DNA from: an uncultured Bacillales bacterium
GTDB lineage: Bacteria; Bacillota_I; Bacilli_A; RF39; UBA660
Reading direction: 5' to 3'
NCBI GenBank assembly: GCA_948433085.1
Contig: CAOJDP010000001.1
Coordinates: 15,642 to 79,641, forward strand
Length of the DNA stretch: 64,000 nucleotides
Part shown: positions 1-64,000 of the stretch, piece after piece
How the letters are laid out: each line of letters opens with the position of its first letter
How positions within the stretch are numbered: the first letter of the stretch is position 1
Notes under the pieces: generated by a model
What the model saw: only the letters and a program-made list of their open reading frames with translations
What the model was told of the DNA's origin: nothing
Database searches by the model: none
Made by a program: the position numbers and the translations under genes

Positions 1-914
1 CTTCCCCACAAGATGAGTTGCAAACATATAAATAAAATTGTAATTAGAAAACATATAAACGCCGTTTGTTTCATATTTTGATAAGCAGGATATAACAAAT
101 CATTTAGAAAAGGTTTTAGAAAATTCAATTCCATTGGATAATGTTTTTGCATAAAATTTGGCAAAATCCCAACAAAAAATTGCAATAGAATAGAAGTACA
201 TATAAAAGGAATGAACATCCATTTAATAAAACGAAAATTTCTCAATTTTAAAAGTACAAGAAAAACGAGTTGAACAATAATCACAATACTAAAAATGGAT
301 TTACTATGATATACTTTTTGAACAATATAAATCATTTGACGCAATTGTTTTAATTTTTTCTTCACCTCTGGCCCTTCTGCATGTTCTGAAATTTTATTTT
401 CAATAAATGTTTCTATCTGTGGGATTTTTTCTACAATGTCAGTGCCATAGTATTCTATTTTCTGATGAATCAATTGTTGTTCTTCTTTTGATAAATAATT
501 AGAAACCTCAATCTCATTGGATTCTATTTTTTTAACCATTTGATCAAAACTTTCTATAATTACCTTAGTTAACTCTACTTCAGACATTACTGGTAATTTC
601 TTGCCATAAACAAAATTTTCCATACCTGCTGCAAAATAATTTCCAATATATTCTTTAAAAGAATCACTAGCTAATACATAATCAACATATCTTCCTGGTA
701 ATCCTGTTTGTTCTAAAATTTCATAAATTTCACTTTCTATTTTATGTCCTATTAGCTCTTTAAACTCCATTTTTTTTACTACACTCGTAATATGATCAAT
801 GGATATCACTAGCTTCGTACTATTTAACAGTGTCAAGACCAACAAACAAAAACAAATAGTTACAATACTGATTAAAACCAAAATTTGCATAAAAAAATGC
901 CTTATTATTTTCAT
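1..914 (-). CDS. Hypothetical integral membrane protein. The ATG is at 914 and the C-terminus runs off the window, so it is partial and at least 304 aa.
   Basis: I translated the minus strand from 914 down to 1 by hand: MKIIRHFFMQILVLISIVTICF...LQLILWGS with no stop. The N- and C-terminal segments are hydrophobic. The gene lies immediately upstream of a two-component system. It is not in the ORF track because it is truncated by the window edge. Confidence 0.5.
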   Translation of the reverse strand, partial: MKIIRHFFMQILVLISIVTICFCLLVLTLLNSTKLVISIDHITSVVKKMEFKELIGHKIESEIYEILEQTGLPGRYVDYVLASDSFKEYIGNYFAAGMENFVYGKKLPVMSEVELTKVIIESFDQMVKKIESNEIEVSNYLSKEEQQLIHQKIEYYGTDIVEKIPQIETFIENKISEHAEGPEVKKKLKQLRQMIYIVQKVYHSKSIFSIVIIVQLVFLVLLKLRNFRFIKWMFIPFICTSILLQFFVGILPNFMQKHYPMELNFLKPFLNDLLYPAYQNMKQTAFICFLITILFICLQLILWG

Positions 915-1026
915 TTTTTAACCCCTTCTTTGTAAAAAAAATCACACGCTCTCTTTAGAGTATACAGCAATTCTATTTCATTTTCAAGTGCCAGAAAAAG
1001 AGAAATATACCGTAGTACATTTCCCT

Positions 1027-2289
1027 TTATTTAATCATAAAATTTACTCCTTTCCTTTCATTCTTGACTGTAATCTCATAACCAAATAAGGCAATTGTTT
1101 TTTTTACAATAGATAATCCCAATCCAAACTGACCATTGATTCCTTTTTTATAGGGAGTGAAAATATCATTTAATACATTTGGATCAATATTGGGTCCATC
1201 ATTATAAAATATAATTCTATTATTTTTGATGGTAATCCGAATTGTAGATTTTGCATATCGAATAAAATTGTTTAACAAATTGTCAATAATCGCTTCCCAC
1301 ATATCCAACGAACCACGATAAGTCGTATTTTTATCATAGATTTCCACTTTCCATTCAATATCGGGTCTATGATATTTAAATTTTTGTAAAGATGAATTTA
1401 GGATTGGCTTGATGTCTACTTCTTTATCTGGATGTACTTTCAAATCTTTTATATAATTTAATTTATTTAAGTATAGTAAGGAGTGTACTTTAGTTTCTAA
1501 CTTATCTACTTGTTCTTTCATGACACGATATGCTTCTTCTTGATCAATCATTTGATCTTCGGCAGCTTCCATATAAGACTTTATAACGGTAAGAGGCGTT
1601 TTAAAGTCATGTGAGATATTTTGATACATCATATTTTTATAATCCTCTTGTTCTTTCAATGTTTTTTTCATTTGATCGATCGCATCAGACAATACTTTAA
1701 GTTCATCATCCGCATAATGATAATGATCTATATAATCCTCATTATCCAGGTTATCGATTTTATCTTTCAAATGTTCTATCTTTAAAACTAATCTTCTTGC
1801 CCATGCGATTAAGATTCCTGCGATTAAAAATAAAACAATAAATAAAACAGGAAAAATATTATACAAAATACCTTGTTTCATATTTTTGATATAAAAATCA
1901 TTTGTTAATGCAATTTTTTTCACATATTTGGTATATACAGTATTATAGTAATAAGTGATACCATGGTATTTAAATTTACCATAATTATCTTTTATATGCG
2001 TTAATATTTGTTCTGCTTCTAATGTAATAATTTGTTTGAGATTCTCAGATGTAACCACTGTTGCATTTTCTGTTACATAAAGATAGGCGACCTCATTTTC
2101 TACATTTCCTTCCAAAATTTCATTGTCTATAAATTCTAAAGGTTGTTCTAAATATTGATAGATGCTTTTTTCATATACAGGTAACAACATTTTAGGAAGT
2201 AAAATTCCTAAGAAAATCGCAATAATTATGATAATAATTACGGCAATTGTAAATAGTTGTCGATAAACTGTTTCCTTTAATGGTTTCAT
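1027..2289 (-). CDS. Sensor histidine kinase of the OmpR-partner class
   Basis: It has two TM segments flanking an extracytoplasmic loop of about 140 aa. The H-box reads ISHDFKTPLTVIKSYMEAAED, and the HATPase N and G boxes read NLLNNFIRYA and GLGLSIVK. An ATGA overlap with the upstream response regulator indicates translational coupling. Confidence 0.85.
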   Translation of the reverse strand: MKPLKETVYRQLFTIAVIIIIIIAIFLGILLPKMLLPVYEKSIYQYLEQPLEFIDNEILEGNVENEVAYLYVTENATVVTSENLKQIITLEAEQILTHIKDNYGKFKYHGITYYYNTVYTKYVKKIALTNDFYIKNMKQGILYNIFPVLFIVLFLIAGILIAWARRLVLKIEHLKDKIDNLDNEDYIDHYHYADDELKVLSDAIDQMKKTLKEQEDYKNMMYQNISHDFKTPLTVIKSYMEAAEDQMIDQEEAYRVMKEQVDKLETKVHSLLYLNKLNYIKDLKVHPDKEVDIKPILNSSLQKFKYHRPDIEWKVEIYDKNTTYRGSLDMWEAIIDNLLNNFIRYAKSTIRITIKNNRIIFYNDGPNIDPNVLNDIFTPYKKGINGQFGLGLSIVKKTIALFGYEITVKNERKGVNFMIK

Positions 2290-2945
2290 ATCAATCTGTA
2301 TCCAAATCCATAAATAGTGTTGATGTGCAATGAAGACATTTTTTTACGTAGTCTCCTTACTAAATCATCCACTACTCTATCACTTCCAAAGTAATCTTCA
2401 CCCCATACCTTTTTTAGAATTGTTTCCCGACTAAAGGATTGATTTTTATTTTGTAAAAATAAAAGTAGTAAATCATATTCTAATGTAGTAAGTGCGATTT
2501 CTTCTTTGTTTGCAAAAACAAGTCTTTTATCTAAATCAATTTCATAATTCTCATACTTTATTTTATTTGTTCCAGTTGCATATACTCGTTTCATAATATT
2601 GTTTACACGTAAAACTAGTTCTTTTGGAGAATAAGGTTTGGTAATGTAATCATCACTTCCCAATTCCAAACCTATAATTTTATCTAAATCTTGATCACGT
2701 GCAGAAGTAAAAATAACAGGTACATTTTGATCACATGCACGAATATGTTTGATAATATCATATCCGCTCATTTCATCTTTTAACATAATGTCTAAAATCC
2801 ACAAATGAATTTTATCTTGTCCAATAAAAGAAATTGCATCTGTTCCTTTTGTAAGAGAAACAACATCATAGCCTTCTTTTTTTAAATAGGTTGTGATTAA
2901 ATGATTCAAATCTTTCTCATCCTCTACCAAACAAATTTTATACAT
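2286..2945 (-). CDS. OmpR-family response regulator
   Basis: The receiver domain (VEDEKDLN...LDIMLKDEMSGYD) is followed by a winged-helix C-terminus (LTTLEYDLLLLF...GYRL). A GAGGTG RBS precedes the ATG. Confidence 0.85.
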   Translation of the reverse strand: MYKICLVEDEKDLNHLITTYLKKEGYDVVSLTKGTDAISFIGQDKIHLWILDIMLKDEMSGYDIIKHIRACDQNVPVIFTSARDQDLDKIIGLELGSDDYITKPYSPKELVLRVNNIMKRVYATGTNKIKYENYEIDLDKRLVFANKEEIALTTLEYDLLLLFLQNKNQSFSRETILKKVWGEDYFGSDRVVDDLVRRLRKKMSSLHINTIYGFGYRLI

Positions 2946-3142
2946 AGAATCACCTCAAATTTAGTATAGCATTATTTTAACTTGTTTTCCACCTTCCTTC
3001 TTATTTTGTTTTAGGAGTGTATTATATTGTTTTACTTTTTTGATTTTTTTCTACTCTATCACCTCCGATGATTTCATTTTACAAAAGAATTGTGTTTATA
3101 TTTTGATAAAAATATGGGAAATTGTGGCAGAAAAAAATGCTC

Positions 3143-3676
3143 TTAGTTTACTAAAGCATCTCCTATCGCATCTACAATATCGATTACTGTATCCATTATA
3201 TAATAAAATTTTTCTTTGACCCAACTATTTTTAGTATCCCTTACTTCTATTTTTAAAATCATACCATCTTTGCATTTTTCAAAGTTTGATGTAATTTGAA
3301 ATCTTTTATATCGTTTCACAAGTAAATCAAAATCATATTCTTCTGTGCTATACAGATAAATTGTTCCTTTTGTAATATAAATACTATCTTGTATAAAAGT
3401 TTTAAAATAACTTTTTAGTTCTTGAATATTTCCAATTATCATATCTTTTTGTTTTTTTCCAAATGTTTTTCTTATTTTCTTAAAATCAAAGGTTTTTGGA
3501 TTTCTTTGAAACAATTTTCTTTTTCCACTTTCTTCTCCTTTACTTAGAACATCACAAATTACAATCTTTTCATTTTTTTGTAATTCTTGATACATGAAAG
3601 AGGAAACGCCAATTGCAAGGACATTGCCTTCTTTTTTTGGAATTATCTTATGGAATGCTTGTTCTACTGTATTCAT
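3143..3676 (-). CDS. Hypothetical protein with a weak Rossmann/SAM-methyltransferase-like motif
   Basis: VLAIGVSS followed by IVICDV resembles methyltransferase motifs I and II. A 4-nt ATGA overlap with tcdA suggests an operon. No confident family assignment. Confidence 0.4.
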   Translation of the reverse strand: MNTVEQAFHKIIPKKEGNVLAIGVSSFMYQELQKNEKIVICDVLSKGEESGKRKLFQRNPKTFDFKKIRKTFGKKQKDMIIGNIQELKSYFKTFIQDSIYITKGTIYLYSTEEYDFDLLVKRYKRFQITSNFEKCKDGMILKIEVRDTKNSWVKEKFYYIMDTVIDIVDAIGDALVN

Positions 3677-4362
3677 ATTTCACCTACAATATCTCTAACT
3701 ACATAACTTGCACATAATAATCCTGCAACTGCGGGTACAAAAGCATTTGATGCGATAGTCTCATGTTTTACAATTGGTTGTTCTGTACTAGATACCACCA
3801 TTATTTTTTTCTTTATCTGCTCATCACGTACCATTTTTCGCAATATTTTTGCAATGGGGTCATAACTTGTTTGACTTAATTCAGTTATAATAATTTTAGA
3901 AGGTTCAATTTTGTTCCCCATTCCCATAGACGCAATAAATTTTATGTGATTGTGAACACTAAACCGAATCAGTTCCTTTTTTGTATCTAATGTATCACAG
4001 GCATCAATGATATAATCTACGGAAATTGGTATTTCCTCTTTTATATTCTGTTTTGTTAAAAAAACATCTTTTGCAATTACTTTACAATGAGGATTGATAT
4101 CATGAATACGATTTTTCCAAGCAACTGTTTTTTTCAGTTTTAATGTAGAATGTAAAGCGATCAATTGCCGATTGATATTGCTCTTTTCTATAGTATCTGC
4201 ATCTATCAAAATAATTGTTCCAATCCCACTTCTAGCCAATGCTTCCACCGCATAGCCACCTACTCCACCTACTCCAATAACTACTACTGTTTTATTTTGT
4301 AATTGTTTCATTTGATTTTTTCCAATTAATAGTTCTAACCGACTCCAATCCATACTTCTCAC
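3673..4362 (-). CDS. tcdA: tRNA threonylcarbamoyladenosine dehydratase (ThiF/E1-like, TcdA/CsdL family)
   Basis: Motifs VVVIGVGGVGGYAVEALARSGIG, DADTIEKSNINRQLIAL, IDACDT, ASMGMGNKIEPSKIIITEL and DPIAKILRKMV are collinear with E. coli TcdA. Confidence 0.75.
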   Translation of the reverse strand: MRSMDWSRLELLIGKNQMKQLQNKTVVVIGVGGVGGYAVEALARSGIGTIILIDADTIEKSNINRQLIALHSTLKLKKTVAWKNRIHDINPHCKVIAKDVFLTKQNIKEEIPISVDYIIDACDTLDTKKELIRFSVHNHIKFIASMGMGNKIEPSKIIITELSQTSYDPIAKILRKMVRDEQIKKKIMVVSSTEQPIVKHETIASNAFVPAVAGLLCASYVVRDIVGEI

Positions 4363-4623
4363 CTAATAATATTATACCTCAAATAACAGAAAAAAGAAGA
4401 TTCCTTTTTCTAAATGTAAAAATTGCATAAAAAATACTTTTGCCCAAATTTTTCTATAGCAGATAAATTATAAATTTTTATATGGTTATTTTATTAAAAA
4501 AAGAGTAAAGGATTAGTTTGCATTGAATTATTATGCAAATGTTTTTACCTATTTCCCTTACTTTTATAGTTTATGAATGATTTTCTTCTGTTTTCGTTGT
4601 TGCACTTTTTTTCAAATGAAATC

Positions 4624-5868
4624 CTATTTCTTCACATATCCTTTATCATGCTTTTCCTTTTCTTCAAATGTATTTAAGAATTGTTCTATTGCTTCTACAT
4701 CATTATCTTCTATCCATTTTGCAATATTATGATAAACGGTTTGATTTTGTTTTTCTTCAATATCTTCAATATATTTCTTAAATTTCTTTATATATTCTAA
4801 ATTGTTTGTAGCTTGCATTGCTTCCCATAATTTTTCAATTGGGGCGCCTTCTACATCACAAGCAAACTTATAAATATATTCTGCATTCTTTGTTTGGATT
4901 ACTCCTTCTGCTAGTTTTTCAATTGGGGCTCCTTTTACATCATGTGCAAACATATAAATATATTTTGCATTCCTTGTTTGGATTACTGTTTGTATTACTG
5001 CTTGTATTACTACCTCTGCTAGTTTTTCAATTGGAGCTCCTTCTACATCACAAGCAAACTTATAAATATATTCTGCATTCCTTGTTTGGATTACTCCTTC
5101 TGCTAGTTTTTCAATTGGAAATCCTTTTACATCAATAGCAAACATATAAATATATTTTGCATTCCTTGTTTGGATTACTGCCTCTGCTAATTTTTCAATC
5201 GGAGATCCTTTTACATGACATGCAAACTTGTAGATATATTTTGCATTTCCTGTTTGAATTATTGCTTCTGCTAATTTTTCAATTGGAGATCCTTCTACAT
5301 TACATGCAAACTTGTAGATATATTCTACATCCCCTATTTGTATTACTGCTTCTGCTAATTTTTCGATTGGAGATCCTTCTACATTACATGCAAACTTGTA
5401 GATATATTCTACATCCCCTATTTGGATTACTGCCTCAGCTAATTTTTCAATTGGGGCTCCTTTTACGTCACAAGCAAACTTGTAGATATATTCTACATCC
5501 CTTGTTTGGACTATTGCTTCTGCTAACTTTTCAATTGGGGCTCCTTCTACATTACATGCAAACTTGTAGATATAATATGCACCCTTTATTTGGATTACTG
5601 CCTCAGCCAATTTTTCAATTGGGGCTCCTTCTACATTTAAAGCAAACCAATAGATATATTCTGTTTTTCTTGTTTGGATTATTCCTTCTGCTAGTTTTCT
5701 GATTGGAGATCCTTTTACATGACATGCAAACTTGTAGATATATTTTGCATTTCCTGTTTCTACAATTTTTTGTGCTAATTCTTCTTTTTCTTTTTTGTTT
5801 AAACGATTTGCTAAAACAATTATTTTTTCAATATCATCTATAGACATGATAAATTCTAACTTATCCAT
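4624..5868 (-). CDS. Tandem-repeat protein with about 12 copies of a 28-aa unit (consensus roughly YIYKFACNVEGAPIEKLAEAVIQTGNAE). Family unknown; probably a helical solenoid.
   Basis: A 414-aa ORF has unique termini (N-terminal MDKLEFIMSIDDIEKI..., C-terminal ...KWIEDNDVEAIEQFL...). The interior is near-identical 28-aa repeats, with a 12-aa slippage-like insertion (VIQAVIQTVIQT). There is no signal peptide. Confidence 0.7.
   Translation of the reverse strand: MDKLEFIMSIDDIEKIIVLANRLNKKEKEELAQKIVETGNAKYIYKFACHVKGSPIRKLAEGIIQTRKTEYIYWFALNVEGAPIEKLAEAVIQIKGAYYIYKFACNVEGAPIEKLAEAIVQTRDVEYIYKFACDVKGAPIEKLAEAVIQIGDVEYIYKFACNVEGSPIEKLAEAVIQIGDVEYIYKFACNVEGSPIEKLAEAIIQTGNAKYIYKFACHVKGSPIEKLAEAVIQTRNAKYIYMFAIDVKGFPIEKLAEGVIQTRNAEYIYKFACDVEGAPIEKLAEVVIQAVIQTVIQTRNAKYIYMFAHDVKGAPIEKLAEGVIQTKNAEYIYKFACDVEGAPIEKLWEAMQATNNLEYIKKFKKYIEDIEEKQNQTVYHNIAKWIEDNDVEAIEQFLNTFEEKEKHDKGYVKK
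4776..5751 (-). repeat. About 12 copies of an in-frame 84-bp coding tandem repeat
   Basis: The DNA period is 84 bp; for example gctagtttttcaattgg... recurs at about 4910, 5021 and 5110. The plus-strand ORFs 4818..5138 and 5157..5702 are periodic shadows of this repeat. Confidence 0.85.
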
Positions 5869-5887
5869 ATTTCACTTCCTTAACTGT

Positions 5888-5918
5888 TTATTTTAATACT
5901 TATCAATTCTATAGTCAA
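5888..5918 (-). promoter_or_regulatory. Putative sigma-A promoter for the repeat-protein gene
   Basis: On the minus strand, TTGACT (5913-5918), a 17-nt spacer and TAAAAT (5890-5895) lie just upstream of AAGGAAG and the ATG at 5868. Confidence 0.35.
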
Positions 5919-6649
5919 CACTTACACGCTTTTTTTGAATAGGAGAACATGTAATTGATTCTAAAGTCTTTTATTGTGATGCACAAAGGAGTGATCAAAA
6001 ATCACAAATTGAATTATCACATGAATACATTAGAAGATACATTCCAAAAGGAATATCAATCAATGAAATACTAAATTGGACACTTTTTAGAATAAAATAA
6101 TTAAAAAAGCACAACTTTTGTTGCACTTAAACTTTCCAATTTCTAATTAAACTTTTATTTCTACCAAGTGTTTCACTTACTTTTTCATTTCACCTTTTTA
6201 AAATTATAGAAATTGCATAAAATTTGTTTTAATAATAAGGAAGTGTGATATATGATCTCTTTATTGATACATTTTGAAATATTAGATAATCTAGTAATAT
6301 AATTTAGAAAAACATAAATCAATCTATTATAATGACTATCTATGAAACTTCATAAAAATCTATAAATTTTGTTAATAGGATAGTTTTAATTCTACATGAA
6401 AAATTAAATGCTATTCTAACGAAACTTTTCCAAAAAAAGACAACTCCATAGATAACTGAGCAACTATCAGAAAGATTGTCTTTCGCACACTTAGATTCTT
6501 CTATAGTAACTTTAGGTAAAATAAAAACTTACCTTTATAGCACACTTGTATAAACTTTTGTACAATTGCTTATTTTTTAAAACAAAACACAATGAATTGC
6601 AAAAATTTTTTTAAGTATTTCTACAGATATTAAAATAGATTTCTTGGAT

Positions 6650-7867
6650 TTACATTGTTTTTCCAGAAGACAAAATAGTAACACAAATTTCTTCTACTTC
6701 ACCAAATTCATTTATCTTTTGAATCGAAATACCATCTTCAGGATTTTCTACATACTGCATTACATGATTCAAATACATATAATCTCCTTGCTCTTTCTTT
6801 CCCTCAACAGCCTGAGCAGTGTAATCCATAAATGACAAATTTTCTTGATCACACAAAATTTGTTCTACAGGAATCCCCTCTGATGCAGCAGTCAAAGCAA
6901 GTGTATTTTGCATATTGTCATAACCAAAATTATAACACTGAATTCCTGCTCCTACATGATAATCCATATATTGTAAAGATATTCTCAACAGTACACAGCC
7001 AATAGAGATATTAGTAATTGGATTTTGTAAATCATTTCGCGTAATACAGACAATATCTTGATTTTTAAAGTCATTTGGACAATCCGTTAATACAAAATGA
7101 TTATAACAATTATCCTTAAAATTATAAACAGTTAATGGGCTCTCACTCCATGCGTCAAATTCTATTTGCATCAAATTTGTTATTTTTCCTGCACTTTCCT
7201 GTGTTAACATGGCCATCACTAACTTTGGTGCAATCCCCCACTTACTTGCATATGTTTCAACAATACTATAATAACTATTATAAGCACTTTCTCCTGTCAA
7301 GGAATATCGATTATTTTCAAAATCTAAATACGTTACATTTTCATCCAATTTCTTAGAATTCTCATAATTTTCTATCGTTTGTAAAACTTTTTCTGTCCAA
7401 GTAGATTTATTATATTGATTTTCCAACATAATAGATTCTGTATCCTTTTCAATTGTTACAGGCTCAACTAATTTCGGATTTGACGATTCTTGAGAAGTAG
7501 TAGCTACTAAGGCCAACAACGCAAAAGCACCAATCGTAGCAGATCCCATCATTTTTAAATTTCGAACATACTTTTTTTGATGTTTCTTTTTTTGTTTTCC
7601 ACTCATTTCTTTTTGCATACAATCTAATATATTCCTTAAAAGAAATCTGTTCTCATTGTGAATAATAGAATAAATATCAGAAAAATAAAGAATGCCACAA
7701 TTGGTTTCCACCATTAAATCTTTCTTTTGCATTTGCACACGATGAATTATAGATGCATCTAATTTTTGTAATTGCCTTTTTGCATGCAATTCCTTGAATG
7801 TAACTACATGATTTTGCTGCTGTACTCTACAACAGAGTACATTTTTCTCTAAATAAAACTCATACAT
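6650..7867 (-). CDS. Lytic transglycosylase (SLT-domain) protein with an internal signal/TM anchor
   Basis: It contains the SLT catalytic motif KWGIAPKLVMAMLTQESAGK and a hydrophobic segment MMGSATIGAFALLALVATTS. The roughly 105 aa before the TM may be a true cytoplasmic extension or an over-extended start; internal starts at MSGKQ or MMGSA are possible. Confidence 0.7.
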   Translation of the reverse strand: MYEFYLEKNVLCCRVQQQNHVVTFKELHAKRQLQKLDASIIHRVQMQKKDLMVETNCGILYFSDIYSIIHNENRFLLRNILDCMQKEMSGKQKKKHQKKYVRNLKMMGSATIGAFALLALVATTSQESSNPKLVEPVTIEKDTESIMLENQYNKSTWTEKVLQTIENYENSKKLDENVTYLDFENNRYSLTGESAYNSYYSIVETYASKWGIAPKLVMAMLTQESAGKITNLMQIEFDAWSESPLTVYNFKDNCYNHFVLTDCPNDFKNQDIVCITRNDLQNPITNISIGCVLLRISLQYMDYHVGAGIQCYNFGYDNMQNTLALTAASEGIPVEQILCDQENLSFMDYTAQAVEGKKEQGDYMYLNHVMQYVENPEDGISIQKINEFGEVEEICVTILSSGKTM

Positions 7868-8075
7868 CTAGCTTCATCTCTTCTTTCAATCTTAAAAATA
7901 ATGCATCACTGATTGGTTTTAAAATGACTTGATCGTTTGCTAAAATATATTCATTAATTGTAATTGTATCCATCGTAGCAAATGCAACATAATTTTTTCC
8001 ATGATAATGAATCGAATCAATATATTCATATTGCTGTTCCCCAATTGTAATCTCAAAAGAATTCATATACTTCAC
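7860..8075 (-). CDS. Small DUF1292-family protein
   Basis: It is 71 aa with the pattern ...YEYIDSIHYHGKNYVAF...ILKPISD...RLKEEM typical of the Firmicute DUF1292/UPF0473 family. Confidence 0.5.
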   Translation of the reverse strand: MKYMNSFEITIGEQQYEYIDSIHYHGKNYVAFATMDTITINEYILANDQVILKPISDALFLRLKEEMKLDV

Positions 8076-8124
8076 CTATTATTAGTATACCACAAAAAAA
8101 ACTTTTTCAAAAAAAATCTTACAA

Positions 8125-9318
8125 CTATAAGATTTCTTCTTTTAACTTGGGATTGGAAAGAACTTCTACCAATCGATCAATCTCTTCTTTTGTATTATAC
8201 ATTGCAAAACTAATGCGACAAGTATTTTTAATGCCTAATTCATCTTTTAATATTTTTGCACAATGATTTCCTGCCCTTACACATATGTTATATTTATTGA
8301 GATAAATTGCTAAATCTTGGGCAAATACATCTTTGATATTCATTGCAATAATACCACTTTCACTAAATTCATTATACAAAATAATATTTGGAACTGTTTT
8401 CAATGCAGTAATCGCATAAGTGTGTAACTTTTGTTCTTGTGCACATATTTGTTGAATTCCAACGGTTTGCAAATAATCTAACACACTGCCAAAGCCAATT
8501 ACACCAGCAATATTTGGCGTTCCAGATTCTAATCGTTGTGGTAAATCATCATAAATACGAACACCATCACTACTGAAAGAAGCATTCATTCCACCACCAA
8601 ATTCAATTGGACGCATTTGTTCTAACAATTCTTTTTTTCCATAAAGGACACCAACCCCTGTTGGACCATACATTTTATGCGCCGAAAATGCTAAAAAATC
8701 AATATCCATCGCCTGTACATCTACCTCAATATGAGGAACACTTTGAGCACCATCTATCAATACATAAATTCCTTTTGAATGCGCAAATGTATTGATTTCT
8801 TGTATCGGACGAATATCCCCAACTACATTCGTAATTTGTGCAATACTAATCACCTTGGTATTTGGTGTGAATGCTTTTTTTACATTTTCTAATGTTACTT
8901 TTTTATTGTCATCTAACTCAATATATTTGACAACAATTCCCAGTGAGTCCGCAAGTTCAAACCATGGTAATACATTAGATGCATGCTCACTTTTTGTAAT
9001 CAATACCTCATCTCCTTTATGAAGTATGTTCCCAAAAAAACCAAATATAATTTTATTCATAGAATCTGTTGTCCCAGCAGTAAATACAATTTCCTCTGTA
9101 CTTGCTGCATGAATAAAGTCTCTCACCTTTAAGCGAGTCCCTTCATAAAGTTCATCTACTTTCAAACTAATATCATAATCTCCACGATGTGCATTTGCAC
9201 TATATTCATTATAATATGCACTTGTACTTTCAGATAACACCCTTGGTTTTAAAGTGGTCGCACCATTATCAAAATAAATGATATCTCCCTTTAACATTGC
9301 AAAATCTTCCCGATTCAT
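8125..9318 (-). CDS. sufS: Cysteine desulfurase, SufS/class V aminotransferase
   Basis: Motifs FDNGATTLKP and the PLP-lysine region SAHKMYGPTGVGVLYG, plus the catalytic Cys in RAGNHCAKIL. It lies downstream of sufC and sufD. Confidence 0.85.
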   Translation of the reverse strand: MNREDFAMLKGDIIYFDNGATTLKPRVLSESTSAYYNEYSANAHRGDYDISLKVDELYEGTRLKVRDFIHAASTEEIVFTAGTTDSMNKIIFGFFGNILHKGDEVLITKSEHASNVLPWFELADSLGIVVKYIELDDNKKVTLENVKKAFTPNTKVISIAQITNVVGDIRPIQEINTFAHSKGIYVLIDGAQSVPHIEVDVQAMDIDFLAFSAHKMYGPTGVGVLYGKKELLEQMRPIEFGGGMNASFSSDGVRIYDDLPQRLESGTPNIAGVIGFGSVLDYLQTVGIQQICAQEQKLHTYAITALKTVPNIILYNEFSESGIIAMNIKDVFAQDLAIYLNKYNICVRAGNHCAKILKDELGIKNTCRISFAMYNTKEEIDRLVEVLSNPKLKEEIL

Positions 9319-9322
9319 TTCT

Positions 9323-10111
9323 TCACCCCCAATATTGTTCTAATATTTTATGAATTAAATCTGTTTCTGGTACAGATTCTAATAAAAAACCTTTGATTAA
9401 TAAATGTAATACCTGCTTTTCAGGAATTCCTCTACTCATCAAATAAAAAACAATCTCTGGATTAAATTTACCAATAGAAGCAGAATGATTGGCTATAACC
9501 TCATTTTCTTCAATTAATAAAATTGGATTAATATTACATTTTTTGTGATTCAATGTAATAATACGATTATTTTGACTTAAGTTGCATTCTTTAATCCCTT
9601 GATCCACCACACTTGTTACTTGAAAAGAAATGCTCCCTTCCTCTACTGTAACTCCATGATTTATGAGATTACTGGTTGTATGAGGTGCATTATGATAAGT
9701 TACAATATCAAAACGATTGGAACCTCTTGCAATTGTATTTAAATGATATGTTATAGATGCATACGCTCCATTTAACTGAATCAAATCGAGTTCCTTTAGA
9801 AGTTCTACATCATAAAATTTAGTTACCTCTATACAACTATTTTCTTCTAAATTATAGGTATATTGTGCTTTTAAATGTTGGCATTTTCTCACTTCAAATA
9901 GATGAAACACAGCTTCTTGTTCCACAACGAAAGATACATCAATTTTACTATCTACTTCTTCATAACAAAGTTCTAATTCAGTAGATTTCCTGACTACTAT
10001 TTTAACTTGTAAAACATCAAATTCAGAATAAGGTTTTACAAAATCTATGTTTAATTTATCATCACTATCCACTATTTCAAGTTTTGAATCTAATATTTTT
10101 ATTTTATTCAT
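9323..10111 (-). CDS. sufD: Short SufB/SufD-family Fe-S assembly protein, about 262 aa
   Basis: The C-terminal SufBD signature (...IVFYLMSRGIPEKQVLHLLIKGF) is present. I placed the start at ATG 10111 (MNKIKIL), giving an 8-nt ATGAATAA overlap with the sufC stop; the ORF-track start at 10150 would overlap sufC by 47 nt. Confidence 0.65.
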   Translation of the reverse strand: MNKIKILDSKLEIVDSDDKLNIDFVKPYSEFDVLQVKIVVRKSTELELCYEEVDSKIDVSFVVEQEAVFHLFEVRKCQHLKAQYTYNLEENSCIEVTKFYDVELLKELDLIQLNGAYASITYHLNTIARGSNRFDIVTYHNAPHTTSNLINHGVTVEEGSISFQVTSVVDQGIKECNLSQNNRIITLNHKKCNINPILLIEENEVIANHSASIGKFNPEIVFYLMSRGIPEKQVLHLLIKGFLLESVPETDLIHKILEQYWG

Positions 10112-10868
10112 GAGATGCCTCTTCAAAACTTTCATAACCATTTTCTTCAATGATGGAAACTAAATTAGCATCCCCACTTTTCACAATACGCCCATGCATC
10201 ATTATATGCACAAAATCTGGTTTGATATAATCTAATAGCCTTTGATAATGTGTAATTAATAAAATTCCTGTTTCATGTGTTTCCTTATAAGCTGTTACAT
10301 TTTCCCCCACCACTTTTAAACTGTCAACATCTAATCCAGAATCAATTTCATCTAATAATACCATGGTTGGTTTTAATAAATACATTTGTAAAATTTCATT
10401 CTTTTTACGTTCTCCCCCTGAAAAACCTTGATTAATAGAACGATGAATCATTTCTGAATCCATTTTCAATTGTTCTACAGTTTGATTCAATTCTTTGATA
10501 AACGACATCAATTTAAAATCTTTTCCTTCTTTTTCATGTAAAGCCGTTCTTAAAAAATCAGCGTTTGTAACACCTTCTATTTCTAATGGCATCTGCATAC
10601 CTAAAAAGATGCCTAGCCTTGCTCTTTCATCAACAGTCATTTCTAAAATCGAATGTTCATCATATAAAATATCACCTTTGATTACTTTATAATTTAAATC
10701 CCCCATAATGACTTTAGATAATGTCGACTTTCCAGTCCCATTTGGTCCCATAATCGCATGGACTTCTCCTGTATGAATGGTTAAGTTAAAATCTTTTAAT
10801 ATGATTTTATCCTCGATTGAAACAGTAAGGTTTTCTATTTTTAGTGTATGCATTTCGATCATCTCCAA
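10104..10868 (-). CDS. sufC: Fe-S cluster assembly ATPase SufC
   Basis: Walker A is GPNGTGKST, with the ABC signature FSGGERKK, Walker B LLLDEIDSGLD and an H-loop. This is the SufC architecture. Confidence 0.9.
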   Translation of the reverse strand: MEMIEMHTLKIENLTVSIEDKIILKDFNLTIHTGEVHAIMGPNGTGKSTLSKVIMGDLNYKVIKGDILYDEHSILEMTVDERARLGIFLGMQMPLEIEGVTNADFLRTALHEKEGKDFKLMSFIKELNQTVEQLKMDSEMIHRSINQGFSGGERKKNEILQMYLLKPTMVLLDEIDSGLDVDSLKVVGENVTAYKETHETGILLITHYQRLLDYIKPDFVHIMMHGRIVKSGDANLVSIIEENGYESFEEASHE

Positions 10869-11396
10869 TAGTACTATTTTACCAAATTTTTAAATTTTCC
10901 TCTACTAATTGTATAAAAAAAATTTTTTTTCTCATAAAGAAATGGATATTCGCAGATATTCACGTAAAAAGGATCATTATGGTCCTTTTTATAAATTCTA
11001 TTTTCCAATGCAAATTATTTACGATTTAGATGCCAATTATATGATACTTAATTTTAGGGAATAATATAAACTGTATATTTTGTAGCATAATCAAAATCAA
11101 TCCCTTCATACAGTATGAAGCGGAAGTTGTAAAAGTATTGCTGTAAATTCTACAAGTAATACGCAGGATTCATCCCAAATACATACTTTGGCTAGATACC
11201 ATTGACAATCCAACATTGTTACATAGAATAAAGAGTGATAGCCACTTGTAGCTGTTGAAAAATAGAAAGTATCCAAAACAGATACTCTTATAGGATTCCC
11301 AAATAAGTCAATGCAAAACTTATTTATGTGAGAAAATCATAAAACAGGAAAACATATCTCTACAAAAGAAAATACAGGGTTTACTTTTCTATTTAC

Positions 11397-11825
11397 CTAT
11401 ATTTTCTTACACAATTCATCCAGATTGATATTATAAAATTGAGCTAAGCTGATTAATTTATCAATAGGAATAGACAATTGTTTTTTGTAGTACTTATAAC
11501 AACATGATACACTCACACCAATTGCTTGTGCGATTGTTTCAAAAGTATGTTTATGTTTCATTTTCAGTTCATTTAATGTAGCTATGATAGAATCATAGTC
11601 CATAGGTTTGATAGGGATATCTTTACGTTCCTGTTCCAAACCTAATAAATATGCTAGTGTAGTTTCATAGATAATCGTTAATTCATCTAGTTTTTCTAAT
11701 GGAATGATTATATCTCCATTTTCCCAATTCGCATATGTAGAACGATTCACATTTAACAAGTTGGCGATTGTATTTTGACTGTAATCATGATCTTCTCTTA
11801 GGTCTTTTATCCTTCTAATATACAT
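11397..11825 (-). CDS. XRE-family regulator with two HTH modules
   Basis: The N-terminal HTH is YSQNTIANLLNVNRSTYANWENG. A second HTH-like segment is HTFETIAQAIGVSVSCCYKYYKK. Confidence 0.65.
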   Translation of the reverse strand: MYIRRIKDLREDHDYSQNTIANLLNVNRSTYANWENGDIIIPLEKLDELTIIYETTLAYLLGLEQERKDIPIKPMDYDSIIATLNELKMKHKHTFETIAQAIGVSVSCCYKYYKKQLSIPIDKLISLAQFYNINLDELCKKI

Positions 11826-11953
11826 ACCAACATCACCAATATAATTTTCTCACAGTAAATTTTTTACATAAAATGTTGTCCTATCTAAGAAAAATATATT
11901 TCAATATAAATATAGGTATGCTATAATGAAAAGGAATAACAATCTATTTATTG

Positions 11954-12220
11954 TTATTCCTGATTAGTCGTCATATCTACTCTTGGTGGTAATTTTTTAA
12001 AATCTCTTTTAATGTAGAATTCATAGGGCTCCACATTGAGTGCTTTTGCTAACTGTTCTAGTGTTTCAAAAGATGGAGTATGCAGTCCTGACTCAAGTTG
12101 ACTGATATAAGTAACACTTAAATTTGTTAATTCTGCTAATTTTTCTTGCGTATATTTCTTTCGATATCTAAAATTTTTAACATTATTACCAAATGCTTTA
12201 TTTAATTTCAATTGTATCAC
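11954..12220 (-). CDS. XRE-family HTH transcriptional regulator (Cro/CI-like)
   Basis: YTQEKLAELTNLSVTYISQLESG. It is divergent from the 12319 gene across a 98-bp intergenic region. Confidence 0.7.
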   Translation of the reverse strand: MIQLKLNKAFGNNVKNFRYRKKYTQEKLAELTNLSVTYISQLESGLHTPSFETLEQLAKALNVEPYEFYIKRDFKKLPPRVDMTTNQE

Positions 12221-12318
12221 CCTACTTTATTATGATGATACAATTTTTATAAACCATACTCCAATAACTATTAGTATATAAAATTAGATATGACTTTATT
12301 TTAGGAAGGTGAAAAAAA

Positions 12319-12780
12319 ATGGAAAATATGCTACTAGAACTACAGAAACGAAATGGGTATTCCTATGAGCACTTAGGGAAAAAATTGAATATATGCAAAA
12401 CTTTTTGTTGGCAACTCTTACATAGAAAAAGAAGAATGACATATGCTTTTGCACTCAAATTCTCTATGATTTATAAAACATATCCCAACCAATTTTTTGG
12501 ATATAATATAATCTATTATCAAAATAAAGGAGATTTAAATTCTATAAAAACATATGTTGGACTTGAAAATTTAAAAAAAATTAGAAAAGAAAAAGGATTT
12601 ACAATTTATGACATTGCCTATCAATTAAAAATTACCCCACCCTTCTACTCACAAATCGAAAATGGTAAACGGAGATTATTTTGTGATACATTACTAAAAA
12701 TAGCGCAAATTTTAGAAGAAAGTCCAGATTTTTTAGTTTATAATGATTTTATCATTCAAAATGAAAATGAAAGCAATTAA
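12319..12780 (+). CDS. XRE-like regulator with two HTH modules
   Basis: The first HTH is YSYEHLGKKLNICKTFCWQLLH and the second is FTIYDIAYQLKITPPFYSQIENGKR. A GGAAGGTG RBS lies upstream. Confidence 0.6.
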   Translation: MENMLLELQKRNGYSYEHLGKKLNICKTFCWQLLHRKRRMTYAFALKFSMIYKTYPNQFFGYNIIYYQNKGDLNSIKTYVGLENLKKIRKEKGFTIYDIAYQLKITPPFYSQIENGKRRLFCDTLLKIAQILEESPDFLVYNDFIIQNENESN

Positions 12781-12792
12781 ACTTTCATTTTT

Positions 12793-13806
12793 TTAAGATT
12801 CATTCAATACCTTATAATATAAATCAGCCAATTGTTTTCCAGCTTTTTTGATTTCTCTAGATTCTACCATTTTATATCCAGCTTCTGTTAAATTTGGTAA
12901 TTTTCCCTCTAAAATACCTTTTATTTTTTCTTCAAATTCATCTACATTAGAAGCTTTATATACATGTTTTCCATCTTCCAAAAAATCAAATATAGGAATA
13001 GAAGATACAATAGTAGGTATTTTTTCAGTTAAGGCTTCTAATATCGGAATTCCTTCTGTCTCTTCTAATGTCGGAAATAAGTACAAATCAGCCCCACTAT
13101 AAGCACTTCTCAAAACAGTGGGCTCTACATAGCCTGCAAAAACCAGATTATCCAGTTTCGTTTGCACTGCTTTTTTCACCTTTCTAGGCGAGAATATAAG
13201 TGGTGAATAACCAACCCAAATAAATTTATATTCTGGTAATCTTTTCGCCAATTCTACAAAAGTTAAAATACCTTTGCGCTCTAAATAAAGACCTACCCCC
13301 ATAATTACTTTATCTGTATCTTTATAGCCAAAATCCTTTCTAAATTTCTTGCCATTTTCTTCATTTCGCTCAAAGAATTTCATATCAATTCCATTAGAAA
13401 TGGCTGTAATAGGTGTATTTAAATTGTAGTTTTCCAATAATTTTTTACTATACTCTGTTGGAGTTACAATATAATCCCCTAATTGATAACATTTACAGAT
13501 CCATTTTTTAAACAGAGGTGCTATTTGATTAGATAAAATAAAGGAATTTCGAAAATCCTCTTCCGTCGAATGCGCATGATAAATTACTTTTTTACCCATT
13601 TTTTTTGCCTTTTTTGCCAAATAATAAGATTTTGGTCCATAAAAATTGATATGGATAATATCATAATCTTTACATTTAGAATCAGTGGTATAATCAATTT
13701 TGTTATCTTCTAGTGCTTTTTTTTGATGCTGAATCGCTTTCCCAAGACCTGATTTTCCATTCATTTTTTCAAATTCCGTATATAATAATACTTTCAATTG
13801 AATCAC
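12793..13806 (-). CDS. GT4 (group 1) glycosyltransferase
   Basis: It has the C-terminal EX7E motif (EETEGIPILEA) and a GT-B fold pattern. It is likely a membrane glycolipid or wall-polymer glycosyltransferase. Confidence 0.75.
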   Translation of the reverse strand: MIQLKVLLYTEFEKMNGKSGLGKAIQHQKKALEDNKIDYTTDSKCKDYDIIHINFYGPKSYYLAKKAKKMGKKVIYHAHSTEEDFRNSFILSNQIAPLFKKWICKCYQLGDYIVTPTEYSKKLLENYNLNTPITAISNGIDMKFFERNEENGKKFRKDFGYKDTDKVIMGVGLYLERKGILTFVELAKRLPEYKFIWVGYSPLIFSPRKVKKAVQTKLDNLVFAGYVEPTVLRSAYSGADLYLFPTLEETEGIPILEALTEKIPTIVSSIPIFDFLEDGKHVYKASNVDEFEEKIKGILEGKLPNLTEAGYKMVESREIKKAGKQLADLYYKVLNES

Positions 13807-13829
13807 CTAATATTAATATACCATACATT

Positions 13830-14069
13830 CTAATAAATTACCATACTTACTAAAATAACATCTTCTCCGATTTTTTGAATTTGATTCCATTTTACCTCCA
13901 TTTCATCTTTATTACTAAAAATACTAGTGATAAATTTAGCTTTTTGAACAATTAAAGATTCCATATTTCCCTCTTTATCAATCACAACATCAATAATATT
14001 ACCAATTTTTTTCCCATCTTCCATATTGACAATATCTTTATTTTGCAAATCGGATAAGCGCATATACAT
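13830..14069 (-). CDS. YlmC/YmxH-family (PRC-barrel) sporulation protein
   Basis: MRLSDLQNKDIVNMEDGKKIGNIIDVVIDKEGNMESLIV matches the YlmC/YmxH pattern. The start was moved to the internal MYM/MRL ATGs with an upstream GGTGA RBS; the track start is 14096. Confidence 0.7.
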   Translation of the reverse strand: MYMRLSDLQNKDIVNMEDGKKIGNIIDVVIDKEGNMESLIVQKAKFITSIFSNKDEMEVKWNQIQKIGEDVILVSMVIY

Positions 14070-14101
14070 CACCACTTCAGTATATGAAAAAAACAAGATA
14101 A

Positions 14102-14758
14102 TTATCCTGCTTTTATTTTATTCATATAGTAATGAATCTTACTAGCCCAAGCTTTACTTGCTGCGTAACGAGCATTAATTTGTTCAGGTGTGGTCACACC
14201 TTTGGCTATGTAATTATTATATAAATTATTTAAAAACGCATCAATTCCCTCATCTAAACTTGCGAACTGTTTATAGGACCCCCCATTACAACCAGGACTT
14301 CCTTTCATTCCGCCCACATTGTTACAATTTACAACCAATCGACTACACGTTCCATTACAACCTGTTTCATGTAATACGATCGCAATTGCAAGATAGGGAT
14401 CTACACCAAGAGATAAACATTTGGTTGCAAAAATTTCGCCTGTTCCTTCCATTTTTCCTTTTAAAGAACGGTTTAATTTCGCAATCAATTCCTCCATTGT
14501 TAGTCCATCATAAACAATTTTATTTTCGGCTTCCTTTTGCAAGTATTCTAATACAACGGTACTTTTAAATGGAGTAAATGTTCCATTGGCATGCTCACTT
14601 TCAAATAAACGACTATTTTTAGCATCCAATATAGATTTTACGCCTAAGCAACCCAAAATGAGTAAGACGAAACTAGAAAGAATTCCCACACGTTTCCATA
14701 ATTTATTTTGTTCTTTTTTCACGATTTCACCTCTGTGTAATTGATAGAACAACTTCAT
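14102..14758 (-). CDS. Membrane-anchored glucosaminidase-domain peptidoglycan hydrolase
   Basis: An N-terminal TM segment is followed by LAIAIVLHETGCNGTCSRLVVNCNNVGGMK, matching the FlgJ/LytD-type glucosaminidase signature (ETG...NN.GG.K). Confidence 0.6.
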   Translation of the reverse strand: MKLFYQLHRGEIVKKEQNKLWKRVGILSSFVLLILGCLGVKSILDAKNSRLFESEHANGTFTPFKSTVVLEYLQKEAENKIVYDGLTMEELIAKLNRSLKGKMEGTGEIFATKCLSLGVDPYLAIAIVLHETGCNGTCSRLVVNCNNVGGMKGSPGCNGGSYKQFASLDEGIDAFLNNLYNNYIAKGVTTPEQINARYAASKAWASKIHYYMNKIKAG

Positions 14759-14965
14759 TTTACCCTAAATATTCATTTTTGTCAAACCATTGTCAAATGA
14801 AAAGAACAGTTTTTACTGCTCTTGCTATAATTTATGTGATGAAACATTTTTTAGAATAAAAAAAATATTGTTTTTGAAAAGAAAACAGTTGACAAAAAAA
14901 TATAGTATTCCATTTGAATAAAATTCAATTCTTTTGTACAAGATAGATACAGAAAGGATGGTTTT

Positions 14966-15742
14966 ATGGCACGTCATAAAGTGGAAATTTGTGGCGTGAA
15001 TACTGCGAATATTAAAGTTTTAAATACGGAAGAAATGTATGATTTATTTTGTAAATTCAAAAATGGAGATGAATGTGCAAAAGAAGAATTAATCAATGGG
15101 AATTTAAAATTAGTACTATCCATTTTAAAAAAGTACAATAATCGTACAGACAATATGGATGATTTATTCCAAATTGGTGTAATTGGATTAATTAAAGCAA
15201 TTGATAATTTTGATTTAGAAAAAGAAGTCAAATTTTCTACCTATGCAGTTCCTATGATTCTAGGAGAAGTGAGACGTTATTTACGTGATTCTGGTAGTAT
15301 TCGAGTTGCACGCAGTATTAAAGACAATGCTTATCGTGCAATGAGAGCAAAAGAAGAATTGACAAATACCTATGGAAAAGAACCTACAATTGCAGAAATT
15401 GCAAAGAAAGTAGAGCTATCCGAATATGAAGTAAGTAATGCTTTAGAATCTATGCGCGATACGATTAGTATGTTTGAGCCTATTTATAACGATGGTGGTG
15501 ATACTATCTATTTAGCAGACCAACTCGAAGATAAAAAAGATACACATTATTCTCTAGATATGAAAATTTCTTTGAAAAATGCCATGGATCGATTAAAAGA
15601 AAAAGAACGCTATATCTTATATGAACGTTATATTTATGGAAAAACCCAATTAGAATTAGCAGAAGAAATAGGCATTTCACAAGCACAAATATCTAGATTA
15701 GAAAAAAGTGGTTTAGACCATATTAAAAAAATGATTTCATAA
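14966..15742 (+). CDS. sigG: Forespore-specific sporulation sigma factor SigG
   Basis: MARHKVEICGVNTANIKVL..., GNLKLVLSILKKYNNRTDNMDDLFQIGVIGLIKAIDNFD, FSTYAVPMILGEVRRYLRD and FEPIYNDGGDTIYLADQL are collinear with B. subtilis SigG, including the characteristic N-terminal KVEICGV. Confidence 0.9.
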   Translation: MARHKVEICGVNTANIKVLNTEEMYDLFCKFKNGDECAKEELINGNLKLVLSILKKYNNRTDNMDDLFQIGVIGLIKAIDNFDLEKEVKFSTYAVPMILGEVRRYLRDSGSIRVARSIKDNAYRAMRAKEELTNTYGKEPTIAEIAKKVELSEYEVSNALESMRDTISMFEPIYNDGGDTIYLADQLEDKKDTHYSLDMKISLKNAMDRLKEKERYILYERYIYGKTQLELAEEIGISQAQISRLEKSGLDHIKKMIS

Positions 15743-16457
15743 ACTGTTTGGCTCTCTGAATCTCTTCTAGAGACATCTGGAATTGATAACAAATGGCGGT
15801 TTCCCTTTTGGATAGCCATTCACTTTGTGCATGTGTTTGGATAAAATGATTTTTTGTATAGTAAGTAATCGCATCCAATTGGATATAGCGGATTACGCCC
15901 AAATAAAGACTCAGATACATTCCTGTTGGAAGAAAAGGATCATGCCTTTCTTCTTTGACCCATTCTTTATAATGGCATGTGATATCCTTACTTTGTGATA
16001 GAATTTGATGTAGATAAAAATCCATTAATAGACAATGGTTTTTGGCTTCTTTGTGGGATAAACTTATTCCGTCTGCTAGTAAAATGCTAGAATATCCTGT
16101 ATTTGTTTGATTTAACATAACCTTTTTATCATCAGCTGATAAAAAAGGAACAACATGTGTACGTTGATGAAGACGGGAATGTTGATTAGAAAAATAATAA
16201 AGTTGTTGCTCTTGGGTACTATAAATGGTAGCATTTTCATCCATTAAAAAGGATTCTAATCTCCCTTCTTTATATAATAGAATATAGTCTAAATAAGGTT
16301 TAAAGTATGTATACGATTGTTCGAACGAGGAGAAGTCAAAATCGACAGTTCCTTTATCACTTTCATAGATTTCCTGCATAACACTTTGTAATTCGTAATA
16401 TGGAACTTTTAGATATTTTCTTTTATCTCCTTCTATATAAGATAATATTGTTTGCAT
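15723..16457 (-). CDS. Hypothetical protein
   Basis: A 244-aa ORF with a GGGG-containing RBS region. It is convergent with sigG, overlapping by 20 nt at the 3' ends. No family recognised. Confidence 0.45.
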   Translation of the reverse strand: MQTILSYIEGDKRKYLKVPYYELQSVMQEIYESDKGTVDFDFSSFEQSYTYFKPYLDYILLYKEGRLESFLMDENATIYSTQEQQLYYFSNQHSRLHQRTHVVPFLSADDKKVMLNQTNTGYSSILLADGISLSHKEAKNHCLLMDFYLHQILSQSKDITCHYKEWVKEERHDPFLPTGMYLSLYLGVIRYIQLDAITYYTKNHFIQTHAQSEWLSKRETAICYQFQMSLEEIQRAKQFMKSFF

Positions 16458-16504
16458 AGTATTCCCCCTTGAACCATTATATCACATTAGAAAGGAGACT
16501 TCAT

Positions 16505-17017
16505 ATGATTTATCTATTTATATTTGTTGCAAAAGTAATTGAAATTTCTTTGGGCACATTAAGAATGATTGTAATTGCCAATGGAAAAAAATGGTTGGGA
16601 GCCATTTTACAACTTGCATCTGCTTTGGTTTGGATTTTTTCAACAGAAGCTGTTTTAGTAGGAATTCATGGTAACTTTCTTAAAATTGCAATATTTGCAA
16701 TTGGATCATTTGCAGGTTCTTATGCAGGAAGTTACATTGAAGAAAAACTAGCAATTGGTTCAAATATGCTAACCTGTATTACAGAACCTGGCAATACAGC
16801 AATGGTATCCGCATTAAGAAATGCTGGTTATGCAGTAACAATATTGAAAGGTTATGGTATTGAAAGTGAAAAAGAAATTTATTTGATTCTAACCTCTAGA
16901 AAAAAACGACATAAAGCCGTTCTTTTAGTAAAAGAATATGATAAAAATTGTATGATTGTATCAGAAAGTGCAGTTTCTGTAAATGGTGGTTACGTTTCAC
17001 AATCTGTAAAAAGATAG
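16505..17017 (+). CDS. UPF0316/DUF2179-family membrane protein
   Basis: MIYLFIFVAKVIEISLGTLRMIV...GYIEEKLAIG...VTILKGYGIE... is collinear with B. subtilis UPF0316 proteins. An AAAGGAGA RBS lies 7 nt upstream of ATG 16505; the track start is 16469. Confidence 0.7.
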   Translation: MIYLFIFVAKVIEISLGTLRMIVIANGKKWLGAILQLASALVWIFSTEAVLVGIHGNFLKIAIFAIGSFAGSYAGSYIEEKLAIGSNMLTCITEPGNTAMVSALRNAGYAVTILKGYGIESEKEIYLILTSRKKRHKAVLLVKEYDKNCMIVSESAVSVNGGYVSQSVKR

Positions 17018-17649
17018 GATTTATCTGTAATAATATTAGCATTGCTGTTTGTTTTTTTACATGCTTGAATGGAATCAATTCCCCAAAAAAATATTTCTTT
17101 GGGACCTTTTCTATGAATATCTTTGGTACTAATAAAATCAAATGGATTGATGTCTTTATTATGATTAATGATATCTCCCATAATAAGCCCAACCTTATAT
17201 GTAGGATGTTTTATTTTAAATTGGATTAAAAAATCATAATCAAAACTACAAATATAAAAATTTAAATTTGGATATTTTTGGATCGTTCTATATAAAAGTT
17301 CCTCTGTATCACTTTCTTTGACTTCTATCATAATAATTTTATGACTATGCACTTTTTGTAAAAAAGTATCTAATGTACAAATCTTAGATGATTGAGATGT
17401 TGTACCAAAATTGTATTGCTGTAGTGCATCTAAAGTCATATATTTTACAATCCCATGACCATCGCTCGTAGAAGCAATGGTGGCATTATGAATCATAACA
17501 AGTTGATTGTCTTTTGTTCTTCTTATATCTAACTCTACCCCATCTATATAAGAAGTATTTAAAGAAGCAAGTAAGGCTTCACAGGTATTTTCAAAATAAC
17601 CATGATTGTTGTTGCCACGATGGGCAATGAATTTTCTCATAAAGATCAC
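16990..17649 (-). CDS. Glycerophosphodiester phosphodiesterase family protein
   Basis: FIAHRGNNNHGYFENTCEAL...IDGVELDIRRTKDNQLVMIHN is the GDPD active-site pattern (HR...E...E.D). Confidence 0.75.
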   Translation of the reverse strand: MIFMRKFIAHRGNNNHGYFENTCEALLASLNTSYIDGVELDIRRTKDNQLVMIHNATIASTSDGHGIVKYMTLDALQQYNFGTTSQSSKICTLDTFLQKVHSHKIIMIEVKESDTEELLYRTIQKYPNLNFYICSFDYDFLIQFKIKHPTYKVGLIMGDIINHNKDINPFDFISTKDIHRKGPKEIFFWGIDSIQACKKTNSNANIITDKSYLFTDCET

Positions 17650-17679
17650 CTAATTTATTAAACGAAAAAAAATGCACTT

Positions 17680-18351
17680 TTATGCATCCTTTAAGAACGA
17701 TTCAATATATACACTAATTTCAGCATGAATGTCTTCAATAGAGCGTAAATTTTCTTGCACACATTCAATGGTATGGAATTGATAGCGTGTTGCCAATTCA
17801 AGATAAGTACATTCTGCATGGTACAAATAATGATTATCGCATTCATTTTCATCCAATACACTTCTATTCTGTTTGAGCTTAATAATGGTTGCAATTGGTA
17901 GATGTAAAAAAAGTGAAATATCTGGCTTAGGGAGTTCCAATAAATCAAATTCAAGCCTTTCTAACCATTGATACATTTTCATTCTCTCTTCTTTTTCCTC
18001 TAATTTTGCTCCTTGATGTGCCATATTGGAATAAACATAACGATCTAGTATAACATGTATCCCATGCTCTAATAACCATGTAATCTTATGAATATTATAA
18101 AGACGGTCTGCTGCATAATAAAGTGCAGCTACTTTTGGATTTACTTGCACTGCTCCTTCTTGAAACCAACTTTCACTTACATTTCCAAGATAAGGTCCAT
18201 GAATGATTTTGCCAGTTGGAGAATCATAATTTGGAAATGAAAATTGTTCTACTTGATATCCCTTATTCCGTAATGTATTTACAAGTAATTTTGATTGTGT
18301 CTCTTTGCCAGAACAATCAACACCTTCTATCACAATAAGTTTTCCTTTCAT
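17680..18351 (-). CDS. Thymidylate kinase-family protein
   Basis: The P-loop is IEGVDCSGKETQ and there is a DRYVYSNMAHQG motif. The length of about 220 aa fits. Confidence 0.6.
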   Translation of the reverse strand: MKGKLIVIEGVDCSGKETQSKLLVNTLRNKGYQVEQFSFPNYDSPTGKIIHGPYLGNVSESWFQEGAVQVNPKVAALYYAADRLYNIHKITWLLEHGIHVILDRYVYSNMAHQGAKLEEKEERMKMYQWLERLEFDLLELPKPDISLFLHLPIATIIKLKQNRSVLDENECDNHYLYHAECTYLELATRYQFHTIECVQENLRSIEDIHAEISVYIESFLKDA

Positions 18352-18358
18352 TTCCTAC

Positions 18359-18964
18359 CTACTCCTCTATTATTTGATTCATCTCATTGAATTTTATATC
18401 CAAAAATTTACGGCTTGCTAAATAATCACACATATGCACAAATTTTTGATATTTATTGCTTGGCTTAGGTAAAATCACATTCCCTCTATAATCAGTATTC
18501 CAAGGCCCCATATGTGATTCTATTACATTGCAAAGAAATAAAAGTTCATTGTCAGTTAAAGTCAATTTCTCTTTATGCGCTTTTATATAATGAGCAATTA
18601 AAAGAGGATGTTCCGCAACTACATACTGATTATGTTCCTTCCCATGCTTTAATCCATCATGGAGAATTAAAGCAAATAACATTAAATCCTTTTCATCTTG
18701 TGTAAATTTACCTGTAATAGAATCACTTTGGTACAACTCATATGCAATTCGTACCGCAGCTTTAGTATGGCGTATCAATCCCCCATTCCCTAATGAAAAA
18801 TTGGGATGATATTTCCCTGTTGAACTTGCTGGTATTTCAAAAAAATAATCTGGTAATAATTCTACTATCATTTTTAAGTTATCTCTATATTTTTTGTTCT
18901 TAATATAGGTATATTCTTGATGAAATATCTCAGCTTTACACTTTGTTTGATTCATTTTCTTCAC
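18359..18964 (-). CDS. HD-domain phosphohydrolase
   Basis: Metal-binding H...HD pattern LFALILHDGLKHGKEHNQ. Confidence 0.6.
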   Translation of the reverse strand: MKKMNQTKCKAEIFHQEYTYIKNKKYRDNLKMIVELLPDYFFEIPASSTGKYHPNFSLGNGGLIRHTKAAVRIAYELYQSDSITGKFTQDEKDLMLFALILHDGLKHGKEHNQYVVAEHPLLIAHYIKAHKEKLTLTDNELLFLCNVIESHMGPWNTDYRGNVILPKPSNKYQKFVHMCDYLASRKFLDIKFNEMNQIIEE

Positions 18965-20135
18965 CGATAAAACACATTAAAATGTCATTGGACTGATAAA
19001 GTGCCTGCTTGGGGATTTTTATCCAACCATTCTGTATGTGTAATTTCCCTTTCTTATTTAATTCTTCGATTGGAAAAACAGAAGCAATCTCTTTTCCATA
19101 TTTTTGTTTAAATTTGTATGCACTTACTCCTTCTATTTTTCGTAAGCCTAATATCATTTCATTTTCCATATTGATTCTTTCTGTCATTTCCACTTTTTCT
19201 AAACAGAAATTACCATCACAATAATCTTTTAAACTACGTGTATTGGTATAACGAATGGAATGAATATATCCACTTGCCCCTAATCCAAATCCATAATAAA
19301 ATTCATTGTTCCAATACGTTAAATTATGTTTAGAAGCATAATTTTTTTTTGCAAAATTGCTAATTTCATAATGTTTATATCCATTTTCTTCTAATGTTTT
19401 GCAAATTGTTTGATACATTTTGAAATCTAACTCTTGACAAATTGGTACAATATGACAGATATGAAATAACGTATTGGATTCTATCATTAAAGAGTAAGTA
19501 GAAATATGGGGCACATCTAATTTTAAAAATTCCTTTATATCCTCTTTTACTTCCTGTAATGTTTCGTTGGGTAATGCATACATAAAATCTAAATTAATAT
19601 TATCCAATCCGATACGTTTCAATAACGCAATGGTTTCTTTTATTTGTTCTTTTGTATGATGACGATTCATCGCTTTTAAATGATGTTCATGAAATGTTTC
19701 TACCCCAATACTAATACGATTCACTCCATATTGTTGCATATACTTAATTTTGGTTTCATTTAAAGATTCTACATTACATTCAATTGTATATTCATAATTT
19801 TTTTGCTTTTGAAATGTATCTATCAATTTTAGAAGTTTCAAAAATTGCGCATCATTTAACGCAGTTGGTGTGCCACCTCCTACATAAATTGTTTGTAAAT
19901 ATTCATTTTGATATGCAGTATGAATTTCTTTTTCTAATGCTTGTAGATATGGAGTTACCCAGTTTTCTTGATAGAGAAATTTTGCAAAATCACAATAATG
20001 ACAAATAGAATTACAAAAAGGAATATGAATATATGCAGCTGTAATATTTTTTGCAATAGATACTTTGCAATCCTTTGTTAAATCATAGTCTTCTTTTACT
20101 TGTGTTTTTGATTTCATATAATCCCTCCATTTCAT
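18936..20135 (-). CDS. hemW: Radical-SAM heme chaperone HemW (HemN-like oxygen-independent coproporphyrinogen oxidase family)
   Basis: CxxxCxxC radical-SAM motif CNSICHYCDF and HemN-like collinearity. It lies in the usual lepA neighbourhood. Confidence 0.8.
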   Translation of the reverse strand: MKWRDYMKSKTQVKEDYDLTKDCKVSIAKNITAAYIHIPFCNSICHYCDFAKFLYQENWVTPYLQALEKEIHTAYQNEYLQTIYVGGGTPTALNDAQFLKLLKLIDTFQKQKNYEYTIECNVESLNETKIKYMQQYGVNRISIGVETFHEHHLKAMNRHHTKEQIKETIALLKRIGLDNINLDFMYALPNETLQEVKEDIKEFLKLDVPHISTYSLMIESNTLFHICHIVPICQELDFKMYQTICKTLEENGYKHYEISNFAKKNYASKHNLTYWNNEFYYGFGLGASGYIHSIRYTNTRSLKDYCDGNFCLEKVEMTERINMENEMILGLRKIEGVSAYKFKQKYGKEIASVFPIEELNKKGKLHIQNGWIKIPKQALYQSNDILMCFIGEENESNKV

Positions 20136-20168
20136 TATAACAAAAAAAGTTTCGTTTCCAAAACTTTT

Positions 20169-21878
20169 TTATGGCTCAACAGGTGTTGCATGATACTTTT
20201 TTACAAATTGACCTTTTTCATTTCGACTTTTATTCATACAAATGTGTCTTTTATGGATTTGCTGTTTGTTATGAATATAACGGATTGCTTCGGTATCTAA
20301 TAACTGTGTTGTAAGTGGATGATATAAATAATTATGTATAGTATCTGCAGTTACACCAAATAGATTTTCTAATCTTTTTGTATCATAATTCTTTTGTTGC
20401 AAATAATAAAGAATCGTTTGCGTAGAACATAACATTGCTTCTATTTGTGAATCAGAAACATCTAGTTCATGAAACGAAAATTTACCTTCAATCAATTGAA
20501 CAAAATTTTCTTCTATTTTAAACTTCTCATAACAATCAGAATTTCTATAATGTTTCCATAACCCTACCAGTGTTTTAAACTTAGATAATTTTTGTATATT
20601 TTTTTCTAATCTACTCTTTCGCAGTTTTTCTAATTCCAAAATTTTCTCTAATTCACAGCCAGCAAAATTAGATCTAAAATAATTTATAATTTCCCATTCT
20701 TCTACTTGAATCTGTGCTGCTAAATCTCGGAAAAGAATAAAATTTTCTTGATAGTATGTATATAAATTCATTCCTTGGTTTATACATAACTCTATTTTCT
20801 TTGCATCATAGACAATTTCAGAAATAGATTCAAAAAAATGACATCCAAACAATTGGTCTATTTCTTTCCCATCTAGCAAATTAATCCCATATTTTTTTTG
20901 AAATTCTAATAAAGTGACCCCAGACATATTTAAATAGGATGCATACAGCGTTAAATAATATGCTACTTTAGTTATTTTATCAGATGGAAAACAATGAAGA
21001 TTATTGATAGAAATAAGACTTCTGATTTTAAGTTTACTCATAATTTTAGGTCCTACTAATACCTTTAACCATTCACTGTTCAAAGTCTCTTTCATATGCT
21101 CCCATCCAATTTTATTTTTTTGATTCGCCTCTTCTTTAGTTAAACTATCATTAGATAATCGATCTTTTATCCATTTTAATCCTTTTATTTTTCGCATTGA
21201 ATTCTCTTTTTTCAAGGTGGCAATCATGGAATCGATTCGTTCTCTTTCCTCTTCTGTTAATGCAAATATACGGCCTAAATTCCGCCATTGACACATTCGC
21301 ATAAGTCCCCTATTTCTTAGCTTATTTAATTCAAATAATTTGTCAATTTCCTGTTTTGTGAGTTCCTCTGCCATTAATGTATCAAATGTAAAAATAATAT
21401 CATGTTCTTCTAAATGGTAATACGCAGCAAGCGCATCAAATGTAACATTATGTTCTAAAAAATAAAAATAAAATTTCATCTTGTCTCTTTGTCTCAATAA
21501 TGTAATATTATTGGCTTGCATTTTTTCAAAGCTATAATTGGATATCCCCTTTACTAAATAATCACGATTTAAAAGCTGGCAAATTTGGTCTACTGTATAA
21601 TTTTTTTCACGAGCAACATCTCCAAACGTTAGATTACCTGCTTTTAAAGTTCGATAAACATCTAATGCATCTTTATTGGCTTTTCTTTTTTGATTTTCCT
21701 CTTTAAACTTTTTCAATAAATTAACGTCTACATGATTCGCATAATAATAAAGTTGCTTAGAAAATTTACTTTCCTCTATTTCATAGTCACTTAGTAATTC
21801 TTCAATTGTAATATTACGCATCTTTGCTTTCTTATCAAAAAACGCTTGTTTTATTTTTTCCAATTCAGTCATATCCAT
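20169..21878 (-). CDS. Large hypothetical protein with multiple HTH-like segments
   Basis: 569 aa. The N-terminal MRNITIEELLSDYEI and several further helix-turn-helix-like stretches occur. No catalytic motifs recognised. Confidence 0.5.
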   Translation of the reverse strand: MDMTELEKIKQAFFDKKAKMRNITIEELLSDYEIEESKFSKQLYYYANHVDVNLLKKFKEENQKRKANKDALDVYRTLKAGNLTFGDVAREKNYTVDQICQLLNRDYLVKGISNYSFEKMQANNITLLRQRDKMKFYFYFLEHNVTFDALAAYYHLEEHDIIFTFDTLMAEELTKQEIDKLFELNKLRNRGLMRMCQWRNLGRIFALTEEERERIDSMIATLKKENSMRKIKGLKWIKDRLSNDSLTKEEANQKNKIGWEHMKETLNSEWLKVLVGPKIMSKLKIRSLISINNLHCFPSDKITKVAYYLTLYASYLNMSGVTLLEFQKKYGINLLDGKEIDQLFGCHFFESISEIVYDAKKIELCINQGMNLYTYYQENFILFRDLAAQIQVEEWEIINYFRSNFAGCELEKILELEKLRKSRLEKNIQKLSKFKTLVGLWKHYRNSDCYEKFKIEENFVQLIEGKFSFHELDVSDSQIEAMLCSTQTILYYLQQKNYDTKRLENLFGVTADTIHNYLYHPLTTQLLDTEAIRYIHNKQQIHKRHICMNKSRNEKGQFVKKYHATPVEP

Positions 21879-22057
21879 TCCCCCTTTTTGCGTATATACT
21901 AGTATAACAAAAAAGACAAAAATGTCAAATTATTGCTTTACTTGAAATACAAGGATAAAAGTACAAGGAAGCCCTTTTGTGAAATATAATGTTCATAAAA
22001 CATTCCTACATAGACTCCAATCAACCTAACCTTTATTATGTTTAAAAGAATGATAAT

Positions 22058-23350
22058 CTACTTTTTAGAAGGATTTCCACTCTGATTCATACTGACCTTT
22101 ACTTTTTGATGCTCTTTTGAATATAAAGTAGATGCATACTTTAAAATAGAGTAACTATACTGGAATGGGAACAAACTTCCTTGTGAGGTTGTAGTTAAAA
22201 AATGCATATATAAAATATTGGCCATTTCAATTTGTGATTCATCAATCCCTAGCGCAAGTGCTGTTTTTTCATAGGAAAAATTATGAATTGCAAGTTCCCC
22301 ACATAAATAATAAGGCATAATATTTCCAATCTCTATATGTGCTTTTAACCATTCAATTTTTTGTTCTACTTCCTTTTTATAATCGATATTATTTCCACAC
22401 AAATGACTGTACGAATGAGAATTTGAAACATGATTATTTTGGACAGCCATATTCATTTGTATTTTTTGTAAAACACAAGGTTGAAGCAAAGAAGCATACT
22501 GCTGAACAGATTGTAATATTTTTATAATCTCTTTTTTCCTTCGATTTTTTGTTTCTTGTATCCTATCTATATTTCTATCTCTATAGTAAGCTGAAATCAC
22601 ATTTAAATCTGAAATTGCCTTTGGCGTTGCACAATAAGTATTTTCTACTACAATCCTTCTCAAATAGGGATCTTTCATCCAGTATTGACCATATGGAGGC
22701 CTTTGGGTTTTACGAATATGATCTATTTGTTGTTTATGATGCATAATTAAATCTATAATCATTTGATTTTCAATTTGCAACTTTAAATTGGAAAAGAAAT
22801 ATTTATCTAAATTTGCATACTGAATAAATTCTTCTTGTGTAAATAAACTATCTAGATATAGTACAATTGTGCGATAAAGCATTTGATATGGAACATTCTC
22901 TTTTGTGCATAACTGTTGATAAACATTTTTTCCCTTATTTTTTCCCAATTTACTCACTAAATAATCCAAATCAAATAGATGGAGAAAAAATAACATTTGA
23001 TTTACTTTGTATAATTGACAATACTCTGCTAGTTCCTTCTTATTCAACAAAACAGAATTCACAATGTATCTCAAATCTTCACTTTCCATACAAATAAAAT
23101 TTTTTTCGTATGACTTTTTTAATTGTTCTATATTTTTTTCTCTTTGTCTTGCAATGGCTTCCCATGAATACATTCCAAAATGACTTATAATGGTTTGTTT
23201 TCCTTCTTCACTTAAAACATATGTAACTTCTTTTTCACCAATATTTAGTAATGCAGCAATTTCTGTTTCTAACTTTCCCTCTAAATAGTATTGAATCGTA
23301 GACCGCATTACAGATAAAGCACTTACAAATTCTTTTTCTTTATTCATCAT
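22058..23350 (-). CDS. Large hypothetical protein with sigma-70 region-4/LuxR-like HTH segments
   Basis: 430 aa. An N-terminal HTH ([17 protein letters not shown]) and a C-terminal HTH ([20 protein letters not shown]) are present. The start overlaps the lepA stop by 8-11 nt. Confidence 0.5.
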
Positions 23351-25142
23351 TATTCATACTTAAAACAGATAAAAAGGCTTCTTGTGGTATCTCTACGCTT
23401 CCCACCATTTTCATCCGTTTTTTTCCCTCCTTTTGTTTTTCTAAAAGTTTTCTTTTTCTTGTCACATCCCCGCCATAACACTTTGCCAAAACATTTTTTC
23501 GTACTGCCTTGATTGTTTCTCTTGCAATGACTTTACTACCAATTGAAGCTTGAATAGGTACTTCAAATTGCTGTCTAGGAATTAATTTTTTTAAATTTTC
23601 AACGACTAATTTTCCTCTTTGGTACGCAAAATCTTTGTGGACAATCGTACTTAACGCATCCACTGATTCTCCATTTAATAAAATATCCATCTTTACTAAA
23701 TTACTACTTTTATAACCAATTAAATCATAGTCAAAGGATGCATATCCTTTTGTACTTGATTTTAGTTGATCAAAAAAATCATACACAATCTCTGATAGTG
23801 GAATTTCATAGTGAATATTCACTCTTGTTTGATCTATATATTCCATAGAAATATAAGTTCCTCTTTTATTTTGACATAACTCCATAATAGGACCTATATA
23901 TTCACTTGGCACAAAAATATTGGTTTTAATATAAGGCTCTTGCATATCTAAAATGCGTCCCTTATCTGGTAATTTGACAGGACTATCAATTTGTAGATGA
24001 CTATGATCTGTCAATTCTACATCATAAATAACAGAAGGACTCGTTGCAATTAAATCAATGTTAAACTCTCGTTCTATTCTCTCTTCTATAATTTCCATAT
24101 GCAATAATCCTAAAAAACCACAGCGAAAACCAAACCCCAATGCCTTGGATGTTTCAGGACTGAATTCCAAAGAAGCATCATTCAGTTTCAACTTCTCTAA
24201 AGCCTCCCTTAATTCAGGAAATTTGCTGGATTCAATTGGATAAATACCACAAAAAACCATTGGTTTCATTGGCTGATATCCAGGTAAAGATTCTGTATTT
24301 GGATACATAGCAGAAGTAATTGTATCCCCAACTTTTACATCTTCAATGCTTTTAATACTTGCACATAAATAGCCAACTTCTCCAGTTGTTAGTTCTTGTT
24401 TTTTTTCTTCTTTTGGCGTATGGACACCCAATTCAATTACCTCATAACTAGCACCAGTTGCATTCATTTTGATTTTATCCCCTATTTTCACTTTTCCATT
24501 TACCACACGAATAGAAGTAATAATACCTCTATAAGCATCAAAATAACTATCAAAAATTAATGCTTGTAAAGGATTTTTTTCCTTTCCAGTTGGAGCTGGC
24601 ACACGGTCAATAATCGCTTCTACTAATGATTGAATTCCAATTCCATTTTTCGCACTAACAAGTAGTATTTCTTCTTCTTCGAAGCCTAAAGTATCTAAAA
24701 GTTCTTTTTTTACCCGTTCAGGATCGGCATTTGGTAAATCTATCTTGTTGATTACAGGAATGATTGTTAAATTGTTTTCTAAAGCAAGGTATAAATTCGC
24801 TAATGTTTGTGCTTCAATGCCTTGCGCCGCATCTACAACCAGAATCGCACCTTCACAAGCCGCTAAACTACGACTGACTTCATAAGAAAAATCAACATGT
24901 CCTGGTGTATCAATTAAATGAAGATGATAATCTTCATCTTTATAATGATATTTTAAAGAAACTGCATTTAACTTAATCGTTATTCCCCTTTCTCTTTCAA
25001 TATCCATACTATCTAATAACTGATTTTGTTTTTCCCTTTCTGAAATTGCACCAGTCAACTCTAAAATACGATCTGCAAGTGTACTTTTACCATGATCAAT
25101 ATGTGCAATGATAGAAAAATTTCTGATGTTTTCTTGTTTCAT
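23340..25142 (-). CDS. lepA: Elongation factor 4 (LepA)
   Basis: G1 motif [10 protein letters not shown], then DTPGHVDF and NKID, and the LepA-specific C-terminal region. Confidence 0.95.
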
Positions 25143-25250
25143 GTTATCACCTAAAAATATTATAACATGAAAAAAAGATATATTGATACCTTTTTATTGA
25201 TGATAGCAAACTACCTATTGTTTTTTTCGAATTGTTTCAACCCTTATTAC

Positions 25251-25595
25251 TTATTCTTCCATAAGTTGATTTAAAAATTTGAAGGTAGCATCTAATCCCT
25301 CTTGCACATACTTCCCTATCCCTTCTGATAATTTTAAACCCATATTAGATATCTTTGTTTGATAATTGATTTCCCTTTCTCCCATATAATCTTTGATATC
25401 TACATGCTTTCCCTCTGCAATATCTTGTTCAAATTGTTTAATTTTTTCTTGTGTCAATGTGACTCTTTTGTGTTGTTCAAATTCATAATATCCTGTTGCT
25501 TCTGAAACATAAAGTGCAAAAAAGGCGATAAAAAGACATAAAAACAATTTCCAAAATATCCGATTAGCTAATTTCTTTTTTTCCTCTGGTTTCAT
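25251..25595 (-). CDS. YqxA-like small membrane-anchored protein (DUF3679-like)
   Basis: 114 aa with an N-terminal TM segment. It sits between spoIIP and lepA, exactly where yqxA lies in B. subtilis. The call rests on synteny and size rather than a strong sequence motif. Confidence 0.4.
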   Translation of the reverse strand: MKPEEKKKLANRIFWKLFLCLFIAFFALYVSEATGYYEFEQHKRVTLTQEKIKQFEQDIAEGKHVDIKDYMGEREINYQTKISNMGLKLSEGIGKYVQEGLDATFKFLNQLMEE

Positions 25596-25599
25596 GAAT

Positions 25600-26631
25600 T
25601 CACCCCAAGTATTCTTGTATTATTGTAGCTAAAGCTTCTATTGTATTCATTACCTCTTCGATAGAATTATCAGTACCCCCACATTCAATTAAAACAGAAT
25701 TGGGGCTTAAATTTTGATTATAAATTCCATTAACACCTGGTCCCTCTTTCGTCATCACACCCCTACTCAAAGTAGGATATTTTTCTTTAATTTTATTAGA
25801 TAACGTATTGGCTAATGTAAGATTAGATTCTGCATTCTCATGCTCCATACCTACAACAAATAAAACCTTCGCATAACTTTTTCCGTTAATTACCGTAGTG
25901 GATGCAGTTTTGGGAATCGCATCCCTATGTAAATCAATCAATAATTTGATACTAGGATATTTATTTAATGTATCTGTAATAAAAAATTTACTGGCTTGAT
26001 AACTTTTAGAGTAATCCCAATTATTTAAATTTAAAAAGTCTGTAATATTAGAAGTTTCTACAATTGTTGGAATCCCCACTTTATTTAATTTTTCTTTCAA
26101 TAAATAAGAAGCCATTAACACATTGGGTGTGATATTATATTCTTCAAAATTAGCATTACTATACCCTTCCAATTGGTGCGTATTATAAATATAGACAAGA
26201 GGCTCTGTTACAACTGTAGGATTGGGATCTTTGATATAAACAGAAGGGTCTTCTAAAAAATTATCATTATCCTGTAATCCAGGGTCTTCTACTGACACAA
26301 CAGGATCTACTGGTGTTATTTCATTTTTCATTTCATATCCAAATACTGTCTCTAAAATACTAATTGGTTTTTTAAAATCTATATTAGATAAATTTTTTAA
26401 AAATCGATTGACAATATTATGATTGCTTTTTTCATAGAGTAAATGGTGATTGGAATCTTTAAGCAAGGATAAAATAAAAGCTTCATTGTTATCTGCTAAT
26501 CGGATATTTAAAAATAGTCCGATTATCCACTGATAAAGGAAAAAACATAAAATAAATATTACAACAAATTTAAGCCACGTATGTTTGTTTTTCTTCTTTT
26601 TTGAACGAAATTGTTTTCGCATATGTATCAC
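25600..26631 (-). CDS. spoIIP: Stage II sporulation protein P (SpoIIP)
   Basis: An N-terminal TM segment, then YIYNTHQLEGYSN, LLIDLHRDAI and GVNGIYNQNLSPNSVLIECGG (SpoIIP amidase-like signature). Conserved spoIIP-yqxA-lepA synteny supports the call. Confidence 0.85.
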   Translation of the reverse strand: MIHMRKQFRSKKKKNKHTWLKFVVIFILCFFLYQWIIGLFLNIRLADNNEAFILSLLKDSNHHLLYEKSNHNIVNRFLKNLSNIDFKKPISILETVFGYEMKNEITPVDPVVSVEDPGLQDNDNFLEDPSVYIKDPNPTVVTEPLVYIYNTHQLEGYSNANFEEYNITPNVLMASYLLKEKLNKVGIPTIVETSNITDFLNLNNWDYSKSYQASKFFITDTLNKYPSIKLLIDLHRDAIPKTASTTVINGKSYAKVLFVVGMEHENAESNLTLANTLSNKIKEKYPTLSRGVMTKEGPGVNGIYNQNLSPNSVLIECGGTDNSIEEVMNTIEALATIIQEYLG

Positions 26632-26699
26632 CCACTTTAATGTATTTTGATTTTACAACATTATGTATGCGGATTCTGTCGGATTTCCTTCCCTATTTT

Positions 26700-27185
26700 T
26701 TAATAGGGAAATTTTTTTATATCAAAAAAAACATTTTCTAGTGAAGCATCAGACGAACTTGTCTTACGAAAAATGACGGATACATTTTGGGGAGTTGTTA
26801 TGGACAACATTTTTTGTTGTACAAAATAAATTTCTCCTACATTTTGTAAAGTAATTTCGAGAAAATCAGATTGTGTTCCATTCACCTCTATTTGAATGGC
26901 AAGAACTGCATTTGTAGAAGAAAGTGTCTCTCTTAATCTTCCACTGATTGCAAGTTCATAACAGCCACTCTCATTTAAAGTAATTCGATTATTATTAATG
27001 AGGAAAATATTTGTATTATTTGGCAATTTTTTAGGACTAGAAGTTTGTAAAATACCAGCAGTTGAGGTATTTGCAAAATCTGTATACATAATTGCAGAAA
27101 TACCAGCTGGTCCAGTAGGCCCAGTTGGGCCTGTTTCCCCTATTGGAAGAACAAAATCTAAAATGTATTCTGAATTTGATTGCAT
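26700..27185 (-). CDS. Mini-collagen (G-X-T)-repeat protein with a C-terminal jelly-roll-like domain; putatively BclA-like spore surface protein
   Basis: I set the start at ATG 27185 (MQSNSEYILDFVLPIGETGPTGPTGPAG) because AGGAGG lies 7 nt upstream. This removes the overlap implied by the longer track ORF. It is a paralog of the adjacent gene, sharing ESGCYELAISGRLRET and SDASLE. Confidence 0.55.
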   Translation of the reverse strand: MQSNSEYILDFVLPIGETGPTGPTGPAGISAIMYTDFANTSTAGILQTSSPKKLPNNTNIFLINNNRITLNESGCYELAISGRLRETLSSTNAVLAIQIEVNGTQSDFLEITLQNVGEIYFVQQKMLSITTPQNVSVIFRKTSSSDASLENVFFDIKKFPY

Positions 27186-27195
27186 ACTTAACCTC

Positions 27196-27687
27196 CTATT
27201 TTGAATAAGGAAATGGTAATCTTTGAATTTGTAATGTGACCGCTTCAATAGATGCATCTGAATTACCATTCTTTTCGAAAACTAACATAACAGTTTGCAA
27301 AGTCCCATATTGCCCAATTTTTATTTGTGAAAAATAAGTTTCCCTCGCGCCTTGTTGTAATTGTACAGTAATTAAATTATTACTTATCCCACTGGTATTT
27401 CTTGTTCGCAATTTTAATGTTGCTCCATTCGCAGTAGTTGTTTCTTTTAATCTACCACTGATGAAAAATTCAAAATATCCTGTCTCTGTAAATTGAATAG
27501 ATTCGTTTGTTATTGTATAGATATTAGAATTGGATGGAAAGATAGTTGCACTAGAAATGGTAAGATTTTGAGCAGTCGTAGCATTATGATAGGAAACAAA
27601 TATTTTTGGTGCATGAACAATCGGTCCAGTAGGACCCGTCTCCCCACTTGGTATAATAAAATCTAAACAGTAATCATGTTCTTCCAT
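27196..27687 (-). CDS. Mini-collagen (GETGPTGP) protein; tandem paralog of the preceding gene
   Basis: MEEHDYCLDFIIPSGETGPTGP then a C-terminal domain with TGYFEFFISGRLKET and SDASIEAV, paralogous to 26700..27185. Confidence 0.55.
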   Translation of the reverse strand: MEEHDYCLDFIIPSGETGPTGPIVHAPKIFVSYHNATTAQNLTISSATIFPSNSNIYTITNESIQFTETGYFEFFISGRLKETTTANGATLKLRTRNTSGISNNLITVQLQQGARETYFSQIKIGQYGTLQTVMLVFEKNGNSDASIEAVTLQIQRLPFPYSK

Positions 27688-27784
27688 AGATCCCTCTTTC
27701 TATCTTATTCTATGTAATATCAAAAAAAATAGACTACATAAGTATTCTAATCAACACTACAAAAAAATTACGCTAACACGTAAT

Positions 27785-28429
27785 TTAATTCTCCATTAAA
27801 GTTTCATGTAATACTTCTTCCCTAGTACTCAAATCTACATCTTCAATACGATCAACACGACACATTTCAGCAGCTAAAATACATTCGATTTTATTGACTG
27901 CATCCTCCACTTCATCATTCACAACTACATAGTTATACTTTGTCATTTCATTGATTTCTTGATAAGCTGTTTTAAAACGTGCAAGTACTTTTTCCTTCGT
28001 TTCTGTTCCTCTATTTTCTAACCTTTGTTTTAAAATGTCCATACTTGGAGGCATTAAAAATATGAAAATAGCATCTGGAACTAGTTCCTTTACTTTTAGT
28101 GCCCCTTGTACTTCAATTTCTAAAATAACATGGATTCCTTTACTTCTCTTCTCCTCGATTCTATCTTTAGGCGTCCCATAGTAATTTCCATTGTATTCTG
28201 CATATTCTAATAATTCATTCTTAGAAATTTTTTCTTCAAAAGCTTCCCTCGTAAGAAAATAATAATGCGTTCCATCCTTTTCTTCCCCTCTAGGAGTTCT
28301 TGAAGTACAAGAAATGGAAAGAAAACATTGATCATTTCGTTTCAAAAATGCATTACAAATTGTATCCTTACCTGCTCCACTAGGTCCCGATAAAACAATT
28401 AAAGCACCATATTTTTTCTTTTTAATCAT
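27785..28429 (-). CDS. gmk: Guanylate kinase
   Basis: P-loop LSGPSGAGKDT and the guanylate-binding SCTSRTPRGEEKDGTHYYF...EYAEYNGNYYGT. The start was moved to MIKKKKYG (28429); the track extension to 28549 would overlap the upstream deacetylase gene. Confidence 0.85.
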   Translation of the reverse strand: MIKKKKYGALIVLSGPSGAGKDTICNAFLKRNDQCFLSISCTSRTPRGEEKDGTHYYFLTREAFEEKISKNELLEYAEYNGNYYGTPKDRIEEKRSKGIHVILEIEVQGALKVKELVPDAIFIFLMPPSMDILKQRLENRGTETKEKVLARFKTAYQEINEMTKYNYVVVNDEVEDAVNKIECILAAEMCRVDRIEDVDLSTREEVLHETLMEN

Positions 28430-28472
28430 AAGTATTTCCCTTTCTAGTAGGGATATTATAACAGGTTTTAAA

Positions 28473-29882
28473 CTAGTTTGCAATTCTATGTTTAATTTGA
28501 GGTGTTGTTTCTGTAATATTAGAAAATGTATATCCATTATTTTTTCCATAATGAATAATATCCCTTAAAGCATTTAAAGTATAATAATTATTCTCATAAT
28601 CATGCATTAAAACCACATTGGTATGGCTATTTAAACTATTGGTTACATTATGATAAACTTCAGCAGCACTATGAACTCCTCCTGCATCCCCACTTCCAAC
28701 ATTCCAATCAAAATATGTATAACCTTTGGTAATTAACGCCTTCGCAAGTCGTGTCATAATTCCTGGATTAAAACGGCTTACAGTATTAGAACTTCCTCCT
28801 GGAAATCTCGTAATAGTTGGTTTTTCTCCTGTAATACTTTCTAGTTTATTAGCCATCTGACGCAAATCATCAAAGAAAGCATCTTCAGAGGCATAAATTT
28901 GTTTATAGTTATGCGTGTAACTATGAATTGCAATTGTATGTCCATCCTCATAAGCTTGTTGAATCAAATAATTTAAAGAATCACTATGATTGATAATGAA
29001 AAAAGTAGCTTTGACATTTTCCTCTCTCAATATTTGTAATATGCCAGGCGTAATTGTACGACTAGGGCCATCATCAAAAGTTAGATAAATTGTTTTCCCA
29101 TTTTCAATCGGCTTTGGAATCACACGTACCACTCTTGTTTCTTCTGCTGTATGTCCAAAATGATCTGTAACTGTATATTTTAATTCATAATTTCCAATCG
29201 TCTGCGTATTAACCGTTCCTATTATTTGCACATCCTGTGTAAGATCACCATCACAAGCATCCATTGCTTGATAACCAGGTTCTTGAAAAGATTCATTTTG
29301 GTAAACCGTGAATATACTAGGTCCTTGTAAAGTGATAACAGGAGCTTCTGTATCTTGATACACAAACTCTCTTGCAATAACGAATGGATTATGAGAACTA
29401 TCTTCTACTGTATAAATCCATCGATCATACAATTTATGAATAACCACCTTATCAGTAAGATCGCCATCATAATTATCATTCGCATGATATCCTTGTTCTA
29501 CATATGGATGATTAGGGCATAGTTCAATTTTTAAATCCCCATCTAAGATAATAATTGGTTTTTCTTCTTCTCTTACTTTTACAATTCTTTCTTTTTGAAT
29601 TTTTTTATTATGAAACGATATTTGATAAATAATTTTATAATCACCTACCTTAGTCGTATCTACATATCCTTGTATTTTTATTGGATATTTTTTGTGGAAA
29701 GGAAAGGTCTCTACAGTTGCACCTAATTCCTCATAAGATTGATTTAACAACACTTGAATCTGTTTGTCTCCATTTAATTTTATTTTAGGTGTTTTATTCC
29801 AAAGTAAAAAAATACCAATTATAAAAATACATACTATACTTACAATTATTCCATATTTATAATACTGCTTCACATACAACAC
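28473..29882 (-). CDS. Membrane-anchored polysaccharide deacetylase (NodB domain) with two Ig-like DGDLT repeats
   Basis: An N-terminal TM segment and two DUF5011-like segments (NYDGDLTDKV, ACDGDLTQDV). NodB motifs TFDDGP, HSYTH and the conserved catalytic residues are present. Confidence 0.75.
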   Translation of the reverse strand: MLYVKQYYKYGIIVSIVCIFIIGIFLLWNKTPKIKLNGDKQIQVLLNQSYEELGATVETFPFHKKYPIKIQGYVDTTKVGDYKIIYQISFHNKKIQKERIVKVREEEKPIIILDGDLKIELCPNHPYVEQGYHANDNYDGDLTDKVVIHKLYDRWIYTVEDSSHNPFVIAREFVYQDTEAPVITLQGPSIFTVYQNESFQEPGYQAMDACDGDLTQDVQIIGTVNTQTIGNYELKYTVTDHFGHTAEETRVVRVIPKPIENGKTIYLTFDDGPSRTITPGILQILREENVKATFFIINHSDSLNYLIQQAYEDGHTIAIHSYTHNYKQIYASEDAFFDDLRQMANKLESITGEKPTITRFPGGSSNTVSRFNPGIMTRLAKALITKGYTYFDWNVGSGDAGGVHSAAEVYHNVTNSLNSHTNVVLMHDYENNYYTLNALRDIIHYGKNNGYTFSNITETTPQIKHRIAN

Positions 29883-29998
29883 CTAACTTCTATATTTAGT
29901 ATATCACAAAATAAAATTGATAAACTAAAAAATGACCCTTTATGGACACCATTTTTTAAAATAAACTTTTACCATTTTATATTATACTTATATAGATT

Positions 29999-30931
29999 TT
30001 AACTTTTTTGTGAATGCGCAAATTCATTTATCATGGTAACTTTATACCCTTCTTTTTTAAACAAATCGACAAGTCCTTCCTCTCCTATGATATGCGCCAA
30101 ACCAACTGTACAAAATATAGTTTCATTTTCTTTTAATTTTTCTTTTAAATTTGTAAACATCAAATAGTTTCTTGTTGTAATCATTTTATCGTTATATGCA
30201 AGCATATATTCATTTGTTTCTTCTTCAAATAGAAAATTTTCTAAATCTTTTTGATTTCCTTTTTTATATTGTTCAAATAATTCTTTTGTATTCTCTTTTG
30301 ATTCCTCATAGGATTGAATCGCTTCCTCTAAAAAATAAATCTGTTCTTCTTCACGAAAACTCTCTAACATATTATATTGAGATTCAGCAGATTCCAATTC
30401 AATAATCTTTTTGTTGTTTTCTTTGGCAAGGTTTAAAAAATATGAATCAATACCATACTGTTCATCTAATCCAATTTCTTGCATAATCGCACTTTCAATT
30501 AATGTTTCCCAAATAATGGGTTGATAACGATCGATCACACTACTATAAAGGCCAGCATTCTTTAAAATTTCTACACCTGATTCATAGATATCTTTTTTTA
30601 AAACATCCTTTATCGTTTTATTATTTCCATATAAAAAGCGAGATAATACTTGAAATTGACTCGTAATATTTTTTTCATACGCAACGAGATCAAATTCAAC
30701 TGCAATGGAATCACTATTGTTATATGCATTTAATATATAATCTGGTAATGGATATAAGGAATCATTTGCCGCATGGATAGAGCCAAATAGGTAAAGTTTA
30801 TTTTCTTTATTAGGATGTGACACTTCATAAAAAAGTGGTGTTGTAGTTGAATTTTGTTTTATATTTTCCCTAGAACACCCCAATAAAAAACTAAAACATA
30901 AAATCAATAATAAATAACTAATTTTTTTCAT
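29999..30931 (-). CDS. TraB/GumN-family lipoprotein
   Basis: Lipobox LLGCS after the signal peptide, and YLFGSIHAANDS...AVEFDL typical of the TraB/PrgY/GumN family. Confidence 0.65.
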   Translation of the reverse strand: MKKISYLLLILCFSFLLGCSRENIKQNSTTTPLFYEVSHPNKENKLYLFGSIHAANDSLYPLPDYILNAYNNSDSIAVEFDLVAYEKNITSQFQVLSRFLYGNNKTIKDVLKKDIYESGVEILKNAGLYSSVIDRYQPIIWETLIESAIMQEIGLDEQYGIDSYFLNLAKENNKKIIELESAESQYNMLESFREEEQIYFLEEAIQSYEESKENTKELFEQYKKGNQKDLENFLFEEETNEYMLAYNDKMITTRNYLMFTNLKEKLKENETIFCTVGLAHIIGEEGLVDLFKKEGYKVTMINEFAHSQKS

Positions 30932-31457
30932 AAATATACACCCTTTCTAAACGTTTGAGCCTGTTTAAAATTGCACTTTTTTATGTTACTATTTTCGTAA
31001 TAAAATATAATTTCAATTCTTCTTTTCCAATAATTGTAACAAAAATTTTCTAATATGTCACGAAAATTCATAATCTATAGAGCAAAAAAACTTTTATTTT
31101 TTTAATAATATTTGTTTTCATTTCAAATTACAATTATTCTATATATTATAAAATACCTATAAAAAATTTTTACTTTTACAAAAATACATTTTGGAAATAT
31201 CATCTTGCATTTCGAAAATTTTGTTATAATTTACAGTTGCACTATGCATATAAAATTATATTTATAAACACATATATTAGAAACAAATTCTGATATTTCT
31301 ATAATTCTGATACAATGTTTCTATTTCAATTTTGGCTGAATGGAAAAAGATAGATATTCACTATCTTTCTTTATTTTTTCAAATAAGTATCTATTTTTTA
31401 GAAGAAAAATTTCTATTCTATAATAATATAGAATTCTACATATCTAAATTTTCGTAC

Positions 31458-31486
31458 ATAAAATAAAAAGAAGTGATTACACTTCC
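31458..31486 (-). terminator. Rho-independent terminator of the ABC exporter operon
   Basis: The minus strand reads GAAGTG-taat-CACTTC followed by TTTTTATTTTAT. The stop codon sits in the loop. Confidence 0.55.
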
Positions 31487-33309
31487 TCAAATTGAGAATT
31501 ATAAAGTTTGGCATAAAAACCATTCTTTTTTAATAACTCTTCATGATTTCCTGTTTCAACAATATCTCCCTCATTCATAACCAAAATCAAATCCGCATTT
31601 TTAATTGTAGATAAACGATGCGCTATAATGAAACTGGTTCTGCCTTCCATCAATCTATCCATAGCTTCTTGAATCATAATTTCAGTTCTTGTATCCACAC
31701 TACTTGTCGCTTCATCTAAAATGAGTATCTTAGGATCTGCAAGTATCACACGAGCAATTGTAAGCAACTGTTTTTGACCCTGCGATACGTTGTCTGCATC
31801 TTCATTTAAAACCATTTGATACCCATCTGGTAATGTTTTAATAAAATGATGTACACTTGCTGCTCGACATGCATTTTTTACATCTTCAATATCCGCATCT
31901 AATTTTCCATATTTAATATTCTCTTCAATGGTACCACTGAATAACCAAGTATCTTGTAAAACCATTCCAAATAAACTTCTTAAATCACTTCTTTTAAACG
32001 CTTTGATATCATGCCCATCTATTTTAATAGCGCCACTATTTACATCATAAAAACGCATAAGTAATTTAATCATAGTAGATTTCCCAGCTCCCGTTGGACC
32101 TACAATCGCTATTTTTTCTCCATGATGAATGTTGGCATTGAAATCATGTATAATATTTTTTTCAGGATTATAACCAAATGCTACATGATCAAATGTAATA
32201 TTTCCTTTTAAATTTTCTACAGATAATGGTGCTTTTGTATCAGGTGTTTCTTCTTCTTCATTTAAAAATTCAAATACACGTTCTGCAGCAGCGGCTGTAG
32301 ATTGCAACATATTCATGATTTGTGCCAATTGCGCAATTGGTTGATTAAAATTTCTTACATATTGTGTAAATGATACAATATCTCCTACTTCAATTTTATT
32401 CTTGATTGTTAAATACCCACCTAAAACAGATACCATAACATAACCTAAATTTCCAACAAACATCATAATTGGATGCATCATTCCAGATAAAAATTGACTC
32501 TTCCAAGCCGTATGATATAAAGTATCATTACTTTCATTGAATTCAGCAATCGCTTTTTGTTCGCCATTAAAAGCTTTGACAATTTCTTGACCACCATAAA
32601 CTTCTTCAATTGTTCCATTGATATGTCCCAAATATTCTTGTTGCCTTGTAAAATATTTTTGAGAGTTTTTGACAATCAAGCCCATGCCCCCTAAAGAAAT
32701 TGGCAGAATTAAAATAGCAGCTAAAGTCATGAAAGGACTAATTGAAATCATCATGGCAAGCACTCCAACTAACATGGTAACAGAAGTAATCAATTGGGTC
32801 ATACTTTGACTCAAACTATCACTTAGAGTATCCACATCATTGGTAATGACAGATAATACCTCTCCATTGGTTTTAGAATCAAAATATTTCATAGGAAGCC
32901 TTCCTATTTTCTCTGATATCTCTTTTCGAAATTGATAAGATACTTTATTAGAAACTCCATTCATTAAGAAACTTTGTATAAAAGAAAAAACAAGACTTCC
33001 TATATATAAACATAATAAGAAAGTTAGAATTTTGCCGATTTTAATAAAATCAATTCCCCCTGTACCTCCTATTTTACTCATCAATCCATTGAATATCTCA
33101 GTTGTAATTCTTCCTGATATTTTAGGACCTACGATAGAGAAAATAGTACTTCCTATTGCAAATAGCAATACAAAAAAGATAGTTGTACGATACGGTTTTA
33201 AATGATGAAATAAAGATTTCATAGTCCCTTTAAAATCTTTCGCTTTTTCTCCCATTACCATTGGGCCTGGACCTCTATGCATAGGTCCCTGTTTTGTTTC
33301 TTTAGGCAT
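31477..33309 (-). CDS. ABC exporter permease/ATPase fusion subunit, heterodimer partner B
   Basis: Six TM segments plus an NBD (GPTGAGKST, LSGGQKQ, ILILDEATS). The start was set at ATG 33309 (MPKETK), with an AAGGAGG RBS and an 8-nt overlap with the upstream partner stop. Confidence 0.85.
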   Translation of the reverse strand: MPKETKQGPMHRGPGPMVMGEKAKDFKGTMKSLFHHLKPYRTTIFFVLLFAIGSTIFSIVGPKISGRITTEIFNGLMSKIGGTGGIDFIKIGKILTFLLCLYIGSLVFSFIQSFLMNGVSNKVSYQFRKEISEKIGRLPMKYFDSKTNGEVLSVITNDVDTLSDSLSQSMTQLITSVTMLVGVLAMMISISPFMTLAAILILPISLGGMGLIVKNSQKYFTRQQEYLGHINGTIEEVYGGQEIVKAFNGEQKAIAEFNESNDTLYHTAWKSQFLSGMMHPIMMFVGNLGYVMVSVLGGYLTIKNKIEVGDIVSFTQYVRNFNQPIAQLAQIMNMLQSTAAAAERVFEFLNEEEETPDTKAPLSVENLKGNITFDHVAFGYNPEKNIIHDFNANIHHGEKIAIVGPTGAGKSTMIKLLMRFYDVNSGAIKIDGHDIKAFKRSDLRSLFGMVLQDTWLFSGTIEENIKYGKLDADIEDVKNACRAASVHHFIKTLPDGYQMVLNEDADNVSQGQKQLLTIARVILADPKILILDEATSSVDTRTEIMIQEAMDRLMEGRTSFIIAHRLSTIKNADLILVMNEGDIVETGNHEELLKKNGFYAKLYNSQFEEV

Positions 33310-35533
33310 TCTCCAGTTCCTCCTTTGATAATTGTGATAACGCAATTTCTTGGTATACCTGACAAGATTGCATCAATTCTTTGTGAGTACCAATTCCCGC
33401 AATTTTACCTTCCTGTAAGACAATAATCTGTTCAGCATGCATAATCGTACTAATTCGTTGCGCAACAATTAAAACTGTTGATTTTTTAGTAACTTTTTTC
33501 AAAGCTGTACGCAGTGCGGCATCTGTTTTAAAATCTAATGCCGAAAAACTATCATCAAAAATATAAATATCTGGTTTCTTAGCAATCGCTCTAGCAATAG
33601 ATAACCTTTGCTTTTGTCCACCTGACACATTTGTTCCACCTTGTGAAATTGGAGAATGATAAGTATCTTCTAAATGCTCAATAAAATCAGTTGCCTGAGC
33701 AATAGAAGCTGCTTCTTGTAATTCCTCTTCTGTAATACTTTTACATCCATACCCAATATTACTTGCGATTGTCCCTGAAAACAGTACACCTTTTTGTGGG
33801 ACATAACCAATTTTATCACGTAATGTATGTGTTTTTATTTTTCGAATATCCACACCATCTACTAAAATTGCACCTTCCGTAACATCATAAAATCTTGGAA
33901 TTAAATTAATTAAAGTGGATTTCCCAGAACCTGTCGATCCAATAAATGCAGTTGTCATCCCTGGTTTAGCAATAAAATTAATGTCTGTAATAACATCTTC
34001 ATTGGCATCAGGATAACGAAAAGATACATTTTTAAACTCAACAATACCTTTTTGCCTTGCATCAAAAAGCACCTCTTCTGCTGGCTCTTCAATCACAAGC
34101 TTCGTATCTATAATTTCTATTACACGTTTTGCAGATACAGTAGAACGAGGTAACATAATAGAAATCATAGAAATCATTAAGAACGACATAATAATTTGCA
34201 TCGTATATTGAATAAAAGCCATCATGTCACCTACTTGCATGAGTCCTGCATCAATACTATAAGCACCTTTCCATAAAATAACTAAAGCAACAGTATTCAT
34301 AATAAATGACATAGCTGGCATCATAAATGCCATTGTTCTTCCAACGAATAAATTTAGTTTGGTTAAGTCTTGATTGGCTTGATCAAATCTTATCTCTTCA
34401 TGCTGTTCATTATGAAAAGCACGAATTACTGGTAACCCAGTTAAAATTTCTCTAGTAACTAAATTTAATTTGTCAACTAATTTTTGAACAATTTTGAATT
34501 TTGGCATTACAATCGCAAATAGAATAATAACAAGTGTTAAAATAGACATAACTGCAATCGCAATAATCCAAGCCATAGAGGAATTGACGTTTAAACTTTT
34601 AATCACTCCCCCAATTCCTATGATTGGCGCATAAAACACAATTCTAAGAAGCATAACCAATACCATTTGAAGTTGTTGAATGTCATTGGTTGTTCTTGTA
34701 ATCAAAGATGCTGTTCCAAATTGTTTCATTTCTGTATTAGAAAAACTTACAACCTTTTTAAATACATTTTTACGAAGTCTACGACCTAATTTAGCAGATA
34801 ATCGAGCACCTAATAGTCCAACTCCAATCGTCATAATCATGCTTAACAAAGCGATGCCTAACATTTTTAAACCTGAGAAAATTATATAATTGGTTTGCAT
34901 TTGATCCGTATGCATACCAAGTGCTACATATTCCTGTTTCACTAAATGAATGGCCCCACTGGTTAATATAGAATCAGGCATTTGTTCCATTTGCATTTTA
35001 CTTTCTTCTATTATTTTTTGAATACCCTCTTTTGGATAAGTAGCTAATATCTGAAAAACATCAGTATCATTAGGGAATCCATTTAAAATTTGATCTCTTA
35101 ATTTTTGATTTTCTTCCCCATCTCCACGAAATGATGAAATGAGAAGAATAGGAAGTTCTAATATTTCATTTAATTCTTCTTTATTCGCATTTTTATTTAA
35201 TTCATAAATTGCTTCTTTTTCTAAGATAGGATACTGTTTTCTTTTTTTCTCATATTCTTCTTTTTTCAAGTCATCTTTTGTAAGCAAAGTATAATTATGG
35301 AAAACAATTTCCTTTTGTTCATCTGATAAAAATAATAAAATTTTATCCATTTCTGTTTTACGAATCGCTTCATAAGTTGGATCTTCAATTCCACCTTGAC
35401 TGATTCCTACATTGACAATTTTTGAAGTGTAATCTGGAAGCGATAAATCACAGATAGCTTGCCCTACAAGCAAAAGAATAATGGTTAAGATACTCATCCA
35501 TGAATCTTTTACATATTTGAATATTTTTAACAT
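33302..35533 (-). CDS. ABC exporter permease/ATPase fusion subunit, partner A, with a large extracytoplasmic loop insertion
   Basis: 743 aa. An insert of about 200 aa lies between TM1 and TM2. The NBD has GSTGSGKST, VSGGQKQR and IYIFDDSFSALD. Confidence 0.85.
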   Translation of the reverse strand: MLKIFKYVKDSWMSILTIILLLVGQAICDLSLPDYTSKIVNVGISQGGIEDPTYEAIRKTEMDKILLFLSDEQKEIVFHNYTLLTKDDLKKEEYEKKRKQYPILEKEAIYELNKNANKEELNEILELPILLISSFRGDGEENQKLRDQILNGFPNDTDVFQILATYPKEGIQKIIEESKMQMEQMPDSILTSGAIHLVKQEYVALGMHTDQMQTNYIIFSGLKMLGIALLSMIMTIGVGLLGARLSAKLGRRLRKNVFKKVVSFSNTEMKQFGTASLITRTTNDIQQLQMVLVMLLRIVFYAPIIGIGGVIKSLNVNSSMAWIIAIAVMSILTLVIILFAIVMPKFKIVQKLVDKLNLVTREILTGLPVIRAFHNEQHEEIRFDQANQDLTKLNLFVGRTMAFMMPAMSFIMNTVALVILWKGAYSIDAGLMQVGDMMAFIQYTMQIIMSFLMISMISIMLPRSTVSAKRVIEIIDTKLVIEEPAEEVLFDARQKGIVEFKNVSFRYPDANEDVITDINFIAKPGMTTAFIGSTGSGKSTLINLIPRFYDVTEGAILVDGVDIRKIKTHTLRDKIGYVPQKGVLFSGTIASNIGYGCKSITEEELQEAASIAQATDFIEHLEDTYHSPISQGGTNVSGGQKQRLSIARAIAKKPDIYIFDDSFSALDFKTDAALRTALKKVTKKSTVLIVAQRISTIMHAEQIIVLQEGKIAGIGTHKELMQSCQVYQEIALSQLSKEELENA

Positions 35534-35860
35534 ATAAATTTCCTTTCTACTGGGAATAATTCCCTATATTTGGTGTATGCACGAAACTCATTATAATGAC
35601 TATATTTTTTTATGTCAAGCAGAATAAACTATTTTACAAATTTTCACATAGATTTTATGTTAAATACAAAAACTATCTAATTTTATAAGTATAAGATTAC
35701 ACTTCTACATTGTTATTTATTATAACTGCCTCTTTCTTCTATTTTGTCATGTAAATTTTATACAAAACATTGTTTATTTTTTAATTATAACTTTATCAAA
35801 AACACGGCATCCTATTTACAGCAATTATTGTATCATAAATATTTTTATGGAAACAAAAAA

Positions 35861-36826
35861 TTAAAATTTAAAGCGTTTTTGCAACTGTTGTATCTTTTCT
35901 TCTTCATCTGCACTCGCATATTTTTCTTTAATATGATTTAGAATTGCTATCCATTCTTTTCTCTTTTCTTTTAACTCGCTTGGATCATCATGATAAAATG
36001 TTCTATTTCCATTATTATAATTCACCCATTCTATTCCATTAAAAACAACATAAGGGCTAAATACATCATCTAGTTTGATTTCAACATCACAAGTATTGAT
36101 ATCATTTCCAACAATAAGGCCCTTTTTTGCTTTTAAATGACTCTTTGTTGCATCTACATAATCAGTATCAAGATAAATTTCTTGTGCATCTAATAAAGAT
36201 TTCACAATTTCTAGCTCTTTGGCTTTAATAACTATCTGTTCATGATTAGAAACAATTCGAGAATGAACAACCTTTACCTTCTTTGCACATATATCCATTC
36301 CAAAGTAATTGCGCTGATTATATGGGATATATAAATTTTGAAAATTTTCATTTCTAAAGATGAGTTCATTGATTGTCATATGTGAAACAGTTCTAAAAAA
36401 AGTTTGATTTTTATAGTTCGCAAGTCCATTTTTATATTGATTATTTTCAAATGTTATTTTATCTGCTTGTAATATAGTGATTGGTGAATATTTAAATTTA
36501 CAATTTCGAAATGTCATCTCACAACAATAAGAACCAATCTTAATAGGAGAACAAAAAACAATTCCATCAAAAACATAATGGACTTTTTTATCCAATTGAT
36601 AGTAGTAAATCAATTCCCTCTTTTGCTCATCCATTGTATTCATGCCACCAATATATAGTTCATAAAAAACAGGTTTGACATGTTTATCAAGTAACTTTTG
36701 TGTTACATAACATGTAATACATTTATCGTCTTCTACAATATCTCCAATATTGGCAATTTCGTGGAGCAAAAATTTAAACCGTTTAATTTGTTTGAATTCA
36801 TCCTTTAAGTTTTTCAAAAATAACAT
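35861..36826 (-). CDS. Hypothetical protein
   Basis: 321 aa with several Cys clusters (CITCYV, YCCEMTFRNC). No family recognised. Confidence 0.45.
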   Translation of the reverse strand: MLFLKNLKDEFKQIKRFKFLLHEIANIGDIVEDDKCITCYVTQKLLDKHVKPVFYELYIGGMNTMDEQKRELIYYYQLDKKVHYVFDGIVFCSPIKIGSYCCEMTFRNCKFKYSPITILQADKITFENNQYKNGLANYKNQTFFRTVSHMTINELIFRNENFQNLYIPYNQRNYFGMDICAKKVKVVHSRIVSNHEQIVIKAKELEIVKSLLDAQEIYLDTDYVDATKSHLKAKKGLIVGNDINTCDVEIKLDDVFSPYVVFNGIEWVNYNNGNRTFYHDDPSELKEKRKEWIAILNHIKEKYASADEEEKIQQLQKRFKF

Positions 36827-36840
36827 ACCATCTTCCCCTT

Positions 36841-37605
36841 CTATACTTTATATTTTTTGTAGAATTTCTTTTTCTCATTATGACAAACAGTATTAAATAA
36901 ACTAAATGAATTTTGAATATATGTTAGCATTATTTTCTCTACTGGTTTCCTATTTTCAAATGATACTTTTGTAAAATCAATGAGCAACCTAAATAGGGTA
37001 TCTGCATAATGCCCTTGATAGTGTATTTCAAATGTATTTTCATTCAGATAAATATGTTGATATTCCCAATTTCCTTTTATTTTATAATACCAGTCACTTA
37101 ATAGATTTGCTAGTTCAAGGTAATTATTATCCTCTAAAAAAATGGTCGAAGTTCTTTGATTTACAACAAAAAAGTGATTGAGCGTCTCGGTTAACCTACT
37201 ACGCACTGTTAGTCCATCATGTCCTAGAATATCCAGAACATTTTCTGGTTTAGCCAATTTTACCCAATCATCGATTGGATAGAGAAAATGGTGCAATAAA
37301 ATCATTTTCTTATCATGGGCAAGACATATTTTATAAATTGTTTCGATATGTTTGGCGTAAGCTTTGTGTTCAGCGATAGAAGTAATATCTAAAATACAAA
37401 GATGACATGACTGTATTTTTTCTTCCATTTGTTTCCATTTTAATGTGGAATCTGAAAAATGAGAATTACTGTCTTCTAAACAAACATTATTGATAAGCCC
37501 CCTACACCCATCGTAAAAAAGGTTTCTCATATTTTCTATTGATAGTACATCTAAATTTTCAGTTAAAAAGTCATCTGTACCTAAAAATATTCTCATTTCT
37601 CTCAT
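36841..37605 (-). CDS. Hypothetical protein
   Basis: The start was set at ATG 37605 (MREMRIFLGTDDF...), with an AAGAGGA RBS. His/Asp-rich segments (ILDITSIAEHKAY, ILGHDGLTV) hint at a hydrolase, but no confident family. Confidence 0.45.
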   Translation of the reverse strand: MREMRIFLGTDDFLTENLDVLSIENMRNLFYDGCRGLINNVCLEDSNSHFSDSTLKWKQMEEKIQSCHLCILDITSIAEHKAYAKHIETIYKICLAHDKKMILLHHFLYPIDDWVKLAKPENVLDILGHDGLTVRSRLTETLNHFFVVNQRTSTIFLEDNNYLELANLLSDWYYKIKGNWEYQHIYLNENTFEIHYQGHYADTLFRLLIDFTKVSFENRKPVEKIMLTYIQNSFSLFNTVCHNEKKKFYKKYKV

Positions 37606-37727
37606 ATTTTTTTTCCTCTTTTCATGAATAATACTATAATATAACGAAGAAAAAAAGTCAAACAAGGCTTTGCTATTTATGACTTTTTAAATGAACAATA
37701 TTTTATTTCTTATGCACTGCCGCGATT

Positions 37728-39542
37728 TCATGAAATTGTCTTTATTTGAAATATTCTAAGTGCATTTAAAATCGTTAAAACGGTTACACCTACATCTGCA
37801 AAAACTGCCCCCCACATACTAGAAATCCCTATCAAACCTAAAAATAAAATGAGTATTTTAACGGTTAATGCAAAGATAATATTACACTTCACAATTTTTT
37901 TTGTTTGTTTGGCAATCTGAATAGCTGTTAAAAGTAAACTAGGATCATCGTTCATAATTACAATGTCGCTTGCTTCAATTGCTACATCACTTCCAATCCC
38001 ACCCATGGAAACACCAATATCTGCTTTCATCAAAACAGGCGCATCATTCATGCCATCACCAACAAATATTATCTTATTTGTTTCCTGCTCAGCTTTCACA
38101 AGTTCTACTTTATCTGTAGGAAGAAGATTTGCATAAACTTCATCCATGTGCAACTTCATCCCTACTTCTTTTACAGTTCTTTCATGATCCCCTGATAATA
38201 ATATGGCTTTTTGAATGCCAACCTCTTTTAAATGATCAATCAAACCATAAGCGGTTTCTTTTATCGTATCTTCTATTATAATAGCACCGATATATTCATG
38301 ATTACAGGCCACATAAACAATAGTCCCTAATGTATCAAGTTTGGAACATACAATATTATTTTCTTGCATAAACGTTTTAGACCCTACATGTATTTTTTTG
38401 TCCCTTATTATTACTTCAATTCCCTTCCCTACAATTTCCTGATAAGATTCTATGGTGTCTGTAAGCGGTTTTGAATATGCTTTTTGAATGGACAAAGCAA
38501 TTGGATGATTTGAATTACTTTCAGCAAGTGCGGCTAAGCGCAAAATTTCCTCCTTTCTTTCTTTTGGGATAATCTTAGACACTTCAAATTTACCTTTCGT
38601 AAGTGTTCCTGTTTTATCAAATACGACTGTGTTCATCTGATCTAAATTTTCTAACGATAATGTATTTTTAATTAAAATCCCCTTTTTACTGGAAACACCG
38701 ATTCCTGAGAAAAAACCAATTGGAATGGATACCACTAAAGCACATGGACATGAAATCACTAAAAATAGGAGTGATTTATAAAACCATATAGAAAAAGGTT
38801 GATGAAAAATAACAGGAATAACTGTAAGCAACATAGCGAATATCACAACAATTGGCGTATAATAATTTGCAAACTTGGTAATAAACTTCTCTTGCTGTGT
38901 TTTCGTTTCACCAGATTGTTCCATCAAACGAAGAATTTTAGAGACTGTAGATTCTTGATATAATGTGGTTACTTTTATTTCTAAAATACCTTCTTTATTC
39001 AAACAACCGCTGATGACAACATCATTTGGTTTTACTGTTTTTAAAATAGATTCTCCTGTCATTGACGATGTATCTAAATGGCTATTCCCAGATAAGATAA
39101 TACCATCTAATGGTATTTTTTCTCCTGGTTTTACAATTATAATATCATTTACTTTGATTTCTTCGATTGGAATGGTAAAAACTCCATTTTTACGTTTAAG
39201 ATGCGCTACATCACTTCTTAAATCCATAAGTTTACCAATTGCATCCTTCGTTTGATCGGTCGCAAAATCACTTAAATATTCACCTATTTGATAAAATAAA
39301 ATAACAGCCACTGCTTCTGGATATTCTTTTATGATAAAGGCCCCCAGTGTCGCAATTACCATAAGAAACTTTTCATCCAATATTTTGAATTTTGGAATAT
39401 TTTTAATGACATCTATCCAAATCGGATATGCAAGTAAACTATAAGCCAAGATGAGTACGATAGGATAAATTGCATTTTTAGGTAGGAAAAAGGAAACCAA
39501 AAATAAAAATCCACCCATTCCTATTTTATAAATCGTTTTCAT
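37728..39542 (-). CDS. cadA: Cd/Zn-type heavy-metal P1B-ATPase
   Basis: CPC motif in TM6 (SCPCALVVSIPIG), phosphorylation motif DKTGTLT and hinge GDGMNDAP. There is no N-terminal HMA domain. It is co-operonic with an ArsR regulator. Confidence 0.85.
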   Translation of the reverse strand: MKTIYKIGMGGFLFLVSFFLPKNAIYPIVLILAYSLLAYPIWIDVIKNIPKFKILDEKFLMVIATLGAFIIKEYPEAVAVILFYQIGEYLSDFATDQTKDAIGKLMDLRSDVAHLKRKNGVFTIPIEEIKVNDIIIVKPGEKIPLDGIILSGNSHLDTSSMTGESILKTVKPNDVVISGCLNKEGILEIKVTTLYQESTVSKILRLMEQSGETKTQQEKFITKFANYYTPIVVIFAMLLTVIPVIFHQPFSIWFYKSLLFLVISCPCALVVSIPIGFFSGIGVSSKKGILIKNTLSLENLDQMNTVVFDKTGTLTKGKFEVSKIIPKERKEEILRLAALAESNSNHPIALSIQKAYSKPLTDTIESYQEIVGKGIEVIIRDKKIHVGSKTFMQENNIVCSKLDTLGTIVYVACNHEYIGAIIIEDTIKETAYGLIDHLKEVGIQKAILLSGDHERTVKEVGMKLHMDEVYANLLPTDKVELVKAEQETNKIIFVGDGMNDAPVLMKADIGVSMGGIGSDVAIEASDIVIMNDDPSLLLTAIQIAKQTKKIVKCNIIFALTVKILILFLGLIGISSMWGAVFADVGVTVLTILNALRIFQIKTIS

Positions 39543-39832
39543 TGTTTTTTCCTTTCTAATATATGCTCATATCCATATTTTAATATAGTCACGATATGCG
39601 TATCTGCTAAAGTATAGTAAACTGTTTTTCCTACTTTTTCATTTTTGACAAAATTTTGACTTCTCAGTACTTTGAGTTGATGAGAAATAGAAGAATGTGT
39701 CATATGCAATTGTTCAGCAATCTCACTAACACAACGTTTTTGATCACACAGTGTATTTAATATTTTAAGGCGGGTAACATCCCCAAATACTTTATAAAAT
39801 TCACTCAATTCATAAATAACTTCTTGTTGCAT
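39539..39832 (-). CDS. cadC: ArsR/SmtB-family metalloregulator (CadC-like)
   Basis: HTH region RLKILNTLCDQKRCVSEIAEQLHMTHSSISHQLKVL. An ATGA overlap with cadA. Confidence 0.8.
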   Translation of the reverse strand: MQQEVIYELSEFYKVFGDVTRLKILNTLCDQKRCVSEIAEQLHMTHSSISHQLKVLRSQNFVKNEKVGKTVYYTLADTHIVTILKYGYEHILERKKQ

Positions 39833-39952
39833 TTACTACCTCCTTATATGATTATATGTTCATATATTCATATTATATGTATTTCCAGCATCAATGTCAA
39901 TAAAAAATCTCTAATTAAGAGATTTTTCTAAGATAAGTACTTTTTCGTTTCT

Positions 39953-40432
39953 TTATGATACAATTGTATTATTTTTCGAAATTTTTTTATTTAAAGTTTT
40001 TCCTAACACTTGTTCCACTTCCGAAACTGTCTTTTCAATCATTCCAGAGTTATCAATAATAAAATCAGAAGAAATCCCTCGTTTTTGAATATTTGCCTCG
40101 TTAAAATCTTCTGCGTCCACTAAAAATCTCCTACACATCTCTTCATATTTAGGATACACTTGTGTTTTTTCTCTATCCAAAGCACGTTGTAATCGAGTTC
40201 CAGAATCCATCTGGAATAAAATGGGCACTATATTTTCTTTTCCATAATATGCTACAAATTGATCATACCCAACCAATGTATTAATGGTAATATAATTATA
40301 TGCATTTAAATTTATACTCTGCGCTCCCGCAAAATAATGCCAACTTCCATACATCGTACAGTAGGAACGCAATTCTATAATTTGATTTTCATTTTGCTTT
40401 TTGAAATATCCTTCTAGGAAGCCCAATTGCAT
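39953..40432 (-). CDS. Guanylate-kinase-like domain protein lacking an obvious P-loop
   Basis: The C-terminal two-thirds parallels the Gmk core and lid (…LQRALDREKTQ…DFIIDNSGMIEKTVSEVEQVL), but there is no GxxGxGK motif. It may be degenerate or non-catalytic. Confidence 0.35.
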   Translation of the reverse strand: MQLGFLEGYFKKQNENQIIELRSYCTMYGSWHYFAGAQSINLNAYNYITINTLVGYDQFVAYYGKENIVPILFQMDSGTRLQRALDREKTQVYPKYEEMCRRFLVDAEDFNEANIQKRGISSDFIIDNSGMIEKTVSEVEQVLGKTLNKKISKNNTIVS

Positions 40433-40511
40433 TTCTTCCTACTAACCTAAATAAAGCATTCCCTTTTTATAGCAAATATTATAGACCAATGCAAACATGT
40501 GATAAATAAAC

Positions 40512-42725
40512 TTATTTCAACTTCATACGTTTTAATCTTAAAGAATTCATCACGACTGTAAAACTACTGAACATCATTGCAATACTTGCAAACATTGGAT
40601 TCATGGTAACACCAATAAACCGAAATAACCCCATAGCAATCGGTATCATCAATAAGTTATAAAAAAAAGCCCAAAATAAATTTTGTTGAATATTATGGAT
40701 AGTATTTTTACTGATGGTGATCAAATTCAAAATACCATATAAATCATTATGCGTTAGAATCACTCCTGCTGAATTAGAAGCTATATCACTTGCACCTTGA
40801 AAACTGATCCCAATATCTGCAAGTACTAAAGCAGGACTATCATTAATTCCATCTCCACACATCATAACTGTTTTATGCTCTGCTTTTAATGTTTGAACAA
40901 TAGATGCTTTGTCTTTTGGCAAAACATCCGCAATTACATCTGTAATCCCAATTTGATTGGCAATTTTTAAAGCTGTATTTTTATGATCCCCTGTCAACAT
41001 CATAACTTCAATTTTTCTTCTTTTTAATTCTGCTATAAATTCTTTCGTATTTTTTCTTACAATATCATTGATTCCAATCAAACCAACAATGGTTTGATTC
41101 TCTACTACATAAACAATACTATTTCCCTTTTGAACAAGTTGTTCTTCCTCTTTTTGATAGGGATTTGCAATTGCAAATTGTTTTAATAATTTAGCATTTC
41201 CAACAAGGATTTGACAACTTCCTCTGTTACCAACCATCCCATATCCACTCATTTCTTGTACCACTTCTATAGAATAGGGCTTTAACTGGTGTTCTTGCAT
41301 ATATGTAATAAATGCCTTTCCAAGAGGATGAGAAGATTTTACTTCTAAACTACCTGCAAGTCGAATTACCTCACTCTCTTCTCTTCCATATAACAATATA
41401 CTTTCTATTTTAGGGATTCCATAAGTAATCGTTCCTGTTTTATCAAGAACAATGGTATCTACTTTACAAGCATTTTCTAAAATTTCACTTTTTTTGACTA
41501 AAATACCATTCTTAGCACAAATACCTTCCGCTACCACAATCGCAAGGGGTGTAGCAAGTCCTAAACTACAGGGACAAGCAACCACTAAAATGGTAACAAA
41601 ACATATGAGCACATCTGGAAAAGATTCTCCAATCCACAAGTAAGCTATTGCAGTGAAAAAAGCAATCATCAAAACACTCGGTACAAAATAGCTACTTACT
41701 TTATCTGCCAAGGAAGCAATAGGCGCTTTGGTACTAGTTGCTTCTACAACTAATTTTACAATCTCAGAAATAGTAGACTCCGCCCCAATTCGTTCTGCTC
41801 GATATTCTAAATAACCATCATCGTTAATGCTTCCTGCTAACACTTGATTCCCCTCTATTTTTTTTACTGGTTTACTTTCGCCTGTTATAAATGCTTCATC
41901 TATATGTGCAGCTCCTCTAGTAATAATTCCATCTACAGCAATTTTCTCACCCCTACGAACACATAGAATATCTCCTTTTTGAATAGAATCTATTGTTACA
42001 TTCGTCTCTTTTCCATTTTTTAAAACAGTAGCGTATTTAGGTGTCATCTGTACCAAATTCTGAATCGCCTCTTTGGTTTTGTTTTTACTTTTTGAATCAA
42101 TATACCTACCTAATTTTATAAAATAGATAATCATTCCCACAGATTCAAAGTATAATTGTTCAACATAGGTTACATTTCCTTTTAAAATTTGGGACATACT
42201 ATATAAACTATAAAAGAAACTGCTCATGATTCCAATTGTAACTAAAGTATCCATATTGGGTGCTTTATAAATTAAATTATGATATCCACTTTTTAGGATG
42301 TCTTTTCCATAATAGAGAAAAAGAATAGACATTAAAAATAATACAATCGTATAGGTCTTTAAAGATTGTTGAACATCCAATATTGCAATATTGGGTAAAC
42401 CCATCCTATGGCTCATAGAAATATAAAAAAATACAATTATCAAAATGGTATAAACAATCCATTTTTGTTTTTCTGATTTTAAATTATCGTTTTCATTCTG
42501 TTCTTGCCATACCCCTAAACTTTTAAATCCAGCTGTTTCAATATATTGTTCAATTTCTTCTATGGTAACATGCCCATCATATTCTACAAGTACATTTTCC
42601 ATCACTAAATTTACACTTGCTTGAATTCCTTTTTGTTTGTTTAAATATTTTTCCAAGCCATTTGAACAAGCACTACAAGTCATACCTCCTACTTTTAGAA
42701 TAATTTTTTGCATATCATTCCCCAA
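40512..42725 (-). CDS. copA: Copper-translocating P1B-ATPase CopA
   Basis: N-terminal HMA domain GMTCSACS, CPC motif ACPCSLGLATP, DKTGTIT and GDGINDSPAL. Confidence 0.9.
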   Translation of the reverse strand: MGNDMQKIILKVGGMTCSACSNGLEKYLNKQKGIQASVNLVMENVLVEYDGHVTIEEIEQYIETAGFKSLGVWQEQNENDNLKSEKQKWIVYTILIIVFFYISMSHRMGLPNIAILDVQQSLKTYTIVLFLMSILFLYYGKDILKSGYHNLIYKAPNMDTLVTIGIMSSFFYSLYSMSQILKGNVTYVEQLYFESVGMIIYFIKLGRYIDSKSKNKTKEAIQNLVQMTPKYATVLKNGKETNVTIDSIQKGDILCVRRGEKIAVDGIITRGAAHIDEAFITGESKPVKKIEGNQVLAGSINDDGYLEYRAERIGAESTISEIVKLVVEATSTKAPIASLADKVSSYFVPSVLMIAFFTAIAYLWIGESFPDVLICFVTILVVACPCSLGLATPLAIVVAEGICAKNGILVKKSEILENACKVDTIVLDKTGTITYGIPKIESILLYGREESEVIRLAGSLEVKSSHPLGKAFITYMQEHQLKPYSIEVVQEMSGYGMVGNRGSCQILVGNAKLLKQFAIANPYQKEEEQLVQKGNSIVYVVENQTIVGLIGINDIVRKNTKEFIAELKRRKIEVMMLTGDHKNTALKIANQIGITDVIADVLPKDKASIVQTLKAEHKTVMMCGDGINDSPALVLADIGISFQGASDIASNSAGVILTHNDLYGILNLITISKNTIHNIQQNLFWAFFYNLLMIPIAMGLFRFIGVTMNPMFASIAMMFSSFTVVMNSLRLKRMKLK

Positions 42726-42927
42726 CTATTTGAAATCCTAAATTTTCAATTTTTTCTTGAATTGTTGAAAGAAGCGCTTCCTCTGTTATAACTGTAACAA
42801 TTCCCGTATTATAATCTGCTTTTACCAATTCTATTGGATGCAATTGACGAATTGCATTTTGAATTCTATTTTCACATCCTGTGCATTCCATTCCCTTTAC
42901 TTGTATTTTAAATTCTTTCATATGCAT
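42715..42927 (-). CDS. copZ: Copper chaperone CopZ
   Basis: 70 aa with the HMA motif GMECTGCENRI. Confidence 0.85.
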   Translation of the reverse strand: MHMKEFKIQVKGMECTGCENRIQNAIRQLHPIELVKADYNTGIVTVITEEALLSTIQEKIENLGFQIVGE

Positions 42928-43033
42928 CTTTCCTTTCGCTTTTATTATACTCTCTTTTGGAAATATTTTTTACTTAATAATCAATAACACAATATTTCCA
43001 AATCATTTAGACTATTATCACTTGAAAAAATAA

Positions 43034-43777
43034 TCAATTCATAGCTGCTCCATCTACAGAAAGGACTACACCTGTAATATAACTTGCTAAATCACTTGCT
43101 AAAAATAGAAAAGCATTTGCAATATCCTTTGGCTCTCCAATGCGACCTAGTGGAATTGTTTGAATGAGTGGTTTGATTATATTTTCAGGCACATCAGCTA
43201 TCATATCCGTTTTGGTAATTCCTGGAGCAACTGCATTCACTCTGATTTGAAATGGAGCAAGCTCTCTTGCCAATGATTTGGTAAGTCCATTGACAGCAAA
43301 TTTGCTAGTAGGATATCCTACTCCAGAGGGTTGTCCATAAATACTAACCATTGAACTTGTATTTAAAATAACACCGCTTCTATTCTCTTTCATATAGGGT
43401 ACAACTACCTTAGACAAATTGAATATTGCATTTACATTTAATTCCATAATATGATTGAACTCCTCTAAAGAAGTATCTTCTATTTTTTTATTTGCAGAAA
43501 TTCCTGCATTATTCACTAAAATATCAATATGACCATATTCTTTTATGATTTGTGATACAACAGTTTGAATCTCTTCTATATTCTTTAAATTAGGAAAATA
43601 ACCTTTTACATGAATATTTTCTTGTTCTAATGTTTCCAATGCTTTTTCTACAGTTTCCTTTTTAGAACCAAACAGAATCACTTTGGCTTTATTTGCATAA
43701 AAAACACGAACAGTTTCTAACCCAATTCCTCTTGTACCTCCTGTAATAATTGCTACTCGATTTTCTAGCATTCTCAT
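43034..43777 (-). CDS. SDR-family oxidoreductase (FabG-like)
   Basis: Motifs TGGTRGIG, NNAG and the catalytic YPTSK (YxxxK). The start was moved to MRMLENR (43777), with an AGAGAGG RBS; the 58-aa hydrophobic N-terminal extension in the track ORF is unlikely to be real. Confidence 0.75.
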   Translation of the reverse strand: MRMLENRVAIITGGTRGIGLETVRVFYANKAKVILFGSKKETVEKALETLEQENIHVKGYFPNLKNIEEIQTVVSQIIKEYGHIDILVNNAGISANKKIEDTSLEEFNHIMELNVNAIFNLSKVVVPYMKENRSGVILNTSSMVSIYGQPSGVGYPTSKFAVNGLTKSLARELAPFQIRVNAVAPGITKTDMIADVPENIIKPLIQTIPLGRIGEPKDIANAFLFLASDLASYITGVVLSVDGAAMN

Positions 43778-44118
43778 CTTCCTCTCTATTTTCAATGCAT
43801 AGTACTTTCTGCCATTCACCTTTTTTGGATAAAAAATAAATACAATACCATTATAACGAAAATACAAAATAAATTCTATAATAAAAATTAGTGTTTCAAC
43901 AACAAAAAAATACACAAAAATTCGATTCGTCAATTTCATACAAGTTTTCAATTGTAAATAAGTCTTTAAATAATAAGCACTTTCTTAAATGATGTGATAT
44001 AGTAAACTTGAATTAAGATTACAAAATTATATCACAAATAGTTTTAAAATTTATTTTTCATTTATACAATTTTTCTATTTTAAAAAGTATAGATAAATAC
44101 AAATAATCAAGCAAATAT

Positions 44119-44943
44119 TTACTTTATCAGGTTATAGATTGGATTATTTGTTATAGATGCCAATTTATGTTTTATAACTATTTTTACGCTACCAAACTGA
44201 CCAGTATCAATAATCGCTGTTATTCCATTATCTTCGTACCCCAAAATGGTATAAGAAAGTCCTTTAAAATGAGAAGGTTTTAACATACCCTTCGCATTCT
44301 TTACAACTGGCTGTACTCCTAAATCATAGATTCTCCATGTATCTGCATATTCACTTAAATTCAGATACATTTTATTTTCTTCTAATGAAATATCATTCAC
44401 ATCATCTAAATATTTCCAATCGGCAATTCCTAATAATATGTTAGTATCATTCATGAAAAATACATTTTCTAGTGGAATTTGATTTGGTATACAATATACT
44501 CCATATTGATTTTTTACCCAAGTATCCTGTTTTCCTCTACCTACCTCAATATGGGAGTGTACTCCTGTTGCATTTCCTGCATTCCCCATATTTCCAATTT
44601 GAACACCTTGTTTAATCGTTTGCCCAATATAACAGTTAATAGTATTATCATGACCACACAAGAAAGTAACATAATCAATTGTACCATCTGCAAATCTCAC
44701 TTTTTCTATTGATTGCCACCATACAAATGAATAAGTTCTATTTATATTCACACATCTTACATCGACTGGTGCATAATATGGATAACGGATTCCTGCTCTT
44801 AGTCCTCTAATATCATTGGCCTCGCTCCCTCTATGGGAATAGGAATCATTTGCTCCCTGTGTACAATACCAATCCGTAAAAGGACATAGTACATCTTGAA
44901 TTCCATTTCTTTTACTGGTATCACCCTTTTTCATGCGTCTCAC
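44119..44943 (-). CDS. Phage-type endolysin with an N-terminal M23 peptidase domain and a C-terminal wall-binding region
   Basis: M23 signature GNMGNAGNATGVHSHIEV. There is no signal peptide. It lies immediately downstream of, and overlapping, a holin gene. Confidence 0.7.
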   Translation of the reverse strand: MRRMKKGDTSKRNGIQDVLCPFTDWYCTQGANDSYSHRGSEANDIRGLRAGIRYPYYAPVDVRCVNINRTYSFVWWQSIEKVRFADGTIDYVTFLCGHDNTINCYIGQTIKQGVQIGNMGNAGNATGVHSHIEVGRGKQDTWVKNQYGVYCIPNQIPLENVFFMNDTNILLGIADWKYLDDVNDISLEENKMYLNLSEYADTWRIYDLGVQPVVKNAKGMLKPSHFKGLSYTILGYEDNGITAIIDTGQFGSVKIVIKHKLASITNNPIYNLIK

Positions 44944-45286
44944 CTGTATTCATTTTTTCAAAATATTTTTTGAATGGCAAATGAATTCCTACTTCACCTA
45001 AATTTTCATAGATAGAAATACCTTCAGTTGCAATGCAAACAATTGCACTACCAATTAAAAATAGATGTATTTGCATAAAATAGTCAATTACAAAGCCTAA
45101 TAATAAAGCGATAATCCATGCGATCTTTTTGATATGTCCATCTCTTGAAATAGATGAATTTATTGTTCTATGTTTAAAGGCCTTTAGATAGCCTGTAATC
45201 ACATCTGTAAAAATGAAGATTCCACATAATAGAAATAACGTTTTTGGTTCACTCACATTCATTAATTTTTCGATAAATTCTTCCAT
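44921..45286 (-). CDS. Phage holin of the phage_holin_4_1 (LL-H/TcdE-like) family
   Basis: 121 aa with three TM segments. The hallmark FTDVITGYLKA...SS.S..G.IKKIAWII pattern is present. Confidence 0.8.
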   Translation of the reverse strand: MEEFIEKLMNVSEPKTLFLLCGIFIFTDVITGYLKAFKHRTINSSISRDGHIKKIAWIIALLLGFVIDYFMQIHLFLIGSAIVCIATEGISIYENLGEVGIHLPFKKYFEKMNTGETHEKG

Positions 45287-45760
45287 TTCATTTCCTCTTT
45301 TCTATGTAAAAGATAGGGATTTGCAAATTCATTTTCTTCTACAACAAAAACATATCACTTTTTTCACTGGACTTTCACTAGACATAAGGCAATTTTATAA
45401 AAAAAATTTAGATTTTGCTCTAAATTTTTTCTTGGAAATTTAATATTTTCATTATTTATTCATAATAATAATCTTTGTAAATATTTAATTTTTTACCATT
45501 GATTTTTATTGTCTTTTCATCCAACCATTCCATCTCGGCATCATAATCATGGTATCTATAATAAATATTGTATTTTTTATTATTAGAATTATTTATAACT
45601 TCTACACGTAAACTCCAGTCTACTTATTGATTAATTTTGGGAATGGTAAATAATTGCACCCATACGAATGTAATAAGTATCATGTGGATCATCACAGAAT
45701 GTAGCAAAAAAACAATTTAAATAATATGCCTGCCATATCTCATCAAAGTTTATTATTAAA

Positions 45761-45961
45761 TTATTTTATTTTGAAATTTTTTAACTTTTCATTATTGATT
45801 GTAATCGTAATGTAGTCTCCTATTGCATGTGGCACTTCAAAACTTAAACCAACGTTTTTATCTTTTAAGTAGCTCATGATATTAGATTTTAAATCTGCAT
45901 TTTTTAACAATTCTTTCAAATCATTATCATTATAACTATCTAGGATAATTGATTTTTCCAA
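45761..45961 (-). CDS. Small hypothetical protein
   Basis: 66 aa, immediately downstream of the lipoprotein gene. No family. Confidence 0.3.
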   Translation of the reverse strand: MEKSIILDSYNDNDLKELLKNADLKSNIMSYLKDKNVGLSFEVPHAIGDYITITINNEKLKNFKIK

Positions 45962-45967
45962 ATTTAC

Positions 45968-46426
45968 TTATTTTTTAAATTCTTCTTTAAATAATTCTAC
46001 AAAATCATCATCAATATTATATAAGTTATTTAAATATACTTTTTTATTTTGCGAAATATTTATATTAATTGTCTTAAAAATATTAGTTGGATGTGCAGCT
46101 GTTTCAACGTTTCCCGTTCCTGTATATACAATACTTATCATATCTTTTCCTTGATAGGAAATCTCATAATTAATGTTCAATGTCAATCCTTCATATATGT
46201 TATCATAATAATCTTGCACAAAAGATATAATGTCATTTTCTATAATCTTATTAATTAAATCAAACTTCCCATCAATAAATCTAGGATATTTAACATACAT
46301 CTTGGAAGTAGGTGTATAACTTTCTGATGTATAATCATAGGATGCATTATCCTCTAATACAAAATTTACATTGTTACTACACCCTATAGTAAATAAACAT
46401 AATGCAAATATAATAATTTTTTTCAT
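45968..46426 (-). CDS. Lipoprotein with a DUF3298/RsiV-C-like domain; candidate immunity protein for the adjacent GH19-like toxin
   Basis: Signal peptide plus lipobox FTIGCS. AAHPTNIFKTININISQNKKVYLNNLY resembles DUF3298. It sits directly 3' of the Rhs tip remnant. Confidence 0.5.
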   Translation of the reverse strand: MKKIIIFALCLFTIGCSNNVNFVLEDNASYDYTSESYTPTSKMYVKYPRFIDGKFDLINKIIENDIISFVQDYYDNIYEGLTLNINYEISYQGKDMISIVYTGTGNVETAAHPTNIFKTININISQNKKVYLNNLYNIDDDFVELFKEEFKK

Positions 46427-46469
46427 TCTATCTCCCCATCTATTTAAATACCGAATATATTTTATTATA

Positions 46470-47422
46470 ATACTCTTGTCTTTTCTCCCATGTACTTAAC
46501 TAATCTTGTTATATCCTTTACTGTAGCCCCATTAGATATTCTATCATTCATTTTTTATTAGTCCAAAACCAACCAGCTACATCTCAAGCATAATTTGCTG
46601 CTACATAATCTACACCTTGATTATAAATTTCTGGATCACCCATTGCCTTTGAAAAACTTTCATAATTATAGCTCCATGTCAATTGTATATATCCTGCTCC
46701 TCTATACTTATACCCATAAGCTTTTGTAGAAAAATTTGTTTGCTACCAATTTCAGTTAGCCACATACCAAAATTAGTTTCATAAGCACACTGAGCTAAAA
46801 AATGACTTTTCTGTTTGGGAGTTTCAATATTATTTTGATGTAAGGTTATATTAAGTTGCTTAGCATTACTATAAATAGTATCCATAAAGCCAACTGTCTC
46901 TAAATTATTTTTTAAATCTACCACTTCAACAAATTCTTGCGTTATTTTTTTTTGTGGTATCAAAGAAGCTAGTAGCCAAATTTACAAAAGGATTTTGTCC
47001 GTCCAAATCACTGAACATAATCATATTGTTATTTGCATACATATATAAATTATATCTACATGTTTCTATATTATTTCCAAATAATCCATCTGCATTTAAA
47101 AATCTACCCCAAGCAGGATTATAATACCTACTATTTAGATAATAAAGATTTGTTTCTGAATCATAATAGTAACTTCTATATCTGTAGGGATTGATGCTTG
47201 CTATATGACTATTCCATTACCATCTGTGATAGATATGATATTACCCCATGCATCATAAGTATACCTTGTTACTACATTATCATTACTATCTAATATTCCT
47301 ATAATATCATTTTGAGCATTTTTTATATAATAATAGATTTCATTATTATATTGTAATCCAATTAAACCATCTGTCTCATTACGTAAATAGTATATCAAAT
47401 TATTGCCTGTTCTTTCAAACAT
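46470..47422 (-). pseudogene. Frameshifted orphan Rhs/YD-repeat toxin tip comprising a YD repeat, the Rhs core terminus and a GH19 chitinase/lysozyme-like C-terminal domain
   Basis: My minus-strand translations give RYTYDAWGNIISITDGNG, then after a frameshift YYYDSETNLYYLNSRYYNPAWGRFLNADG...NLYMYANNNMIMFSDLDGQNPF (Rhs core end). Further frameshifts give SHFLAQCAYETNFG, KAYGYKYRGAGYIQLTWSYNY and DVAGWFW (GH19 motifs). The ORF-track pieces 47201..47422 and 46679..46963 (the latter starting on TTG) are fragments of this. Confidence 0.7.
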
Positions 47423-47451
47423 AAAAAGAACTTAGATTTTTCTCTAAATTC

Positions 47452-47703
47452 TTAGTATTCTTCATAGATTAATTGTTCCTTTGGAGTAGGAACAAACTTA
47501 TCATCTACAAATTTTATTCCTATTGATTTTAAATATTCATATTCTTCTTCATTTTCACAAAATATATCACATATTTCTTCATGCGCTACTGAATATAACC
47601 AACAGTAACCATTCTTATAAAAACATAAATCTTCTAATGATGTTAGAAAACACCAATCATAAATTGATTTTTTATTTAATAATTCCTTATTTTCCTCTTG
47701 CAT
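47452..47703 (-). CDS. Small acidic hypothetical protein; possible orphan immunity protein
   Basis: 83 aa, Cys- and Glu-rich, lying immediately 5' of the orphan Rhs module as immunity genes usually do. No family recognised. Confidence 0.35.
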   Translation of the reverse strand: MQEENKELLNKKSIYDWCFLTSLEDLCFYKNGYCWLYSVAHEEICDIFCENEEEYEYLKSIGIKFVDDKFVPTPKEQLIYEEY

Positions 47704-48066
47704 GTCGATTCAGATTCCCTTTCCATTTTTATATAGATTTAATAGAAAGGATAATTATCCATAAAACGAAAAAGAACAGTTACTGATTGATAACTGCCTA
47801 ATACATAAAAACAATAACATTTCATTTAGAATATAAATTAATTCATTCATAAATATATGTAAAATAATTATTCCGTAATACGAAATCCAAAATTTAATTG
47901 AATATCATAATATTTATCATTTCACGCTTATATGGAATCACTTTATCACTAGTAATAAAATACCTAAAAAGCTTACAATTTTTCTAAAACACATTCTATT
48001 TTGGTCAAAAAAATGGTTATTTTCCTTTTATCTTAAGGAACTTTAACCATTTTTTTTACAACGCTG

Positions 48067-48771
48067 TTATACTGACTTTTTCTTTCCCTTTGTCGATTCT
48101 TTTGAACTTCCTTGTATTTTTTTAAAATCTTTTAATTCTTTCTGTACTTCTTCTAAAGTTAGCATTGTTTGTTTTTGTTTTGTATTCATAAATATTAAAA
48201 TGATAGTAGTTGATGTGATAAAAAATACTAAATTCCATAGAATAATTACGACAGAACTATCCATCTTATTCTTTGATTTTTCTAATTCCTTCATTACATC
48301 ATAACTATTTTTACTTTCATATTGATCCATGATTGCTGCTTTGATTTGGTCATTGTAGGAATCAGAATATCCTGGAAAAACACGATCTCCAATTATAATA
48401 AATGGAACGCCTCCTGCATCTGCACCTAAAAATGTTGCGACCTCTTCTAACAATGTTGCATTTTCTTGACTTTGCCAAGTTTCAAAAGAAACCACTTTAA
48501 AATACTGTCCATATTCTCCTACAATACTATTTAAAAATGTTAAAAAGTTTTTACAAAAACTGCAACCATGTCCTCTAAATAAATAGATAACAGCTTGATC
48601 ATCTGTTTCTTTGTAATTAGATAAATCATGTTCAATTCCTTCTTGTGCCAACGCTTCTTCAAAATTCAATGTTTCATAAGATTTTCCTGCTACTTTAATT
48701 ACAGAACTCGCAAACATTTGATTTGGAATTAATATTAGACCAATTACTAATATACTTAAAAATTTCTTCAT
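48067..48771 (-). CDS. Thioredoxin-fold thiol-disulfide oxidoreductase (DsbA/Bdb-like) with a signal peptide and C-terminal TM segment
   Basis: CxxC motif GHGCSFCKNF. The start was set at ATG 48771 (MKKFLSILVIG), with a GGAGG RBS. Confidence 0.65.
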   Translation of the reverse strand: MKKFLSILVIGLILIPNQMFASSVIKVAGKSYETLNFEEALAQEGIEHDLSNYKETDDQAVIYLFRGHGCSFCKNFLTFLNSIVGEYGQYFKVVSFETWQSQENATLLEEVATFLGADAGGVPFIIIGDRVFPGYSDSYNDQIKAAIMDQYESKNSYDVMKELEKSKNKMDSSVVIILWNLVFFITSTTIILIFMNTKQKQTMLTLEEVQKELKDFKKIQGSSKESTKGKKKSV

Positions 48772-48961
48772 ACTATACCTCCTTACCCATTGTAGCATTT
48801 CTCTTATTATTTTACAATATTTGCAAATCAAATTTTGTGAAATATATGTGATAATTGTATTTTGAATTCCAATAACCTAAAATCTAATAAGATACAATTT
48901 TAAGCTATCCTTTATATTTTATAATTCACTTTCTAAAACATTATAACGAAAAAAAAAGCAA

Positions 48962-49714
48962 CTATGCTTCTTCAATTACAATACTATTTAAAATATCTTG
49001 TATAGTTGCATCATCAAAGTAATCTAAACCAAAAAATGTAAGTATATAACATTTATCTTGCTCTAAAATACTAACCTGTTTCACTTTATCTTGCATATTT
49101 AAAATATAACCTATTTTATCTCCCTCAATTTTTGTTAAGGAATCAATACTAGGAATAGCACTAGACAAAATGTTTCGTATAATATAATTTTCTTTCATTT
49201 GTTTCACACTTGTAAATAAATGATCTTTTTTTATTTTTTGTTGACTTAAATATTCAAATAATTCAATATCATTCGTAATTTTATGTTTTTTAAAAAAAGC
49301 AATCATATCTTTATTGGTAATACCAACAGGAAAATCTTCCATAACTTCATCCGTTTGAAATCTTTCTACATTAGATTCTGAAACACCTATCCAAAAAGAA
49401 GCAATCATTTTACGATCATCATCGTACAATACGTACTTACTAAAATTCTCCATATCGTTTAAGTCATCAGGTCTCTCAAATTTTTGTACAACATTTTTTA
49501 CATTAAAATTTTGAAATTTTAAATACTCAGTTGTAGGCTGAGTCTTTATATGAATTGTATCTTTAAATACTAGATTCTGATACAATTCTTCAACGGAATC
49601 TATTTCATACCCGCCTGAATTATAAATAAACCAATTATATCCTTTATAACCAAAATAACCGCCAACGAAAAGGACAACCGCTATCATTCCCCCTATTATT
49701 GTTTTCATTCTCAT
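48962..49714 (-). CDS. Hypothetical membrane-anchored protein
   Basis: The start was set at ATG 49714 (MRMKTIIGGMIAVVLFVGG), with a GAGGAG RBS. A single N-terminal TM segment is followed by an extracytoplasmic domain. Confidence 0.5.
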   Translation of the reverse strand: MRMKTIIGGMIAVVLFVGGYFGYKGYNWFIYNSGGYEIDSVEELYQNLVFKDTIHIKTQPTTEYLKFQNFNVKNVVQKFERPDDLNDMENFSKYVLYDDDRKMIASFWIGVSESNVERFQTDEVMEDFPVGITNKDMIAFFKKHKITNDIELFEYLSQQKIKKDHLFTSVKQMKENYIIRNILSSAIPSIDSLTKIEGDKIGYILNMQDKVKQVSILEQDKCYILTFFGLDYFDDATIQDILNSIVIEEA

Positions 49715-49937
49715 ACACTCACTCCTCAAAAATAGAATACATGAAATCACAATAAAAGTAAATACAATTTTGTCCCCGATGTAAAACGAATGACTATATA
49801 AAATTGACGTTCCAACTATCAATTTCAATGTATATAATAGGACTTTAAAAAAGGGTAGCTCAATATGAAATTGATAGAATTTATAAAAAAAAATAGTACA
49901 ATGATAGAAATTGATTCCTCTTTCACATAATATCGTT

Positions 49938-51338
49938 TTAACGTGTTTTCTGATTTTCAAGATTTTGATTTTTCATTGATTCTAAAAATGCAAACTTTTC
50001 TTCTAAATAGGGATCTTTTATCTCCATTAAATAACTTTTTACCATCTCAATTAACATTTGAAACAACTGTTCAAAGGACAAATTTTGGTGATACAGTTGT
50101 TGCATATGGAATGACAAATTCATACCAAATTGATACAACAAATACTGATTATAATGATACATATCACCTTCTAATAATGCTTCAGGCGTTTCTTTTTGTT
50201 TCAACCTATTGATTTCTTTTTCTAAAAATTGAAGTCTTTCTAACAATTCTAATGTATGATTTTCTTCATTCCATTGCCTTTTTTCTTTTTGTTTCAAAAC
50301 ATCTGTATTTAACTCACAATCCTTTATATTTACACGCAATTGTTGATATTCACAAGTACGTGTTTTTATTTCAACTTCATTTTTTTCTTTTGCCAATTCT
50401 ACTAACAGTTGTAATCCCTCTGTTGTAAACTTTTGCATACACAAAGCAATAGACGCTTCCATATCTACATCCTTATAACACTTATTATTTTTCGCTAGCA
50501 AAAGGGTAAGGATAGCAAATATTTCTGTAATAAAATTATGATATTTTTGAGGAATATGAATCAACTCTAAATTGGAAAATTTCCACCTATCACGTGTTTG
50601 TTTTGGTAATATAAACATAAGTAACATATAAAGTTGAAAATAGATATGATAGGTTTTCACAGATGGAACTTCATTTTCCTGCGTTGCAAGCAATTTGTTA
50701 TATTTTTTATTTTCTAATAATCTTTCATGGTAAATAGCATCCCCCTCACTTAACATACGCATCATATCAAATGAAAATGGATACTCACTAGAATAATAAT
50801 AACCATCGAAAAATTGACTTGCGTGTCGCAATTCATGATGAAAATTTTCAGGAAAATTACTTGAAGCCATGATTTCAATTGCTCTAGTGGTTTTTGTAGA
50901 TTTGCACACTCCAATTGTCAATAAAGCATAAGTACCATTTTCATTATCTAATACATATTGTTCCTTCTCTTTTCTAAATCTCTGAAAAACAGGATATGCA
51001 TGTGGAATTTTTTCCATATGTTTGTAAAAATAATTAGTTGAATCATTTAATATATCATCTAATCCATAAATTTTTAATGAATCAAGTTTTTCCAAAATAT
51101 GAAAATTTTCTTGAATATATTTTTCTACAGGTGTGTGCTCTAAAATATTCTTATTGGAATCATAGTGCTCTACCATTGATAACAACCAAAGTTTTAAAAA
51201 CATTTGATAAAATTCATTCAATTGCTTTTCTTGCATAATCTTCTCAAGTTGTTCATAATATTGAAAATATATTTTTGCTTTCCTACTCTGTTTTTGTTCA
51301 TATTTTTCTAACAATTCTTTATAATAATCCATTCGCAA
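49938..51338 (-). CDS. Hypothetical protein with an HExxH motif; putative zincin-like metallopeptidase
   Basis: 466 aa. HHELRHASQFF is the only recognisable motif, and a coiled-coil-rich C-terminal half follows. Confidence 0.45.
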   Translation of the reverse strand: MRMDYYKELLEKYEQKQSRKAKIYFQYYEQLEKIMQEKQLNEFYQMFLKLWLLSMVEHYDSNKNILEHTPVEKYIQENFHILEKLDSLKIYGLDDILNDSTNYFYKHMEKIPHAYPVFQRFRKEKEQYVLDNENGTYALLTIGVCKSTKTTRAIEIMASSNFPENFHHELRHASQFFDGYYYSSEYPFSFDMMRMLSEGDAIYHERLLENKKYNKLLATQENEVPSVKTYHIYFQLYMLLMFILPKQTRDRWKFSNLELIHIPQKYHNFITEIFAILTLLLAKNNKCYKDVDMEASIALCMQKFTTEGLQLLVELAKEKNEVEIKTRTCEYQQLRVNIKDCELNTDVLKQKEKRQWNEENHTLELLERLQFLEKEINRLKQKETPEALLEGDMYHYNQYLLYQFGMNLSFHMQQLYHQNLSFEQLFQMLIEMVKSYLMEIKDPYLEEKFAFLESMKNQNLENQKTR

Positions 51339-51552
51339 TATCCTCCATCATTGCTTCATATAACCTAGGCTCTATCTCTTGATATTCCTTTATGATGAAA
51401 TATTTTTCTTCTTTGGACATGGTAGGATTCTTAAGTGCATGCTGATTCAACAAATCTACTATTTTATAAAACAAAACAGTATTGATACATAAAGAACTAT
51501 ACTTTATTTTTAATGTTTCATTCATAAATCTTCCTTTATGTCTTGACACCAT
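51319..51552 (-). CDS. Small hypothetical protein
   Basis: The likely start is the internal MNETLKIKY at 51525. Overlaps with neighbours suggest coupling. Confidence 0.35.
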   Translation of the reverse strand: MVSRHKGRFMNETLKIKYSSLCINTVLFYKIVDLLNQHALKNPTMSKEEKYFIIKEYQEIEPRLYEAMMEDIANGLL

Positions 51553-51815
51553 TGTTTACAATTTTCAATTCGTAATCCATTATCCCCTTGTTCTTTATCA
51601 TAAGAAAAAGCATTCAATATATCACATGGAAAATGAACACACCGACCACAACAATCATGCTTATGTTCTTCTGCACAACTTTTAACAGGACATTGATCCC
51701 CCCAAAATAGCTTTGTAATATTCAGACAACCTTCACAAGTACTATCTTTGTGAAATGTACATTCACTACATACAATTCCACATCTCGATTCTATTTTTGT
51801 TTTTGTAACTAACAT
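51522..51815 (-). CDS. Cys-rich DUF3795-family protein
   Basis: 97 aa with about 13 Cys: CGIVCSEC, CEGC, CPVKSC, CCGRCVHFPC. Confidence 0.55.
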   Translation of the reverse strand: MLVTKTKIESRCGIVCSECTFHKDSTCEGCLNITKLFWGDQCPVKSCAEEHKHDCCGRCVHFPCDILNAFSYDKEQGDNGLRIENCKQWCQDIKEDL

Positions 51816-51828
51816 AGTTATACACCTC

Positions 51829-52341
51829 CTAATAAATTACTTTATCTTTTTGATTTTGATAAAACTCATACTCTTTTATCGTTTCTTCCCGGTCCATACA
51901 TTGAAAAGATAAAATCTTTTTATCTTCAATCCCTTGCATTAAATTTTCAATATAATGATAAATAAAATCATCCCTGAATCCTATTTCATCTGTATCTTTT
52001 CTTGTATTTCCATAATAACATTTTTTGATGTTAGCCCAGATAATTGCAGAAAAACACATTGGACAAGGATAACTTGTAGTATAAATTTCACATCCTGATA
52101 AATCATGTGTATTTAAGTATCTACAAGCATCACGAATGGCTTCTATCTCTGCATGAGCAGTTGGGTCATGCATACCTAATACATTGTTAAATCCTTTTCC
52201 AATGATTTCTCCATTTTTTACAATACAAGCCCCAAACGGTCCACCAGCTTTCCTTTTTAAGTTACTATTTGCAAGCATTTTTGCTTCTCTCATATACAAA
52301 TTCATGTTTACAACTCCTTTTAATCTTTCCAATACCACCAT
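51829..52341 (-). CDS. guaD: Guanine deaminase (CDA-fold), GuaD-like
   Basis: GGPFGACIVKNGEIIGKGFNNV, PTAHAEIEAI, YPCPMCFSAIIWA and GFRDDFIY are collinear with B. subtilis GuaD. The true start is probably the internal MREAK. Confidence 0.75.
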   Translation of the reverse strand: MVVLERLKGVVNMNLYMREAKMLANSNLKRKAGGPFGACIVKNGEIIGKGFNNVLGMHDPTAHAEIEAIRDACRYLNTHDLSGCEIYTTSYPCPMCFSAIIWANIKKCYYGNTRKDTDEIGFRDDFIYHYIENLMQGIEDKKILSFQCMDREETIKEYEFYQNQKDKVIY

Positions 52342-52568
52342 TTTAGTTTCTCTGTTTCAGGATTGTCTGTACTTACATAATAAACAGCCATACGAAATAC
52401 ATATAGTAGACACCTATCTTCTTGAAAGCCTTTGACTTTACAAACTTGCTCATATAAAGTTTCAGGATTTTTTCCTTTCAAATCTTCTACAGATTGAATC
52501 CCAATTTGTAATAAATCTTTTTTTATTTGTTTCCCAATATTAGGAATTGTTCTTAAATCAGTATACAT
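52320..52568 (-). CDS. Helix-hairpin-helix (TfoX C-terminal-like) small protein
   Basis: LRTIPNIGKQIKKDLLQIGIQSVEDLKG matches the HhH/TfoX_C pattern. Confidence 0.5.
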   Translation of the reverse strand: MYTDLRTIPNIGKQIKKDLLQIGIQSVEDLKGKNPETLYEQVCKVKGFQEDRCLLYVFRMAVYYVSTDNPETEKLKWWYWKD

Positions 52569-52569
52569 A

Positions 52570-53121
52570 TCATTTCACTTTAGGATGAGATTCCATCTCT
52601 GATGGGAATGTATCATAAATTGTATTATATGCATCCATAATTTCCTGAAATTCAGAATAACTTATGTTTAAATTCATTCGAATTCTACTTCCAATCGCAT
52701 TCATGGCGTCTATTCCTGCAAAATTTTCTATCATAGATTTGATGGAATAATAATCACTGAGTTGAATCGTTTCATGTTTGGAAAAGGTTTTCAATAAATC
52801 TATTAAAAGTTGTCTACATAATATAAAATAATGATCCATTGTAATCTCTAAGTTTAAATGTCTTTCCATATCCATTTTTGGTACATAAATATCTAAAACA
52901 CAAACATTTTGCTTTTCAAGTTTGGCAACACCTAAATTAATTTTGGCTTGTATTGCTTCAGGATATAATAATACTTGATTTATATATTGTATAATTATTT
53001 GGGATTTGATTGGTGCAAGCATCTGTGCTTCTCCTTTTTTCATTGGACCACCTATTTCCTTTCTAATGAATTGTTCCATAATTATTACTATTTTTATATA
53101 GATTGATTTGTAGGGGTGCAA
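52570..53121 (-). CDS. Hypothetical protein
   Basis: 183-aa ORF. No family recognised. Confidence 0.4.
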   Translation of the reverse strand: MHPYKSIYIKIVIIMEQFIRKEIGGPMKKGEAQMLAPIKSQIIIQYINQVLLYPEAIQAKINLGVAKLEKQNVCVLDIYVPKMDMERHLNLEITMDHYFILCRQLLIDLLKTFSKHETIQLSDYYSIKSMIENFAGIDAMNAIGSRIRMNLNISYSEFQEIMDAYNTIYDTFPSEMESHPKVK

Positions 53122-53164
53122 TTCTACATACCATGCATATAAAAAATTCCCCTTATAAATATTT

Positions 53165-54652
53165 CTATTTATTTATCTTTGTAAGTCCTGATGCATCTAA
53201 TAAATAAATTACATCAGCGACTTCCTCTATATATTTTCGATCATGGGATACACTGATGATAGTTCCTTTAAAATTTTTTAAAACAGTTCGAATCATTGGA
53301 TTCGATAATGGACTAACATTTCTTGTAGGTTCATCTAATACTAACACATCACACTGTTCCAAAACAAATTTCATTAACATTAATTTTGCTTTGGTTCCAT
53401 TACTTAAATCTTCTATTTTACCTGTCATTTCCTCTTGCGTAAATTTCATATTTCCTAAATACATTCTTGCTTTTGTAATATCTTGTTTTTGGGCAACAAA
53501 ATCTAAAACCGTCATTTGTGGATTCCATAACGTTTCATAATTTTGTGGCATATATCCTACCTTAATATCTGTCCTAGTACATAAAGTATCATATATTTTT
53601 TGGATGAGCGTTGTTTTTCCTACTCCATTTTTTCCTATAATACATAGATGAACATTACCTCGTACTTCTAAATAAATATTTTGGGCCAATAACTGCTGCC
53701 CTACTTCTAATCGTTCTAATGAAATCTCTAAAATTAACTTGTTTTTTGGAATATTAACTTCTTCAAAAGAAAAATGAATGCTTTCTTCCACATCAGGCAT
53801 TTCAGTCAATGCACTTTCGTTCAACTTCTTTTCTTGTGATTTTAAAGTATGCATTTTTTTCTTTAATACCTTAGCTCCATGTGGATCACTTCTAGAGATA
53901 GTATTCTGTCTGTACTCTACTTTTTGCATCACTCTCCTTAACTTCTCTTCTTTCTTCGTATATTCTCTTTTTTCAAATGTTGCGACCTGTGTTTGTTTTT
54001 GAATGGAATTGATTCTCATGTCTATATAAGTTTGATAATCTACATTCATAAGTGTATGTTTACATTCTTGCTTTTTTTTAAGTTGTTCAATGTGTAAAAT
54101 TCTATTTGCAGTACTTGCTAATAATGTTTCATCGTGAGAAATATATAGAATTGGTTTATTTGTTTGCTTCATAAACATTTCTAACCATTCCAATGTCTCA
54201 ATATCTAAATCATTGGTTGGCTCATCTAAAAACAGTATATCGCATTCTTCTAACAGAAGTCTCAAAATCCCTATCTTAACTTTTTCTCCACCTGATAGAG
54301 TGGACATGGATTGTTTGAGAATCTCCTCTTTTAATTGGAATGTTTCTAAATATTGATATAATTCATGAATTTTATTATAATACGCTTCTTGATTGGAAAA
54401 TAGAAAATCAAAAACAGTTTGTTTGTCTTGAATCAATTGTTCTAAATAGCCGATCGTATAATTCTTCTGACTTACCATTCCTGTTACAGTAGCATAATCA
54501 CAAATCCCCAATAAGCATCTGAGCAATGTGGATTTGCCATTTCCTTCTTCTCCAATAATTGCAAGTTTATCTCCTTTGTTTAAGGTAAAGGAAAGACCTT
54601 TGATTAAGTATCTAGTATTTACACAAATACTTACGTCTTTTACTTCTAACAT
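53165..54652 (-). CDS. ABC-F family ATPase with two NBDs and no TMD; possible ARE ribosomal-protection type
   Basis: Two Walker A motifs (GEEGNGKST, GKNGVGKTT), two signature motifs (LSGGEKVK, LSNGTKAK) and a charged inter-domain linker. The length of 495 aa is similar to Lsa/Vga/Msr. Confidence 0.75.
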   Translation of the reverse strand: MLEVKDVSICVNTRYLIKGLSFTLNKGDKLAIIGEEGNGKSTLLRCLLGICDYATVTGMVSQKNYTIGYLEQLIQDKQTVFDFLFSNQEAYYNKIHELYQYLETFQLKEEILKQSMSTLSGGEKVKIGILRLLLEECDILFLDEPTNDLDIETLEWLEMFMKQTNKPILYISHDETLLASTANRILHIEQLKKKQECKHTLMNVDYQTYIDMRINSIQKQTQVATFEKREYTKKEEKLRRVMQKVEYRQNTISRSDPHGAKVLKKKMHTLKSQEKKLNESALTEMPDVEESIHFSFEEVNIPKNKLILEISLERLEVGQQLLAQNIYLEVRGNVHLCIIGKNGVGKTTLIQKIYDTLCTRTDIKVGYMPQNYETLWNPQMTVLDFVAQKQDITKARMYLGNMKFTQEEMTGKIEDLSNGTKAKLMLMKFVLEQCDVLVLDEPTRNVSPLSNPMIRTVLKNFKGTIISVSHDRKYIEEVADVIYLLDASGLTKINK

Positions 54653-54779
54653 ATTATGCCTCCTTTTGGCATAATTTTTTTTAAGTTTATGCCGAACTTA
54701 TTTCTCTACTATTCTCATGTTCTCACCTCTCATTTTCTTATTTAGAAATTAAACACTTCTTATAATCATTGCATAATAA

Positions 54780-55658
54780 TCACTTGGAAGATATTTCTAA
54801 CATTTTCCATGGTTTCATTTTTGTGGAATCCTTTTCATAAATTTGGTAAAGTGCAAGAGGAACTCCTTGCTCATTTTGAAACAAAACAACATCTTCTTGA
54901 TATCGATTTTCTAAAACAACACCATTTTTAATTTTGTTCTCTAGATAAGAATCTACCACAATGGTAGGATATTTCTGGAGTATTCGATTGTAATCCTCTA
55001 TATGGTAATTACCTTGTTCTATTTCTTCTAATGTATTACAATCTTCTATGGAAAATTCTCCTTGACGTGTTCTTGTTAATTGAGACATTGTTCCTACTGT
55101 ATGACACATACTTGCAATATCTTCAATTAGGCTTCTAATGTAAGTTCCTTTAGAAACTACTGTTCGAATTTCAATGATAACTTTTTGATTTTGTACCATA
55201 CATTTACTACATTCTAGCTCATAAATTGTTACTTTTCTTTTTGGAAGTTCTATAGTTTCTCCATTTCTTGCATATTCATATAACTTTTTGCCTTTTATTT
55301 TAACCGCTGAATAAATAGGGACTGTTTGGAAATATGTTGTTGTCATGTTTTTACAAGCTTGTTTTATTTCTTCAGCCGTAACACTTACCTCTTTTTCTTC
55401 TAAAATATTCCCTGTAATATCACCTGTATCTGTTTGAATTCCTAAAATCATTTGCGCTACATACTCTTTTTTTTCACTTGTTATCACTTCTACTAATTTT
55501 GTAGCTTTCTCAATACATAGGACCATTACACCTGTAGCCATCGGGTCCAATGTTCCTGTATGACCTATTTTTTTTGTGCCTAAAAGTTTTCCTACAATAT
55601 TAACAACATCTCGACTTGTATAATTTGCAGGTTTATTGATTGTTATAATACCATTCAT
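54780..55658 (-). CDS. truB: tRNA pseudouridine(55) synthase TruB
   Basis: MNGIITINKPANYTSRDVV...HTGTLDPMATGVMVLC, including the catalytic Asp motif. Confidence 0.9.
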   Translation of the reverse strand: MNGIITINKPANYTSRDVVNIVGKLLGTKKIGHTGTLDPMATGVMVLCIEKATKLVEVITSEKKEYVAQMILGIQTDTGDITGNILEEKEVSVTAEEIKQACKNMTTTYFQTVPIYSAVKIKGKKLYEYARNGETIELPKRKVTIYELECSKCMVQNQKVIIEIRTVVSKGTYIRSLIEDIASMCHTVGTMSQLTRTRQGEFSIEDCNTLEEIEQGNYHIEDYNRILQKYPTIVVDSYLENKIKNGVVLENRYQEDVVLFQNEQGVPLALYQIYEKDSTKMKPWKMLEISSK

Positions 55659-55662
55659 AAGT

Positions 55663-55950
55663 TCACCGAATATTAGACTTTAGAAAGTCAATCAGTAATG
55701 ACAATGAAAGTTCCCTCATTACTGTTTTTGCAAATGTACTTAAATGGGAAAGTAACGTTTTTGCTTTCTTCATGTCATTTTGATGAATGCACTTACAAAT
55801 TTCTTTTAGTTTTTGTTGTTCTTCTAAATGGATATCCGTTTTCATTAAAACATCCAGTTCCTGTAATAAATGGGACTTCTGTTGCACAAACTGATTTTCG
55901 ATATGGTCTGCAATATTGACAACGCCATAATTTTCTACCTTAATATTCAA
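55663..55950 (-). CDS. Hypothetical protein
   Basis: 95 aa, upstream of truB. It does not resemble RbfA. Confidence 0.35.
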   Translation of the reverse strand: MNIKVENYGVVNIADHIENQFVQQKSHLLQELDVLMKTDIHLEEQQKLKEICKCIHQNDMKKAKTLLSHLSTFAKTVMRELSLSLLIDFLKSNIR

Positions 55951-56084
55951 CTGCCTTACCTCCTCGTATAATGCAGTTAAGATATTTTTTAACTACATTT
56001 CTTATTTAGATTTTTGTTAAGAGATATCTATAAACTCATTATTTTGTAGATTATAAAATCTATATTATAATGTCTGTAGAGATA

Positions 56085-57545
56085 GAGTGGTTTTAGTTAC
56101 CTCCTTGAACATTTGGTTCTTATTTTAGACTAAAGCCTCTTCTTTACAAATTGGATATTAATGAGTTGTATAAGGACTTGCTTGTTAGCTTTTGCCTTTC
56201 ATTTGCGAGGTTATATCTTTGTAAAGGTACTGAGGGCACTGCCTCTATCTTAAATATCAAGAATTGGAGTTTTTATTATGAATTATTTTTTAGGTATTGA
56301 TATTGCTAAAACAAATCACGTTGCTTCACTTATCTACAACACTGGAGATGTTGTTATAAGGGCAATTAAATTTACAAATAGTAATGAAGGTTATGCAAAA
56401 CTTTTAACCACCATCCAAGATAAACTTGGTGATTTAAGCAATATTGAGGTTGCTATGGAAGCGACAGGTCACTATTGGTTAAGCTTATATTCCGCTTTAA
56501 CTGATAATGGTTTTAACGTATCTGTTTATAATCCTTACCAAGTTAAATCCTATCGCGGTGCTTATAATAATAGAAAACAAAAAAATGATATTATTGATTC
56601 TATTATTATCGCTGATTACTTAAGAGTTTTTGGTTTTAAAGAATCTAAATTGCCTGAGGAAAACTTATTATCTTTAAAACAATTAACTCGTTTTAGATCT
56701 AACATTGTAGATAATGTTTCTTCTTTAAAAGTCCAAGTAATTGGATTACTAGATAAAGTTTTTCCAGAATATAAGAAACTTTTTTGTGATACCTTTGGTA
56801 CTACTTCGAAACAACTATTACTGAATTGTCCAACTCCTGATGACATCATCAAGATTTCTACTACGAAACTAGCTAATTTATTATCTAAACATAGTAAGGG
56901 TAAATTTAACAAAGATACTGCTCTTCATATCAAGGAAGTTGCTAAGTCATCTTTTGGTATCAAATTTACTAATGATGCTTGTTCTTTTGAAATCAAACAA
57001 CTTATCAATCAAATTATCTTTTTAGAAAATCAAATTGATGCAGTAAGTAAAGAAATCAAAGAACTTTATAATAAATTAGATAACCACCTTTTATCAGTTC
57101 CTGGTGTTGTAGTTAATCTTGCTCCTATCATTTTAGCAGAAATTGGAGACATCAATAACTTTGATAAACCTAGTAAACTGATTGCTTTTGCTGGTACTGA
57201 TCCTTCTGAAAATCAATCTGGTAATAAATTATCTTCTAATGATAAAACTTCTAAAAGAGGTTTCCCCTATCTTCGTCATGCCATTTATATAGCTAGTTTA
57301 GTTGCAATATCAAATGAGCCTGAGCTTAGAACTTATTATGATAAAAAGATATCTGAAGGTAAGCACCATTTTGTTGCCTTAGCAGGCATTAGTCGTAAAT
57401 TATTAACAATCATCTATTACATTCTTAAAGAGAATAGAGATTATATTAGATACGACAATATCAAAGACAACAAGAACTAAATTTTTCAAAAATTTGAATA
57501 CTTTGGTTGTTTTTGTCATGCAGTAATTTAAGCAAGTTTTCATTT
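56085..57545 (+). mobile_element. IS110-family insertion sequence; boundaries approximate
   Basis: It comprises the transposase gene plus a GC-richer 5' leader (about 56085-56277) embedded in AT-rich intergenic DNA. No terminal inverted repeats are visible, as is typical for IS110. Orientation is opposite to the flanking genes. Confidence 0.5.
56278..57480 (+). CDS. IS110/IS116/IS902-family (DEDD) transposase
   Basis: N-terminal FLGIDIAKTNHVA, and the C-terminal DEDD_Tnp_IS110 pattern (SVPGVVVNLAPIILAEIGDINNF...AGTDPSENQSG). A GGAG RBS lies upstream. Confidence 0.85.
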   Translation: MNYFLGIDIAKTNHVASLIYNTGDVVIRAIKFTNSNEGYAKLLTTIQDKLGDLSNIEVAMEATGHYWLSLYSALTDNGFNVSVYNPYQVKSYRGAYNNRKQKNDIIDSIIIADYLRVFGFKESKLPEENLLSLKQLTRFRSNIVDNVSSLKVQVIGLLDKVFPEYKKLFCDTFGTTSKQLLLNCPTPDDIIKISTTKLANLLSKHSKGKFNKDTALHIKEVAKSSFGIKFTNDACSFEIKQLINQIIFLENQIDAVSKEIKELYNKLDNHLLSVPGVVVNLAPIILAEIGDINNFDKPSKLIAFAGTDPSENQSGNKLSSNDKTSKRGFPYLRHAIYIASLVAISNEPELRTYYDKKISEGKHHFVALAGISRKLLTIIYYILKENRDYIRYDNIKDNKN

Positions 57546-58058
57546 TCAAACTTTTTCATAAAATTTACTAAAAATTACTTGACTTATATATAGTTGTCTA
57601 TTTTCGTTATGAATCGTTTTGGCAATATTAATCGTTCCATAATTTTGAAATGTATGTACTACTTTTTGGGTTTGGATTGCTTGGCATAGTCTTGTATATA
57701 AATCATCTAGAAACAAACGATTGGGAGAGCCTATATGAAGTTGAAAACCTGAAGAAACTTGAATTTGTAAAGCAGTAATCGAATCATTTCGGTTGTATTT
57801 TATACTATCCCATATCCATATAGGAACACCAAATACTAAAAGTAACCCAATTAGAAAAGTAACATTTGTATCAATATAAAACTTATCATATAAATAAACA
57901 AGCAAACACCATATTGCACCTACTTTAATCCATTTTCTTTTAGGATACCAAAGAATATTAATGTTTGTAATTTCAGATAATTTTAATGCATCTCCGTTTG
58001 TTAAATATAACCATTCATTCTCTATTTTTAAATTTTCATTTACTAAAATTTTTTCCAT
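57546..58058 (-). CDS. Hypothetical membrane protein
   Basis: The start was set at ATG 58058 (MEKILVNEN), with an AAGGAGTGGGG RBS. Two TM segments. It occupies the position where spo0B lies in Bacillus but does not resemble Spo0B. Confidence 0.45.
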   Translation of the reverse strand: MEKILVNENLKIENEWLYLTNGDALKLSEITNINILWYPKRKWIKVGAIWCLLVYLYDKFYIDTNVTFLIGLLLVFGVPIWIWDSIKYNRNDSITALQIQVSSGFQLHIGSPNRLFLDDLYTRLCQAIQTQKVVHTFQNYGTINIAKTIHNENRQLYISQVIFSKFYEKV

Positions 58059-58074
58059 ATCCCCACTCCTTTGA

Positions 58075-59349
58075 TTACAATTTATATTCAAATTCAAAAT
58101 CTAATATTCGAACAGTATCTCCATCTTCTGCGCCCATTTCTCTTAAACAATCATCGATTCCCATTTTACGCAATTTATTTGCAAACCGAGCAGCTGCTTC
58201 ATCTGTTGTAAACCTTGTCATACGAAGTAATTTTTCCACCTCTTTGCCTCGAATAATCCAAGCTTCACCATCTTTACTAATTGTAAATGGTTTTTCATTT
58301 TTAAACTGATATAGAATATGACGTTCAAACTGTTGTTCTTCATAAAGTGGTTGTTTTTCTATGCGATCTAATTGTTCAGATAATGCATGGATTACAGTTT
58401 GCAACCCTTCTTTTTTCATCGCAGAAATTGGATAAATTGGGATGTTATTTATACGTTCTTGGAATACTTTTAAATTATATGACGCATTTTCCATATCCAT
58501 CTTATTGGCAATTATAATCTGTGGTTTCTTCATTAAACGTTCATTAAATTTACAAAGTTCTTGCTGAAGGATGAGATAATCTTGGTATGGATCTCTTCCT
58601 TCAAAACCACTCATATCAATGACATGTGCGATGACACGTGTTCGTTCAATATGCTTTAAGAAACGATCTCCTAATCCTTCCCCTAATGAAGCACCTTCAA
58701 TCAATCCAGGTAAATCAGCAACGACAAAGGATTTATTTTCAGAAACACGCACTACGCCTAAATTAGGAGTTAATGTTGTAAAATGATAGGCAGCTATTTT
58801 AGGTTTAGAAGCAGAAATTTGTGAAATTAAAGTAGATTTTCCAACACTTGGCATTCCTACTAACCCCACATCAGCAAGTAACTTTAATTCCACTTTGACT
58901 TTTTTATATTCACCAGGCTCTCCATTTTCGGCAAATGCTGGTGCAGGATTAGAACGAGTTGCAAAGGCCATATTCCCTCTACCACCACGACCACCAAATG
59001 CGACTACCACACGATCCTCTTTTTGTGTAAGATCGGCAATAATTAAGTTAGTTTCTGTATCTGTAATGACTGTTCCAAGTGGGACTTTAACCACCACATC
59101 TTTCGCACTTGCTCCATGTTTTGCTTTTCCTTCTCCATTTGCTCCTTTATCCCCTTTAATTACCCTCTTATAACGCAAATCTATTAGAGTATTCAAACCT
59201 TCATCCACTTCAAAAATAATGTCACTACCACTTCCACCATTTCCTCCATAAGGTCCCCCCATAGGGATATATTTTTCTCTGCGAAAGGCCATACACCCAT
59301 TTCCACCATCTCCAGCATACAATTCGATTGTTACTTCATCTATAAACAT
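58075..59349 (-). CDS. obg: GTPase Obg
   Basis: Obg fold N-terminus MFIDEVTIELYAGDGGNGCMAFRREKYIPMGGPYGG, G domain GMPSVGKST, and the C-terminal TGS-like domain. Confidence 0.95.
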   Translation of the reverse strand: MFIDEVTIELYAGDGGNGCMAFRREKYIPMGGPYGGNGGSGSDIIFEVDEGLNTLIDLRYKRVIKGDKGANGEGKAKHGASAKDVVVKVPLGTVITDTETNLIIADLTQKEDRVVVAFGGRGGRGNMAFATRSNPAPAFAENGEPGEYKKVKVELKLLADVGLVGMPSVGKSTLISQISASKPKIAAYHFTTLTPNLGVVRVSENKSFVVADLPGLIEGASLGEGLGDRFLKHIERTRVIAHVIDMSGFEGRDPYQDYLILQQELCKFNERLMKKPQIIIANKMDMENASYNLKVFQERINNIPIYPISAMKKEGLQTVIHALSEQLDRIEKQPLYEEQQFERHILYQFKNEKPFTISKDGEAWIIRGKEVEKLLRMTRFTTDEAAARFANKLRKMGIDDCLREMGAEDGDTVRILDFEFEYKL

Positions 59350-59489
59350 ATGTATTCCTCGTTTCTATCTGTTATTATACACGAATTTAAGCTAAAAATA
59401 TAGAATTTTGTGTAATATAAATCCAAAGTTTTGTATCCAATTTTACCAATTTTAATTGTATATATATATATTATTATAAAATTCCTACA

Positions 59490-59517
59490 TTTAAGCATCA
59501 AAAAACTATAGTTTTTT
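59490..59517 (-). terminator. Rho-independent terminator after rpmA
   Basis: The minus strand reads AACTATAGT-gaaaaa-ACTATAGTT followed by TTTT. Confidence 0.55.
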
Positions 59518-59525
59518 CACTATAG

Positions 59526-59813
59526 TTATGCTCCTTGTTTCTCTGGGTAAACACTTACTTGTTTTCTATCTCTACCAACACGTTCAAATTTTACATATCC
59601 GGCAATTTTTGCATATACAGTATCATCACTACCAATTCCTACATTGTTACCAGGATAAATTTTTGTTCCACGTTGGCGATATAAGATAGACCCACCACTT
59701 ACATATTCTCCATCTGCGGCTTTGGCACCAAGACGTTTGGCAATGGAATCACGACCATTTTTTGTAGAACCTTGTCCTTTCTTGTGGGCAAAAATCTGAA
59801 TTTCTAATTTCAT
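59526..59813 (-). CDS. rpmA: 50S ribosomal protein L27 with a Prp-cleavable N-terminal extension
   Basis: MKLEIQIFA|[14 protein letters not shown]...[16 protein letters not shown] chose ATG 59813 as the start; the track extends to 59822. Confidence 0.9.
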
Positions 59814-59818
59814 GAATG

Positions 59819-60127
59819 TCATACAGCACCTCCCTTATTTATTTTAACATATTTTTTATAATCTTTTTGTAACCCTTCTAATAAAGAAATCATATTTTCT
59901 ATTAAAAGATCTACCATATCTAAGTGTTTTAAAACTGTGACCTTTACATAGGCGTCTTTTTGATCTAACCGAATACTAGATGCATCCACTCTTAGTATTG
60001 CATTCACAGTTGTAATTAAAATACTACTTACACTAGCACACACAATATCAGTGCCACTTACACCATATCCTGCATGCCCTTCTACCGTAATACTATCTTT
60101 TTTTTGATCTACTGTAATCTGAATCAT
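59819..60127 (-). CDS. prp: Ribosomal-processing cysteine protease Prp (YsxB family)
   Basis: [18 protein letters not shown] includes the catalytic His and Cys. It sits between rplU and rpmA. Confidence 0.85.
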
Positions 60128-60429
60128 TATTTTGTTACAATAGATTTAATTTGAACTTTTGTATATGGTTGACGATGTCCTTGGGTTTTACGGTAATTTT
60201 TCTTTTGATTGTATTTGAAAACAATAATTTTCTTTTGTTTTCCATGTTTTATCACTTCCGCAGTAACTTTAGCTCCATTTACATAAGGGCGTCCTACTAC
60301 TCCGTTTGCCATTAATACACGATCAAATTCAATTACGTTACCAGATTCTACATCCATTTTTTCTATGTAAAGAACTTTTCCTTCTTCCACATAGTATTGC
60401 TTTCCACCAGTTTCAATAATCGCTTTCAT
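60127..60429 (-). CDS. rplU: 50S ribosomal protein L21
   Basis: [24 protein letters not shown]... Confidence 0.95.
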
Positions 60430-60554
60430 AAATAACCTCCTTCATTAAAATCTCAGACTCACCATTAAGGCACATAACTGTTTTTACCTTTTCTGTGTGG
60501 TTGTAGAGTGAGGCTCTACACAATATAGGATTTTACCATAAAAAACCTTTTTTG
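60430..60554 (-). promoter_or_regulatory. Putative L21 leader (ribosomal-protein autoregulatory 5' UTR)
   Basis: A 125-nt leader precedes rplU, with a 7-bp hairpin TGTAGAG-tgagg-CTCTACA (60503-60521) and an AAGGAGG RBS. Firmicute rplU-prp-rpmA operons typically carry an L21 leader. Confidence 0.4.
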
Positions 60555-61304
60555 TCAAACAAATGGTTTAAAATATTGGTGCAACAGTGTTTTTTCTGTC
60601 TCCCATATATGATGATACAAATAAACATATTGGTACCCTCTTTTGATTTGATATAAATTAGGTGTTTTCATTTGCTTTGTTTTAAGAGGAAATGTATACA
60701 AATATCGTTCTAATAAAAATTTTTTCATTTGATAAGGAATTTGTTTTTTAAATTTAATGGTTTCTTTCATAATAAAGATAAGAATAATCACAAATATTAA
60801 ATTTTTAGAAAAAAAGGCATACAACAGTAGTATACAACTTCCTAGCATAGAAATCCAATATCCTATATATTGTGCATAATAATAAGGAAACATTTTTTCC
60901 AGAATCAATAACAATATTTTAGAGCCATCTAAAGGAATAATGGGAAGTAAGTTAAATCCAAGTAATAAAAAATGATAAATTGTAAACATAGGGTTGGTCA
61001 TGTGAAAATGACACAAAATAAAATATAGAAAAATTTGATAAATTGGGCCTAATAATACAATCCACCATTCCTGATAAGTAGGCCGATTTAATTGTTCGTT
61101 GAATACTGTCATTCCCCCAAAAGGAAAAATCATTACTCGTTCTATTTTCCAGCCATACCAAATCGCACCAGTTATATGCCCACATTCATGTATTAAAATT
61201 AAAAGAGAAATCCAAATATAATCTTTAAAATAACCAGTCAAAAAACAAATGAAACCAATTAGATAGTAAAGACAAGTAAATTCAATTTTAAAGGTGTTCT
61301 TCAT
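60555..61304 (-). CDS. spoIVFB: Site-2 (M50B) intramembrane metalloprotease SpoIVFB
   Basis: HExxH motif ILIHECGHITG in a TM segment, and the second motif LPIIPLDGSKIL. Its position directly upstream of rplU matches Bacillus synteny. Confidence 0.8.
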   Translation of the reverse strand: MKNTFKIEFTCLYYLIGFICFLTGYFKDYIWISLLILIHECGHITGAIWYGWKIERVMIFPFGGMTVFNEQLNRPTYQEWWIVLLGPIYQIFLYFILCHFHMTNPMFTIYHFLLLGFNLLPIIPLDGSKILLLILEKMFPYYYAQYIGYWISMLGSCILLLYAFFSKNLIFVIILIFIMKETIKFKKQIPYQMKKFLLERYLYTFPLKTKQMKTPNLYQIKRGYQYVYLYHHIWETEKTLLHQYFKPFV

Positions 61305-61896
61305 AGTCTAAGACAATTCCATTTTTTTTATAAACTAAATAAAGTTGATCTCCTTTTACCTCTCCTAATAAAGATCCTTTTTCTATGTAATCATAAAGTT
61401 TGACACTCATTGTATTTAAGTTGGAATACCAAACGTCAATTCCATCCATTTGTTGTACAATTACGGTATTTCCATACCCTTCTTTCTCTCCAACAAAAAC
61501 AATCATGCCACTTTCTAAAACGGGAACCAAATAGTGTTGATCAACTGTAAGTGCGACGCCATCTTTATATTTATGTTGCTCTTTAAAATTCAATTTTTCA
61601 TCAAAAACAGGTTTCGTCTGATCTTCTAAAAGGTTTAAAAAAGGAAGTGGCGATCCAAAATATTTTTGGTAAGTTGCGTTAATACTAGCAAATGAGATAT
61701 GATTCTCATAAACATATTGATAAAAAGTAGCGCGATAATTTTGATTGGACTTTAATGTAATTAGTACTGTAAGTGTTAATATGATTGTAATCCCCAACTT
61801 AGAAATGAATTTTGTATAGCTTGTACGTTTGGATATAGATGGTTTCTTTTTTTTATTTCTCATTTGATCTCGAACTTTATCAATATCTGTATGCAT
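61288..61896 (-). CDS. spoIVFA: SpoIVFA-like protein with a degenerate LytM/M23 domain
   Basis: An N-terminal TM segment and a C-terminal LytM-like LVPVLESGMIVFVGEKEGYGNTVIVQQMDGIDVWYSNLN. Synteny with spoIVFB supports the call. Confidence 0.6.
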   Translation of the reverse strand: MHTDIDKVRDQMRNKKKKPSISKRTSYTKFISKLGITIILTLTVLITLKSNQNYRATFYQYVYENHISFASINATYQKYFGSPLPFLNLLEDQTKPVFDEKLNFKEQHKYKDGVALTVDQHYLVPVLESGMIVFVGEKEGYGNTVIVQQMDGIDVWYSNLNTMSVKLYDYIEKGSLLGEVKGDQLYLVYKKNGIVLDYEEHL

Positions 61897-61926
61897 TCTA
61901 TCACCTAATTGATTCTATGTAGAGCT

Positions 61927-62415
61927 TCATTTGTTTAGAACATATTTATGTGGTTTTATAATTCCATATAGGATCCATCCGTAGATAATATTTAATAAAA
62001 AGGAAGAAAAGAATACTTGTAAAAATAATGTCCAATTCCAATTTTTATACCCTACTAAAATAAGTACCCCATAAGATAATACACGATAAAAAAAGAGGGA
62101 TAAGATCAAAGTCAAAATGAAACTATACCATCGTTCAGAAAAAATTAGAATCAATTTTTGGAAACAAAACCCTGTAGCTAAAAATAAACAGCTATGAAAT
62201 AAAAGGGTATTTGTCCAAGCAACATCATATAATAGCCCAATACAAAAGCAAAAAATATAATATTGTTTTTCTTGTTCCCAGTAATAACGACATAAAAGAA
62301 TCGCTACCAAAGTGAAAAGGGAATATCCTAAAAAAGGTATTTCATAAATAGAAAATGTTGCCTCTAGAAAAAAAGAAACAATTACAATTAGAATCAGTTT
62401 CATACAATGCCTCAT
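61927..62415 (-). CDS. mreD: Rod-shape protein MreD, by position and topology
   Basis: 162 aa with about 5 TM segments, and an ATGA overlap with the mreC stop. Confidence 0.5.
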   Translation of the reverse strand: MRHCMKLILIVIVSFFLEATFSIYEIPFLGYSLFTLVAILLCRYYWEQEKQYYIFCFCIGLLYDVAWTNTLLFHSCLFLATGFCFQKLILIFSERWYSFILTLILSLFFYRVLSYGVLILVGYKNWNWTLFLQVFFSSFLLNIIYGWILYGIIKPHKYVLNK

Positions 62416-63251
62416 TTCTTTAAAATAGTAACGTACCTAATGCTATCAAAGTCAACGCTTGGCTCTACAAAAACGGTGCGTGCTAAATCAAAATGATCTT
62501 TGGTCACTTTTTTTACAGAACCCAGCAAAATACCTGCTGGAAATGTATTTCCTAAGCCTGTTGTAATGACATGCATACCTTCCTTAATTTCTTTATTTTC
62601 AGCAATTCCTTCAATGACATAGACACCTCTACTTTGATCATACTGTGATAACAATCCATATACATATCCATTTTCAGTCTCAATTTTAACAGATATTTTA
62701 TGATCTTCTTCTACACTTGTAAATAATTTAACGGTACTGTTAAAGTTACTTGTATGAATGACCTCGCCTATAATCCCTTTAGGGGTTACTACAGCCATAT
62801 TTGGTTTAACTCCGTTTTTTTGACCCTTATCTATTATCAATGTCTGGTACCAAGTATCCATATTACGTGTGACTACTGTCGCATTTAAAAAATCACTTTC
62901 TACCAATGTTTGATTCAATTCTAACAATGATTTTAGTTCTTCCAATTCTGATTCCAATTCTTTATTTTTGGCCAAAATACTTTCTATTTGTTCGCTATTT
63001 TGTTCCAATGTTTTATAATCTCTATATATTTTATTTTTTTCTTGATTTTCATCAAATTTACCAGTAATAAAGTGAATAGGAGAAGATACTATTTTCTGAA
63101 TAAATAAAATACTGTCTTGTAATACTTGTTCTATTTTGCTTGGATGTCTTCGATCATTTACAAAGTACATTAGAAGTCCAAGTAAGAAAAGTATTACAAA
63201 CAGAATAATGATAATATAATATCTACTTTCTATTTTTCTTCTCTTTTTCAT
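62412..63251 (-). CDS. mreC: Rod-shape protein MreC
   Basis: N-terminal TM segment, a coiled coil (ELESELEELKSLLELNQ), and a beta-rich domain PKGIIGEVI...NTFPAGILLGSVKKV. The start was set at the internal MKKRRK (63251) to avoid a large overlap with radC. Confidence 0.8.
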   Translation of the reverse strand: MKKRRKIESRYYIIIILFVILFLLGLLMYFVNDRRHPSKIEQVLQDSILFIQKIVSSPIHFITGKFDENQEKNKIYRDYKTLEQNSEQIESILAKNKELESELEELKSLLELNQTLVESDFLNATVVTRNMDTWYQTLIIDKGQKNGVKPNMAVVTPKGIIGEVIHTSNFNSTVKLFTSVEEDHKISVKIETENGYVYGLLSQYDQSRGVYVIEGIAENKEIKEGMHVITTGLGNTFPAGILLGSVKKVTKDHFDLARTVFVEPSVDFDSIRYVTILKK

Positions 63252-63255
63252 TTTA

Positions 63256-63939
63256 TCACCTAAATTCATCATTTTCAAAAAAACTGTAGTACTGATTTTT
63301 TCCAATAATAATATGATCAATTAAAGGAATTCCTAATAGCTCTCCTACTTGTTTTAAATTTTGTGTAATTTGATAATCTTCTTGACTTGGAGTTGCATCC
63401 CCTGTTGGATGGTTATGAATACATACTACTGCAGTTGCCCCTGAAAGATAGGCTTCTTTAAAAATCTCTCTTGGGTGAATCATACTATAATTAAGGGTTC
63501 CAATAAACAAAAGTTTTTCTTTTACTACTTTCTTTTTAGAATCTAAGTATAGACAATAAACATATTCTTGTTTTTTATCCATTAATCTTTCTTTATAGTA
63601 TTCATATATTAATTCAGCGCAGTTTAACTTTTGTCCTTGAATACAAATCACATTTTGATGCATACGATTACCAAGTTCAACAGCGGAAAGTAAAATGCTT
63701 GCTTTTGATTTTCCGATTCCAGGAATGGTCAGTAATTTTTCATAGGTTATATTTTTTAAATCTGAAATCTGATTTAAATTAGCTAAAATCGTAGTTGCTA
63801 GTTCTTTAGATGATTGTTTTTTACTTCCTGTTTTCAATAATATAGCAAGCAATTCTTCATTACTAATTATCTCAACGCCATGTTGTAGTAAACGTTCCAT
63901 TGGACGTTCTTGTAATGGTATATCTTTAATTTTTGTCAT
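63256..63939 (-). CDS. radC: RadC-family JAB-domain protein (UPF0758)
   Basis: HhH N-terminal region (LLAILLKTGSKKQSSKELA) and the JAMM motif HNHPTGDATPSQEDYQIT. Confidence 0.85.
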   Translation of the reverse strand: MTKIKDIPLQERPMERLLQHGVEIISNEELLAILLKTGSKKQSSKELATTILANLNQISDLKNITYEKLLTIPGIGKSKASILLSAVELGNRMHQNVICIQGQKLNCAELIYEYYKERLMDKKQEYVYCLYLDSKKKVVKEKLLFIGTLNYSMIHPREIFKEAYLSGATAVVCIHNHPTGDATPSQEDYQITQNLKQVGELLGIPLIDHIIIGKNQYYSFFENDEFR

Positions 63940-64000
63940 TTGCCACTAACTCCTCATACTTAGCTAAAATCTGACTACAGGCAGCTTCTAGTGTTTTAGG

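Follow-up and report, generated by a model that had tools for sequence, protein, structure and literature searches.

A protein of eleven tandem 28-residue units from a repeat family undescribed in databases, encoded by an uncultured Bacillales bacterium

The window, by which we mean the whole stretch of 64,000 nucleotides that was analysed, contains on its reverse strand an entry of the open reading frame list that comprises 414 residues and ends with the stop codon TAG at 4624-4626. This open reading frame is a real gene, and the following features were assigned to its locus:

4624..5868, minus strand: coding sequence of the 414-residue repeat protein (open reading frame list, homologues, and AlphaFold2 model)
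5743..5868, minus strand: N-terminal cap, residues 1-42, with short helices and a half-unit (ELAQKIVETGNAK) (model helices H3-8, H13-20, and H25-38)
4795..5742, minus strand: array of 11 tandem 28-residue (84-bp) units, residues 43-358 (Tandem Repeats Finder, anchor spacing, unit HMM, identity matrix, and secondary structure)
4975..5010, minus strand: a 12-bp sequence in three tandem copies (VIQA-VIQT-VIQT), which adds 8 residues to helix B of unit 9 (Tandem Repeats Finder)
4627..4794, minus strand: C-terminal non-repeat tail, residues 359-414, with two long helices and the motif WIEDNDVEAIEQFLN (model helices H357-387 and H391-407)
5890..5918, minus strand: sigma-70-type promoter-like site, TTGACT-17 nt-TAAAAT (consensus scan, 10/12 matches)
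5873..5881, minus strand: ribosome-binding site AAGGAAGTG, 4 nt 5' of the ATG (read from the sequence, conserved in the contig L021)
4497..4560, minus strand: terminator-like hairpin with a U7 run, 64-127 nt past the stop codon (RNA fold)
4556..4623, minus strand: post-stop stretch whose -1 frame still encodes IGFHLKKSATTKTEENHS* (in the aligned L021/P0213 the frame is open throughout)

Tandem Repeats Finder reports a period of 84 bp with 9.0 copies, 83% matches, and a score of 919, together with overlapping rows, and the YIY anchors, which are spaced by 28 residues, define 11 full units between residues 43 and 358. Partial units are present in the N-terminal cap, in the form of the half-unit, and as a degenerate twelfth start (YIKKF). 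The earlier note had counted about 12 repeats; the 28-residue (84-bp) tandem array stands, while the real count is 11 full units plus the cap fragments. A unit HMM matches the protein 11 times with E-values of 1e-15 to 1e-18, which is far beyond chance, and has no other match in the window translated in six frames. Each unit is laid out as helix A (xAxYIYxFAx), a loop (xVxGAP), and helix B (IEKLAEAVIQT), followed by a turn. With a pI of 5.4 and a net charge of -9 the protein is mildly acidic, and it includes 27 tyrosines and 8 cysteines. Its Kyte-Doolittle average over 19 residues peaks at 1.25, meaning that there is no hydrophobic N-terminus, no transmembrane segment, and no signal sequence. 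Judged from these properties the protein is probably intracellular, residing in the cytoplasm, in agreement with what had been proposed before from the lack of a signal peptide.

The repeats had been described as nearly identical at the DNA level, which is overstated. Pairwise DNA identities of the units range from 67 to 92% with a mean of 81% (the mean at the protein level is about 72%), not a single pair of units is identical, and the longest exact repeat comprises 59 bp. Nei-Gojobori estimates among the units are about 0.43 for dS and about 0.18 for dN, corresponding to a dN/dS of about 0.41. The core positions are invariant across the units, and the replacements are concentrated at helix-A and turn positions. 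Of the 147 family members that were compared (see below), this protein has the most homogeneous array: its units share 71% identity with each other, compared with a median of 40% in the family, but at most 56% with the units of any other protein. Because of these differences in identity, a lineage-specific expansion or a partial homogenisation of the array is supported by the sequences. The expansion or homogenisation had been thought to be recent; the dS of about 0.43 indicates that the event would not be recent in absolute terms.

The gene is preceded by a near-consensus sigma-A-type promoter and a strong ribosome-binding site, looks as if it is transcribed alone, and is probably well expressed. 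A standalone transcription unit with its own promoter-like elements had already been suspected, and the promoter, AAGGAAGTG, and the hairpin with its U7 run give the locus exactly this appearance. The hairpin (-9.6 kcal/mol, z-score -1.8) is AT-rich, was missed by the consensus scan, and is weak evidence. The upstream spacer comprises 781 bp (5869-6649), close to the 780 bp of non-coding DNA estimated earlier. It contains only open reading frames of at most 45 residues and does not match any Rfam model at E<=1.

The homologue search retrieved 102 proteins at E<=1e-3. A further search resulted in 1171 cluster representatives (clusters at 50% identity) with a threshold of E<=1e-3, and in 592 with E<=1e-10. 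Within the family the consensus of the unit reads [ND]A[EK]YIYxFA[RK]DVKGA[PN]IxKL[AE]DAIIxT[GK], and 262 of the roughly 310 pairs of neighbouring units keep the spacing of 28 residues. The relatives contain 1 to 12 units, whose exposed positions 7, 10, 11, 18, and 26 are variable and whose remaining scaffold is rigidly conserved. The hosts are mostly uncultured gut Bacilli and spore-forming Firmicutes. A hydrophobic segment (KD19 >1.8) is found in only two of 220 relatives, and the repeat protein shares the characters of the family in having tandem 28-residue units that match the profile and in being soluble, free of signal peptides and transmembrane segments. Neither Pfam nor NCBIfam nor the PDB sequences contain this large 28-residue YIYxFA repeat family, which is undescribed in databases. 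A literature search for the motif strings did not find any paper containing them, and a search on alpha-solenoids and 28-residue repeats yielded nothing specific. If the reading as an alpha-solenoid family proposed below holds, the present protein exemplifies in a clean and extreme form a large family of over 1000 clusters (at 50% identity), and once its unit is modelled and named, thousands of gut-metagenome proteins now listed as "hypothetical" would receive an annotation.

AlphaFold2 predicts an alpha-alpha solenoid with high confidence for both the whole protein (pLDDT 92, pTM 0.75) and a fragment of five units (pLDDT 98, pTM 0.90). The predicted unit consists of two helices of 10-11 residues and a 5-residue loop per 28 residues, and no strand is predicted anywhere in the protein. 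The solenoid-like nature of the array, which had been proposed from the letters, is thus well reflected in the models. With the whole model Foldseek retrieves generic solenoids only (TM <=0.27). The best match of the five-unit fragment is alphaRep with a TM of about 0.5 and weak E-values (0.02-0.2), and all structural neighbours are protein- or peptide-binding alpha-solenoids, namely alphaRep/HEAT-like proteins, designed armadillo proteins, and Sel1. Judged from the models, the closest fold would be that of the HEAT-like alphaRep class, to which the family does not have a sequence relationship. The best reading is an undescribed repeat family of a known structural kind.

The earlier note did not find a place for the protein among the TPR, ANK, HEAT/PBS, LRR, and MORN repeats, and had stated that its reading would fall if one of the known repeat families matched clearly and the copy number was invariant across strains. 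Pfam, NCBIfam, and the PDB sequences did not provide such a match. At E<=10 the Pfam models give only spurious partial matches to the repeat protein, in which no stretch passes, and at E<=1e-4 there is no known repeat family in 80 long relatives. NCBIfam, PHROGs, and PADLOC also result in spurious partial matches only, and the single-sequence search of the PDB returned one chance match (hemolin, E 0.15). Tetratricopeptide repeats were rejected given the missing TPR match and a unit of 28 instead of 34 residues, and ankyrin repeats given the missing Ank match and the 5-residue loop in 28 residues, as opposed to a 33-residue unit with a beta-hairpin loop. Leucine-rich repeats of the ribonuclease-inhibitor type are similar in unit length (28-29 residues) and in forming cytoplasmic solenoids; their units combine a beta-strand with a helix, whereas here strands are absent and LRR models do not match. 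The Sel1-like repeats (6ok3, 4bwr, and LpnE 6deh) are also alpha/alpha solenoids, widespread in bacteria, with an A..Y..(F/L)A....G-type helix-turn pattern, and reach Foldseek probabilities of up to 1.0 on the whole model. However, their units have 36-44 residues, the TM values are only 0.16-0.35, a Pfam Sel1 match is missing, and Sel1-like proteins are often secreted while a signal peptide is absent here. Designed repeat proteins (DHR49 5cwj, OR497 4rv1, and the YIIIM series) resemble the protein in their idealised near-uniform arrays and very high predicted confidence, with TM values of 0.42-0.43 to the five units, but are artificial, and the armadillo unit, for which an Arm match was not found either, is built of three helices in about 42 residues instead of two in 28.

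The similarity to the PBS-lyase HEAT-like repeats needs closer consideration, because the protein could be a divergent member of this alphaRep class that is missed by sequence models. In both cases two antiparallel helices of about 10 residues build the unit of a regular alpha-solenoid, and alphaRep proteins are the best structural matches to the fragment (6gwd_G with a TM of 0.50 and 23% identity, 3ltm_B with 0.49, and 7q1e_C with 0.48; identities within 21-24%). PBS-lyase HEAT-like proteins are, in addition, cytoplasmic protein-binding scaffolds. In the present protein the two-helix unit is an AlphaFold2 prediction. The unit comprises 28 instead of 30-31 residues and carries a different signature (YIYxFA..VKGAP..KL..AII.T). 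HEAT, HEAT_2, and HEAT_PBS are all absent from the Pfam results, at E<=10 for this protein and at E<=1e-4 for the 80 relatives. The family profile retrieves no PDB sequence at E<=10 although the alphaRep chains were part of the searched set, and hhalign assigns a probability of only 0.2% to the alignment of the five-unit profile with a hand-typed alphaRep sequence. Considering also the Foldseek E-values of the fragment, we regard membership in the HEAT-like class as unlikely. The two-helix unit of the family, shorter than the HEAT-like units, very regular, and confidently predicted, may be of interest to protein designers.

The exact 414-residue protein was not found in any record, and the genome scan and the metagenome scan revealed one distant relative each. 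A paralogous copy with only two units is encoded on the contig L021 (P0104/P0213) and has the promoter, cap, and tail in common with the present gene. In P0104, 41 residues of the cap (residues 1-42) are identical. The C-terminal tail is conserved in P0104/P0213 and partly in P0200 and P0002, and the C-terminal 112 residues taken as query only retrieve the P0104 cluster and one weak match. L021 shares with the window only the region 4552-5941, at 88-93% identity. The homology starts close to the promoter, 12 bp upstream of its -35 hexamer, and the two promoters differ by a single base, which lies in the -10 hexamer. Because the genomic context is different and the flanks are unrelated to the window, we rejected an allele of the same locus or a collapsed assembly as explanation. 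Alleles that differ by whole units and are identical in the rest were observed only for a different member of the family (L005/L008), not at 4624..5868. The two alleles of this member differ by 168 bp in register, which are exactly two units, and are 100% identical in the rest. An assembly collapse is unlikely in this case as the junction shares only 2 bp. Short-read contigs of near-identical strains, which were recognised by SufS, a response regulator, and a lysozyme-like protein, all end before the gene. Near-identical flanks are present in the samples SRR36181228, SRR30951148, ERZ15143728, and ERZ14863994. The in-register gains and losses of units and the duplicated promoter-gene cassette represent a tractable case for studying how repeat arrays expand in bacteria.

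Based on these data the protein would comprise an N-terminal cap, eleven two-helix units of 28 residues stacked into a single rod or superhelix, and a two-helix tail, and would be soluble and cytoplasmic. The conserved hydrophobic and Tyr/Phe positions would build the core, and a binding face could be formed by the exposed variable positions 3, 7, 10, and 11 of helix A together with the inter-unit turn, an assignment derived from helical-wheel reasoning. Its most likely role would be that of a protein-binding scaffold or adaptor; an acidic protein without transmembrane segment or signal peptide fits the binding of proteins in the cytoplasm better than that of nucleic acids. The array is supposed to evolve by in-register gain and loss of whole units with occasional small slippage such as the 3x12-bp duplication, and unit turnover in this lineage may have led to the unusually long and homogeneous array. 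We infer the type of ligand, the binding face, how strongly the gene is expressed, and how units are gained and lost, and the structure is a prediction. Taken as a whole, the reading as a cytoplasmic alpha-alpha solenoid of an unnamed family, probably acting as protein-binding scaffold and changing its array by whole units, has in our view an even chance of being correct. Some observations count against this reading: the Foldseek E-values of the five-unit fragment are weak, a partner, operon, or conserved neighbour pointing to a function is missing at the loci examined, and domain fusions are rare and uninformative (among 80 relatives PcfJ is found in two, SH3_6 in two, and a weak OHA match in three).

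Proteins that gain and lose whole units could also be engaged in an arms race, and the repeat protein might then counter a toxin or phage protein, as an immunity protein or a decoy, or serve as sensor in a defence system. This would be consistent with the whole-unit indels between near-identical strains, the promoter-plus-gene cassette at a second locus, the tandem paralogues in some genomes (such as those of 497 and 437 residues, which are encoded side by side in L005), the rare fusions to PcfJ, a mobile-element domain, and a probable homologue from an uncultured phage (BFVD A0A6J5RY29, 26% identity, TM 0.48). However, tblastn did not find a match in 50,697 phage records and the plasmid search only a single weak one, on which grounds a phage or plasmid origin was rejected. 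The only PADLOC result is a partial match to Specificity_I (Type I specificity subunit; E 3e-4) in which no stretch or domain passes. The neighbours in the window are housekeeping genes, and toxin, effector, or defence genes do not adjoin a family member at any of the loci examined. The dN/dS of 0.41 does not indicate diversifying selection among the units overall. A role in conflict is thus quite improbable.

The regularity of the unit, the combination of a rigid scaffold with a few variable exposed positions in the family, and the range of 1 to 12 units in the relatives are reminiscent of TALE, PUF, PPR, and designed armadillo proteins, and the peptide-binding designed armadillo proteins are among the structural neighbours. 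The protein could accordingly read a linear polymer, e.g. a nucleic acid, a peptide, or a glycopolymer, with one unit per element. It is hard to reconcile this with the near-uniformity of the variable positions in the present array, in which 8 of the 11 units carry K at position 7 and likewise 8 carry C at position 10, and which does not show any sign of a diversified code. The acidic character disfavours the binding of nucleic acids, and an RNA or DNA feature associated with the gene was not found. We consider such a reader very unlikely. A still more far-reaching proposal, and a long shot, would be an unrecognised class of bacterial modular binding repeats, in which each 28-residue unit recognises a single element of a ligand in the cell that is extended and periodic, reach or valency is tuned by the gain and loss of whole units, and promoter-plus-gene cassettes are copied to new loci (as for the 2-unit and 11-unit copies with their common promoter). 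If true, the family could also offer a natural, highly idealised two-helix scaffold as a ready-made platform for protein engineering.

A structural protein specific to the spore or cell envelope, such as a coat component that is rich in Tyr and Cys and produced by the mother cell with no signal peptide, has very little probability: spores are formed by the host and by several relatives (SpoIIP is encoded in the window, SSPI and a SpoVID-like gene are found in L016, and a SpoIVFB-like M50B gene adjoins P0008), the 414 residues include 27 Tyr and 8 Cys, and repeat-number variation is known from coat proteins such as CotG, but the promoter is sigma-A-like and not sigma-E- or sigma-K-like, also in the second copy, the confidently predicted globular solenoid is unlike the low-complexity repeats of coats, and the gene is not linked to coat genes. 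The family members are standalone genes, and across six family loci there is no conserved gene neighbourhood; the context differs at every locus examined, and the sole regularity is that the genes recur loosely in the chromosomal region of holA-gpr-spoIIP-lepA-hemN.

Besides the array of whole units, two small sequence changes were noted. The stretch at 4556..4623 is probably, as read from the alignment, a former C-terminal extension that was lost through a difference of 1 nt in the A-run at 4624-4634, provided that the TAG stop is not a homopolymer error. The other change is the slippage-like micro-duplication that the earlier note had seen in one of the units and that Tandem Repeats Finder recovers at 4975-5011 with a period of 12, 3.1 copies, and 92% matches. 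A comparable duplication was not found in 220 relatives. Owing to the insertion unit 9 comprises 36 residues in contrast to 28 in the other units, and AlphaFold2 accommodates it by an extended helix (residues 280-298), for which the pLDDT drops to 63-79.

The repeat gene is a real finding, and its description in the earlier note, made from the sequence alone, proves mostly right but overstates the uniformity of the repeats. In the ORF list, the minus-strand frame 4624..5868 encodes 414 aa. The following features lie in and around it:

5002-5759, minus strand: 84-bp tandem array, 9.0 copies, 83% matches, score 919 (Tandem Repeats Finder)
4975-5011, minus strand: 12-bp array, 3.1 copies (Tandem Repeats Finder)
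5918-5890, minus strand: promoter-like site TTGACT-17-TAAAAT, upstream of the ATG
ahead of the ATG, minus strand: ribosome-binding site AAGGAAGTG of the repeat gene
64-127 nt past the stop, minus strand: hairpin followed by a U7 run, weak evidence

With further overlapping Tandem Repeats Finder rows, the array reaches 4790. At the protein level, YIY anchors spaced 28 residues apart delimit 11 full units (aa 43-358), with a half-unit held in the N-terminal cap and a degenerate start of a 12th unit (YIKKF) at the beginning of the C-terminal tail. Unit 9 is lengthened to 36 aa by VIQA-VIQT-VIQT, which together with the 12-bp array bears out the proposed slippage-like micro-duplication. A unit HMM derived from the family hits the repeat protein 11 times (E 1e-15 to 1e-18), and nothing else across all six reading frames of the 64-kb window. 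Within the gene, the plus strand has two long ORFs (4818-5138, 106 aa; 5157-5702, 181 aa) that are leucine-rich and periodic; they are artefacts of reading the repeat in antisense and do not merit annotation as genes.

The array had been suspected to be solenoid-like, and structure prediction agrees. The AlphaFold2 model of the whole protein, with 58 homologues as input, has a pLDDT of 92 and a pTM of 0.75, and a five-unit fragment reaches 98 and 0.90. Each unit is modelled as two helices of 10-11 residues with a 5-residue loop (xVxGAP) and a 2-residue turn, and two long C-terminal helices follow the array. The 8-aa insertion appears as a longer helix B of unit 9, where the confidence falls to 63-79. 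Given its mild acidity (pI 5.4, net charge -9) and a search that revealed no hydrophobic segment, the protein is predicted to be soluble and cytoplasmic, as the intracellular location proposed before implies.

The earlier claim that the repeat fits none of the known classes (TPR, ANK, HEAT/PBS, LRR, MORN) holds. Pfam (E<=10), NCBIfam, PHROGs and PADLOC gave only spurious partial matches to the repeat protein and no passing stretch. The HEAT, HEAT_PBS, TPR, Sel1, Ank, Arm, LRR and MORN models matched neither this protein nor 80 longer relatives, in which other domains are rare (PcfJ in 2, SH3_6 in 2, OHA weakly in 3). Neither the single sequence nor a two-unit family profile found anything among PDB sequences. 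In Foldseek, the whole model retrieves only generic alpha-solenoids (designed repeat proteins, Sel1, armadillo; TM <=0.27), and the structures nearest to the five-unit fragment are alphaRep proteins (TM 0.48-0.50, identity 21-24%, with weak E-values of 0.02-0.2), which are designs based on thermostable HEAT-like repeats. A divergent HEAT-like member thus has some support as an alternative; it is weakened at the sequence level, where aligning the five-unit profile with a manually entered alphaRep sequence (hhalign) gave a probability of 0.2%. Given the alphaRep-like structure and the lack of family-level sequence matches, the predicted fold is of a known class, the HEAT-like solenoid with two helices per unit; the sequence family is undescribed, though its structural kind is well known.

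Sequence searches, in line with the earlier note's suggestion to look for the unit consensus in other genomes, revealed a large family. A word-indexed search found 102 homologues, nearly all without Pfam domains or names, the best full-length matches being 41-54% identical; an exhaustive search of 1.84 billion representatives returned 1171 at E<=1e-3, of which 592 pass E<=1e-10 and 116 pass E<=1e-30. No paper in the literature searched contains the motif. The consensus unit is [ND]A[EK]YIYxFA[RK]DVKGA[PN]IxKL[AE]DAIIxT[GK], in which I5, Y6, F8, A9 and L20 are at least 90% conserved across the family and positions 7, 10, 11, 18, 26 and 28 vary most. The 28-aa spacing is kept in 262 of about 310 adjacent unit pairs, and occasional insertions in the relatives' units fall mostly within the loop. 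Family members contain 1-12 units and varied N- and C-terminal extensions. They come from gut metagenomes and metagenome-assembled genomes, the sole relative among species-representative genomes belonging to an 'uncultured Bacilli bacterium' from rabbit gut. Two giant multi-domain relatives, P0103 (1676 aa, with the motif variant QMRLFA) and P0133 (1115 aa, apparently with a PcfJ-like region, inferred from an HCV motif), carry several separate blocks of the repeat, which is therefore not confined to small standalone proteins.

The units are less alike than the term near-identical had suggested. DNA identity between unit pairs is 67-92% (mean 81%), protein identity averages 72%, all units of the array differ from one another, and exact repeats reach at most 59 bp. 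By the Nei-Gojobori method, dS among units is ~0.43 and dN ~0.18 (ratio ~0.41). Still, the within-protein unit identity of 71% (median 40%) is the highest among 147 family members with at least 5 units each, and identity to the units of any other protein averages at most 56%. These values indicate lineage-specific expansion or partial homogenisation, the part of the earlier claim that stands; given the dS, the event is not very recent.

Another family member, present in two Hadza-gut assemblies (contigs L005, 6332-7825, and L008, 3288-4613), is 100% identical between them over 1326 bp with no other mismatches and differs by exactly 168 bp, two units in register. As judged from these assemblies, this shows that whole-unit indels arise in the family. 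Collapse of k-mers as the source of the difference is argued against by the junction, which has only 2 bp of identity, and by the identical remainder. A second paralogue (437 aa) lies directly downstream in L005. The exact sequence of the repeat protein is not on record, and short-read contigs from near-identical strains all end before its gene.

A 169-aa relative with only 2 units (P0104/P0213; contig L021, 434-1031, ENA ERZ15143728 NODE_18253) shares 41 of its first 42 residues with the repeat protein and has a nearly identical C-terminal tail. Homology between L021 and the window is confined to window 5941-4552 (88-93% identity), starting 12 bp ahead of the -35 hexamer and ending shortly after the stop codon of the 2-unit copy; the promoters differ by a single base and the ribosome-binding sites are virtually identical. 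The flanks of L021, where the copy adjoins DUF2229/HGD-D genes, are unrelated to the window. An allele or a collapsed assembly of the same locus was therefore rejected, and the copy is a second locus: a paralogue, or else a sister species' version of the gene. L021 and a contig essentially identical to the window come from one sample at similar coverage, and the copy may have arisen within the same genome by duplication of a promoter-plus-gene cassette. Next to the TAG stop at 4624-4626, an A-run differs by 1 nt (GAAGAAATAGG in the window, GAAAAAAATAGG in L021). The L021 frame runs 23 codons further, its homology stopping right after the downstream TAA, and 16 of 18 of its tail residues are still encoded in the -1 frame of window 4556-4634 (minus strand). 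The TAG reflects either a genuine truncation of the C-terminus or an error in sequencing the homopolymer.

The analysis shows the gene, its repeat anatomy, predicted fold, family, cytoplasmic location and standalone layout, but gives no lead to its function. We infer that the protein would act as a protein-binding scaffold or adaptor, because its structural neighbours are without exception solenoids that bind proteins or peptides, because it is acidic, and because core unit positions are invariant with replacements gathering on the exposed face of helix A and the inter-unit turn; the helix B surface (E-K--E---Q) is uniform all along the rod. Three further explanations also have some support, each weakened by specific tests. 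A conflict-related decoy or immunity protein could be considered with the one probable phage homologue in BFVD (A0A6J5RY29); tblastn gave no match in phage records and a single weak one in plasmids. A modular polymer reader is another of the three. A spore structural protein could be considered since several hosts, the present one included, are spore-formers (SpoIIP in the window; SSPI and SpoVID-like genes in contig L016). No function-suggesting operon partner was found in the neighbourhoods examined. For the proposed scaffold or adaptor, the array would gain or lose units in register, and there would also be small slippage events, of which the 3x12-bp duplication is an example.

The neighbourhoods of the relatives all differ: trpS in L004, tandem paralogues ahead of whiA in L005, hemN and mscS in L016, a SpoIVFB-like protease gene and rplU on either side in L017, ndk and degV in L019. 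The family gene recurs at most loosely in the chromosomal region holA-gpr-spoIIP-lepA-hemN, which is also in the window. There, the repeat gene is flanked on one side by a ThiF-family gene with a two-component system and on the other by lysozyme-like/SLT, SufS, SufD and SufC genes. The promoter-like site, ribosome-binding site and hairpin with U7 run fit a monocistronic unit, matching the standalone transcription unit proposed earlier, and the roughly 780 bp of upstream non-coding DNA are a 781-bp spacer (5869-6649) without an Rfam match. A second terminator-like hairpin with U-run in this spacer (6107-6128, minus strand, z-score -2.5), which follows the lysozyme-like gene by ~520 nt and precedes the repeat gene by 240 nt, is explained by no ORF or Rfam family; it may point to a small transcript that has escaped annotation, or to a long 3' UTR. 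The lysozyme-like/SLT gene (6650-7867, minus strand, 405 aa, weak matches) overlaps a 71-aa ORF (7860-8075, minus strand), and metagenome contigs L001, L013 and L014 conserve the two together, downstream of sufS. Four minus-strand ORFs are without Pfam match at E<=1e-5, namely 20169-21878 (569 aa), 22058-23350 (430 aa), 49938-51338 (466 aa) and 35861-36826 (321 aa), two of them in the hemN-lepA interval. The window is almost wholly minus-strand, and its few plus-strand genes include an IS110-family transposase (DEDD_Tnp_IS110 and Transposase_20) at 56278-57480.

Follow-up and report, generated by a model that had tools for sequence, protein, structure and literature searches.

Two lineage-specific genes between lepA and hemW, one of them encoding tandem SpoIIID-like helix-turn-helix units, as a probable in-place expansion of resident spoIIID-family genes

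The window analysed here, a stretch of DNA of 64,000 nucleotides, carries on its minus strand (on which all features given below with coordinates lie) the gene order lepA, gene A, gene B, hemW. The anchor gene lepA (23340-25142) encodes EF4, a protein of 600 aa (Pfam GTP_EFTU 1.5e-59, LepA_C 3.4e-52), and hemW (18936-20114) encodes the radical-SAM heme chaperone (Pfam Radical_SAM 4.8e-32, HemN_C 1.5e-6). The open reading frame (ORF) call of hemW extends to 20135, nevertheless its start is most likely the ATG at 20114, ahead of which a GGAGGG ribosome-binding site is found. Between these two genes lie gene A (22058-23350, 430 aa), the all-helical product of which could be assigned to no family, and gene B (20169-21878, 569 aa), which appears to encode tandem SpoIIID-like helix-turn-helix (HTH) units and a conserved basic C-terminal tail. 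The ORF list confirmed in this respect the two genes of 430 and 569 aa that a preliminary description of the locus had placed between lepA and hemW.

In the relatives bearing A and B, LepA is 90-93% and the hemW product 63-68% identical, both genes are kept as intact ORFs (identity 44-46% for A and 33-43% for B), and the gene order around them is the same across 7 loci. Since intact ORFs are conserved in relatives, and ORFs of this length are unexpected by chance at the G+C content of the region (approximately 28%), A and B can be regarded as real genes. They evolve fastest in the syntenic block, with 34-46% identity versus 56-91% for the other shared genes. An exhaustive search among 1.84 billion representative proteins recovered 16 matches to gene B, all with E<=5.7e-13, and the gene A family comprised 5 clusters among 5.8e9 proteins, with 4 homologue clusters at 44-46% identity. 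Among 80 loci whose LepA is 60-85% identical, neither gene was found; a metagenome scan with the locus-derived alignment A1 of gene B gave no relative, and a genome scan had at least one locus, L007, among the matches listed. Judged by these searches, A and B are confined to one small lineage, and the lineage specificity that had been claimed for them stood. At curated thresholds nothing was detected for either whole protein in Pfam, NCBIfam, PHROGs, PADLOC and the PDB sequences; the family libraries were searched also with 10 segments and with the family members, and in these family-library searches no enzymatic domain was found in A or B, in agreement with the preliminary description. Profile searches of the PDB with the alignments A1, A2 and A3 returned only a match to a Tic110-like helical repeat (3.4e-4), which was judged to be spurious.

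The lepA stop and the start of gene A overlap by 11 nt, the overlap is kept in 7 of 7 related loci, and the start of A has no Shine-Dalgarno sequence; because of the overlap and the missing Shine-Dalgarno sequence, translational coupling of A to lepA is suggested. Gene B is preceded by a predicted sigma-A-type promoter (21901-21928; TTGACA, a 16-nt spacer and a TG-extended TATACT, 11 of 12 consensus positions matched) and by a strong ribosome-binding site (21879-21889; AAAAAGGGGGA), and each of the 7 A/B loci has kept both elements. Directly 3' of its stop a terminator-like hairpin with a run of 7 T was predicted (20143-20170; MFE -10.4 kcal/mol, z -3.6), kept in 5 loci with changed stem sequences. 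Thus gene B seems to carry its own promoter and an intrinsic-terminator-like hairpin. A promoter-like site of hemW (20134-20161; TTGGAA, a 16-nt spacer and a TG-extended TATAAT, 10 of 12 matches) has a candidate -10 box that is conserved in the relatives. Co-transcription with lepA had been proposed from the overlap; gene B, since it has its own conserved promoter, would not be simply co-transcribed with lepA.

The protein encoded by gene B is strongly self-repetitive: its self-comparison by hhalign gave off-diagonal matches with E 3.1e-10 and 1e-6, and the members of its family, 406 to 633 aa long, differ from each other by whole modules. SpoIIID (stage III sporulation protein D, PF12116) is a mother-cell transcription factor of B. 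subtilis and a core regulator in endospore formers, where it is normally one small domain. We constructed a profile from 29 SpoIIID-like units, without A or B, and in hhalign comparisons it matched five separate places in gene B. The first of them (residues 69-105; 21564-21674; ALDVYRTLKAGNLTFGDVAREKNYTVDQICQLL) was matched with P 2.5e-4, and its equivalent in the family members gives sub-threshold matches to HTH_24, HTH_5 and FeoC. The second (residues 134-188; 21315-21479; P 7.7e-5) consists of an HTH and a helix ending in LNKxR, to be compared with NKxER of SpoIIID; the canonical SpoIIID proteins of loci L009 and L014 align on it nearly along their full length, and sub-threshold matches to HTH_Tnp_4 or Sigma70_r4 occur here in 9 of the 16 members. 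The third (residues 232-268; 21075-21185; P 3.4e-3) belongs to a middle module that is missing in the family members of 406-407 aa, and the fourth (residues 370-404; 20667-20771; P 0.028) is a repeat of the second (residues 135-181 versus 371-416, hhalign E 5.7e-5). The last unit (residues 489-539; 20262-20414; FGVTADTIHNYLYHPL...YIHNKQQIHKR) is the most SpoIIID-like one (P 5.6e-5), and residues 12-75 of the B. subtilis SpoIIID could be aligned on it with P 0.0079. It is followed by the tail RNEKGQFVKK (residues 552-561; 20196-20225), the motif with the highest conservation in the family, in which KGQFVKK is invariant in alignment A1 and conserved in alignment A3, and which matches the (D/E)xxGKFIG ending of single-unit proteins encoded between lepA and hemW in loci L042, L047 and L011. 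A basic segment of KG-x-Q/KGG-like type is present in these three proteins and in the family members P0013, P0015, P0020, P0021 and P0025; it is deleted in gene B of the window, where the RNEKGQFVKK tail alone was kept. The single-sequence AlphaFold2 model of gene B was unusable (pLDDT 36.7). The repeat and profile comparisons support the view that gene B encodes a multi-HTH protein with approximately 5-7 SpoIIID-like units.

In the controls for the B-SpoIIID match the best P was 0.037 with the reversed alignment and 0.2 with 20 column shuffles. A SpoIIID-like HMM scored 24.5, 18.3, 17.7, 15.6 and 14.2 bits on five members of the B family, against 10.2 bits at most for 1050 shuffles; on gene B of the window it scored 3.1 bits only, so that the link to SpoIIID is drawn from family-level and profile-profile evidence. 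In searches against a local database of approximately 4200 ORFs, to which the local E-values refer, the B profile matched the 103-aa single-unit protein of L042 (L042_7801_8112) along its whole length with E 1.6e-5, the match corresponding to the last B unit plus the basic tail; the next ranks were enriched in SpoIIID proteins from the lepA-hemW interval, and the L042 protein was independently matched by a SpoIIID-derived profile (E 7e-5). No match to PF12116 (gathering score 27 bits) was obtained at E<=1 for A, B, the 16 members of the B family or the 5 of the A family, and no member of either family reached the threshold of other Pfam HTH families. As the profiles were iterated, they drifted to generic HTHs and came to include regions 3 and 4 of sigma factors and an XRE-type ORF, therefore the signal may partly be 'HTH' and not 'SpoIIID'. 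At the profile level at least three B units, those with P 5.6e-5, 7.7e-5 and 2.5e-4, nevertheless appear similar to SpoIIID-like units beyond the controls, and this holds for B, not for A.

For gene A AlphaFold2 gave a mediocre model (pLDDT 63.8, pTM 0.38), composed entirely of helices, with three-helix HTH-like units. Two such units could be delimited, both weakly supported. The N-terminal one (residues 18-48; 23207-23299; helices 3-23, 28-34 and 39-45 with pLDDT 75-82) was matched by a broad HTH-unit profile with P 0.0057 and by Pfam Sigma70_r4_2 with E 0.23 (11.6 bits against a cut-off of 25.7 bits); its motif GKLETEI is invariant across the family. The C-terminal one (residues 345-386; 22193-22318; helices 345-355, 360-367 and 371-386) shows the strongest conservation of any block in the A family, and residues 7-42 resemble it weakly as an internal repeat (P 0.025). 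Foldseek searches of the model against the PDB and a viral library gave no better E than 0.55; the weak list consisted mostly of HTH domains, and the viral-library matches included phage sigma factors and HTH proteins. By hhalign, gene A showed no significant similarity to SpoIIID-like profiles, to the multi-unit proteins of the lepA-hemW interval or to the U7-type profile (P 0.049-0.3), and the comparison of B. subtilis SpoIIID with gene A was negative. The multi-HTH character that had been ascribed to both proteins holds for B, and A has HTH-like triads of weak support; the profile and structure searches that had been recommended led from B to SpoIIID and from A to no characterised family, and a link to a characterised family, as now seen for B, is among the outcomes that the preliminary description had named as counting against it. 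The view that A and B are distant paralogues was not borne out, since BLASTP found nothing between them and two hhalign runs gave a probability below 1%. Gene A is probably an all-helical protein of HTH-like triads, and its position, by itself, points to a possible descent from SpoIIID.

In B. subtilis lepA-hemW is described as a bicistronic operon (Homuth 1996, as cited in PMC13495026), and among 77 usable LepA loci of our comparison the two genes are tight in 22, as the preliminary description had expected for other lineages. In sister lineages, where LepA is 69-85% identical, a canonical SpoIIID or two- to many-unit SpoIIID-like proteins occupy the slot after lepA. A SpoIIID-like gene stands directly after lepA in 13 of the 77 loci, all 13 with LepA at least 69% identical, and in 6 of the 7 loci where LepA is at least 78% identical. 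Canonical spoIIID lies 29-57 nt past lepA in L009, L012, L013 and L014; PF12116 recognized the two canonical slot proteins that were scanned with 1.8e-33 and 6.9e-34, two further ones were identified by the local SpoIIID profile, and multi-unit slot proteins gave 8.1e-11, 6.1e-17, 1.3e-15 and 8.6e-8. In the nearest outgroup locus, L010, a 3-unit SpoIIID-like gene overlaps the lepA stop exactly like gene A. By synteny, gene A thus appears to occupy the position held in sister lineages by canonical spoIIID or by the 3-unit gene. The punctuation of the slot is common to the A/B clade and the sister loci as well: an equivalent promoter precedes the second gene in L012, L014 and L010, the common elements ahead of this gene being a TTGACA-17-TATA(C/A)T promoter and a GGGGGA ribosome-binding site, and the module of hairpin, T-run and GTTATAAT upstream of hemW is found also in L012 and L014. 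The synteny comparison that had been proposed agreed with the preliminary description as far as A and B are absent from the 80 loci compared, but in sister lineages the slot already holds spoIIID-family genes; with the same punctuation on both sides, expansion in place fits better than the acquisition by insertion suggested earlier.

The multi-unit slot proteins of the sister lineages (146 aa in L012, 156 aa in L014, 216 aa in L010, 215 aa in L020 and 347 aa in L028) share with A and B the slot, with B the tandem SpoIIID-like units, and their second gene has likewise its own promoter. They have 2-5 units and those of L010, L012, L020 and L028 still pass PF12116, whereas A and B are larger and seem to have diverged past Pfam recognition; none of them is significantly similar to gene A in pairwise comparison. 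SpoIIID itself resembles the B units at the profile level in that a helix with NK-x-R comes after the HTH, and canonical spoIIID and a SpoIIID-like gene stand in sister lineages at the positions of A and B. It differs as a single unit of approximately 83-95 aa from the approximately 5-7 units within the 569 aa of B and from the 430 aa of A; moreover A and B remain below the PF12116 threshold, B of the window is devoid of the RGG-type basic segment, and the B promoter is sigma-A-type and not sigma-E-type in appearance. In B. subtilis spoIIID presumably does not adjoin lepA.

Considering the slot as a whole, we think it fairly probable that A and B arose by expansion, in place, of spoIIID-family genes already resident there, B being a chain of SpoIIID-like units. 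According to this model, the lineage would be one of low-G+C, spore-forming gut Bacilli with a two-gene slot in the lepA-hemW interval; sister lineages hold a canonical SpoIIID of 83-93 aa and then a two-unit SpoIIID-like protein, and both occupants may have been enlarged in the clade of the window. Gene B would correspond by position to the two-unit gene and would have grown by internal duplication to approximately 5-7 units plus the basic tail; a near-consensus sigma-A-type promoter of its own would drive it and the intrinsic-terminator-like hairpin would close it, and gene A, coupled to lepA, would stand at the position of SpoIIID itself. SpoIIID is described as a monomeric DNA-binding protein that uses its HTH together with a basic region at the C terminus (Himes 2010, as cited in PMC3789822). 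It is therefore most likely that gene B, and perhaps gene A as well, encodes a DNA-binding regulator or an architectural protein, in which concatenated monomer-type modules would read composite or multiple sites.

It is also conceivable, albeit unlikely, that the two genes encode multi-HTH regulators specific to the lineage and not descended from SpoIIID, with a generic HTH signature and a slot shared by coincidence or replacement. The collection of XRE-type and sigma-factor HTHs by the iterated profiles would be expected from such proteins, as would the lack of PF12116 matches and of anything significant for A; nevertheless the matches of B run past the HTH into the LNKxR helix and the C-terminal tail and span all of the L042 protein, the best-ranked matches of the B profile are enriched in SpoIIID-slot proteins, and both clades share the promoter and terminator punctuation of the slot. 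The N-terminal sigma-region-4/LuxR-like HTH named in the preliminary description never reached a Pfam threshold: short sub-threshold Sigma70_r4 matches were found in 3 of the 16 B members (best 7.5e-4), next to the Sigma70_r4_2 match of A, and neither protein has a gathering-score match to Sigma-70 region 4 or LuxR-GerE, a sigma region 2 or 3, or a receiver or ligand domain, while SpoIIID-like profiles fit the B units better and over more length. The HTH-like units might instead be degenerate and DNA binding lost, A and B serving as helical-repeat scaffolds, for instance spore-associated ones, or A being associated with LepA or the ribosome. The fast evolution of both genes, their near-neutral pI, the lost KGG-type segment and the coupling of A to lepA speak for this possibility, which we hold to be improbable given that the most conserved positions fall within the HTH-like units and in the basic tail, and no pointer to another activity was found. 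Nucleoid-associated factors, also suggested earlier, received no support from the charge: such proteins are small, abundant and strongly basic, whereas the A and B families have pI 6.1-8.9 and net charges of -6 to +8 in proteins of 400-630 aa.

An origin as mobile-element or prophage-remnant cargo between lepA and hemW would account for the few relatives and the fast evolution, and the phage sigma factors and HTH proteins among the weak viral-library matches could be read in the same sense. However, the G+C content of A and B (0.26-0.30) is that of the flanks, no integrase or transposase adjoins them, their location is fixed in 7 loci with identical gene order, PHROGs and PADLOC gave nothing significant, and slot and regulatory signals are common to sister lineages, so this origin is very improbable; composition, synteny and the absence of matches led us to dismiss the mobile-element and defence-system readings alike.

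A further-reaching form of the in-place expansion would be that giant poly-SpoIIID proteins have taken the place of the classical one-domain SpoIIID in this lineage, A standing for SpoIIID and B being a 5-7-unit array, which would make them a new multi-module DNA reader in sporulation control. We consider this doubtful; if true, it could also explain why canonical spoIIID was reported missing in spore-forming Erysipelotrichaceae and Turicibacter (bioRxiv 10.1101/2022.02.25.481979; PMC13492147). One testable explanation of these absences is that diverged multi-unit relatives go unrecognized by Pfam and COG models. A SpoIIID-like domain multiplied to up to approximately seven units at a conserved locus would be an unrecorded architecture, and the locus a natural experiment in the chaining of monomer-type HTH modules. 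On this computational evidence, two 'hypothetical proteins' become candidates for the study of DNA binding and of expression during sporulation.

Reading along the minus strand of the window, the ORF list gives a spoIIP-like gene (25600-26631), a yqxA-like gene of 114 aa (25251-25595), lepA (23340-25142, 600 aa), gene A (22058-23350, 430 aa), gene B (20169-21878, 569 aa) and hemW (18936-20135, with radical SAM and HemN_C in the domain search), the start of the latter being probably the ATG at 20114, downstream of a GGAGGG site. This order, together with the overlap of A and lepA, bears out the preliminary description, in which two large genes were placed between lepA and hemW. The ATG of A stands 11 nt upstream of the end of the lepA stop codon, and inspection of its start for a Shine-Dalgarno sequence revealed none; the G+C content of A and B (0.26-0.30) equals that of the flanks. 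TTGACA and a TG-extended TATACT, 16-17 nt apart, form a near-consensus promoter upstream of B, where there is also a AAAAGGGGGA ribosome-binding site; both are kept in seven of seven loci. Immediately behind the stop codon of B, a hairpin stands between an A-run and a T-run. This hairpin (-5.4 to -11.9 kcal/mol), the stem sequences of which differ among five loci, leads into the GTTATAAT -10 box of the following gene. Since B has a predicted promoter, ribosome-binding site and 3' hairpin of its own, it would be an independent unit; coupling to lepA is confined to A, whose start overlaps the lepA stop.

For A only four other 90%-identity clusters were found (44-46% identical), and for B HMMER, run exhaustively against 1.84 billion representatives, returned 16 proteins, all at E<=5.7e-13, and none more distant. 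The order lepA, A, B, hemW is present in all seven A-bearing contigs listed (L001-L007), as far as each contig extends. Identity within the block amounts to 90-93% for LepA, 63-68% for HemW, 44-46% for A and 33-43% for B, the shared genes apart from A and B being 56-91% identical; judged from these values, no other gene of the block evolves as fast as A and B. The length of B ranges from 406 to 633 aa and its members differ by whole modules. In L001 (11382-11559) an in-frame TAA cuts off the first unit of B, which leaves ORFs of 32 and 530 aa, and the corresponding region of L007 (about 11400-11620) has duplicated sequence at an assembly gap; the cause may be decay of the N-terminus or faulty assembly.

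Most of these relatives, L001-L006 and not L007, have an ORF of 57-62 aa between B and hemW (e.g. L001 13182-13370; L002 10711-10899). It is absent from the window (20114-20135), where hemW has about 25 additional N-terminal residues behind the GAGGGATTATATG initiation region of the relatives, which suggests that the small ORF has been lost by deletion or has been fused. One or two added genes stand between the yqxA-like gene and lepA in L001 (6250-8149), L002 (4157-6006) and L007 (7392-8150), encoding proteins of 350-357 aa and 242-255 aa without a Pfam match; as the window has none of them, both flanks of lepA are variable in the clade. Further downstream, HD-domain-like and thymidylate kinase genes are located between hemW and the GDPD gene in the window (17680-18964, minus strand) and likewise in L001, and not at that position in L004 and L007. 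In Bacillus hrcA-grpE-dnaK follows hemW, unlike in the window. In L002 a large serine recombinase (376-1866; Resolvase, Recombinase, Zn_ribbon_recom), far from A and B, stands in for the genes upstream of the guanylate-kinase-like gene.

The lepA-hemW gene block has been described (bioRxiv 10.1101/212886), and the two genes form an operon in B. subtilis according to Homuth 1996, as cited in PMC13495026. A metagenome scan with the window LepA as query yielded 80 loci at 60-85% identity, none of which bears A or B; 77 had enough downstream sequence, and in these lepA is directly followed by a tightly spaced hemW (22 loci), by a SpoIIID-like gene (13) or by another gene (42). All 13 SpoIIID-like cases have LepA at least 69% identical to the query, and they include six of the seven loci with LepA at or above 78%. 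The products are canonical SpoIIID in L009 and L014 (Pfam PF12116, 1.8e-33 and 6.9e-34; only these two were scanned) and canonical-type proteins of 88-93 aa in L012 and L013 (local SpoIIID profile, E 5e-42 to 8e-39). Multi-unit SpoIIID-like proteins, chains of the SpoIIID-type HTH, are encoded in L012 (146 aa, Pfam 8.1e-11), L020 (215 aa, 6.1e-17), L010 (216 aa, 1.3e-15) and L028 (347 aa, 8.6e-8). In L012 and L014 lepA is followed by spoIIID, an intergenic spacer of about 55-60 nt that contains a sigma-A-type promoter, and a two-unit SpoIIID-like gene, then by a hairpin, a T-run and GTTATA(A/C)T, which leads into hemW in L012, the L014 contig stopping short of it; B is flanked by the same set of signals. 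One of the two nearest outgroups, L010 (4915-7322; LepA 85%), has a three-unit SpoIIID-like gene whose start overlaps the stop of lepA in the manner of A; it is followed by two short HTH ORFs of 48 and 77 aa and by the GDPD gene, with no hemW within 6 kb. The interval behind lepA is interpreted as a long-standing location of spoIIID-family genes in the clade.

Direct searches with A and B gave no match near threshold in Pfam and NCBIfam, even when ten segments were scanned separately, and PHROGs, PADLOC and profile searches against all PDB sequences were negative. The supposed paralogy of A and B finds no support in sequence: BLASTP returned no match between them, and their profile-profile probability was below 1%. 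B itself is repetitive: self-comparison of its family gave off-diagonal alignments (E 3.1e-10 and 1e-6), and residues 135-181 recur at 371-416 (E 5.7e-5). Twenty-nine SpoIIID-like units, none of them from A or B, were combined into a profile that aligned at five separate sites of B: 489-539 (P 5.6e-5), 134-188 including the LNKxR helix (7.7e-5), 69-105 (2.5e-4), 232-268 (3.4e-3) and 370-404 (0.028), against 0.037 for the reversed alignment and 0.2 for the best of twenty column shuffles. The corresponding HMM scored five B-family members at 14-24.5 bits (best E 4.6e-6, Z=4198), the maximum among 1050 shuffled sequences being 10.2, and the B of the window at only 3.1 bits. Conversely, the B profile matched a 103-aa slot protein, encoded after lepA in L042, over its full length, tail included (E 1.6e-5); a separate search that started from canonical SpoIIID led to this protein as well (E 7e-5). 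The ranks below it are rich in slot SpoIIID proteins, the canonical ones aligning to unit 134-188, and an approximate sequence of B. subtilis SpoIIID aligned to B 489-546 (P 0.0079), which serves as a lead. The C-terminal RNEKGQFVKK of B is the counterpart of (D/E)xxGKFIG in L042, L047 and L011, and a KGG-like basic segment is present in some B members and absent from that of the window.

Sub-threshold Pfam HTH matches recur at the predicted units of B-family members, and B is very probably a multi-HTH protein. Upon iteration the profiles widen to HTHs in general and recruit an XRE-type ORF as well as sigma regions 3 and 4, so the term SpoIIID-like is better supported than proven for B; descent from that family is likely, and B would be a new multi-unit variant on the SpoIIID-like theme. 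For the 142-aa ORF at 11397-11825 (minus strand), with two XRE-type HTH units, recovery by the iterated SpoIIID-like profile was put down to drift, and the ORF was not counted among the relatives of SpoIIID.

For A, AlphaFold2 with five sequences predicted an all-helical model (pLDDT 63.8, pTM 0.38) in which residues 3-45, 90-125, 243-280 and 345-386 form HTH-like triads. Foldseek gave no match below E 0.55, its weak lists being mostly LysR, MarR and sigma HTH domains, and comparisons with SpoIIID-like units, slot proteins and B units were all non-significant (P 0.006-0.3); what speaks for a descent of A from SpoIIID is solely its position. The preliminary description was correct in its observation, and its interpretation finds partial support. 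In the window lineage both occupants of the interval would have expanded and diverged from spoIIID-family residents.

As a monomer, SpoIIID contacts DNA with its HTH and with a basic region (Himes 2010, as cited in PMC3789822), and chained SpoIIID-like units could plausibly read composite sites; any function of A and B is inferred. As spore-forming Erysipelotrichaceae, and also Turicibacter, reportedly lack a canonical spoIIID (bioRxiv 10.1101/2022.02.25.481979; PMC13492147), diverged multi-unit relatives are worth testing as substitutes. The organism of the window may carry a canonical spoIIID elsewhere in its genome.

Other features of the window were also recorded. A complete sigma-70-family factor with regions 2, 3 and 4 (14966-15742, plus strand, 258 aa) is 84-91% identical in relatives; a 244-aa ORF without a Pfam match (15723-16457, minus strand) overlaps its gene tail to tail and, being only 48-52% identical in the same relatives, is another fast-evolving, uncharacterised one. 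Adjoining spoIIP, a 189-aa ORF (26700-27269, minus strand), likewise without a Pfam match, contains a short collagen-like run of GPT triplets (GETGPTGPTGPAG) and may encode an exosporium-type protein. The sole Rfam match within the window is a ribosomal protein L21 leader at 60445-60512 on the minus strand (RF00559, 42.4 bits).

Follow-up and report, generated by a model that had tools for sequence, protein, structure and literature searches.

Two small adjacent genes, here called A and B, lie beside the sporulation gene spoIIP in the window (the whole 64-kb stretch of DNA that was analysed, from an uncultured, spore-forming bacterium of the gut), and each encodes a protein in which a conserved N-terminal motif, Y-x-L-D-F-(V/I)-(I/L)-P-x-G, is followed by only 3-5 Gly-X-Y triplets and an all-beta domain of about 130 aa. 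The question that this arrangement raises is whether proteins with so little collagen can be spore-surface proteins of the BclA type, as the initial annotation had proposed. Spore surface proteins govern the sticking and clumping of gut spores, their encounter with the immune system and their passage from host to host; to our knowledge, what is known of spore surfaces derives almost wholly from a handful of clostridia and the Bacillus cereus group.

Gene structure, promoter and genomic setting

Both ORFs were found where the initial annotation had placed them, co-oriented on the minus strand according to the ORF list and their translations (Table 1). The downstream shift of the gene B start that it had suggested is also sound, the listed ORF (26700-27269, 189 aa) being over-extended by exactly 28 codons relative to the ATG at 27185, which has an AGGAGG 6 nt ahead of it and gives a protein of 161 aa. 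All homologues of gene B begin at the equivalent Met, with lengths of 161 aa for P0001, 157 aa for P0002 and P0003 and 161 aa for the gene calls in L003-L005. BLASTP alignment of A with B (37% identity over 158 aa, E 7e-33) places their paralogy far above chance, and the strings that had been quoted as common to them, ESGCYELAISGRLRET / TGYFEFFISGRLKET and SDAS(L/I)E, are present in the pair. Since the gene B ribosome-binding site overlaps the gene A stop codon, the two genes would be co-transcribed with coupled translation and, read from the sequence, form a two-gene operon. A protein identical to the gene A product (P0005) is encoded on 9 contigs, 5 of which were displayed. Inspection of the A and B sequences revealed no signal peptide or hydrophobic N-terminus, and no LPXTG motif, S-layer-homology domain, cell-wall-binding domain or transmembrane segment.

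Table 1. Features of the A-B locus and its surroundings, in window coordinates
Feature	Position	Strand	Basis and remarks
spoIIP, downstream neighbour	25600..26622	-	PF07454 2.3e-59; TIGR02867 181 bits vs cut-off 123
9-bp hairpin	26689..26710		overlaps gene B stop codon; z-score -2.97
Gene B, 161-aa mini BclA-like protein	26700..27185	-	translation (MQSNSEYILDFVLPIGETGPTGPTGPAG...), ATG at 27185
Gene B predicted TNF/C1q-like jelly-roll head, residues 31-159	26709..27095	-	AlphaFold2 pLDDT 88.9, ten-stranded all-beta
Gene B collagen-like remnant GETGPTGPTGPAG, 4-5 triplets (GET GPT GPT GPA G(IS))	27102..27140	-	sequence
Gene B N-terminal motif YILDFVLPIG, residues 7-16	27138..27167	-	mini-form alignment
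Gene B ribosome-binding site, AGGAGG	27192..27197	-	sequence; overlaps gene A stop codon (TAG)
Gene A, 163-aa mini BclA-like protein	27196..27687	-	ORF and translation (MEEHDYCLDFIIPSGETGPTGPI...); coordinates include TAG stop
Gene A predicted TNF/C1q-like jelly-roll head, residues 28-156	27220..27606	-	AlphaFold2 pLDDT 87.1, ten strands
Gene A collagen-like remnant GETGPTGPI, 3 triplets	27619..27645	-	sequence
Gene A N-terminal motif YCLDFIIPSG, residues 6-15	27643..27672	-	mini-form alignment
Gene A ribosome-binding site, GAGGG	27692..27696	-	sequence read directly
CATAGAATA, putative mother-cell sigma (sigmaK/sigmaE-type) -10-like box	27706..27714	-	sequence; 27 nt upstream of gene A ATG
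TCTA, possible -35-like element	27730..27733	-	16-19 nt upstream of CATA box; weak inference

The -10-like box upstream of gene A fits the pattern CATAnnnTA, which recurs at most 70 nt upstream of the start (mostly at 26-35 nt) in 28 of 52 family ORFs compared with 28 of 453 controls (Fisher p 1e-16); CATA is also the most enriched 4-mer upstream of the family genes (p 2e-8). In a second species (locus L039) the box of the gene A orthologue reads CATACAATG and is preceded, at the same spacing, by tCtA; family-wide, C (13/24) and A (20/24) are over-represented at -17/-16, and the -35 consensus is weak. The scan gave no match to a sigma-70-type promoter upstream of gene A. No CATAnnnTA box was seen by eye directly upstream of the corrected gene B start, the scan having used the over-extended one. 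The sigmaK -10 box of Clostridioides difficile reads CATATAAT, and bclA1-3 of that species depend on sigmaK (PMC3789822), so that a putative sigmaK-type box would be a likeness between gene A and these bclA genes. The putative promoter assignment rests on the motif, in which sigmaK and sigmaE are indistinguishable, and its conservation across the family lends indirect support to a spore-type expression of A and B, presumably in the mother cell. The conserved box may also help in practice to predict which genes of these genomes are late sporulation genes.

The surroundings had been described as a sporulation neighbourhood containing spoIIP and yqxA, and this description was accurate only in part. 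The spoIIP assignment stands on its Pfam and TIGRFAM matches, and spoIIP is the only verified sporulation gene beside the pair; the remainder is housekeeping, and the 114-aa ORF after spoIIP, for which Pfam at E <= 1 gave only DUF5640 (E 0.065), had been named yqxA because of its position alone. The other neighbours are gmk, a polysaccharide deacetylase, lepA, a HemN-like radical SAM gene and ABC transporters, and Rfam detected no rRNA in the window. Nowhere between gene B and spoIIP did the coding strand show a canonical terminator; the hairpin at the gene B stop codon lacks a U-tract on that (minus) strand and could terminate transcription ahead of spoIIP only weakly, if at all.

The order gmk, A, B, spoIIP is kept in L039, with roughly 62% identical orthologues of both genes, and was found in that locus only, P0003 and the long forms of the family being located elsewhere. 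Comparison with L039 gave 61% identity and a dN/dS of 0.22 for gene A, 62% identity and a dN/dS of 0.30 for gene B (orthologue P0002), and a dN/dS of 0.06 for the neighbouring genes. By these substitution ratios both paralogues are under purifying selection and evolve faster than their neighbours, as expected of surface proteins.

Head domain, collagen remnant and the wider family

A jelly-roll head of the BclA kind had been postulated for the C-terminal domain, and structure prediction agrees, both AlphaFold2 models being jelly rolls of the TNF/C1q type. In Foldseek searches of the PDB the best matches of the gene A model were TNF ligands (E 1.5e-7; target-normalised TM-scores 0.53-0.70 among the top 50 matches), and those of the gene B model were led by the BclA C-terminal domain (3twi_A, E 3.2e-7; also 2r6q, 2z5w, 3tyj and 1wck) and included TNF ligands as well; taking both models together, the Foldseek probability was 1.00 and TM-scores normalised to the target ranged from 0.53 to 0.71 among the top 50. 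The first 30 or so residues of both models have a pLDDT of only 53-76.

At the level of sequence the relationship to BclA is distant. Pfam and NCBIfam scans gave no family assignment for A or B (Lipin_N and Bro-N appeared at E 0.006-0.045, below threshold), and the two heads are too diverged for a direct match to the BclA_C family PF18573, which neither matched at E <= 1 and which only 6 of 86 aligned relatives matched at E <= 0.1. Gene B on its own aligned weakly with BclA (1wck) in the PDB sequence search (E 0.7). Among the proteins retrieved by the family profile, P0306 (47.1 bits) and a 377-aa protein in L043 (40.4 bits) exceed the PF18573 gathering score of 38 bits. When 27 mini forms were compared by hhalign with five BclA_C-positive proteins, intermediates that had themselves been retrieved by the family profile, the two aligned over their full length with a probability of 99.4% (E 1e-21), and a profile of these five proteins matched B. 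anthracis BclA (1wck) at E 1.7e-8. Profile comparison through these intermediates thus shows A and B to be remotely homologous to BclA_C. A match of the A1 and A3 profiles to a helical MutR regulator in the PDB (E 0.0012 and 0.052, respectively) rests on a G-Y-Y-E-I motif and was rejected as spurious.

Apart from the head, A and B share with BclA (the nap glycoprotein of B. anthracis/cereus) and with BclA1-3 of C. difficile the placement of GPT-type triplets directly N-terminal of the head and the lack of a signal peptide. The differences lie in the remaining architecture. Whereas B. thuringiensis BclA has about 40 triplets (PMC12357932), the 3-5 of A and B leave them essentially stalk-less, and neither protein matches the collagen family PF01391 in the Pfam scan. 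The exosporium leader TIGR03720 was likewise not matched in NCBIfam at E <= 1; its place is taken by M-x(3-6)-Y-x-L-D-F-V-I-P-x-G, of which only the final F-V-L-P-x-G resembles the end of the leader, (Y/T)-(I/L)-P-T-G (PMC12357932). A further difference is that A and B form a tandem heterologous operon pair. Of the BclA-type exosporium architecture that had been proposed, therefore, the head fold and a remote BclA_C homology survive, and the leader and the stalk do not, because of which A and B are not BclA proper.

The brevity of the collagen-like run had been regarded as atypical. An exhaustive profile search, which yielded 113 clusters (50% identity) at E <= 1e-10, gives a different picture: among the best 150 cluster representatives, approximately 40 have a length of 150-175 aa, and these share the N-terminal motif and carry 2-7 triplets, so that extreme shortness is fixed in a subfamily that is itself widespread. 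The near absence of a stalk is thereby shown to be a property of the family and no quirk of one genome. Triplet number, a further point on which the initial annotation had suggested comparing strains, is constant among five contigs of the source species. The mini forms that were scanned, like A and B, match no Pfam or NCBIfam model above threshold, and nearly all relatives whose genomes can be named belong to uncultured 'Bacilli/Tenericutes' gut MAGs.

The same family contains relatives of about 300 aa with true collagen repeats (e.g., P0087 and P0007, from 'uncultured Tenericutes/Bacilli' gut MAGs), and 74 of the 86 aligned relatives match PF01391. Because of these matches the Gly-X-Y run of A and B is homologous, on the alignment, to the genuine collagen of the longer proteins, which makes it a true vestige of a collagen segment rather than a chance GXY string. 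Three to five triplets do not suffice for an autonomous collagen triple helix. Long and mini forms have in common the head subfamily, the pre-collagen strand and the upstream CATAnnnTA box; the head signature reads YEITLCGQISG ... NVNLIIKKY in the long relatives and YELAISGRLRE ... DIKKFPY in A and B, and only the long relatives carry an extra N-terminal helix, two more stretches of collagen and a pair of small beta modules, the latter shared with phage fibres. The mini forms start at the last strand of the last of these modules, and the strand of the N-terminal motif also closes a repeated module in the long forms and in phage collagen fibres. In an alignment of 27 mini forms the Y and P of this motif are invariant and its F and G are conserved in at least 90%, F-(V/I)-(I/L)-P being the best conserved segment of the family. 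In other genomes, relatives cluster with BclA_C-positive collagen genes, and in the related loci L040-L042 one mini gene clusters with other collagen-like genes. The top match of the exhaustive search was P0174 (7432 aa, 69 matched stretches), and further matches were to other proteins of several thousand residues; the one inspected, P0261, has Bacteroidota-style Ig-like repeats ('GNYSVVVSGxCG') and was judged spurious because its match is limited to a short G-x-Y-x-x-x-x-S-G stretch.

Proposed placement on the spore and competing readings

Taken together, these results make it fairly probable that A and B are trimeric spore-surface knobs made by the mother cell, working like BclA and representing near stalk-less relatives of BclA-type proteins. 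In the mechanism that we propose, the putative sigmaK/sigmaE-type promoter upstream of gene A would drive transcription of the A-B operon in the mother cell as the spore forms. Both proteins would be synthesised in the mother-cell cytoplasm, which is also where the spore envelope is put together, and for that reason would need no secretion signal. The heads would trimerise and the short collagen and the N-terminal strand would be aligned at the trimer base, where they would serve as a short attachment peg to a basal-layer protein; the spore would then be covered on its outermost surface with knobs and not with a long hairy nap. Trimer formation is suggested by analogy with BclA, BxpB and TNF ligands, and we infer that the proteins lie on the spore surface and that the N-terminus anchors them; as far as sequence can indicate, A and B probably decorate the spore surface. 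A precedent exists in BxpB/ExsF, a 167-aa protein that forms a spore-surface trimer and whose N-terminus is short and disordered, followed by a jelly roll resembling that of BclA (PMC10470788).

The finding defines a fairly widespread family that lacks annotation, in which the BclA head has been kept, the stalk cut to a few triplets and the leader replaced. Should its members reside on spores, they would provide a handle, as antigen or marker, on the spores that uncultured gut lineages form, a minimal module from nature in which collagen is nucleated by a TNF-like trimer, and a test case for the evolution of nap length and anchoring chemistry.

Two other readings would remove the pair from the spore altogether. 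It is scarcely plausible that A and B act on vegetative cells as a surface adhesin, or that they are secreted and lectin-like: vegetative cells do bear collagen-like proteins in some bacteria, the streptococcal Scl proteins for example, and TNF/C1q heads are generic binding modules, but A and B carry none of the export or wall-anchoring features sought in their sequences, and a CATA-type box rather than a sigma-70-type match stands upstream of gene A. That they are remnant or domesticated receptor-binding proteins of a phage, that is, collagen-like tail-fibre tips with a C1q head and no connection to the spore, is also highly unlikely, although several observations speak for it. Foldseek matches in BFVD to 'collagen triple helix repeat' and C1q proteins (E 1e-8 to 1e-6) are as strong as those to BclA, and the combination of collagen with a C1q/TNF head, which had been put forward as a hallmark of exosporium proteins, loses that standing, since the model matches tail fibres of phages and proteins of giant viruses just as well. 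Fibres of this kind (phrog_5073, phrog_30509, BFVD A0A6J5MA04) share the head fold and the collagen-then-head order; the x-L-D-F-x-I-P-x-G strand also leads into collagen in fibre proteins of phages (L047, P0282); the long forms match tail fibres strongly in their N-terminal modules (phrog_5073, 1.8e-24); and gene B, unlike gene A, has weak PHROG tail-fibre matches (phrog_5073, E 0.0046; phrog_4120, E 0.0064). The fibres, however, are proteins of 200-1300 aa with tail-attachment modules encoded in phage genomes, whereas A and B are chromosomal, lack a tail-attachment domain within their 160 aa and adjoin spoIIP, with no phage gene nearby and with the gmk and spoIIP flanks in the same order in two species. 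Two scans of IMG/VR, seeded with short peptide patterns and non-exhaustive, recovered no relative of the head domain, and the three IMG/VR loci that matched did so only at the 'LDFxIPxG + GPTGP' junction inside long tail-fibre proteins. The purifying selection on both paralogues and the family-wide conservation of the sporulation-sigma type of box also argue against a phage origin of this sort.

The remaining alternatives keep the pair on the spore and assign it another part in the envelope. In one of these the mini proteins are adaptors like ExsF/BxpB, the exosporium basal-layer anchor of BclA, forming basal-layer trimers that receive the N-termini of long collagen-like relatives much as BxpB/ExsF takes the leader peptides of BclA and F-Anchor in its inter-subunit clefts. 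Size and broad layout are comparable (161-163 aa vs 167 aa; PMC10470788; PMC12357932), a short N-terminus modelled with low confidence precedes a jelly roll that is expected to trimerise, the mini proteins are of the same family as the long ones, and one mini gene in L040-L042 lies in a cluster with other collagen-like genes. We nevertheless consider this reading unlikely. BxpB/ExsF has no Gly-X-Y segment, and the N-terminal Cys residues through which BxpB is cross-linked in the basal layer are not conserved in A and B; the minis, by contrast, always retain 2-7 triplets and the pre-collagen motif, which makes them resemble truncated stalked proteins and not platforms. Furthermore, PDB sequence searches (single and profile, E <= 10) listed no BxpB/ExsF chain, the presence of such a chain in the searched PDB copy being unconfirmed, and there is no long-form gene within the 64-kb window. 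A second possibility, a self-polymerising spore fibre of the bead-on-a-string type in which trimers of A and/or B are stacked head to tail in parallel with F-ENA, we regard as very unlikely. The Y-x-L-D-F-V-I-P-x-G strand would dock on the head of the preceding trimer, the mini collagen would act as a neck, and TNF-like heads would take the place of DUF4183 heads. F-ENA subunits are indeed small (about 96-124 aa), with trimer-forming beta domains and short N-terminal hook peptides whose core is hydrophobic-hydrophobic-x-Pro, and F-BclA docks through IILPH (PMC12357932). As in the F-BclA/L-BclA tip fibrillae and F-ENA, where small beta or C1q heads dock via hydrophobic, Pro-containing N-terminal peptides (PMC12357932), the part of the mini proteins that is best conserved is the N-terminal F-(V/I)-(I/L)-P, reminiscent of IIQPF and IILPH; two conserved operon paralogues would suit a major and a minor or tip subunit; and gene A has a marginal match to the F-ENA-3a subunit 9N0B (E 0.23, GYYLLFINGAFQETS vs GYFEFFISGRLKETT). 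That match is non-significant, however (E 0.23-0.77), PF13799 (DUF4183) is unmatched at E <= 1, and the hook signature M-P-psi-psi-polar-P-aromatic (PMC12357932) does not describe MEEHDYCLDFIIPSG and MQSNSEYILDFVLPIG, in which the motif sets in 5-7 residues from the N-terminus, a hydrophobic residue occupies the polar position and the one after the Pro varies. F-BclA itself differs from A and B in having some 700 residues of collagen.

More broadly than the BclA-like knobs that we favour, the mini proteins may constitute an undescribed spore-envelope block of uncultured gut Bacilli, made of TNF-like trimers whose links would be the conserved N-terminal strand and the collagen neck of 3-5 triplets. 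The trimers would be organised head to tail as a bead-like appendage, similar to F-ENA though of another fold, or as ExsF-like sockets that receive the long collagen-like relatives, with A and B as a major/minor or heterotrimer pair, which we hold to be rather unlikely. If so, the family, together with its sporulation-type promoter, would mark 'Tenericutes-like' gut MAG lineages as spore formers with a surface architecture of their own.

The gene pair and its neighborhood

The minus strand carries genes A and B in head-to-tail tandem, flanked by the guanylate kinase gene and spoIIP. The initial annotation's observation of this pair proved to be real, and over 158 residues the two proteins share 37% identity (E 7e-33). 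Its claim that the gene B ORF was over-extended by 28 codons was also right, since the equivalent Met is the start in all homologues and in independent gene calls, in agreement with the position of the ribosome binding site (RBS). No hydrophobic N-terminus, sorting motif or membrane segment was found in either protein when the sequences were read, and across five metagenomic contigs of the same species the pair differed by 0-1 nucleotide, with identical triplet numbers. A perfect 9-bp hairpin overlaps the gene B stop codon (z-score -2.97 on minus-strand RNA) and is followed by a T-run on the plus strand only, where no gene converges.

Coordinates of features in the window and in related loci
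Feature	Position	Strand	Details
Gene A	27196-27687	minus	163 aa, begins MEEHDYCLDFIIPSGETGPTGPI; ORF and translation
Gene B	26700-27269 as listed (189 aa)	minus	161 aa from ATG at 27185, begins MQSNSEYILDFVLPIGETGPTGPTGPAG
Gene B RBS	27192-27197	minus	AGGAGG, 6 nt before ATG 27185; overlaps gene A TAG stop
Gene A box	27706-27714	minus	CATAGAATA, 27 nt from gene A ATG
Hairpin	26689-26710		TTCCCTATT-TTTT-AATAGGGAA
spoIIP	25600-26622	minus	PF07454 2.3e-59; TIGR02867 181 bits
CATA-type box before spoIIP	26660-26669	minus	CATACATAAT, 47 nt upstream of ATG (26622)
gmk, guanylate kinase	27785-28549, more likely start 28429	minus	internal Met (214 aa) in gene calls of other contigs
Polysaccharide deacetylase (PF01522), fused to three bacterial surface Ig-like domains (PF16403)	28473-29882	minus	
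569-aa ORF	20169-21878	minus	
430-aa ORF	22058-23350	minus	
Ribosomal protein L21 leader, RF00559	60445-60512	minus	42.4 bits
Long-form genes, locus L043	1205-1819, 5414-6547, 8001-8846		
Cys-rich collagen-like gene, loci L040 and L041	L040 1791-2027; L041 1761-2174		…YPVQGCCCSSRVIIGPTGPTGPTGP… in N-terminus

The sporulation neighborhood that had been proposed for the pair holds for spoIIP, which is recognized by both of its family models; the remaining genes are housekeeping, and the 114-aa "yqxA" is named by position only. The deacetylase 3' end overlaps the longest gmk ORF, an overlap that the internal-Met start removes. Gene order is the same in a related species (locus L039: TraB-like, deacetylase, gmk, A-type of 159 aa, B-type of 157 aa, spoIIP, 114-aa ORF, two ORFs, lepA), and because both paralogues have counterparts there, each ~62% identical, the duplication is older than the species split. 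Estimates of dN/dS, approximate with dS near saturation, were 0.22 for A and 0.30 for B vs. 0.06 for spoIIP and gmk. Relatives also occur elsewhere: P0003, a 50%-identical short protein, adjoins a BclA_C-positive short protein and a Cys-rich collagen gene, and P0087, one of the long forms, belongs to a cluster that also includes two further collagen or BclA_C genes.

The 569- and 430-aa ORFs separate lepA from a HemN-like radical SAM gene; neither has a Pfam match at E <= 1e-5, and the latter is conserved in L039. Together they interrupt the lepA-hemN adjacency of Bacillus. At gathering threshold, an Rfam scan of the window matched the L21 leader and nothing else.

Family and predicted fold of the C-terminal head

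Neither A nor B was recognized in Pfam and NCBIfam scans, and single-sequence searches of 5.8 billion proteins returned 4 and 2 matches, so that close relatives are rare. A profile built on these matches retrieved 266 proteins, mostly of ~300 aa, in a word-indexed search, and 74 of 86 aligned family members matched the PF01391 collagen repeats. Exhaustive profile search of 50%-identity clusters yielded 244 representatives (113 at E <= 1e-10); among the best 150, ~40 have lengths of 150-175 aa and can be aligned with the window proteins from one end to the other. When 27 such minis were aligned, the Gly-X-Y run comprised 2-7 triplets, the Y and P of an N-terminal motif, Y-x-L-D-F-V-I-P-x-G, were invariant, and its F and G were at least 90% conserved; the mini form is therefore a stable architecture rather than a local truncation. 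Named relatives come almost entirely from gut MAGs labeled "uncultured Tenericutes" or "Bacilli bacterium" in genome collections, with Clostridium sp. CAG:433 and Firmicutes bacterium CAG:460 in addition.

Among the distant members retrieved by profile, P0306 (47.1 bits) and a 377-aa protein of L043 (40.4 bits) exceeded the PF18573 BclA_C threshold of 38 bits, and distant minis near or above this threshold share the same N-terminal motif. The 27 minis aligned by hhalign over full length with five BclA_C-positive proteins (99.4% probability, E 1e-21), whose own profile matches B. anthracis BclA (1wck, E 1.7e-8); by itself the mini profile got no further than OX40L (E 0.1), through the G-x-Y-x-x-x-x-x-G strand. 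High profile scores of the giant multi-repeat proteins P0174 (7432 aa), P0261 (2829 aa), P0270, P0299 and P0300 arose from many short stretches, and P0261, a Bacteroidota-style Ig-repeat protein matching only the strand GNYSVVVSG, was rejected as a relative; it illustrates that summed repeat scores can head an HMM match list without any homology.

AlphaFold2 models built on the 86-sequence alignment (pLDDT 87.1 for A, 88.9 for B) contain a ten-stranded all-beta domain at residues ~30-158, preceded by ~30 residues at pLDDT 53-76 only. Foldseek against the PDB ranked BclA C-terminal domains first for gene B (3twi_A, E 3.2e-7; 2r6q, 2z5w, 3tyj, 1wck), interleaved with TNF ligands (4-1BBL, CD40L, APRIL), and placed TNF ligands on top for gene A. 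These results favor the TNF/C1q-like C-terminal fold that the initial annotation had proposed to examine by fold prediction. We conclude that the heads, placed in the TNF/C1q-BclA_C superfamily by predicted fold and profile homology, are diverged members that current models do not capture.

Upstream box and expression signal

When regions upstream of family genes from 40-odd loci were compared, a CATAnnnTA box emerged that in most cases precedes the start codon by 26-35 nt. Of 52 non-redundant family ORFs, 28 have it, vs. 28 of 453 ORFs taken from these loci as controls (Fisher p 1e-16; background expectation 0.04 per upstream window); many box-negative family ORFs are internal fragments or over-extended. 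CATA was likewise the most enriched 4-mer in an unbiased comparison (33/52 vs. 97/405, p 2e-8), and TTCATA the most enriched 6-mer. The L039 orthologue of gene A carries CATACAATG at the same upstream place as the gene A box, and a scan upstream of gene A for a sigma-70-type promoter gave no match. As the stretch immediately upstream of the corrected gene B start showed no such box, and as the gene B RBS overlaps the gene A stop, A and B probably form one operon.

CATA-type -10 boxes are a hallmark of mother-cell sporulation sigma factors, the B. subtilis consensus being CATA---TA for sigmaK and CATACA-T for sigmaE. In C. difficile, sigmaK recognizes a -10 box CATATAAT with AC at -35, and bclA1-3 are sigmaK-dependent (PMC3789822). 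In the -35 region of the family genes a C-A preference at -17/-16 is all that stands out, so that the gene A box would fit sigmaK or sigmaE alike.

Within the 64-kb window only four ORF starts, gene A included, have CATAnnnTA and an RBS within 50 nt. The others, all on the minus strand, begin at 39542 (604-aa P-type ATPase), 39832 (97-aa ORF just upstream of the ATPase) and 9318 (397-aa ORF), and are possibly further sporulation-controlled genes or chance matches. The box before spoIIP is in keeping with mother-cell (sigmaE-type) transcription from its own promoter.

N-terminal motif, proposed role and long-form relatives

The strand x-L-D-F-x-I-P-x-G ends a repeated ~35-residue module (T-x-x-V-G-x-x-x-T-G-...-A-x-V-x-x-x-G-...-L-D-F-V-I-P-x-G) in the ~300-aa relatives as well as in multi-module proteins such as P0258 and P0282, and Gly-X-Y triplets always follow it directly; the minis therefore begin precisely with the final strand that precedes the last collagen segment. 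P0258 (447 aa) and P0282 (758 aa) consist of 5-12 tandem modules, each followed by a few triplets and covered by no Pfam model. The module looks like an uncharacterized "collagen-interrupting" trimer module common to phage fibers and spore-type collagen-like proteins.

On balance we favor, with moderate confidence, an operon that is expressed in the mother cell and encodes two BclA-like proteins of the spore surface, a role that is plausible from the promoter motif and by analogy. A and B would trimerize into TNF-like knobs, borne on a vestigial collagen neck and attached via the conserved N-terminal strand, which may register the three chains at the trimer base, serve as an attachment peg, or both. 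At its end (F-V-L-P-x-G) the motif is similar to the final residues of the exosporium leader, given as IYIPTG for F-Anchor (PMC12357932). Since tests for that leader (model TIGR03720, no match in A or B) and for an extended collagen region were both negative, the two are not BclA proper. The kind of protein is already known; new here are the near stalk-less form, the N-terminal motif and the unannotated family.

Other roles were weighed against this one. An ExsF/BxpB-like socket would suit the size and form of the proteins, since BxpB forms jelly-roll trimers from a 167-aa chain whose N-terminus is flexible (PMC10470788), and we regard such a socket as improbable. We give still less credence to a self-stacking fiber of F-ENA type: the motif end bears a loose likeness to Pro-containing peptides that serve F-ENA as a hook and F-BclA for docking (IIQPF, IILPH; PMC12357932), and the F-ENA hook signature was absent from the A and B N-termini. 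The predicted fold by itself is no pointer to spores, and in a viral structure library proteins of phages and giant viruses labeled "collagen triple helix repeat" or C1q matched at equal or better E-values; the same strand-collagen junction occurs in phage collagen-like tail fibers (e.g., L047, ...SSAAILDFTLQTGPTGPSGP...). A phage-derived or vegetative surface role is disfavored by the genomic context, the promoter motif, the lack of a secretion signal in A and B, and the lack of head-domain relatives in peptide-pattern-seeded IMG/VR scans.

Long forms of ~300 aa occur in "uncultured Tenericutes/Bacilli" gut MAGs (loci L006-L038 and L043-L045) and comprise an N-terminal helix, three collagen segments, two small beta modules common to phage tail fibers (phrog_5073, 1.8e-24) and the TNF-like head of the minis. 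Their genes often form clusters of 2-3 together with BclA_C-positive genes, and CATAnnnTA precedes nearly all of them, which suggests that these lineages form spores with nap proteins of their own. At L040 and L041 a gene preceded by CATATATTA adjoins two mini BclA-like genes and encodes a small collagen-like protein whose N-terminus is rich in Cys; the cysteine cluster of this protein is reminiscent of the disulfide connectors in Ena and CotY-type spore proteins.

Follow-up and report, generated by a model that had tools for sequence, protein, structure and literature searches.

A probable pseudogenised orphan Rhs toxin-immunity module with a GH19-like tip and a lipoprotein of predicted RsiV fold

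We analysed a 64-kb stretch of bacterial DNA (hereafter the window) in which the remains of an Rhs toxin gene are followed by an interrupted lipoprotein gene. We consider it probable that this locus is a pseudogenised orphan Rhs C-terminal GH19 toxin-immunity module whose lipoprotein, when intact, inhibited the toxin. The window's lipoprotein gene itself most likely descends from an immunity gene, one that neutralised the toxin, and has since decayed.

Results

The window carries the remnant of an Rhs protein with a GH19-like tip

Three minus-strand segments make up what is left of the toxin gene. A 73-aa ORF (47201..47422) is a remnant of the Rhs/YD-repeat shell, recognised with PF05593 (RHS_repeat), which matches the repaired translation of 47422..46930 at E = 3.8e-7. 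The end of the Rhs core follows in a shifted frame (46998..47198, from frame translations) and closes with ...YMYANNNMIMFSDLDGQ, a PxxxxDPxG-type motif that ends the core just before the variable tip and that reads NNPVMYYDPNGQ and NNPINMADPNGS in homologues. In four related loci (L001, L055, L007 and L048) this segment is continuous with the Rhs core, and the core model TIGR03696 (Rhs_assc_core) matches the homologue P0162 at E = 2.5e-6, where its 27.9 bits stay below the cutoff of 32.5. The surviving core amounts to only about 160 codons and is broken by a frameshift near 47200. A tblastn search of the entire window with a longer Rhs fragment from L055 matched only 47422..46929, and found no other part of the Rhs body.

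The third segment (46440..46997, minus strand) is the GH19-like (lysozyme/endolysin-like) toxin tip, which we aligned base by base to its intact counterpart in L001 (96.3% nucleotide identity). The window tip carries a +1 insertion at 46953, a -1 deletion near 46736, a Trp-to-stop change at 46584, a -1 deletion at 46557 and an 11-bp deletion at 46497; its original TAG stop lies at 46442..46440 (minus strand). These lesions (three frameshifts, the nonsense codon and the loss of 11 bp), together with the missing Rhs body, make the tip a pseudogene.

GH19 enzymes are defined by a Glu-Glu-Ser/Thr triad and the motif Y-x-G-R-G-x-x-Q-[IL]-[ST]-x-x-x-N-Y (PMC11253643). The tip keeps a Glu-Glu-Thr triad (E in CAYET, E in WLTE and T in IQLT) and an endolysin-like variant of the motif, YRGAGYIQLTWSYNY, that fits at 11 of 15 positions. 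Both catalytic glutamates are invariant in the nine tips found paired with a lipoprotein; among 55 homologues the first never varies and the second hardly does. The catalytic residues are still encoded in the window, but split across frameshifts. PF00182 matched the tip at E = 2e-5 with 24.9-25.0 bits (gathering score 25.5), and a two-sequence profile of the tip had its best PDB match in the TseP C-domain (8XCL, 7e-9), followed by GH19 chitinases and endolysins at 1e-7 to 1e-3. We modelled the homologue P0162, which is 57% identical to the tip (pLDDT 88.8). The best Foldseek matches of this model were the GH19 endolysins 9MS7, 9EOI and 4OK7, and the top 50 matches were all GH19 endolysins or chitinases or GH19-like effector domains (8XCL and TfcB, 7R6S). 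The GH19 fold of the tip is a modelled one, seen on P0162 rather than on the window copy.

A lipoprotein of one family follows the tip in all sampled lineages

The sequence-only reading that preceded this work had proposed an immunity gene 3' of a GH19-like Rhs tip. At the level of the family this holds, although in the window the immunity copy is dead and the toxin is a pseudogene. When we looked for homologues beside GH19-tipped Rhs genes, a member of the lipoprotein family was the next gene downstream in nine of nine sampled tip lineages, whose tips are 40-100% identical to the reference tip. The distance from toxin stop to lipoprotein start is 10-20 nt in eight of these lineages and 104 nt in the other. 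In L001/L002 an intact GH19 tip is followed after 13 nt by an intact lipoprotein gene; in L004-L009 the two genes lie 15 nt apart, and identity is 63% for the tip but drops to ~30% for the lipoprotein. Seven more tip lineages (P0161, P0166, P0171, P0176, P0188, P0195 and P0204; 72-40% identical) each have a family member directly downstream, matched by the family HMM at E = 4e-17 to 3e-46. The order of tip and lipoprotein is kept despite divergence of the lipoprotein to 20-40% identity and a complete change of the surrounding genes. A lipobox cysteine stands at the aligned position in nine of ten toxin-linked members; the remaining one carries a hydrophobic anchor at its N terminus. If an immunity protein is taken operationally as the product of a gene lying directly downstream of a tip and co-varying with it across lineages, the sequences place the lipoprotein in that role in all nine.

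Intact copies of the lipoprotein gene are, judging from their codon changes, under purifying selection (dN/dS = 0.23 between L001 and L003). The L003 copy is intact beside a toxin reduced to a remnant of ~35 codons, and such retention of the lipoprotein without the toxin is expected of an orphan immunity gene.

In related loci toxin-immunity modules stand in arrays, with tips of the DUF4329 type and immunity proteins of the Imm32 or Imm-NTF2-2 families. The relatives were found in assemblies of Lachnospiraceae, Clostridia, Ruminococcus and Oscillospiraceae as well as in Paenibacillus massiliensis, and in the collected pairs the immunity proteins are 20-100% identical to P0001, the closest intact homologue of the window lipoprotein, over the same span of tips (40-100%). 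A scan of metagenome contigs from the toxin side returned only distant GH19 genes (30-37% identity; freshwater, marine and soil), with no family member nearby; these are probably phage genes and have no bearing on the Rhs branch. Scans of viral contigs with the tip and with the lipoprotein found no relatives.

The lipoprotein is predicted to adopt the fold of the RsiV ectodomain

We obtained an AlphaFold model of intact P0001 (pLDDT 81.8, pTM 0.78) and compared it with known structures using Foldseek. Six matches had E <= 1e-3, among them 3CYG (3.9e-10), 5JEN (the RsiV-lysozyme complex; 1.3e-8), 4E72 (8e-7) and 3S5T (1.5e-5). All six belong to the DUF4163 + DUF3298 structural family and align over 203-247 columns, and beyond structures of this family nothing fell below 0.05. 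From this model we predict for the lipoprotein the same two-domain DUF4163 + DUF3298 fold as in the RsiV ectodomain. The sequence-only reading had noted a DUF3298/RsiV-C-like segment. The structural prediction supports the RsiV likeness, so the predicted fold is not an unrelated one, and extends it from the C-terminal domain to both domains of the ectodomain. The Pfam assignment did not stand, since PF11738 (DUF3298) matched neither the window pieces nor their fusion at E <= 1, and matched none of 11 family members at E <= 0.1. The best structural match, 3CYG from Fervidobacterium nodosum, is like 4E72 (PA4972) and 3S5T (BF2082) a structural-genomics DUF3298/DUF4163 protein without known function or toxin partner. 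None of the three is encoded near ECF sigma factors (PMC5014341).

Sequence comparisons reach part of this relationship. Family sequence profiles matched 3CYG in the PDB at 4.9e-4 and 4.2e-5; with profiles of 5 and 10 family members it was the sole entry, and 5JEN was not reached. PF13739 (PdaC/DUF4163) matched the 152-aa piece of the window gene weakly (E = 0.099, 14.2 bits, cutoff 29.1) and matched eight of 11 family members, the best at 4.8e-11. Apart from this weak match, Pfam-A, including its Imm families, and NCBIfam contained no family for the lipoprotein, and no NCBIfam model matched it. Two loops, AAHP and EVPHAIGD, could not be aligned with the RsiV contact residues. They are the most conserved motifs across the whole family and are lost in the toxin-linked members of L048, L051 and L052, so they cannot be a toxin-specific contact.

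The family is large, with 2523 cluster representatives at E <= 1e-3, and includes P0012, a tandem protein of 11 copies. In a neighbour-joining tree of 152 members the toxin-linked ones fail to group as a single clade, and the ancestor they share takes in the entire tree, a pattern that fits one or several recruitments. The six more distant genome copies inspected (23-27% identical) lie beside leuS, gyrB/gyrA, ABC-F or trpE with no GH19 toxin nearby, and because of these housekeeping contexts we conclude that the DUF4163/DUF3298-like fold is not specific to immunity. Such toxin-free copies, the sheer size of the family and the primary role of RsiV itself as a sensor and anti-sigma factor would suit an ordinary DUF4163/DUF3298 envelope protein that stands beside the Rhs remnant by chance or serves in export, maturation or sensing. 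We regard this as unlikely, because the tip-then-lipoprotein order persists in all nine lineages through divergence and changed neighbours, because L003 retains its lipoprotein after toxin deletion, and because the lipoprotein lacks the cytoplasmic anti-sigma domain and has no sigma factor gene beside it.

A nonsense mutation splits the lipoprotein gene of the window

The candidate immunity lipoprotein gene (45761..46426, minus strand) comprises 221 codons and is interrupted at codon 153, as traced from homologues, the family HMM and the model of P0001. The sequence-only reading had described a lipoprotein plus a separate 66-aa ORF. Both ORFs exist where it placed them, on the minus strand and oriented like the degraded Rhs/GH19 tip: one of 152 aa (46426..45968, possible ATG start) and one of 66 aa (45961..45761, possible TTG start). 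They share a frame, however, and are parted by a single TAA (45970..45968, minus strand). In the intact homologues P0001-P0004 (220-245 aa) one protein covers both ORFs, and P0001, which is 97% identical to the repaired window gene, has CAA (Gln153) at the TAA codon. The family HMM matches the two pieces at 2.8e-52 and 2.5e-21. That the gene is real follows from its homologues, which reach E = 1.5e-132. Given the common frame, the homologues that span both ORFs and the glutamine of P0001 at the stop position, the two ORFs are, on comparative grounds, a single lipoprotein gene with a CAA-to-TAA nonsense mutation, Q153*.

The beginning of the gene is well preserved. A Shine-Dalgarno sequence, GGGGAG (46437..46432, minus strand), can be read 5 nt before the lipoprotein ATG, and the 152-aa ORF starts with MKKIIIFALCLFTIGC, which has a positive n-region (MKK), a hydrophobic stretch and the lipobox F-T-I-G-C16. 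The lipobox FTIGCS was recognised correctly in the sequence-only reading. Signal peptide and lipobox (46379..46426, minus strand; MKKIIIFALCLFTIG-C) make Cys16 the predicted lipidation site, with the lipoprotein signal judged from sequence pattern alone.

The internal TAA is not an assembly error: the same split into two ORFs recurs in three aligned metagenome loci (99.97%, 100% and 97.6% nucleotide identity to the window), and an exact-sequence look-up found it on an NCBI contig of 80.8 kb as well. The Q153* stop is shared by L054, L055 and L056. Recoding of the stop was ruled out, as TAA is the commonest genuine stop codon of the window and closes 24 of its 43 long ORFs. Lesions in both toxin and immunity gene recur across independent assemblies. 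Between two stop-carrying strains, substitutions number 6.5 non-synonymous against 0.5 synonymous, very small counts that fit relaxed constraint. A promoter scan found 25 promoter-like sites where 25.6 were expected by chance, and a terminator scan found none. With Q153* in the lipoprotein gene and a toxin remnant bearing at least five disabling lesions, no function is expected of the module in the window; from their sequences both genes are pseudogenised, and neither is likely to be functional today.

We also weighed whether the truncated 152-aa lipoprotein is still made and partly protects against kin with an intact toxin, which would leave the locus not entirely dead. The start, Shine-Dalgarno sequence, lipobox and whole DUF4163-like N-terminal domain are intact, the stop allele persists in assemblies of several samples, and strains with an intact toxin exist that are 96% identical in DNA (L001). 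In RsiV, moreover, K137 and H139 of the DUF4163 part contact lysozyme; the C-terminal loop contacts P259 and Y261 aid inhibition as well, however, most clearly together with S169W (PMC5014341). Q153* falls inside a predicted helix (140-153), ahead of the C-terminal sheet with the conserved E-V-P-H-A-I-G-D motif, and in the model this sheet, the DUF3298-equivalent part, lies mostly within the 66-aa piece. Truncation therefore removes the sheet together with the family's most conserved motif, and the few substitutions between stop carriers also speak against a retained role. We hold partial protection by the fragment to be improbable, and prefer to read the window copy as dead.

That the ORFs are two separate genes, acting jointly or alternatively as immunity factors, is most improbable: each has a possible start codon and gene callers annotate them separately in public assemblies, but one TAA in a common frame divides them, every intact homologue is a single protein with CAA in the nearest, and the 66-aa piece lacks a signal peptide and is half a domain in the model.

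Discussion

The preferred reading of this locus as a pseudogenised toxin-immunity module suggests the following mechanism. The fossil module would derive from a low-GC Gram-positive bacterium whose Rhs protein ended in a GH19-type glycoside hydrolase tip of ~170 aa, with a Glu-Glu-Thr triad and the motif KYRGAGYIQLTWxYNY. By analogy with GH19 phage endolysins and TseP-C, the tip would act outside the membrane and cleave glycan strands in the peptidoglycan of a neighbouring cell. The second gene, which begins 10-20 nt further downstream, would encode a lipoprotein with a predicted RsiV-ectodomain fold, anchored at the outside of the producer's membrane. This lipoprotein would most likely bind the tip and block its catalytic cleft, in the way that RsiV blocks C-type lysozyme, and so shield the producer together with its kin. 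In the window, the toxin has lost its Rhs body and gathered multiple lesions, and Q153* has split the immunity gene into its two ORFs. We infer an export route for the module and, by analogy, that the tip would act as a muramidase rather than a chitinase and that the lipoprotein would physically bind and inhibit it.

The closest point of comparison is RsiV, the anti-sigma-V factor of Bacillus subtilis, Clostridioides difficile and Enterococcus faecalis. Its ectodomain (5JEN) and the lipoprotein are predicted to share the two-domain fold over ~215 aligned columns, at a sequence identity of ~16-18%, and both are tethered to the outward side of a Gram-positive cell's membrane, the lipoprotein by prediction. 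The two differ in that the lipoprotein is anchored by lipid through its lipobox, without a sigma-V-binding domain or a transmembrane helix, and has neither sigV nor another sigma factor gene adjacent. Its presumed partner is a bacterial GH19 tip, whereas that of RsiV is a C-type (GH22) animal lysozyme. RsiV occupies the active-site pocket of lysozyme, inhibits it almost completely at a 1:1 molar ratio and has been proposed as the first member of a new Gram-positive lysozyme-inhibitor family (PMC5014341). Its GH22 target belongs to another family than GH19, and inhibitors of one lysozyme class often fail on others (PMC5014341).

On the toxin side, TseP/TsiP (T6SS, Aeromonas dhakensis) and TfcB (T4SS, Stenotrophomonas maltophilia) resemble the module in having a GH19-like toxin domain. 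TseP-C is a peptidoglycan-hydrolysing T6SS domain neutralised by the immunity protein TsiP, and in both systems the enzyme is countered outside the cytoplasm by its cognate immunity protein. TseP and TfcB are cargo of Gram-negative T6SS and T4SS, whereas the tip belongs to Rhs proteins of Gram-positive bacteria. In the literature we found no report of a DUF4163/DUF3298 fold in the immunity proteins of these systems. The layout of the locus is that of orphan Rhs/CDI modules, in which a truncated Rhs 3' end and a variable tip are followed by the cognate immunity gene; the window locus differs in that both partners are pseudogenes. With Ivy, MliC/PliC, PliI and PliG the lipoprotein would share the proposed job of an envelope protein that plugs a muramidase active site. 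These inhibitors are Gram-negative, act on animal lysozymes and have folds unrelated to that of the lipoprotein, and Pfam scans at E <= 1 gave no lipoprotein match to any of their families.

Both Rhs toxin-immunity modules and immunity proteins that act in the envelope against peptidoglycan hydrolases are already well known. The searchable literature yielded no paper linking DUF3298, DUF4163 or RsiV to polymorphic-toxin immunity, and points to no earlier description of an RsiV-fold immunity family for GH19 toxins. The value of the finding lies with the relatives of the window copy, which is itself a dead remnant. One branch of a family of DUF4163/DUF3298-like lipoproteins gains a testable job and a defined partner, and the collected tip-immunity pairs form a natural panel for how specificity evolves. 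The lipoprotein is a candidate second instance, independent of RsiV, in which this fold occurs next to a muramidase, and a further candidate for the Gram-positive lysozyme-inhibitor family, with a bacterial GH19 target. More speculatively, the DUF4163 + DUF3298 fold could be a general, fast-evolving inhibitor scaffold against peptidoglycan glycosidases in Gram-positive bacteria, of which RsiV (GH22) and the lipoprotein family (GH19) would be two instances; we think this rather doubtful as it stands. If it were true, many among the thousands of uncharacterised lipoproteins with this fold, including the copies in housekeeping contexts and P0012, would inhibit foreign or self muramidases.

One lipoprotein gene, interrupted by a stop codon

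Every feature of the Rhs/tip/lipoprotein module lies on the minus strand of the window (29% G+C). An RHS-repeat ORF of 73 aa (47422..47201, -; PF05593, E = 3.8e-7) is followed, past a frameshift, by the end of the Rhs core (about 47198..46998, -; motif ...YMYANNNMIMFSDLDGQ) and then by the GH19-like C-terminal toxin domain, or tip, split over two frames (46997..46440, -; FLAQCAYETNFGMWLTEIGS, with YGYKYRGAGYIQLTWSYNY in the other frame). Downstream lie ORFs of 152 aa (46426..45968, -), preceded by a GGGGAG Shine-Dalgarno sequence, and 66 aa (45961..45761, -). Because we found no Rhs sequence across the 64-kb window besides the module's own remnant, and the longest ORF is 743 aa, the Rhs piece is an orphan 3' fragment rather than the terminus of a complete one.

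The sequence-only reading had taken the two downstream ORFs for a lipoprotein and a separate small gene. Both ORFs are real, but they are parts of one broken gene: they share a frame, separated by a TAA codon (45970..45968) and two more codons. Searching with the two ORF sequences joined returned four homologues of 220-245 aa that span both parts as a single protein (P0001, P0002, P0003 and P0004, respectively 97%, 74%, 30% and 35% identical to the joined lipoprotein). P0001 has Gln at the position of the stop, and base-by-base comparison gives CAA to TAA. A family HMM matches each piece on its own (2.8e-52 and 2.5e-21). The stop is genuine, as identical split products are recorded on several contigs, an NCBI contig of 80.8 kb among them, and it is present in all three metagenome loci aligned to the window (99.97%, 100% and 97.6% nucleotide identity); TAA is also the commonest of the window's genuine stop codons. 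In a model of P0001, helix 140-153 ends at codon 153, such that the 152-aa product would retain the first domain and lack the C-terminal sheet.

Decay of the toxin

Compared with the intact copy in locus L001, which is 96.3% identical to the window over 47121..45651, the tip carries a +1 insertion at 46953, a -1 deletion near 46736, a stop in place of Trp179 at 46584, a -1 deletion at 46557 and an 11-bp deletion at 46497. Every indel and the lipoprotein stop are shared with L055, a locus 2.4% divergent that retains 306 codons of unbroken Rhs sequence upstream. Decay is thus older than the split of these strains, and the window strain lost the Rhs body afterwards. Apart from the stop, the lipoprotein genes of the window and L001 differ by 7 synonymous and 6 non-synonymous changes; this dN/dS of 0.19 indicates that inactivation was probably recent relative to the divergence of the copies.

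Linkage of the lipoprotein family to GH19-like tips

In loci L001 and L002, 13 nt separate the end of an intact tip from an intact lipoprotein gene. In L004-L009, which are arrays of other orphan Rhs modules, the P0003 gene lies 15 nt downstream of a homologous tip, which in some loci is an orphan beginning with MYYDPNGQ and in others runs on from an Rhs core. Tips of these two types are 63% identical, their lipoproteins only about 30%. A tip profile search returned 88 relatives, and for the seven whose contexts we viewed (P0161, P0166, P0171, P0176, P0188, P0195 and P0204; 72% to 40% identity) the next gene, encoding 229-256 aa and starting 10-104 nt downstream, matched the family HMM in every case (E = 4e-17 to 3e-46). 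The expected co-occurrence of lipoprotein homologues with GH19-tipped Rhs was borne out in 9 of 9 lineages sampled, with completely different flanking genes. A lipobox Cys is present in nine of ten toxin-linked members, and the tenth carries a hydrophobic N-terminal anchor.

At locus L003 the toxin is cut to its last ~35 codons while the lipoprotein gene (P0002) is intact, with a dN/dS of 0.23 against L001, as would be expected if an orphan immunity gene were being retained for its protective effect. We consider it likely that the intact relatives serve the GH19-like tip as its cognate immunity proteins. The proposal of immunity is supported for the gene family, on conserved gene order and predicted fold, but a working system in the window's genome is not supported, both partners being broken.

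The tip-lipoprotein pairs of L004-L009, L050, L051 and L052/L053 sit within arrays of other orphan Rhs/PT-HINT toxin-immunity modules, with partners such as DUF4329 tips, Imm32 and Imm-NTF2-2, and an M23 tip in L046. Serine recombinase genes close the arrays in L050, L052 and L053, and L004 begins with a recombinase-associated DUF4368 protein; recombinase genes at array ends suggest mobile toxin-cassette islands.

The toxin tip and its catalytic residues

Against PF00182 the tip scores 24.9-25.0 bits, just under the threshold of 25.5. A two-sequence tip profile matched TseP-C (8XCL, 7e-9), a Streptomyces chitinase (2CJL, 1.4e-7) and the GH19 endolysins 9MS7, 9EOI and 4OK7 in the PDB. TseP-C has been termed a lysozyme domain, and the immunity protein TsiP is reported to inhibit peptidoglycan hydrolysis by TseP and by each of its two domains (PMC11893102). 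A model of the tip homologue P0162 (pLDDT 88.8) best matches GH19 endolysins (9MS7 at 1.3e-7, 9EOI, 4OK7 and 8P8E), followed by GH19 chitinases, TseP-C and the T4SS effector TfcB (7R6S). The catalytic Glu-Glu-Ser/Thr triad of GH19, as set out in PMC11253643, corresponds to the E of CAYET, the E of WLTE and the T of IQLT; both Glu are invariant in the nine paired tips, and all of 55 homologues keep the first and nearly all the second. An enzyme attacking the wall outside the membrane needs an extracytoplasmic antidote, which a lipoprotein fits.

A predicted RsiV-like fold

A DUF3298/RsiV-like segment had been claimed for the lipoprotein. Pfam returned no DUF3298 match for it, and the 152-aa piece matches PF13739 (PdaC/DUF4163) weakly (E = 0.099), a domain matched by 8 of 11 family members (best 4.8e-11); the RsiV-type fold was nevertheless recovered by structure prediction. 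By sequence, the family profile matched 3CYG as its sole PDB entry (E = 4.9e-4 and 4.2e-5). The AlphaFold2 model of P0001, built from an 11-sequence alignment (pLDDT 81.8, pTM 0.78), leads from an N-terminal beta/alpha domain (residues ~28-123) through a helical segment (132-175) to a C-terminal sheet (183-211). Its Foldseek matches in the PDB are 3CYG (3.9e-10), the RsiV-lysozyme complex 5JEN (1.3e-8, TM 0.54-0.58), PA4972 (4E72) and BF2082 (3S5T), with the next in rank at E = 0.05, and are exactly the structural relatives of RsiV named in PMC5014341.

The RsiV ectodomain consists of tightly associated DUF4163 and DUF3298 domains, binds C-type lysozyme at its active-site pocket, where it touches E35 and D52, and inhibits the enzyme almost completely at a 1:1 molar ratio (PMC5014341). 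The window lipoprotein has neither the cytoplasmic anti-sigma domain nor the transmembrane helix of RsiV, and its gene has no sigma factor gene beside it; the two proteins are not orthologues. By analogy the lipoprotein may work like the ectodomain, and we lean slightly towards a specific mechanism in which the intact relatives occlude the active site as RsiV does.

This is a large family, with 2523 cluster representatives at E <= 1e-3 and 1117 at <= 1e-10. Six genome copies retrieved with the pattern [FL]E[VA]PHA[IL]GD, 23-27% identical to the query and drawn from Clostridia and Lachnospiraceae assemblies and Paenibacillus massiliensis, adjoin leuS, gyrB/gyrA, trpE or an ABC-F gene, and none of them has a GH19 gene less than 6 kb away; in a tree of top representatives, toxin-linked members form no single clade. 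The fold is thus widely used, with only a subset linked to toxins. Since the two most conserved motifs, AAHP (110-113) and EVPHAIGD (197-204), occur family-wide and are degenerate in the toxin-linked members of L048, L051 and L052, they are more likely structural than toxin-specific. P0012, from the representative search (no locus), has 11 nearly identical tandem DUF4163/DUF3298-like units in 2307 aa (top match E = 4.6e-278); if not an assembly artefact, it is a remarkable repeat protein.

Neighbouring genes

Directly downstream of the module, the gene for a phage-type holin (121 aa; PF05105, E = 2e-18) runs into the beginning of that for an M23-like peptidoglycan hydrolase of 274 aa (44119..45286, -; PF01551, E = 7e-6; NF052336, E = 3e-6). 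In L003 this pair recurs after the orphan immunity gene, at 88% nucleotide identity. It could represent a lysis cassette, or else give the wall-active toxin a holin-dependent route of export. Between immunity gene and holin (45450..45760, -) the window has short broken reading frames only; the equivalent place holds an intact DUF2691 gene in L003 (PF10903, E = 4.5e-22) and different small ORFs in L001, so this junction varies by strain. A metal-resistance cluster (37728..42927, -), recognised from translations only, comprises two P-type ATPases of 604 and 737 aa that bear CPC and GMTCSAC motifs, together with an ArsR-like regulator of 97 aa and a CopZ-like metal-binding protein of 70 aa.

A short acidic ORF rich in Cys (83 aa; 47452..47703, -) lies close upstream of the Rhs remnant. 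Identical in L054 and with no match in Pfam or NCBIfam, it may be an orphan immunity gene remaining from another module. A 254-aa protein (48067..48831, -), also conserved beside the module in L054, has an N-terminal signal or anchor, a C-terminal hydrophobic segment and a weak thioredoxin-like match (PF13098, E = 1e-3). Two overlapping ORFs of 332 aa (48962..49960, -) and 466 aa (49938..51338, -) match nothing in Pfam or NCBIfam; a HELRH (HExxH) motif marks the latter as a possible uncharacterised metallopeptidase. The 170-aa cytidine/deoxycytidylate-type deaminase (51829..52341, -; PF00383, E = 2e-25; MafB19-like PF14437, E = 4e-19) is probably no toxin but a housekeeping enzyme of the TadA or ComEB type.

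Relation to known systems

Known kinds of system include Rhs tips followed by an immunity gene, as well as peptidoglycan-hydrolase effectors whose neutralisation takes place outside the cytoplasm. No Pfam or NCBIfam model names the lipoprotein family, and a full-text search, with subscription journals outside its scope, returned no paper linking its DUF4163/DUF3298 (RsiV) fold with toxin immunity; we did not find an earlier description of a GH19-like Rhs tip paired with an RsiV-fold lipoprotein. A wider possibility, by analogy with RsiV, is that this fold serves as a general muramidase-inhibitor scaffold.
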